Assembly (NCBI GenBank): GCA_964448115.1
Contig: CAYUVA010000019.1
Span: 57,447-77,446, forward strand
DNA: 20,000 nucleotides
Direction of reading: 5' to 3'
DNA from: an uncultured bacterium
GTDB lineage: Bacteria > CAYUVA01
This document shows, piece after piece, positions 1-20,000 of this stretch. The translations under genes and the position numbers were made by a program. Under the pieces are notes generated by a model. That model saw nothing but the letters and a program-made list of their open reading frames with translations. It ran no database searches and was not told where the DNA came from. Numbering within the stretch: position 1 is the stretch's first letter; each line of letters opens with the position of its first letter.

Positions 1-1
1 G

Positions 2-412
2 CTCCAGGATATGGAGGCAGCACACCTCGCTTGCCTGGAGAGGGAATTCTCGGATATCGAAATCGATGAGCTTGAGGGAGATATCGCAGTCGAAGCCTCC
101 ATATACGATCTAATAGATGCCTATAGGCAGGTGCTTAAAAAACACCCTGAGATACAGACCATAAGCATCGACTACAAGACGCTCTCGGTGCGGGAGAAGA
201 TGACCTATATATTAGAAAGGGTTGCAGAGGGTTCCCTCTCCTTCGCTGACCTTTTTAGTGCCCAGGATAGCATCATGGACATAATCGCCTGTTTCCTGGC
301 GCTGTTGGAGCTTATCCGCCTTAAGGCGGTTCGGGCTGTGCAGGTAAGTCGCTTTGGAACCATACATATTATCCCGGGTGATACCGAGTCGATAACTGAG
401 TTGGAGACATAG
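2..412 (+). CDS. scpA: Segregation/condensation protein A (kleisin), 5'-truncated by window edge
   Basis: Frame is open to the window start. C-terminal winged-helix motif 'SFADLF...IIACFLALLELIRLKAVRAVQVSRFGTIHI' is typical of ScpA. Directly upstream of scpB. Confidence 0.92.
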   Translation, partial: LQDMEAAHLACLEREFSDIEIDELEGDIAVEASIYDLIDAYRQVLKKHPEIQTISIDYKTLSVREKMTYILERVAEGSLSFADLFSAQDSIMDIIACFLALLELIRLKAVRAVQVSRFGTIHIIPGDTESITELET

Positions 413-419
413 GCGACCG

Positions 420-959
420 ATGGAACTGGAGCGCATAAAGTCGATAATCGAGTCGTTGTTGTTCGTGTCCGAGCGCGCCCTGTCATTGGATGACCTGCGC
501 CGGGTATTCGAGGGAGTGGAGCTTGAGCAACTGCGACAAGCCATGATGGAACTGCTCGAGGAATATAGCCTTAACGGGGAGGGAGGAATTATCATAAAAC
601 AGGTGGCTGGAGGATACAAGTTCTACACCGCGCCGCAGAATGAGCTTTGGGTCAAGGAGCTTTTCGCCTACAAGGGGAGAGCCAGGCTATCCAAGGCTGC
701 GCTGGAGACGCTGGCGATAATCGCCTATAGACAGCCGATCAACACCCCTCAGATAGACGAGATAAGGGGCATAGGCTCTATGGGAGTGATCAAGACCTTG
801 TTGAAGAAGCGTCTCATCAAGATCCTTGGTCGCCAGGATGTTATTGGCAGACCGCTTCTTTACGGCACCACCGAGGAGTTTTTGTATCACTTCGGCTTGC
901 AGGATCTAAAGAGCCTCCCCAGAGAGGATGAACTTGAAAAACTGCTCGAGGAGGAGTAA
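420..959 (+). CDS. scpB: SMC-Scp complex subunit ScpB
   Basis: Motifs 'IESLLFVS', 'VAGGY', 'LSKAALETLAIIAYRQPI', 'EIRG', 'GRPLLYGTTEEFLYHFGL..L..LP'. Confidence 0.97.
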   Translation: MELERIKSIIESLLFVSERALSLDDLRRVFEGVELEQLRQAMMELLEEYSLNGEGGIIIKQVAGGYKFYTAPQNELWVKELFAYKGRARLSKAALETLAIIAYRQPINTPQIDEIRGIGSMGVIKTLLKKRLIKILGRQDVIGRPLLYGTTEEFLYHFGLQDLKSLPREDELEKLLEEE

Positions 960-985
960 TCACTCAAAGCTAAGGAGATAAGATC

Positions 986-2125
986 ATGGACTTTTCGCTA
1001 ACTAAAGAGCAGCAACTGGTTCAGGATATGGCAAGAGAACTTGCCCGCAATGACATAAAGCCTAGAGCAGCAAATCTTGATCGTGAACACGGCTGGCCTT
1101 CCGAGAATCTCAAGCAGATGGCTGAACTGGGACTTTTAGGTATGATGATCCCCGAAGAATGGGGCGGAGCAGGAATGGATACGGTCAGCTATGTGCTTGC
1201 CTTAGAGGAGATCGCCGCCGCCTGCGCATCCACGGCAGTGATCATGGGAGTGCATAACTCGCTTATCTGCGATCCATTGCATCGACTCGGCACCCAAAGG
1301 CAAAAAGAAAAATATCTGACCGATGCTGCCCAGGGCAAGTTCATCGGCTGCTTTGCGCTCACCGAGCCGAACGCCGGCTCCGATGTTACCAGGCTCGCCA
1401 CCACAGCAGAAAAGGTCGGCTCCGAGTACATTCTAAACGGAAGCAAGATATTCATATCCATGGCAACACACGCCGAGCTTGCCCTGGTCATGGCAACCAC
1501 AGACCGCCAAAAGGGAACCAGAGGCATTAGCGCCTTTTTAGTAGAGAGCAACTTCAACGGGTACAAGGTAGGCACCGTGGAGAACAAGATGGGGCTGCAC
1601 GCAAGCGGCACCGCCGAGCTTTACTTCGATAACTGCCGCGTCCCCGAAGAGAACCGGCTCGGCGAGGAAGGGCTTGGCTTGATAATAGCTCTAAGCTCCC
1701 TGGATTGCGGTCGGGTCGGTGTGGCAGCACAGGCACTGGGCATATCGCAAGCTGCGCTCGATGATGCGCTCAAGTACAGCCAACAGCGAGTGCAATTCGG
1801 AAAGCCGATCTGCAACTTCCAGGGCATCCAGTGGAAGCTGGCTGACATGCAACTGCGCCTGGAGGCTGCACGACTGCTTACCCACAAGGCTGCCTGGCTG
1901 CGAGATCAGGGCCAACGCATAACCAAGGCAGCATCACTAGCAAAGCTCGCCGCCACCGAGGCTGCCTCGTTCATAACCCACCAGGCGCTGCAGATACATG
2001 GCGGATACGGCTACATGAAGGACTATGATGTGGAGAGATACTTCCGCGATGCCAGGGTAACCGAGATCTACGAAGGCTCATCCGAGATCCAACGAAACAC
2101 GATAGCCAAGGAGATGCTGAGGTAA
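986..2125 (+). CDS. Acyl-CoA dehydrogenase (short-chain/butyryl-CoA dehydrogenase-like)
   Basis: Motifs 'GCFALTEPNAGSD', 'LNGSKIFIS', 'QRVQFGKPI..FQGIQWKLADM', 'ALQIHGGYGY', and catalytic Glu in 'IYEGSSEIQR'. RBS AAGGAG at 972-977. Confidence 0.95.
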   Translation: MDFSLTKEQQLVQDMARELARNDIKPRAANLDREHGWPSENLKQMAELGLLGMMIPEEWGGAGMDTVSYVLALEEIAAACASTAVIMGVHNSLICDPLHRLGTQRQKEKYLTDAAQGKFIGCFALTEPNAGSDVTRLATTAEKVGSEYILNGSKIFISMATHAELALVMATTDRQKGTRGISAFLVESNFNGYKVGTVENKMGLHASGTAELYFDNCRVPEENRLGEEGLGLIIALSSLDCGRVGVAAQALGISQAALDDALKYSQQRVQFGKPICNFQGIQWKLADMQLRLEAARLLTHKAAWLRDQGQRITKAASLAKLAATEAASFITHQALQIHGGYGYMKDYDVERYFRDARVTEIYEGSSEIQRNTIAKEMLR

Positions 2126-2127
2126 CC

Positions 2128-3615
2128 ATGTCTAATACACAGGTACGAACCCGCTTTGCGCCATCGCCGACTGGGCATCTGCACATCGGTGGAGCCAGAA
2201 CCGCCCTTTTCAATTGGCTCTTTACCCGTAAAATGGGGGGCAACTTTATTCTGCGCATCGAAGATACTGATCTAAAACGTTCAACCGAGGAGTCGATCCA
2301 AGAGATTATAAGCGCGCTTCGCTGGCTGGGATTAGATTGGGACGAGGGACCGGATATCGGCGGCGAGTTCGCCCCTTATCGACAGAGCCAAAGGCTCGAT
2401 AAATACCAGGCAGCAGCCGAAAAGCTACTCGAAAAAGGCTCCGCTTATCATTGCTTCTGCGAGGGGAGCCGTTTTACCACCAAAGAGGAGCTATCCAGGC
2501 TGGCTGCCAGCGGCGAAAAGCTCTGCCAGTGCCACGAATTGAGCACGGAGCAGGTGCAGCAGAAAATCGAGGCTGGGAAGGTCCCAGCGGTGCGTTTCAG
2601 GGTCGATCCCGCTCGGAGAATCGAGTTCATCGATACACTACGCGGGCATGTCGAGTTCAAACCTGGCACTATCGAGGATTTTATCATACTCAAATCGGAC
2701 AGGATGAATGGATACGCCATCCCTACATATAACTTTGGCGCCGTGGTCGATGATGTCGATATGAGGATAACTCATGTAATTCGGGGGGATGATCATATCT
2801 CTAATACCCCTCGCCAGATATTGCTTTACGAGGCGCTCGAATACCCGATACCAAACTTCGCACATGTGCCGATGATCCTCGGCGAGGATGGCACCAGACT
2901 GAGCAAACGACACGGAGCTGCCTCGATCCAGGAATTCAAGGAGCAGGGATACATTCAGCAGGCTATGATCAACTTCCTGGTGCTGCTTGGCTGGGCTTAC
3001 GATGATAAACAGACCCTCTTTACGCTCGATGAGCTTATCGAGAAGTTCGAGCTTAGGCGGATAAGCTCCAATCCAGCGCGCCTGAACCTTCAGAAGCTTG
3101 ACTGGATGAACCAGGTCTATCTTAAAGAGATGCCTGCTGATCAGCGCACCCGCCTGGCTATACCGTTTCTGATCAAAGCCGGGCTGTTCGATGAGCGATA
3201 TGCTAAAGAGCATTTCGACTATATAGTCCAGGTGATCCAGGCAATCGGAGATCGCCTGAAGAGGCTCACCGATGCAGCACCGCTGGGTCGATTCCTGTTC
3301 GTTGAGGATATCGAGTACGATGAAAAGGCATTGAAAAAGCACCTGGGCAGCGAGGATAAACGAGCCTTATTGGCTGAGTTGATCCATCGCCTGGAGAAGG
3401 TTGAGCCATTCGATATGGCAACCATCGAGCGCATCATCAAGGATTTCATTAAGGAAAAAGGTATCGGGATGGGCAAGGCGATACAGCCTCTGCGCGTTGC
3501 TTTGACCGGCAGCGCAGTCAGCTTCGGCATCTACGAGATCCTCACCCTGCTAGGCAGGGAGCGAATGGAAAAAAGGGTAAAAAAACTACTTGACAAGATC
3601 GGGTTTGAGACCTAA
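2128..3615 (+). CDS. gltX: Glutamate--tRNA ligase
   Basis: 'RTRFAPSPTGHLHIGGARTALFN' (HIGH), 'LRIEDTD', 'ITHVIRGDDH', 'RLSKRHGA' (KMSKS), anticodon-binding domain 'PLRVALTG'. Starts 2 nt after the acyl-CoA dehydrogenase stop. Confidence 0.98.
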   Translation: MSNTQVRTRFAPSPTGHLHIGGARTALFNWLFTRKMGGNFILRIEDTDLKRSTEESIQEIISALRWLGLDWDEGPDIGGEFAPYRQSQRLDKYQAAAEKLLEKGSAYHCFCEGSRFTTKEELSRLAASGEKLCQCHELSTEQVQQKIEAGKVPAVRFRVDPARRIEFIDTLRGHVEFKPGTIEDFIILKSDRMNGYAIPTYNFGAVVDDVDMRITHVIRGDDHISNTPRQILLYEALEYPIPNFAHVPMILGEDGTRLSKRHGAASIQEFKEQGYIQQAMINFLVLLGWAYDDKQTLFTLDELIEKFELRRISSNPARLNLQKLDWMNQVYLKEMPADQRTRLAIPFLIKAGLFDERYAKEHFDYIVQVIQAIGDRLKRLTDAAPLGRFLFVEDIEYDEKALKKHLGSEDKRALLAELIHRLEKVEPFDMATIERIIKDFIKEKGIGMGKAIQPLRVALTGSAVSFGIYEILTLLGRERMEKRVKKLLDKIGFET

Positions 3616-3618
3616 ATT
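3590..3618 (+). promoter_or_regulatory. Sigma70-type promoter overlapping the gltX 3' end
   Basis: TTGACA (3590-3595), 17-bp spacer, TAAATT (3613-3618, overlapping the gltX TAA). A-tracts just upstream resemble an UP element. Confidence 0.65.
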
Positions 3619-3624
3619 AGATAG

Positions 3625-3749
3625 TAGAGGCGCCTTTGAGGTTGTGTCGTATTCGATATATCGAAACACACGGTGAGGAAACTTAAGCTGTATGGAAACT
3701 AACCCGGTTTCCCCGTCTTGAGAGCATTCTTAGGGCGGGGAGATTTTTT
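3625..3749 (+). ncRNA. Candidate structured leader RNA / sRNA of unknown family
   Basis: Lies between the promoter above and a terminator-like hairpin. Contains hairpins at 3643-3670 (TTCGATATATCGAA core) and 3670-3691 (GAAA tetraloop), closed by GGTT 3640-3643 / AACC 3701-3704. Confidence 0.45.
3708..3749 (+). terminator. Intrinsic terminator / SD-sequestering hairpin directly upstream of the GNAT start codon
   Basis: 16-bp stem 3708-3723/3728-3743 with four G-U pairs (these favour the + strand), GCAT loop, then T6 (3744-3749) and ATG at 3750. The GGGGAG SD-like sequence is in the 3' arm. Confidence 0.75.
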
Positions 3750-4814
3750 ATGCACCAGCAGATCGCATACCGTTTTTATGAGCCTGGAGACGAGGAGGCT
3801 ATAAACGAGCTTTTTAGGCGGGTTTATTCAAGAAAACGCAGCATCGAAGAGTGGAGCTGGAAGTTCTTTTCTCTGCCCATTTCTGAACCTATCATCGGGC
3901 TTGCCTTCACCAGCGATGATCACCTGGTGGGTCATTATAGCATCATCCCGTTTAAGTTTAACTTTATGAATAATGATATCATCGCTTGGCAGATCGTTGA
4001 TATAATGGTTGATGAGCGCTATCGAGGGCGGGACATCTTTCAGAACCTGGTGAAGATGGTTACCCGGCAAAGCCTGAAACGAGGAGCAAAGTTCCATTAT
4101 GGCTATCCCAATCGGGTATCGCTCCCCATCGGCAAGGCAAAGTTCGGCTGGGAGACTGTTTTTGAGATACCCATCTTTTGCAAGTACCTGGGTTTCGATT
4201 ATCTCAATAAAAAAAACATACCCATCGTTGGTGGATTGTTCGATCGTTTCTATCTTAGACCTGGCTTAAAGAAATGCCAAAGCGTACTTAATCAATCCAG
4301 CTATCGTCTGCAAAGAATAGACGATTTCAGTGGGCTGGCAGGCAGCGATCTGTTCGAGCAACTGCGCGAGAATTCTCCTATCTGCACTGTACGCAATGCG
4401 GAATTCCTTGAGCAAAGGTACATGAAACATCCCCATAAGGAATATATTAGCCTGGCAGCTAGTACCGATGAGGAATCGATGGGATATGTCATCCTTGGCG
4501 AGGGGGAGGAGGATAAAGGTGCTCTCTACATAGCTGACATATTCAGCATTGATCGACCATGCATGCAAAGCATGCTTGCACAGGTTATACTTTATGCTTA
4601 TGAGAAGGGCTATGGAGCGCTGAAGTGCTGGGGAGCACCAGGAGCATTGGGCAAGAAACTTGAATATTTTGCACAAGCATTTGGATTTGTTAAAAGACAT
4701 AGCGGGATCGTTCAAGAGGTTTTTTTGTTGAATACTTTGAGCGATAAGGAACGAAAATATCTATTGAACCCAGCGAATTGGTACATAACGAGGGGAGACT
4801 CGGATACAATATAA
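3750..4814 (+). CDS. GNAT-family N-acetyltransferase (probably two GNAT-fold domains)
   Basis: N-terminal 'YEPGDEEAINELFRRVY', acetyl-CoA motif 'DIMVDERYRGRDIF', 'YGYPN..S', 'RNAEFLEQRY..HP' in the second domain, C-terminal 'WYITRGDSD'. Confidence 0.85.
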   Translation: MHQQIAYRFYEPGDEEAINELFRRVYSRKRSIEEWSWKFFSLPISEPIIGLAFTSDDHLVGHYSIIPFKFNFMNNDIIAWQIVDIMVDERYRGRDIFQNLVKMVTRQSLKRGAKFHYGYPNRVSLPIGKAKFGWETVFEIPIFCKYLGFDYLNKKNIPIVGGLFDRFYLRPGLKKCQSVLNQSSYRLQRIDDFSGLAGSDLFEQLRENSPICTVRNAEFLEQRYMKHPHKEYISLAASTDEESMGYVILGEGEEDKGALYIADIFSIDRPCMQSMLAQVILYAYEKGYGALKCWGAPGALGKKLEYFAQAFGFVKRHSGIVQEVFLLNTLSDKERKYLLNPANWYITRGDSDTI

Positions 4815-4901
4815 TCAATTTTATGGCAAGATCTGCATACCACGAACCAGGAGATCGAGGCAGTCAGGGATGACTTCGAGGAGATCTTCGCATCTATTCC
4901 A

Positions 4902-4940
4902 CCTTGCGTTTTTTGCACTCTTTGCGTCTTTGCGTGAGAT
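4902..4940. repeat. Short tandem (C/T)TTGCG-type repeat between convergent genes
   Basis: CCTTGCGT (4902), TTTTGCAC, CTTTGCGT (4920), CTTTGCGT (4928), followed by GAGA. Confidence 0.55.
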
Positions 4941-4971
4941 TCCTTTCCTCCCTCGCGGCTTACGCGTATTT

Positions 4972-7900
4972 CTACCTGAACTCGAAGCGGAACTTTAGTT
5001 CGCCGCCGAAATTGCCCAGCTCGTTGCGCTTGCCCACCAGCACCATGTTGTCGGAAACCTCGTATTCTAGCATTATCAGCGATGACTTGTTGGAGCCCAT
5101 CTGCGTGGAATAGAGCACATAAATATTATCAGCCAACTTTTTCCCAACCGTCAGCCTCGCTGCTGTCATGCCGCTAGATTGCTCTGTCTCGGCTACTGGC
5201 TCTATTCGGAAGCGATCCAAGCCGATCATCTGTGCACGTTTCTCTATCTGATTGGTCAGGTAAGCAGAAGCTAGCGAGGCAGCCTGGGTGGCCATGGTGG
5301 CGTTCCCGGATTCTCCTTTGAGGCTCTCCATTGTCTTGCCAGTAAAAAGCAGCGCAAAGCGATCCACCTCTGGCATTGCCGGGTCGCTGTCCAGGTTGAC
5401 CATGAAGTTGGTGTAATAGCTGCCGCTTACGCTCAGGGTTAGCCTTACATTGTCAATGATACTGGTAGCCCTGAAATCGACCGTCGGGTTTATCTTGACC
5501 GGGTCGATGAAGTCAACCACTGCCGATTCGATGGTGAACTCGTTGTTCCACAGGATCAACTTTCCCTTGCTCGCCTCGATTCGCCCGAAGATGCGCGGTG
5601 AGTCGGTAGTTCCCTGCACCATAAGATCCGCATCCATATACATATTAGCCACATCGTTATCGATTATTATGCTCTGGGGAGCGAGTATATGGATATTGAG
5701 TCGCGGGTTGAAACCGCCGCTTTTCGCCTTTTCCTCGCTCACTCGCCGAGCGGTTACTATGCTCATGCCGGACTCGAAGATCATGTAATTGGGATTGATA
5801 TCCTTGGTGATGCGCAGGCGGTCGATGTTGACCTCCCCTCCTATGTTCATATCCTCAAGGTTGCCGATTATGTTTAGCTTGGCGTGGCTTTTGATAGAGA
5901 GCACCTGTGGCTGGCGGATGCTTATATCCTTTGCCTCAACGATAATATCAACAAAATCAAGCTTAGCGCCATCGAGATTGATGAACCCACTGGTAGAGAT
6001 ATTACCTCCCCCTAAACTCGCCCCCAGTTCCTTGATATTAACCTGATTGCCATCAAAGGTGATGTTCCCCTTGAGATTCTTTACCATCTCCGGGAAGCCG
6101 ATGTACTTGAAGGAGCAGTCATCGAAGGTGATGTTCCCAAAATACTGTGGCGTTTTAGTCGCACCGCTCAGCCGCATCTTGGCATTTATCACCCCCTCGG
6201 TAGCGCCGATGCTCTCCACGAACAGCCCAGCTATATCGAGCTTGATGTTAGAGCTTGCGGTCAGGTCAGCAGATCCCTCCAGATCTGCGCTCCCGGATAG
6301 GGACAAATCGATATAATCGCCCCTAAGGTGGAATGAATCGATCACCATGCGGTTATCCTTGAGCGATACCACCAGTGGTTGCGGATTGTTTATGCCTAGG
6401 TTCATATAATTGAAGTTCAGGTCGCTTATATTAAGCTGCGCGGTCAGGTCTTTTATCTCCAAAAGCTTCCCGTGTACTGATACAACCCCCTGTATGCTTC
6501 CTCTAGGCAGCGAGGAGCTTGTATCCAGAGCCATTGCAGCCAGCGGCGCAAGATCCAGGCGGTTGAACTTGAGATCGAGATCCATAGGCATCTTGTCATT
6601 TAAGGATAATAAGCCATCTATGGTAAGTTGCCCTTGAAAGAGCTGCCCCTTTATACTCGCCTTGTCTCCCTCCAACTTTAAGGCGAGGTCCATGGTTTGC
6701 AAGTCTTTGTTATCGTAAACCAGGTCGTTTAGCTTTATGGCTAGATAAAGCAAAGGCTCCCCGAAGCTCCCCAGCCCCTTGCCTTGTATGTTGAGCTTGC
6801 CAGCGATGGGAAGATCCGCTTTGTCCGGAGGCAAAAGAGACTTCAGTTCCATATCCGCACCGCGCAGATTCAGTGCAAAAGTGTCATCATAGCTAAGCAT
6901 AGCATCCGCCTCGATCGTATTACCCGATTTGGTTATCGACAGCCTGCTTATCTTGATATTGTCGCCATCAGCGCTGAAAGCGACCTTTAGTTCATCAATC
7001 TTCTGCTCGTAGAATGTCGAGCCTGCCAGGTTGATATTCCCGTTCAGTGCTAGGTTCTCGTCCTCCATGTTCAGGCTTGCGATAACATATAGCTTGCCGG
7101 GCTTGATAGCCTCCATCCCCAGCCTGTTTAGCACCGGCTGCGCGGTGAATTCATTTATTGCCAGTTTAGCCTCGATGGCAGGTAGCCCGTCCAAAGCGGA
7201 GTGGATGGCAGCCAGCCGGCTCTTTTTTGTCCCCTTGCGTGTGCCGAGCTTAACCCGTTTTTTAAGATCGACCAGCGCACTTGCAAGCATCTCCTCCTGT
7301 CCGCTTAGGAGCTGTAGCTGGTGCACGGTGAGCTTGTCATCAGCATAGCTAGCCTCCAAGCCGAGCAGGTCGAAGCTCTTGCCATAGACGCTACCCTCTG
7401 TAAAATTGAGCTTCAGCGTCGCCTTGGGTGCATGGATGTTTCCGCCGGCGATGATTCGTCCCTGGTATGCACCGCCTATGCCTAAGCTAGCCAACATCTG
7501 TTCCTGATCTTGAGGAACTTCACTACCAAGTTTCAGCAAGATATTGTCAGCGATATCGACAAGCGGCTTAAGTGAGTCTCCGTTCAGCTTGATATCGACA
7601 TCGAACAGCCCATCCATATCATACTTGCCACTGATAAGGATCTCCCCATGCATTGGAGTTATTCTTGCCTGGCGTAGCTTGACAACCTTCCCCTCCAAGG
7701 CGGCGTCGATGAAAGCTGATAGTTGTGGCTCCTTGTAGCCTGAAAGAGAACCTGTAAGCGAGGTCTTGACTCGTGCTTTGATCGAATCGGGATTGAAATC
7801 GGGCAATTCAATTGAGAGGTCGCCATCGATCTGTCCCCTGTACTTTATCGGCAGGGGAGCGATTTTCTCCAACTGAGCTGCACGAACACCATTGATTGTT

Positions 7901-9045
7901 ACTTTTGTGGAGAGCCCCCGTTTGTCCCCATCGGTGGCGATCTGTGCATCTGCCCTGATGGTACCACCCAGCGCCTTGAGTGAAAGATTCTCCAGCGCCA
8001 GCATTCCGTCATGCATGGTAAATAGCCCAGCCAGGTCTTTAAGCTCGATCCCTTTTGCAGCAAGCCGCTTGCAGCCGATGTCAACTGCCATATCGAGATT
8101 ATCCGCTCTCCCCGAGATGCTTCCCTTGAGCGCAACCTTGCCATCCATTTCAACAGGCAAGGGGTAAATTGCTGAAACTGAGGCGAGGTCGATGGTTGCA
8201 CTCAAGTTCAGATCGAGCAGAGGCGGTGCGAAGCCTTCCATTTCAAGAGCCTTTACATGTAAGTCAACTCCACCGCCTACTCGACTTATGTTGAGTGAAA
8301 GATCCTCGATTCCACTAGGGCTGAAGGCGAATGGACTTGTGCTTAATCCTACGGTTACATCGATATCCCCGAGCTTGTACCTGCACCTGCCGATTTCGAT
8401 GCGACACGGATTGAAATGCCCCGGCTCGGACTGGTTCAGGGAAATGCTTCCATCATCGACCTTGATCATCATCCCAGAGCCTTTATCCTCGAAGAGATAT
8501 CCGAGCCTTGTAATAGAGACCTTCAATGGATGCACCTTGGCAAATATGCCCTTAAGCACCTCGGTTACTGGATCAACGCCTGACTTCATTGCTCCAGGTG
8601 CTGTTTTATCCTCAAGTGATGAGCTTTTGTGAGAAGCATTGGCTCCAAATGCCAGGTTTATGTTGCCATTTTGGTCAAAGAGGGTTGAGAAGTAAGGTCT
8701 TCTTATCTCAACGACATCGAGTACCACCATTCCCTTGAGCAGCTCTTTGATTCTCGCATCGACATGGAGGTATTCGACTGATGCAAGGGTTCTCTCCTCG
8801 AAGCGGGGCGGATTTTCAAGCACCACCTCCCGCAGGGTAACTTCGGCGCTGAACAGATTGACATACAGTTCGCCGATAGTGGCTTTGATGCCGGTATTTG
8901 ATTCGAGCGCAGATAGCGCTTTACCAGCTATCGCGTTCTGCAGGGCTGGCAGGTGGAATAGGCTGATAAGCGATATGAATAACAGCAGGATCGATGCAGC
9001 AATAATCGCAATCGCTTTTACTGTGTATCTGAGATATCTAATCAT
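4972..9045 (-). CDS. tamB: Translocation/assembly module TamB (AsmA-like) family protein
   Basis: 1357 aa with a single N-terminal TM anchor and long repeating beta-strand/Gly pattern. C-terminal DUF490-like region ('DLMVQGTTDSPRIFGRI', 'NPTVDFRA', 'LDSDPAMPEVD..ALLFTG', 'RLTVGKKLADNIYVLYS', 'LEYEVS') ending in the beta-strand GELKFRFEFR. Confidence 0.88.
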   Translation of the reverse strand: MIRYLRYTVKAIAIIAASILLLFISLISLFHLPALQNAIAGKALSALESNTGIKATIGELYVNLFSAEVTLREVVLENPPRFEERTLASVEYLHVDARIKELLKGMVVLDVVEIRRPYFSTLFDQNGNINLAFGANASHKSSSLEDKTAPGAMKSGVDPVTEVLKGIFAKVHPLKVSITRLGYLFEDKGSGMMIKVDDGSISLNQSEPGHFNPCRIEIGRCRYKLGDIDVTVGLSTSPFAFSPSGIEDLSLNISRVGGGVDLHVKALEMEGFAPPLLDLNLSATIDLASVSAIYPLPVEMDGKVALKGSISGRADNLDMAVDIGCKRLAAKGIELKDLAGLFTMHDGMLALENLSLKALGGTIRADAQIATDGDKRGLSTKVTINGVRAAQLEKIAPLPIKYRGQIDGDLSIELPDFNPDSIKARVKTSLTGSLSGYKEPQLSAFIDAALEGKVVKLRQARITPMHGEILISGKYDMDGLFDVDIKLNGDSLKPLVDIADNILLKLGSEVPQDQEQMLASLGIGGAYQGRIIAGGNIHAPKATLKLNFTEGSVYGKSFDLLGLEASYADDKLTVHQLQLLSGQEEMLASALVDLKKRVKLGTRKGTKKSRLAAIHSALDGLPAIEAKLAINEFTAQPVLNRLGMEAIKPGKLYVIASLNMEDENLALNGNINLAGSTFYEQKIDELKVAFSADGDNIKISRLSITKSGNTIEADAMLSYDDTFALNLRGADMELKSLLPPDKADLPIAGKLNIQGKGLGSFGEPLLYLAIKLNDLVYDNKDLQTMDLALKLEGDKASIKGQLFQGQLTIDGLLSLNDKMPMDLDLKFNRLDLAPLAAMALDTSSSLPRGSIQGVVSVHGKLLEIKDLTAQLNISDLNFNYMNLGINNPQPLVVSLKDNRMVIDSFHLRGDYIDLSLSGSADLEGSADLTASSNIKLDIAGLFVESIGATEGVINAKMRLSGATKTPQYFGNITFDDCSFKYIGFPEMVKNLKGNITFDGNQVNIKELGASLGGGNISTSGFINLDGAKLDFVDIIVEAKDISIRQPQVLSIKSHAKLNIIGNLEDMNIGGEVNIDRLRITKDINPNYMIFESGMSIVTARRVSEEKAKSGGFNPRLNIHILAPQSIIIDNDVANMYMDADLMVQGTTDSPRIFGRIEASKGKLILWNNEFTIESAVVDFIDPVKINPTVDFRATSIIDNVRLTLSVSGSYYTNFMVNLDSDPAMPEVDRFALLFTGKTMESLKGESGNATMATQAASLASAYLTNQIEKRAQMIGLDRFRIEPVAETEQSSGMTAARLTVGKKLADNIYVLYSTQMGSNKSSLIMLEYEVSDNMVLVGKRNELGNFGGELKFRFEFR

Positions 9046-9066
9046 TGCCTTGTATTTTAGATATCG

Positions 9067-9095
9067 ATCTTATTGCAACCCCCTTGCCCTGTCAA
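9067..9095 (-). promoter_or_regulatory. Sigma70-type promoter for tamB
   Basis: On the minus strand: TTGACA (9095-9090), 17-bp spacer, TAAGAT (9072-9067), ending about 21 nt upstream of the ATG at 9045. Confidence 0.65.
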
Positions 9096-9142
9096 TCAAG
9101 ACTCCTGGCGTTCATCAATGAGGAATAGCATTTAATTACAAT

Positions 9143-9200
9143 CTGCGCGGGAATGACAGAGAGGGGGGAGATTCCCCGACTCGCTCGCTCGCAATGACAG
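9143..9200. repeat. Two remnants of AATGACA-terminated palindromic (REP-like) repeats
   Basis: CTGCGCGGGAATGACAG (9143-9159) and GAGATTCCCCGACTCGCTCGCTCGCAATGACAG (9168-9200). The reverse-complement end TGTCATTCC recurs at 19971-19979. Confidence 0.5.
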
Positions 9201-9374
9201 GGTATGGAACTTCTTGGACATCTTGAGACAAACTCGGTTGGTGATAGGCTAGAGACTCGATTTGTGATAGCATGACAGACACAAAGGCATCCCGACTAGG
9301 TCGTGGCTCCAAAGACTTGCCACGAAGAAGAAGTGATAAAATGATAAAGTGATAGAGGAAAGGAATAAAAGAAG

Positions 9375-10835
9375 ATGATTCGATTGGGCTTTAAATTGAT
9401 GGTGGTCTCGATTGTTGGAATAACGATGCTTGCCTTTAATGGCGCATGGTGCGATACAGTGAGCGGAATCGTTTACCACGATAATGACATAAGCTCACGA
9501 AGCCATTACTTCCAGGCTTACGATGATGCTGATTCGCCGATACCTGATATGACAGTGGTTCTCCATGGGGCAGATACAAGTAAAACTACCCTGACCGATG
9601 CTCAAGGTGAGTTCATCTTTGAAGGCTTAGAGCCTGGATACTACCTTCTGGAGATAAAAGATCCGACAAATCATCGCTGCACAAGCACTAATCTTGCTCG
9701 GAGAGTGGCTGAGGCGATAAAAATTGATGGACATCTCGAGATCCTTTCCATCGGCGATAGCATCTCGGTGGAGGGAGCCGAATACCCTTTTCCGCAGCGC
9801 TTGCGCGATCACCTGGCGAACATCACCGAGGTTACCCTTTTCAACCAGGCGATCGGTGGCAGCAAATCCTTTGACTGGCTACCCGGGGCGCAAAAGGCAT
9901 ATTTCGAGAACAGGCTGTTGCCTTATATCGAGCAGGCAGACCTGGTTACCATCACCCTGGGGGGAAATGACCTTGATTTTCTGGTCGAGGGATTAGAGCC
10001 TCCGTTTACGCCAGAGATGATCCTTGAGATGATCATCACCCTGCTGGAGAACCCGGAGATAATCACTGGCATAATGGAGAATGTGCGCACCCTGGTCTAT
10101 GAGATCCATAAGCTCAATCAAAGCTGCGATGTCATCTATGTCATCTATCCCTGCTTTGCGCGAAGCGACCATATAAGGAAGTACACCGGGGAGGCATTGC
10201 AGCCGCTGGCTATAGCAGCCATGGAGCTTGGCTTGCGCATGTTGCGAAATTATCAGCACGAGACCGAGTGCCTGCTGCTAGGCGATGCATTTGCTTATAA
10301 TGGCACTGATGACATCACCGAGCTGCTGGTCGATGAGGTTCATCCCTCCGCTGCCGGCGCCCAGCAGTATGCGGACCTCATCTTCGAGACCATAGGCGGG
10401 GTGATAGTCGGTGAAGAACGGCTGGGGCAAAGTCGTATGGTCGGTCTTTATGCGCCGGATGCGGTACACTCGCCGACTCCGACATCGACGCCGACCAGTA
10501 CACCGATGCCCTCTCGGACTCCGACGCCAAGTGCCACGCCTACGCCGACCCAGACTCCAATGATACTGCTCGCTGGCTGGTGGGATAGCTATGTAACCTC
10601 GAAGCATGGGGGAAGGTTATCATTGTATGCCCTGGCTGATTTGCCTTTAGGCTTTCGGATCGAGCTATATTATCAAGGCTTAAGCACGGGCGTATATCTA
10701 GAATACTCCAGCGGAGAGCTTTATGTTAAGGACTTCGGGGTGCTTCCCGGTGGCTTACCGCCGGGAGAATGGCTGATCGAGCTTGCCGTGGATGGCATCA
10801 GCCGCTGGCCGGTGCTGAAGGTTTATCTTGATTGA
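9375..10835 (+). CDS. Secreted SGNH/GDSL hydrolase with SdrD-B/Cna-B-like domain, Pro/Thr linker and shared C-terminal domain
   Basis: Signal peptide (MIRLGFKLMVVSIVGITMLAFNGAWC). SdrD-B-like 'VSGIVYHDND...TTLTDAQGEFIFEGLEPGYY'. SGNH blocks GDSI, IGG, GGND, DEVHP. PT linker at 10470-10559. Purine-rich RBS upstream. Confidence 0.88.
   Translation: MIRLGFKLMVVSIVGITMLAFNGAWCDTVSGIVYHDNDISSRSHYFQAYDDADSPIPDMTVVLHGADTSKTTLTDAQGEFIFEGLEPGYYLLEIKDPTNHRCTSTNLARRVAEAIKIDGHLEILSIGDSISVEGAEYPFPQRLRDHLANITEVTLFNQAIGGSKSFDWLPGAQKAYFENRLLPYIEQADLVTITLGGNDLDFLVEGLEPPFTPEMILEMIITLLENPEIITGIMENVRTLVYEIHKLNQSCDVIYVIYPCFARSDHIRKYTGEALQPLAIAAMELGLRMLRNYQHETECLLLGDAFAYNGTDDITELLVDEVHPSAAGAQQYADLIFETIGGVIVGEERLGQSRMVGLYAPDAVHSPTPTSTPTSTPMPSRTPTPSATPTPTQTPMILLAGWWDSYVTSKHGGRLSLYALADLPLGFRIELYYQGLSTGVYLEYSSGELYVKDFGVLPGGLPPGEWLIELAVDGISRWPVLKVYLD
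10470..10559 (+). repeat. Pro/Thr/Ser low-complexity linker (coding)
   Basis: SPTPTSTPTSTPMPSRTPTPSATPTPTQTP, encoded by degenerate ACN-CCN repeats. Confidence 0.9.
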
Positions 10836-10917
10836 TGGAAAGCCGGTAATAGGCTTGAGGCTTAAGCAAGGGCTTCTAAAAAATTTTCCTTCTTTTCCAA
10901 GCTAAAGGCTAAAGGTA

Positions 10918-10948
10918 TTGACATTTGTTTTTAAATGATAGATATTAT
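10918..10948 (+). promoter_or_regulatory. Possible promoter for the lipoprotein gene
   Basis: TTGACA at 10918-10923 in an AT-rich region. TATTAT at 10943-10948 gives a non-optimal 19-bp spacer. Confidence 0.4.
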
Positions 10949-11061
10949 GGTTGTAGTAAGTTCAAGGGTGACAGAATCACTGAAACAATGGCGGAGAAGG
11001 CTATATCTAAAGCAGATAAAGGCGTTCACGCCAGGACTAATTCTTTAAGGAGGAGAACCAG

Positions 11062-11658
11062 ATGAACAAACGAACATTCCCGGTTGTTCTCGCTTTATTC
11101 TGCTTCAGCGCCCTGATTATCATCGGATGCGGGGGCGGTCCCCAGCACAAACCTCCAGAATGGGTTTACAAGAAGCCGGTGGAGAAGGGAGTCCTTTATG
11201 GACGCGGCTGCGCTGATAGCATGGTCAATTACGAGCTAACTAGCGAGAAGGCAGAACAGATGGCAAGAGCTGATATAGCACAAGCTCTCGATGTCAGGCT
11301 TCGCGGAATGACGGTTAACTGGGCAAAGGAGAGCAAGGAACTGTTCGATAAGGCAGGTTACTCGGTATCCAAGTTCGAGCGCAATATTGACAGTGTATTC
11401 TCAACAAGACTAATGGGTGCACAGATCGTCGAGTGGTACGAGTTCCCGGATACGGGGAGAACCTGTGCCCTCTGCAAGTTGGATACCCAGGCAGTAAAGT
11501 CCATTATCATGGATATGCAGGAGATGGTTAAGGGCTTGGTTGCAACCGCCAAAGAGGGCAAGGAGCTTTCCGAGGAAGAGATCGTCAAGATCGATGCTCA
11601 AGCCGCCGATTTTCGTGATAAGATGGATACAGTGCTCAAGGATCTAGGCTTGGAATAG
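11062..11658 (+). CDS. LPP20-like lipoprotein
   Basis: Strong RBS TAAGGAGGAG, lipoprotein signal with lipobox IIG-C, and 'PPEWV...LYGRGCA...KAEQMARADIAQAL' pattern typical of LPP20-family proteins. Confidence 0.75.
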   Translation: MNKRTFPVVLALFCFSALIIIGCGGGPQHKPPEWVYKKPVEKGVLYGRGCADSMVNYELTSEKAEQMARADIAQALDVRLRGMTVNWAKESKELFDKAGYSVSKFERNIDSVFSTRLMGAQIVEWYEFPDTGRTCALCKLDTQAVKSIIMDMQEMVKGLVATAKEGKELSEEEIVKIDAQAADFRDKMDTVLKDLGLE

Positions 11659-11688
11659 AGCCAAAGTAACTTGTTTTTCAGAACCAAT

Positions 11689-11720
11689 AGGCTGTTCCCT
11701 ATAGGGGAGCAGCCTTTTTT
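11689..11720 (+). terminator. Rho-independent terminator after the lipoprotein gene
   Basis: AGGCTGTTCCCT-ATA-GGGGAGCAGCCT stem-loop followed by a T-run (11715-11720). Confidence 0.88.
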
Positions 11721-11772
11721 CATTGACCTTGAACAAGTGCAATGGAGGGGGAATTTGCATAAATGAGATTCA

Positions 11773-11781
11773 TGTTATAAT
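11773..11781 (+). promoter_or_regulatory. Extended -10 promoter element for the metallophosphoesterase gene
   Basis: TGtTATAAT at 11773-11781. It supports ATG 11804 rather than TTG 11723 as the true start. Confidence 0.55.
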
Positions 11782-11803
11782 AAATTTAGAGCTGGATGAA
11801 CAA

Positions 11804-13630
11804 ATGAGAATCGATGGCATAGAATATGAGCACAGGGCATTGCCTAGCCTTGTCTTTGTGTTTTGCCTGGTATTTGCTAGCCTCCTCGAGGCTGCGATCA
11901 TCAAGGGTCCCTATCTTCAGAATGTAAGAAAAGGCGCTATTACGATATGCTGGGAGACCGAGAACGACTCCAAGGGAACCATTTATTACGGGCCAACCCC
12001 GGATTACTTATTCCAATACACGGAGAGCTTTGCGAAAAAGAACCACGAGGTTACCCTGAGCAACCTTAACTGGTCATCGCTATATCATTACAAGGTGGTA
12101 TGCGACGGCACAGAGACAGAGGACTACACCTTCCGCACCGCTGCTTTGCCTGGTGAGCCATTCAAGGTCGTAGCTTACGGGGACAATCGCACCAACGATG
12201 GCGATCATCAAACGGTTGTCGATGCGATCCTCTCCCATGCACCCGATCTCTTGCTTAACACTGGCGACCTGGTCGAATGGGGTTTCAATCCCAGCCTGTG
12301 GCAGGCTTTTTTCAACATAGAGCAGCCATTGATCTCTGAATCACCCCTCTACGCTGCCTTCGGCAATCATGAGATAGGTGGCAACCTTTTTTGGGAACGC
12401 TTTTTCAGCTTTCCGACCGAAAGCTCCGGCAATGAGCACTACTATTCCTTCGAGTATGGCAATGTAAACTTTATCTGCATCGACTCCACAACCTTGGTAG
12501 TTCCCAGTGGCGCACAATATGACTGGCTGGTCAGCAGCCTACAATCGGCAGCCGCCAAGCCTCATATAGATTTCACCATCCTTTTTTTTCATTATCCTGT
12601 CTATAGCTGCGGCAATCATGGAAGTAACACCTTCATGCAACAGATAGTCAAGCCGCTCTTAGAGGAGTACGAGATTCCGCTGGTCTTCAACGGGCATGAC
12701 CACGATTATGAGCACGCCCTGGTAAACGGCGTGAACTACATAGTTACCGGCGGAGGTGGAGCGCCTCTTTACGGCGTCGATCCCCAGGAATGGACTATCT
12801 ATGCTGAGAAGACCCTGAATTTCTGCGTGCTTGATGTCAGCGGTCCCACCATCAACTTCACCGCCTACCGCCCGGATGGCACAGAGATAGAGTCCTTCAT
12901 TGTTACCGCGCCACCGACCACTCCACCGACCATGACGCCAACGCCAACCCCGACCGATACATTCACGCCAGCGCCGACAGCTACTGCCACCTTCACCGCC
13001 GCTCCCACCTGCGATATTGAGATAGTCAATGATTTCATCGAGCTTTGCGTGCCGGGCAGTGGAGAGCCGACAAGTGCCCAACTGGAACTCGGTGGCAGCA
13101 TCTGTATCGGAGATGTAATACGATTCTCAAGCTCTGATCCCGCTATCGCCACCGTAGGAGAGTCAAGCGGATTAGTACAAGCGGTCTCACCAGGCGAGGC
13201 GAGCATCGAAGCCAGGTGCCTCGATTGCGTTGATACCGCGCAGGTAAGTGTGAGGGATTGCAACCACTCCCCCACACCTACAACGACTCCAACCTCGACC
13301 ATAACACCCACCCCAGCCACCTGTCCGGCTATACTGCTCGGTGGATACTGGCAGACCAGGCTGAACAGCCCTTACGAGGGGACTTTGAACTTGGTAGTTT
13401 ATATTAGCGATAGCATTGACCAGGTTGGAGTCTATTACCAGGGCGAGGCGACCGGCTTCTATCTTTATGATGATGGCTACAGCGGGGACCTGTCGCCGGG
13501 CGATGGCTTCTACGGCATTCGCCTCTTTGTCCCTGATGGAATGCCACCGCTTAAGGCTCTGCTAGAGGTGAAAGCAAAGCGTGGATCAATGTTCAGCCAG
13601 CCCTGGCCTTACCTGGTTTCGCAACAGTAA
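11804..13630 (+). CDS. Secreted metallophosphoesterase (purple acid phosphatase-like: FN3 + calcineurin-like domain) with PT linkers, Ig-like (Big_2) domain and shared C-terminal domain
   Basis: Signal peptide ending LLEA/A. 'KGPYLQNV...ITICWET...HEVTLSNL....YHYKV' FN3 domain. Metal-ligand motifs GDNR, GDLV, GNHE, FHYP, GHDHDYE. Big_2 motif 'FSSSDPAIATVGESSGLVQAVSPGEASIEA'. Start reassigned from TTG 11723 to ATG 11804. Confidence 0.9.
   Translation: MRIDGIEYEHRALPSLVFVFCLVFASLLEAAIIKGPYLQNVRKGAITICWETENDSKGTIYYGPTPDYLFQYTESFAKKNHEVTLSNLNWSSLYHYKVVCDGTETEDYTFRTAALPGEPFKVVAYGDNRTNDGDHQTVVDAILSHAPDLLLNTGDLVEWGFNPSLWQAFFNIEQPLISESPLYAAFGNHEIGGNLFWERFFSFPTESSGNEHYYSFEYGNVNFICIDSTTLVVPSGAQYDWLVSSLQSAAAKPHIDFTILFFHYPVYSCGNHGSNTFMQQIVKPLLEEYEIPLVFNGHDHDYEHALVNGVNYIVTGGGGAPLYGVDPQEWTIYAEKTLNFCVLDVSGPTINFTAYRPDGTEIESFIVTAPPTTPPTMTPTPTPTDTFTPAPTATATFTAAPTCDIEIVNDFIELCVPGSGEPTSAQLELGGSICIGDVIRFSSSDPAIATVGESSGLVQAVSPGEASIEARCLDCVDTAQVSVRDCNHSPTPTTTPTSTITPTPATCPAILLGGYWQTRLNSPYEGTLNLVVYISDSIDQVGVYYQGEATGFYLYDDGYSGDLSPGDGFYGIRLFVPDGMPPLKALLEVKAKRGSMFSQPWPYLVSQQ
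12905..13009 (+). repeat. Pro/Thr linker 1 (coding)
   Basis: TAPPTTPPTMTPTPTPTDTFTPAPTATATFTAAPT. Confidence 0.9.
13268..13321 (+). repeat. Pro/Thr linker 2 (coding)
   Basis: SPTPTTTPTSTITPTPAT, immediately before the shared C-terminal domain. Confidence 0.9.
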
Positions 13631-13700
13631 ACACCCTATCTAAATCGAATTTATCATCCGTAAGTTTGACCAAGTTACTATTAAAATAGCTTTGGTTTCT

Positions 13701-13709
13701 TGTTATAAT
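13701..13709 (+). promoter_or_regulatory. Extended -10 promoter element for recN
   Basis: TGtTATAAT at 13701-13709, RBS GGAGA at 13732-13736, ATG at 13739. Confidence 0.55.
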
Positions 13710-13738
13710 CCGCCTTGAAATAGAATCACCTGGAGAAT

Positions 13739-15427
13739 ATGCTCAGGGAGTTACATGTAAGGAACCTAGCCGTAATCGAGGAGATCAGCATCATCTTCGA
13801 CACTGGATTCACCGTATTCACTGGCGAGACTGGTGCAGGGAAATCGATCATCATTGATGCTATCTCGCTTGCTCTCGGCTCTAGGGGGAGTAAGGACCTG
13901 GTGCGCACTGGCTGCGAGTCTTCTATCATCGAGGCACGCTTCGAGATGGTATCCGGCTTGAGAATAAAGGAGCTGTTAAAAGAGCGAGGTATTCCGAGTT
14001 CGAGCGATGGTGAAATCTACATCCAACGCGAGATCGGTGAGGGGATCTCCAGGTGCAGGATCAATGGCAGCATGCAGCCTTTATCAGTCCTTGCCGAACT
14101 CAGCCAATACCTGGTCGATATTCACGGTCAACACGAGCACCAATCGCTTCTTAGGGAAAAGATGCATTTGGCATTTCTCGATGAAATCGGGGAGTTACAA
14201 GGCTTAAAAAGAAAGTACCAGGGGGCGTATCAGAGATACATGGAACTGGGATCAGAACTGCAAGCTATGCGCGACAAGGAGGCAGAGCGCAAGCGGCGAA
14301 TGGATATACTCCGCTTCCAGGTGGAGGAGATCCGCGCGGTCGATCCCAAGCTAGGCGAAGATGAGGAACTTCAAGCTGAGGCAGCAGTGCTCGCTAATGC
14401 ACAAAGACTGATCGAGCTGGCAGGACAAGCCTGGCAGCAGCTTGATGACATCGAAGGCTCGGTAATGGATAAGCTGAGGTTTATTACTAGAAATCTTGAA
14501 GATATCGCTATTTTAGATGCCAGGCAACAGAGCATGATCAATACCTCAAAGGAGGCGATGGTTCTACTGGAGGAGCTGAGTTACTCACTGCGAGACTATA
14601 TTCAGTCCATTGACTATAATCCAGATCGTCTTTACGAAGTGGAGGAGAGAATAGCCACCCTGCAGGAGCTTAAAAGAAAGTATGGCAATACAATAGAAGC
14701 CGTGCTCGATTATTATTCTGAATCCCAAGATGAGCTGAGCGATCTGGAGAAGTTCGAGGTGAGAATGGAAAGCTTGGAGTCGGAGTTCAATGAGCAAAAA
14801 AGGGAACTGCTAGCCCTGGCCGAGGGACTTACAAAGAAAAGAAAAGAGGCAGCAACCAGGCTAAAGGACGAGGTTACCAAGCAGCTTGGCGATCTCGCCA
14901 TGGCAAAGACCGGCTTCGAGGCTGCCTTCAAGAATGATGATATTCCCCTTGAACAGCGAGTTACCGCCAACGGCGCCGATAGGGTTGAATTCCTCATCTC
15001 GCTAAATCCTGGAGAGGCGCTGCGGCCAATGTCTAAGATCGCCTCTGGTGGCGAGCTATCAAGGCTGATGCTCGCCTTGAAGGTTAGCCTAAGAAGGGCT
15101 GATACGATTCCTACCCTCATATTCGACGAGGTTGACGCTGGCATCGGCGGAGCCGTGGCTGAGGCGGTGGGACAGAAACTGAAAACCATCGCCGATGGAA
15201 GGCAGGTGATCTGCATAACACACCTGCCCCAGATCGCTGCCCTGGCTGATCATTTCATCAAGATCAACAAGCTCCAAAAGGAAGGGAGAACTTATGTAGA
15301 GGCAAGCGCCCTGCATGGGGATGAGATAGTGGAGGAGCTTGCTCGGATGCTTGGCGGAAAAAAGGTAACCGAGATCACTCGAAAGCACGCCAGGGAGTAC
15401 CTGGCCCAATCTGTAATGAAAAATTAG
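13739..15427 (+). CDS. recN: DNA repair protein RecN
   Basis: Walker A 'TGETGAGKS', 'VDIHGQHEHQSLL', coiled-coil middle, signature 'ASGGELSRLMLAL', Walker B 'LIFDEVDAGIGG', 'QVICITHLPQIAA', 'ELARMLGG'. Confidence 0.98.
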   Translation: MLRELHVRNLAVIEEISIIFDTGFTVFTGETGAGKSIIIDAISLALGSRGSKDLVRTGCESSIIEARFEMVSGLRIKELLKERGIPSSSDGEIYIQREIGEGISRCRINGSMQPLSVLAELSQYLVDIHGQHEHQSLLREKMHLAFLDEIGELQGLKRKYQGAYQRYMELGSELQAMRDKEAERKRRMDILRFQVEEIRAVDPKLGEDEELQAEAAVLANAQRLIELAGQAWQQLDDIEGSVMDKLRFITRNLEDIAILDARQQSMINTSKEAMVLLEELSYSLRDYIQSIDYNPDRLYEVEERIATLQELKRKYGNTIEAVLDYYSESQDELSDLEKFEVRMESLESEFNEQKRELLALAEGLTKKRKEAATRLKDEVTKQLGDLAMAKTGFEAAFKNDDIPLEQRVTANGADRVEFLISLNPGEALRPMSKIASGGELSRLMLALKVSLRRADTIPTLIFDEVDAGIGGAVAEAVGQKLKTIADGRQVICITHLPQIAALADHFIKINKLQKEGRTYVEASALHGDEIVEELARMLGGKKVTEITRKHAREYLAQSVMKN

Positions 15428-15449
15428 CATAGATATAGGATCGATAAAA

Positions 15450-16208
15450 ATGTCGAAGAATGCAAGAGATGAAGCAAAGACCGAATTCCAGGCTCAGGTA
15501 ACCGATCCCAAGGCAGGGGCGCTAAAGAAATACATGGATATCGTGCTTGGAAAACGCTCGCTTTTGAGGCTGTTCAAGTATGAGATCATCATGCTTTTAT
15601 GCAACAGCCTGCCGGGGATGTTCGGATATGCAATGCGCAAATTCCTGTACCCAAGGCTGCTTGGCTCCTGCGGCAGAGGCACCCAATTCGGACGAAACAT
15701 AACCATTCGCCATCCCCACAAGATACATATCGGCGACAACTGCATAATCGATGACTACTGTGTGCTCGATGCCAAGGGGGATGACAACACAGGTATCACG
15801 ATAGGGAATAATGTAATCATCGCTCGCAACACGGCACTTTCTTGCAAGGGCGGATATATCAAGATCGATGACAACAGCAATATCAGCCTTAATTGCATGA
15901 TCATCTCGGAGAGCAAGGTTGAGCTAGGCAAGAATATCCTCATCGCCGCTTACTGCTATATCATCGGCGGCGGAGCGCATGACTTCGAGAGAACCGATAT
16001 ACCGATAATACAGCAAAGCTCGACCAAAAAAGGGATATTCCTGGAGGATAACCTCTGGCTAGGCGCAGGGGTCTTTATCATGGATGGGGTTACCGTGCAT
16101 CACGACTCGGTCATTGGCGCCGGGGCGATCGTGAACAAGGATATTGAGCCATGGTCGATTGCTGTAGGAGCGCCGGCAAGGGTATTGCGAAAGCGCCAAC
16201 ATTCTTGA
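15450..16208 (+). CDS. Hexapeptide-repeat (left-handed beta-helix) O-acyltransferase
   Basis: Repeats IGDNCII, IGNNVII, IDDNSNI, LGKNILI, LEDNLWLGAGV. CoA-binding end 'VIGAGAIVNKDIEPWSIAVGAPARV'. Confidence 0.9.
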   Translation: MSKNARDEAKTEFQAQVTDPKAGALKKYMDIVLGKRSLLRLFKYEIIMLLCNSLPGMFGYAMRKFLYPRLLGSCGRGTQFGRNITIRHPHKIHIGDNCIIDDYCVLDAKGDDNTGITIGNNVIIARNTALSCKGGYIKIDDNSNISLNCMIISESKVELGKNILIAAYCYIIGGGAHDFERTDIPIIQQSSTKKGIFLEDNLWLGAGVFIMDGVTVHHDSVIGAGAIVNKDIEPWSIAVGAPARVLRKRQHS

Positions 16209-16220
16209 TTCATCGAGCTT

Positions 16221-16961
16221 ATGAACAAAGAAAATAAAAAGGTGCTGATCGTAATTCCCACCTACAACGAGAGGGATAACATAAAAAGGCTTATCGAGGA
16301 GATACTCGGTATCGATCCCGGATATTACATCCTGGTAGTCGATGATAAATCTCCGGATGGCACCTGGGAGATGGTGCGGGATTTAGAAAAGCAAAATCCG
16401 CAGGTTAAACTGCTGCTTAGAGAGGGACCTCGTGGTCGTGGCTTGGCGGGAATAGACGGCTTCAGGTATGCCTTGGACCTTGGCGCTGATTATATTATCG
16501 AGATGGATGCAGATTTCTCACACCATCCGAGGTATATACCCGACCTGCTCAAGGGTCTTGAAAACGCGGACTTCGTTCTTGGCTCGCGCTTCGTGCCCGG
16601 CGGCAAGGATATCGAGCGAGGCATTCATCGGAAGCTGATCAGCAAGCTGGCAAACGGATATGCCAGGTGGCTTATGGGGGTTAAGATAAGGGACTGCACA
16701 TCCGGATTCCGTGCTTACCGCAGGCAAACCCTGGAGGGGATCAAGATTTCTGAGATCACCACCTGGGGACCTGCCGTGCTTAGCGATATTTTATACCGAA
16801 TCCAGCTTAAGGGCTACAGCATGGCAGAGGTGCCGATTACATTCTATGAGCGCTCTGCCGGCCAATCGACCCTGACCGCCAGGATACTGCTCGAAGGCTT
16901 GTGGAATATACTTCGTCTTAGGCTTGCAAAGCGAAGAATTTTGAAAACATTGGAGCGCTGA
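16221..16961 (+). CDS. Polyprenol monophosphomannose synthase-like glycosyltransferase (GT2, DPM1-like)
   Basis: 'IVIPTYNERDNI', 'VVDDKSPDGT', 'EMDADFSHHP', 'VLGSRFVPGG', 'DCTSGFRAY', 'EVPITFYERSAGQS'. Confidence 0.9.
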   Translation: MNKENKKVLIVIPTYNERDNIKRLIEEILGIDPGYYILVVDDKSPDGTWEMVRDLEKQNPQVKLLLREGPRGRGLAGIDGFRYALDLGADYIIEMDADFSHHPRYIPDLLKGLENADFVLGSRFVPGGKDIERGIHRKLISKLANGYARWLMGVKIRDCTSGFRAYRRQTLEGIKISEITTWGPAVLSDILYRIQLKGYSMAEVPITFYERSAGQSTLTARILLEGLWNILRLRLAKRRILKTLER

Positions 16962-17001
16962 TTTAATTACCGTCTATTCGGAATAAATATTATCATCAAT
17001 C

Positions 17002-17502
17002 TTACTTGAAGTTCTTGAACATTATTATAGCATCCTCGCCGTTGTCGAGATAGTAGCCCTTCTTTATTCCCGTCTCCTTGAAGCCGAGGCTCTTGTAGAG
17101 CCTTCTAGCAGTATAGTTCGATGGACGAACCTCCAAAAAGCAACGATTAAAGCCGTAATCCCTGCAATAGCTAAGGCACCTGTTCATCAAGAACCTGCCA
17201 AATCCCATGCCGCGATAGGGCTTATCGACCGCCAGGTTAATGATATGTACAACACTCACCTGGTCAACGAAAATGATATATCCATAGATCTCTTTTAGAG
17301 CTTGCTTGTTCACCAGCAGCCAGGGATGCACGATCGGGTGAACCAGTATCTCCTCGATGTAGAACTTTCTGCTCCAGGGGCTTGGATAACAAGCCTGCTC
17401 TATCTCCATAACTCGCTCCAGGTCAGGGTACTGCATGGGGCGGATGGTCAGATCACTGGGATCAATGTAGTGGCTCCCCCTATTTTGTTGTTCCACTGCC
17501 AT
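17002..17502 (-). CDS. rimI: Ribosomal protein S18-alanine N-acetyltransferase (RimI family GNAT)
   Basis: 'IEQACYPSPWS', 'HIINLAVDKPYRGMGFG', 'FLEVRPSN..ARRLYKSLGF...G..KGYY...GEDAIIM'. Confidence 0.9.
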   Translation of the reverse strand: MAVEQQNRGSHYIDPSDLTIRPMQYPDLERVMEIEQACYPSPWSRKFYIEEILVHPIVHPWLLVNKQALKEIYGYIIFVDQVSVVHIINLAVDKPYRGMGFGRFLMNRCLSYCRDYGFNRCFLEVRPSNYTARRLYKSLGFKETGIKKGYYLDNGEDAIIMFKNFK

Positions 17503-19834
17503 TATTGCTTCCTTTGAGCAACTTCTCTAGCCGGTGAGCGATGTCCCGATATTGTCGATTGATCCTAGTTCGATTGCCCTCTAGGCTTCTAATGCTACCA
17601 TCTTTAGCCAAGTAATTACAAGCATCGGCGATCTTCTCGGTAGAATAGTAATCGAGAGCCTTCTTTATGTGTCTCCAGGCAACCTCACGCTCTGGATGAA
17701 TGCTAACTGCCTCAAGCAACCTTTCCAGGCTTTCTTTGAGCCGGTCGCTGCCGGCGAACAGATCCCCTTGCTCACAGTAAACCTCATAAAGCAAGTTTTG
17801 GTCGATATTATTGGCAGCAAGCACACTATTTAGGGTCTGCTCGGCTGCTTTCTTTTCTAAGAGCAGGTATAGTATCTTTCCCTTTTTCACCTGTAGCCAT
17901 AGGTTTTCAGGTTGAAGGCTGATCGCTTTATCTATGGCTTGCAAGGCATCTCTCTTCTCCCCCCGCAAGATATGGATCTCTGCCATCAAATCCCAGTATT
18001 GGTGCATCTCCTGGTTAATGACATCGCTTCCATGCAGCAGCTCGATGACCTTTTCCCATCGTTTCGTAGCCAGGTATGCGGAGGCAAGCTCCAATAGAAG
18101 CGGAAGGGGAAATACCTTCCCTTTGATCTTGTACTTTCTTTGAATAGCTTCGAGAAAGCGAATTTCCCTGCCCAGTTTCCCGATACTTCGATAGCCCTCA
18201 GCTATCCCAAGTATAAGTTGAAAATTATCGGCATCCAGTCGGGCTGCTTTCTTGTAGAGCTTGACCGAGGATTCATACTCTCCACGCCTGGCTAAAAGCT
18301 CTGCTGCCATTGAGATAGCCTTGATTTTCCTAGGCTCGACCTTGATCGCAAAGCGCAGCGTCTCCAACGCCAGGTCATGCTTGCCTAGCCCTATCGCAAT
18401 CTGCGCGCTCTCGCAAAGCTCATCGTATTGCCTAAGCTCCTGGAAAGGGTTCTTTATGCCGAGCAATCTGACCAGGCGGTATAGTGCCCGTAGCCTTTTT
18501 CTCCGCTCCAGGAGCGTATTTCCTCCATCGCTGGTGTACCAATAGTCCGAGTTTAGCGAATAAGATCCCTCCACAATACCGAAGCGCCGTGGATGGTTGT
18601 AAACCGGGGTTCTCTCAATGACAGCCAACATGCCGATGGAGCCGATGCTCTGTATCCGATTTCGGTGCTTGATCAGGAACCAGAATGTCTTGAGCAGGTC
18701 CCAGCGTGTCTCTCCTGGGAAACCGACCAGAAGATTGATATCGATGCCCAGCCTTGCCTTGCGCATATCCTTAAAGACCCTATCCACGGTCTTGAGGTTT
18801 TGGTTTTTGTTCATCAGCTTGAGCACCTTAGCGCTTCCGCTCTCGATGCCGAAGTCTAGCGATGTGCACCCCGCCTTTTTCATCTTGCGCAAAAGCTCGA
18901 TATTCATCGCCCGCATGGCGCGAGCATTGCCGCCCCAGGAGAACTTGTAACCACCCTTGATAATAAGGTCGCAAAGCTCATCCAGCACCTTCGGATTGCC
19001 GTTGATCAACTGGTCGGTGAAGCTGTAATTGGGAATGCGGTATTGCTGGTAATGTTCGACCATCTCCTTATAGATATTCTGTGCGCTCCGGGTGCGATAT
19101 TTCTGCCACAGCGCCTTCTCCGGGCAAAACGAGCATGAGTATGGACAGCCGCGACTGCCCAATATCGGCATCACATTGCTATGCTGATAAAGCGAGAAGT
19201 CGTAGTCGCTGAAATCAGGAAAGGGGAGGGTGTCGAGATCTGGGATTAAAGAACGCGGGGGAGATTCGATGACCTCGCCATCACGCTTTATGATCGCTCC
19301 TGGCATCGGCTCCAAGACCCGGTTGCGCTGAATGGCTCTCGCCAGCTCAACGATGGTCTGCTCCCCCTCTGAGAATACCACCGCATCGACCTGGGGCGCC
19401 TTTATTAGCGACCTGCCCCGTATGGCAAGGGAACACTCCGGTCCCCCGAAGATGATAATTGTTCGTGGATTCTCTTTTTTTATCATTTCAGCCAGGTGCA
19501 GGCTGTAAAGACGATTTGCGCAAAATACCGAGAACCCAACTGCATAAGGTTGTTTGTCAAGGATCTCCCTTACCCAGAGCCGATTTTTCTGCTCGAATCT
19601 GATCTTAAGTTCAGCGAAATATGTCTCATACTCCCAGAGGTGGTAGTAGTTGTCCTCCCAGTATTTTTTAAAATCTGGCTCGATCCTAAAATAAAGGTCG
19701 ATGCTCAAATCACTAGCCTGTACAGAATATTCGGCAGCTCGCAGGCTTGAGCTGATATATGCAAGCCCGATCGGAGGACTAGGCAAGCCCCACGGTGGAG
19801 CCATCAACAAGATGAAATCGCAATTTTCAGACAT
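17480..19834 (-). CDS. Cobalamin-dependent radical SAM enzyme with C-terminal TPR repeats
   Basis: B12-binding N-domain ('PPIGLAYISSSL', 'VGFSV', 'IIFGGPE', 'EGEQT'), CxxxCxxC 'RGCPYSCSFC', 'GIESGS', 'LVGFPGET'. C-terminal ~300 aa of TPR-like helices ('GEYESSVKLYKKAARLDADN', 'GEKRDALQAIDKAISLQPEN'). Confidence 0.9.
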   Translation of the reverse strand: MSENCDFILLMAPPWGLPSPPIGLAYISSSLRAAEYSVQASDLSIDLYFRIEPDFKKYWEDNYYHLWEYETYFAELKIRFEQKNRLWVREILDKQPYAVGFSVFCANRLYSLHLAEMIKKENPRTIIIFGGPECSLAIRGRSLIKAPQVDAVVFSEGEQTIVELARAIQRNRVLEPMPGAIIKRDGEVIESPPRSLIPDLDTLPFPDFSDYDFSLYQHSNVMPILGSRGCPYSCSFCPEKALWQKYRTRSAQNIYKEMVEHYQQYRIPNYSFTDQLINGNPKVLDELCDLIIKGGYKFSWGGNARAMRAMNIELLRKMKKAGCTSLDFGIESGSAKVLKLMNKNQNLKTVDRVFKDMRKARLGIDINLLVGFPGETRWDLLKTFWFLIKHRNRIQSIGSIGMLAVIERTPVYNHPRRFGIVEGSYSLNSDYWYTSDGGNTLLERRKRLRALYRLVRLLGIKNPFQELRQYDELCESAQIAIGLGKHDLALETLRFAIKVEPRKIKAISMAAELLARRGEYESSVKLYKKAARLDADNFQLILGIAEGYRSIGKLGREIRFLEAIQRKYKIKGKVFPLPLLLELASAYLATKRWEKVIELLHGSDVINQEMHQYWDLMAEIHILRGEKRDALQAIDKAISLQPENLWLQVKKGKILYLLLEKKAAEQTLNSVLAANNIDQNLLYEVYCEQGDLFAGSDRLKESLERLLEAVSIHPEREVAWRHIKKALDYYSTEKIADACNYLAKDGSIRSLEGNRTRINRQYRDIAHRLEKLLKGSNNGSGTTK

Positions 19835-20000
19835 ACTTGATCATAAAATAGGGTCCCTGTGTCCTGTTTTGACACAATATCAGAAAGTTATCAAACCTTA
19901 TGCCGACCCTTTTTTATTTTCTCAGTGAGTGGAGTTTGGCTCAAATCTATCAAGAGGGGATTTAGGGAGGTGTCATTCCACAGATAATTCATGAACCTTT

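Follow-up and report, generated by a model that had tools for sequence, protein, structure and literature searches.

What does a terminal domain do that stands on two exported enzymes whose catalytic parts are unrelated? The question is raised by two neighbouring genes in a window of 20,000 nucleotides (the whole stretch of DNA analysed) from an uncultured bacterium. The preliminary description of this DNA read the domain as a lineage-specific module for secretion or anchoring, probably carried by many paralogous proteins. The features that bear on the question, all on the forward strand, are the following.

9375..10835, + strand: gene for an exported SGNH/GDSL hydrolase ending in the shared domain (ORF, 486 aa; Pfam)
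10470..10556, + strand: Pro/Thr-rich linker of the SGNH protein (regular expression on the translation)
10557..10832, + strand: copy 1 of the terminal Ig-like domain, 92 aa (BLASTP to copy 2); the stop codon is 10833-10835
11062..11658, + strand: small lipoprotein-like gene between both enzymes, 198 aa, with a weak LPP20 match (24.5 bits, under the Pfam cut-off of 25.9); outside the domain family
11804..13630, + strand: gene for an exported purple-acid-phosphatase-like metallophosphoesterase (ORF; 608 aa from ATG 11804)
12905..13009, + strand: first Pro/Thr-rich linker of the metallophosphoesterase, from the catalytic part to Big_2 (regular expression on the translation)
13268..13324, + strand: second Pro/Thr-rich linker of the metallophosphoesterase, adjoining the terminal domain (regular expression on the translation)
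13325..13627, + strand: copy 2 of the terminal Ig-like domain, 101 aa (BLASTP, AlphaFold2); the stop codon is 13628-13630

As had been proposed, the catalytic parts are unrelated and differ in Pfam content: the SGNH protein carries CarboxypepD_reg (residues 50-104) and Lipase_GDSL_2 (residues 126-330, E 4.6e-12), the other protein Pur_ac_phosph_N, Metallophos and Big_2. Both have hydrophobic, signal-like N-termini, judged by eye. The open frame of the metallophosphoesterase spans 11723-13630 and would give 635 aa from the first TTG (11723); we place the start at ATG 11804 because an identical protein in our collection (P0152) has 608 aa. In a BLASTP comparison of the two proteins the terminal domain was the sole significant segment (residues 388-481 of the SGNH protein against 528-631 of the metallophosphoesterase frame, 35% identity over 105 columns, E 2e-7), and the two domains aligned alone are 38% identical, so that their homology is upheld. 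The Pro/Thr linkers claimed before both domains are present (10470-10556 and 13268-13324), as is common DNA at the domain starts, the 10-mer ATACTGCTCG at 10563 and 13331. This 10-mer, of which shuffles lead one to expect 0.06 copies, codes for the common I-L-L and occurs a third time at 16884, inside an unrelated gene.

The structure of copy 2 was predicted with AlphaFold2 (mean pLDDT 93.4, pTM 0.84), and DSSP assigned to the model six strands of at least 3 residues, with further short pieces of strand towards the C-terminus. From this model we confidently predict that the domain is an Ig-like β-sandwich, of ~100-105 residues across the family. Three marks are conserved in the family: the first strand bears PxIxxGY, the last strand bears WPYLxV, and the loop that joins strands 4 and 5 reads DDGxxGDxxAGDGxY; the nearly invariant positions are P1, G7, Y8, A25, G44, L47, W94, P95, L97 and the Asp loop. 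Most of these positions look structural, and the Asp-rich loop, by its composition, may bind Ca2+. With a single domain as query, Foldseek gave no match at E <=1e-3 and generic Ig/FN3 folds only, and VIA-align gave a best Z of 7.7, again generic Ig/FN3, its matches including FN3-like modules of glycosidases (Z 6-7). Look-alikes in the ESM Atlas were unnamed clusters only (<=0.86), and the one match of a profile search against PDB sequences (E 0.15) was judged spurious. Copy 1 matches the paralogue profile (E 1.5e-16) and has no match in Pfam or NCBIfam. Pfam holds no family for the domain, and no characterised family in Pfam or NCBIfam matched it over its full length, in agreement with the preliminary description. 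The median net charge of the domain is -8; acidity as a domain-specific trait was rejected, cargo having -6.6 and the domain -7.8 per 100 aa.

The prediction of many paralogues was borne out. Our own HMM detected 200 copies in 162 ORFs of the 4-Mb source genome, and 161 of 3028 crude gene calls (~5%) carry the domain. The location is mostly C-terminal, as foreseen: the last copy lies within 10 aa of the stop in 143 of the 162 ORFs (88%), and in other genomes the domain is C-terminal in 89 of the 115 representatives holding a full copy. Pro/Thr linkers also recur among the paralogues: 97 of the 200 copies are preceded by a 30-aa stretch in which Pro and Thr make up 40% or more, a share that 9.5% of random 30-mers reach. 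The N-terminus is signal-like in 147 of the 153 family ORFs that are intact at their 5' end, consistent with the expected signal peptides, by a crude rule that 48% of background ORFs pass too. Placement is nonetheless not fixed. Five ORFs carry the domain N-terminally, in the order signal peptide, domain, cargo, four of them with a Pro/Thr linker directly behind the domain; the cargo of three is GH31, FGE-sulfatase, and FG-GAP with FGE-sulfatase, and the other two had no Pfam match. In 14 ORFs the domain lies internally or has further sequence behind it; in six of these a Pro/Thr stretch and another module come after it. Multiple copies occur in 36 of the 162 ORFs, 35 with two copies and one with four. 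The domain is therefore used in a modular rather than a signal-like manner, as its N-terminal, internal and tandem copies attest.

Outside the source genome, related loci were searched with a 5-row alignment, the 42-row alignment being too variable. Among the genomes examined, the domain was found in three candidate phyla (its own, 1/1; CSSED10-310, 11/14; a third phylum, 7/7), a restricted range of the kind anticipated. The source genome and most other domain-bearing genomes examined also encode a stand-alone domain protein, a frame of 171-264 aa in which only a short stretch separates a signal peptide from the domain. Of the 11 positive CSSED10-310 genomes, 9 have it as their top-scoring match, which in the source genome it is not. 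Synteny around it is limited to close CSSED10-310 relatives; the only neighbour conserved more widely is the housekeeping gene for a FabF-type ketoacyl synthase. None of six envelope or secretion terms was found in the main text of a paper on CSSED10-310 MAGs (PMC8248873).

These data bear on one account of the domain, that it is a passive, stable Ig-like cap or spacer without a specific partner, protecting the end of the Pro/Thr leash or aiding folding or solubility, and spread by domain shuffling in these lineages. A generic Ig/FN3 sandwich whose conserved positions look mainly structural would suit such a part, as would the age and diversity of the copies (mean pairwise identity 31%). Moreover, the loop described by the NCBIfam model choice-of-anchor X (NF041940) is shared with Ig domains that lie internally in proteins from other phyla; in a Bacteroidales protein the loop domain is internal and is followed by a tail judged T9SS-like by eye. 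We regard a purely passive module as unlikely. A spacer has no reason to be terminal in 88% of ORFs, ~5% of gene calls carry the domain, and the recurrence of the stand-alone protein at the top of the CSSED10-310 matches argues for a function of the domain itself.

The cargo was sampled in 38 ORFs, picked at random from the 153 that are intact at the 5' end. Many different Pfam families were found, so the diversity that had been predicted is real: Peptidase_C25 (3 of the 38, with its propeptide), S8, C14, metallophosphatases, AhpC/TSA, Kelch, BNR, GHL10 with amidase, FG-GAP and PKD, with no Pfam match in 16 of the 38. A paralogous pair of TlpA-like redoxins (36% identity, E 3e-25) has different tethers, one member carrying a lipobox and a Pro/Thr leash and the other the terminal domain. 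By a crude rule, a lipobox is somewhat less common in the family than outside it (6/147 vs 95/1014, odds ratio 0.41, p 0.04).

Peptidase_C25 and S8 are typical cargo classes of the type IX secretion system (T9SS), and no T9SS C-terminal domains (CTDs; PF18962) were detected in the source genome against 34 in a control genome; numerically, therefore, the present domain fills the T9SS niche. The organism, a diderm, encodes 4 Omp85 proteins and 6 secretins. Together with the C-terminal bias in this and other genomes, these observations would agree with a sorting signal that plays the part of the T9SS CTD and is read by a machinery for outer-membrane translocation or for attachment to the surface, possibly in connection with one of the secretin systems. 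Several results make this improbable. N-terminal, internal and multiple copies are not expected of such a signal, no cleavage motif was found, and no conserved motif ahead of the domain was visible by eye in 60 of the 200 preceding stretches. The domain also lacks a following TM segment and basic tail, one ORF (C1:74032-76482) having both. Neither SprA nor PorV was detected in four genomes that all carry the domain (the source genome G000, 94% complete, and G022, G041 and G042), whereas the positive control genome G043 scored 1512 bits with SprA and 285 bits with PorV. No sortase was found, one partial exosortase-family match is without visible link to the domain, and in the source genome no family is enriched among the neighbours of domain ORFs (best uncorrected p 6e-3). 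Nor did a machinery gene co-distributed with the domain come to light. Of the original proposal of secretion or anchoring, then, the predictions on paralogues, position, export and cargo stand, while its sorting-signal half is weakened by the N-terminal, internal and tandem copies.

The multi-copy ORFs and the stand-alone protein raise another possibility, namely that copies of the domain bind each other or a scaffold, for example the stand-alone protein, and so assemble cellulosome-like complexes or a surface coat. A tandem pair, its copies joined by a linker helix, was modelled as one compact unit (pTM 0.85), for which Foldseek returned generic Ig/FN3 folds only (TM <=0.27), and the presence of the stand-alone member in the source genome and most other domain-bearing genomes examined would be in keeping with such assembly. 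A scaffold carrying several receptor modules was not found, however, and tandem copies within one protein are no closer to each other than to the rest (36% identity vs 31% to others; partner median rank 51). In a tree, first and last tandem copies form no separate clades. A homodimer prediction with two copies gave no answer (score 0.00) and speaks neither for nor against self-association. On balance, an assembly module seems very unlikely.

The reading that we prefer, tentatively and at somewhat less than even confidence, is that the shared domain acts non-catalytically, as a module that tethers or targets its cargo. The source genome fuses it to ~160 exported proteins, mostly at the C-terminus, with a Pro/Thr-rich leash between domain and cargo in about half of the cases. 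Export would proceed through Sec and then possibly through one of the secretin systems, after which the domain, in its folded state, would attach to a shared ligand located on the cell envelope, on matrix or on a particulate substrate. Once bound, it would keep the enzyme on its leash, as carbohydrate-binding modules (CBMs), dockerins and SLH domains do. Against this tether reading stands that neither an enriched neighbour family nor a ligand or partner was identified. Further, the 88% C-terminal bias exceeds that of typical CBMs and would fit a sorting signal as well.

A bolder version, to which we give rather little credence, is that the domain serves as address tag in a sorting pathway, hitherto undescribed and common to the three candidate phyla. 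If so, a new machinery for surface attachment or one of the six secretin systems would recognise a folded Ig-like module, and in the latter case the domain would be a modular, transferable secretion signal of T2SS type; we know of no such signal defined so far. The stand-alone protein would in that event serve the pathway as a core component or a regulator.

Whichever reading holds, about one in twenty genes carries the tag, so that its function would organise most exported enzymes of the cell, among them peptidases, phosphatases, esterases and glycosidases. As diderms in which no T9SS was found, these bacteria offer a clean case for testing such a lineage-specific terminal tag, and a profile of the domain would annotate exported proteins in three candidate phyla and offer a handle in the search for partners.

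How does the tethering module that we favour compare with known systems? The T9SS CTD (PF18962 Por_Secre_tail / TIGR04183) is likewise an Ig-like sandwich of ~80-100 aa at the extreme C-terminus, which a diderm attaches to many exported enzymes unrelated to one another, C25 and S8 peptidases included. As had been surmised, the present domain is not one of them: 42 copies gave no PF18962 match at E <=1, an hhalign comparison of these copies with 18 genuine CTDs gave a probability of 0.2%, the marker proteins SprA and PorV were not found in the four domain-bearing genomes although they were in the control, and, unlike a CTD, the domain is also N-terminal, internal or multiple. From PEP-CTERM and LPXTG signals it differs in that the proteins end 0-10 aa past the last strand in the 143 ORFs with a terminal copy.

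The nearest named relative is choice-of-anchor X (NF041940), a model of 37 positions with a cut-off of 25 bits and, to our knowledge, without known function. The DDGxxGDxxAGDGxY loop of the domain matches this model, which covers only ~20-25 of the ~104 domain residues. The model matched 38 of 42 paralogue copies at E <=1 (best E 1.1e-8) and, genome-wide, 74 copies at E <=0.01, ~50 of them above the cut-off; in the window, the loop of copy 2 scored 17.6-18.3 bits, below 25, and copy 1 gave no match. The domain family thus overlaps NF041940, and both window members fail the model cut-off. In NCBI naming, 'choice-of-anchor' domains stand ahead of a separate anchor; of the 162 source-genome ORFs, 143 end with the domain, and one (C1:74032-76482) has the TM segment and basic tail behind it. 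The name 'choice-of-anchor X' was not found in the papers searched, and among the matches listed for 'choice-of-anchor' no title or abstract opening dealt with the present domain.

A parallel in use is with CBM and dockerin modules, which in the Cellulomonas and Clostridium paradigms are joined to enzymes via Pro/Thr linkers. The 42 copies gave no Pfam match to a CBM or dockerin at E <=1, and the cargo, unlike that of CBMs and dockerins, is mostly not carbohydrate-active. The earlier exclusion of a dockerin also agrees with the modelled all-β sandwich, dockerins having duplicated 22-residue EF-hand-like loops and a helical fold, and no cohesin-like partner was found. In architecture, like these modules, the present domain is a terminal non-catalytic unit of ~100 aa, held on a Pro/Thr leash, placed at either end of an enzyme, sometimes duplicated, and possibly provided with an Asp-rich loop of Ca2+ type.

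The preliminary description had held that two unrelated exported enzymes of the window share one homologous C-terminal domain. The two enzyme genes, and the gene upstream of the first, are as follows:

9375-10835, plus strand: SGNH hydrolase gene (486 aa), an exported enzyme with CarboxypepD_reg-like and Lipase_GDSL_2 domains
11723-13630 (open frame), plus strand: metallophosphoesterase gene, an exported enzyme with Pur_ac_phosph_N, Metallophos and Big_2 domains
4972-9045, minus strand: TamB/AsmA-family protein (1357 aa), directly upstream of the SGNH gene and divergent from it

The metallophosphoesterase most likely starts at the ATG at 11804, because an identical protein in the collection is 608 aa long. 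The catalytic parts of the two enzymes are unrelated by Pfam, and the single significant BLASTP segment between them lies at their C-termini (105 columns, 35% identity, E 2e-7); the isolated domains are 38% identical, and PT-rich (Pro/Thr) linkers sit ahead of both, as had been described. A DNA 10-mer reported as common to the domain starts is indeed present and encodes the I-L-L that both share; it occurs once more, at 16884, inside an unrelated gene. Elsewhere in the window (17480-19834, minus strand) we found a 784-aa protein in which B12-binding and radical SAM domains occur together with a TPR-repeat region of about 200 residues.

Many paralogues had been predicted in the source genome (G000; 3.98 Mb, 94% complete). 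A two-sequence profile of the window domains matched at least 150 places there, and an HMM, run iteratively until it converged on stop-to-stop ORFs with a minimum length of 80 aa, gave 200 copies in 162 ORFs; carriers are 161 of 3028 crude gene calls, around 5%. The expected architecture was also recovered: the last copy lies within 10 residues of the stop in 143 of the 162 ORFs, and a 30-residue stretch of at least 40% Pro+Thr precedes 97 of the 200 copies, against 9.5% of random 30-mers from the same proteins. A crude signal-peptide rule was passed by 147 of the 153 family ORFs uncut at the 5' end and by 48% of other long ORFs, and therefore shows enrichment only.

To survey the cargo, whose diversity had been anticipated correctly, we drew 40 of these 153 ORFs at random and scanned 38, after excluding the metallophosphoesterase already known from the window and one fragment of 60 aa. 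Among them were peptidases (Peptidase_C25 with propeptide in three, Peptidase_S8, caspase C14), two purple-acid-type metallophosphatases, an AhpC/TSA redoxin, GHL10 with Amidase_2, Kelch with CBM96, BNR, FG-GAP (two), PKD, DUF1565, three lactonase-type propellers and DUF7901, while 16 of the 38 had no Pfam match at 1e-5. Domain-bearing proteins are strongly acidic throughout: per 100 aa, the median net charge is -6.6 in the cargo and 0 across all gene calls. Their habitat, or surroundings rich in cations, could be the cause.

An AlphaFold2 model built with an alignment of 42 paralogue copies is a confident all-beta sandwich (pLDDT 93.4, pTM 0.84), for which VIA-align returned generic Ig/FN3 matches (best Z 7.7). 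Columns P1, G7, Y8, A25, G44, L47, D49, G51, D55, D60, W94, P95 and L97 are nearly invariant. Mean pairwise identity among copies is 31%, so the copies are old. Within a protein, tandem copies resemble one another no more than they resemble the rest of the family (36% vs 31% identity, median partner rank 51).

G000 is the sole representative of its phylum among the genomes examined. Of 40 other bacterial genomes, sharing only the domain Bacteria with it, one (G022) had real matches (22), two more each gave one match that was weak and partial, and 37 had none, in line with the phylogenetic restriction expected for the family. A pattern scan of a species-representative collection gave 12 loci, among them MAGs titled candidate division CSSED10-310 and Candidatus Coatesbacteria, and two partial matches in Bacteroidales and Balneolaceae. 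The domain occurs in 11 of 14 genomes of the phylum of G022, taken as CSSED10-310 (4-37 matches apiece), and in 7 of 7 of the phylum of a further genome, G046 (15-28 apiece); its distribution covers these two phyla and that of G000. The family is rare: in a library of 1.84 billion representatives, 1875 clusters match with E up to 1e-3, and 746 of them with E up to 1e-10. We inspected 119 matched proteins from outside G000, nearly all from the best 150 representatives, mostly two-copy proteins and possibly with truncated metagenomic ORFs: four had a partial match only, and in the other 115 the full copy was internal in 24, N-terminal in two, and in 89 ended no more than 10 aa short of the C-terminus.

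The family and its predicted features were thus confirmed; the secretion or anchoring function proposed with them is an inference. One reading, a sorting signal for an as yet unnamed machinery, appears unlikely to us. Five G000 proteins carry the domain right after the signal peptide and before the cargo, with a PT linker between in four; this cargo includes one GH31, one FGE-sulfatase and one FG-GAP plus FGE-sulfatase. In 14 more the domain is internal or has further sequence behind it (a PT stretch and another module in six), among them the only member seen with a membrane-anchor-like end:

G000:C1:74032-76482: DMFA2_C-like protein (L111), two domain copies, then a 72-residue tail whose end, by eye, is hydrophobic and then basic

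Further, 36 ORFs are multi-copy (35 with two copies, one with four). The linker ahead of second copies in tandem is not of the PT type; it has about 40 residues and, by eye, a recurrent W..L...KG pattern. In the model of a tandem pair (pLDDT 88, pTM 0.85) the two domains form a single unit that includes a linker helix. No family was enriched among the neighbour genes of carriers, and no conserved motif was visible by eye just before the domain in 60 of the 200 stretches. Together, these carriers and the absence of an enriched neighbour family or visible motif weaken a pure C-terminal sorting signal. That the domain is an assembly module we consider very improbable.

Our preferred, though tentative, reading is a non-catalytic tethering or targeting module. 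Two paralogous TlpA/AhpC-type redoxins of G000 (L083:6436-7020 and C18:50382-51656; 36% identity, E 3e-25) differ in attachment, one having an N-terminal lipobox Cys and a PT leash and the other the terminal Ig-like domain, and by a crude rule lipoboxes are rarer in the domain family (6/147 vs 95/1014, p 0.04); both observations favour a tether. PT stretches seem to be general tethers in this organism. Also, in small stand-alone frames (171-264 aa) the domain is preceded only by a signal peptide and a short divergent segment. Such a frame is the best-scoring match in 9 of the 11 domain-positive CSSED10-310 genomes, which favours a function of the domain's own; a mere structural cap, passive in nature, seems to us improbable. 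The following copies are 186-222 aa long, with about 60-100 divergent residues, including one helix-like W..L motif, between signal peptide and domain:

G000:C4:99847-100407 (L083:5848-6408): E 4e-36, not the top match of G000
L084:5688-6287
L085:5495-6163
L086:5532-6185
L087:5491-6129

Neighbours of the stand-alone gene are conserved among close relatives only.

The organism is a diderm: it carries TamB (encoded in the window), four Omp85 and six secretin genes. The TamB/AsmA-family gene is consistent with such an envelope and has no evident tie to the terminal domain. Six secretin genes seem many for a 4-Mb genome and suggest several T2SS/T4P-type systems:

C1:34975-35454
C1:64168-64668
C40:16550-17065
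C15:33634-34113
C14:67854-68366
C6:67058-67525

In G000 sortase gave no match and the exosortase family one partial match. Identity with the C-terminal domain of the type IX system (T9SS), which the preliminary description had already doubted, can be ruled out: Por_Secre_tail had no match in G000, profiles for SprA and PorV had no hit in G000, G022, G041 and G042, and the 42-copy profile, aligned by hhalign with 18 Por_Secre_tail domains of a Balneolaceae control genome, gave a probability of 0.2%, while that control was clearly positive (SprA 1512 bits, PorV 285 bits, 34 Por_Secre_tail domains). Separately, a 765-aa Bacteroidales protein (L081:2645-4942) has an internal Ig domain with a GDFAAGDGFYG loop and a tail that looks T9SS-like by eye, showing that the loop domain is used internally in a phylum having T9SS.

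Finally, we compared the domain with known families. Neither the window copies nor the 42 paralogue copies had a convincing Pfam family (top match Big_7, in 4/42, E 0.0023 or weaker), Foldseek of the model against the PDB returned nothing at E 1e-3 or better, and a profile search against PDB sequences gave no real match. With the NCBIfam choice-of-anchor X model (NF041940, 37 positions), the DDGxxGDxxAGDGxY loop was recognised in 38 of the 42 copies (best E 1.1e-8); across G000 the model matched 74 copies at E 0.01 or better, about 50 of them above the 25-bit cut-off, most matches spanning only some 20-25 model positions; the metallophosphoesterase copy scored 17.6-18.3 bits and the SGNH copy had no match. 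With NF041940 covering the loop only, the expectation of no full-length match to a characterised family was borne out, and the family consists of Ig-like modules held at protein ends by a flexible leash, overlapping a named but uncharacterised NCBIfam motif.
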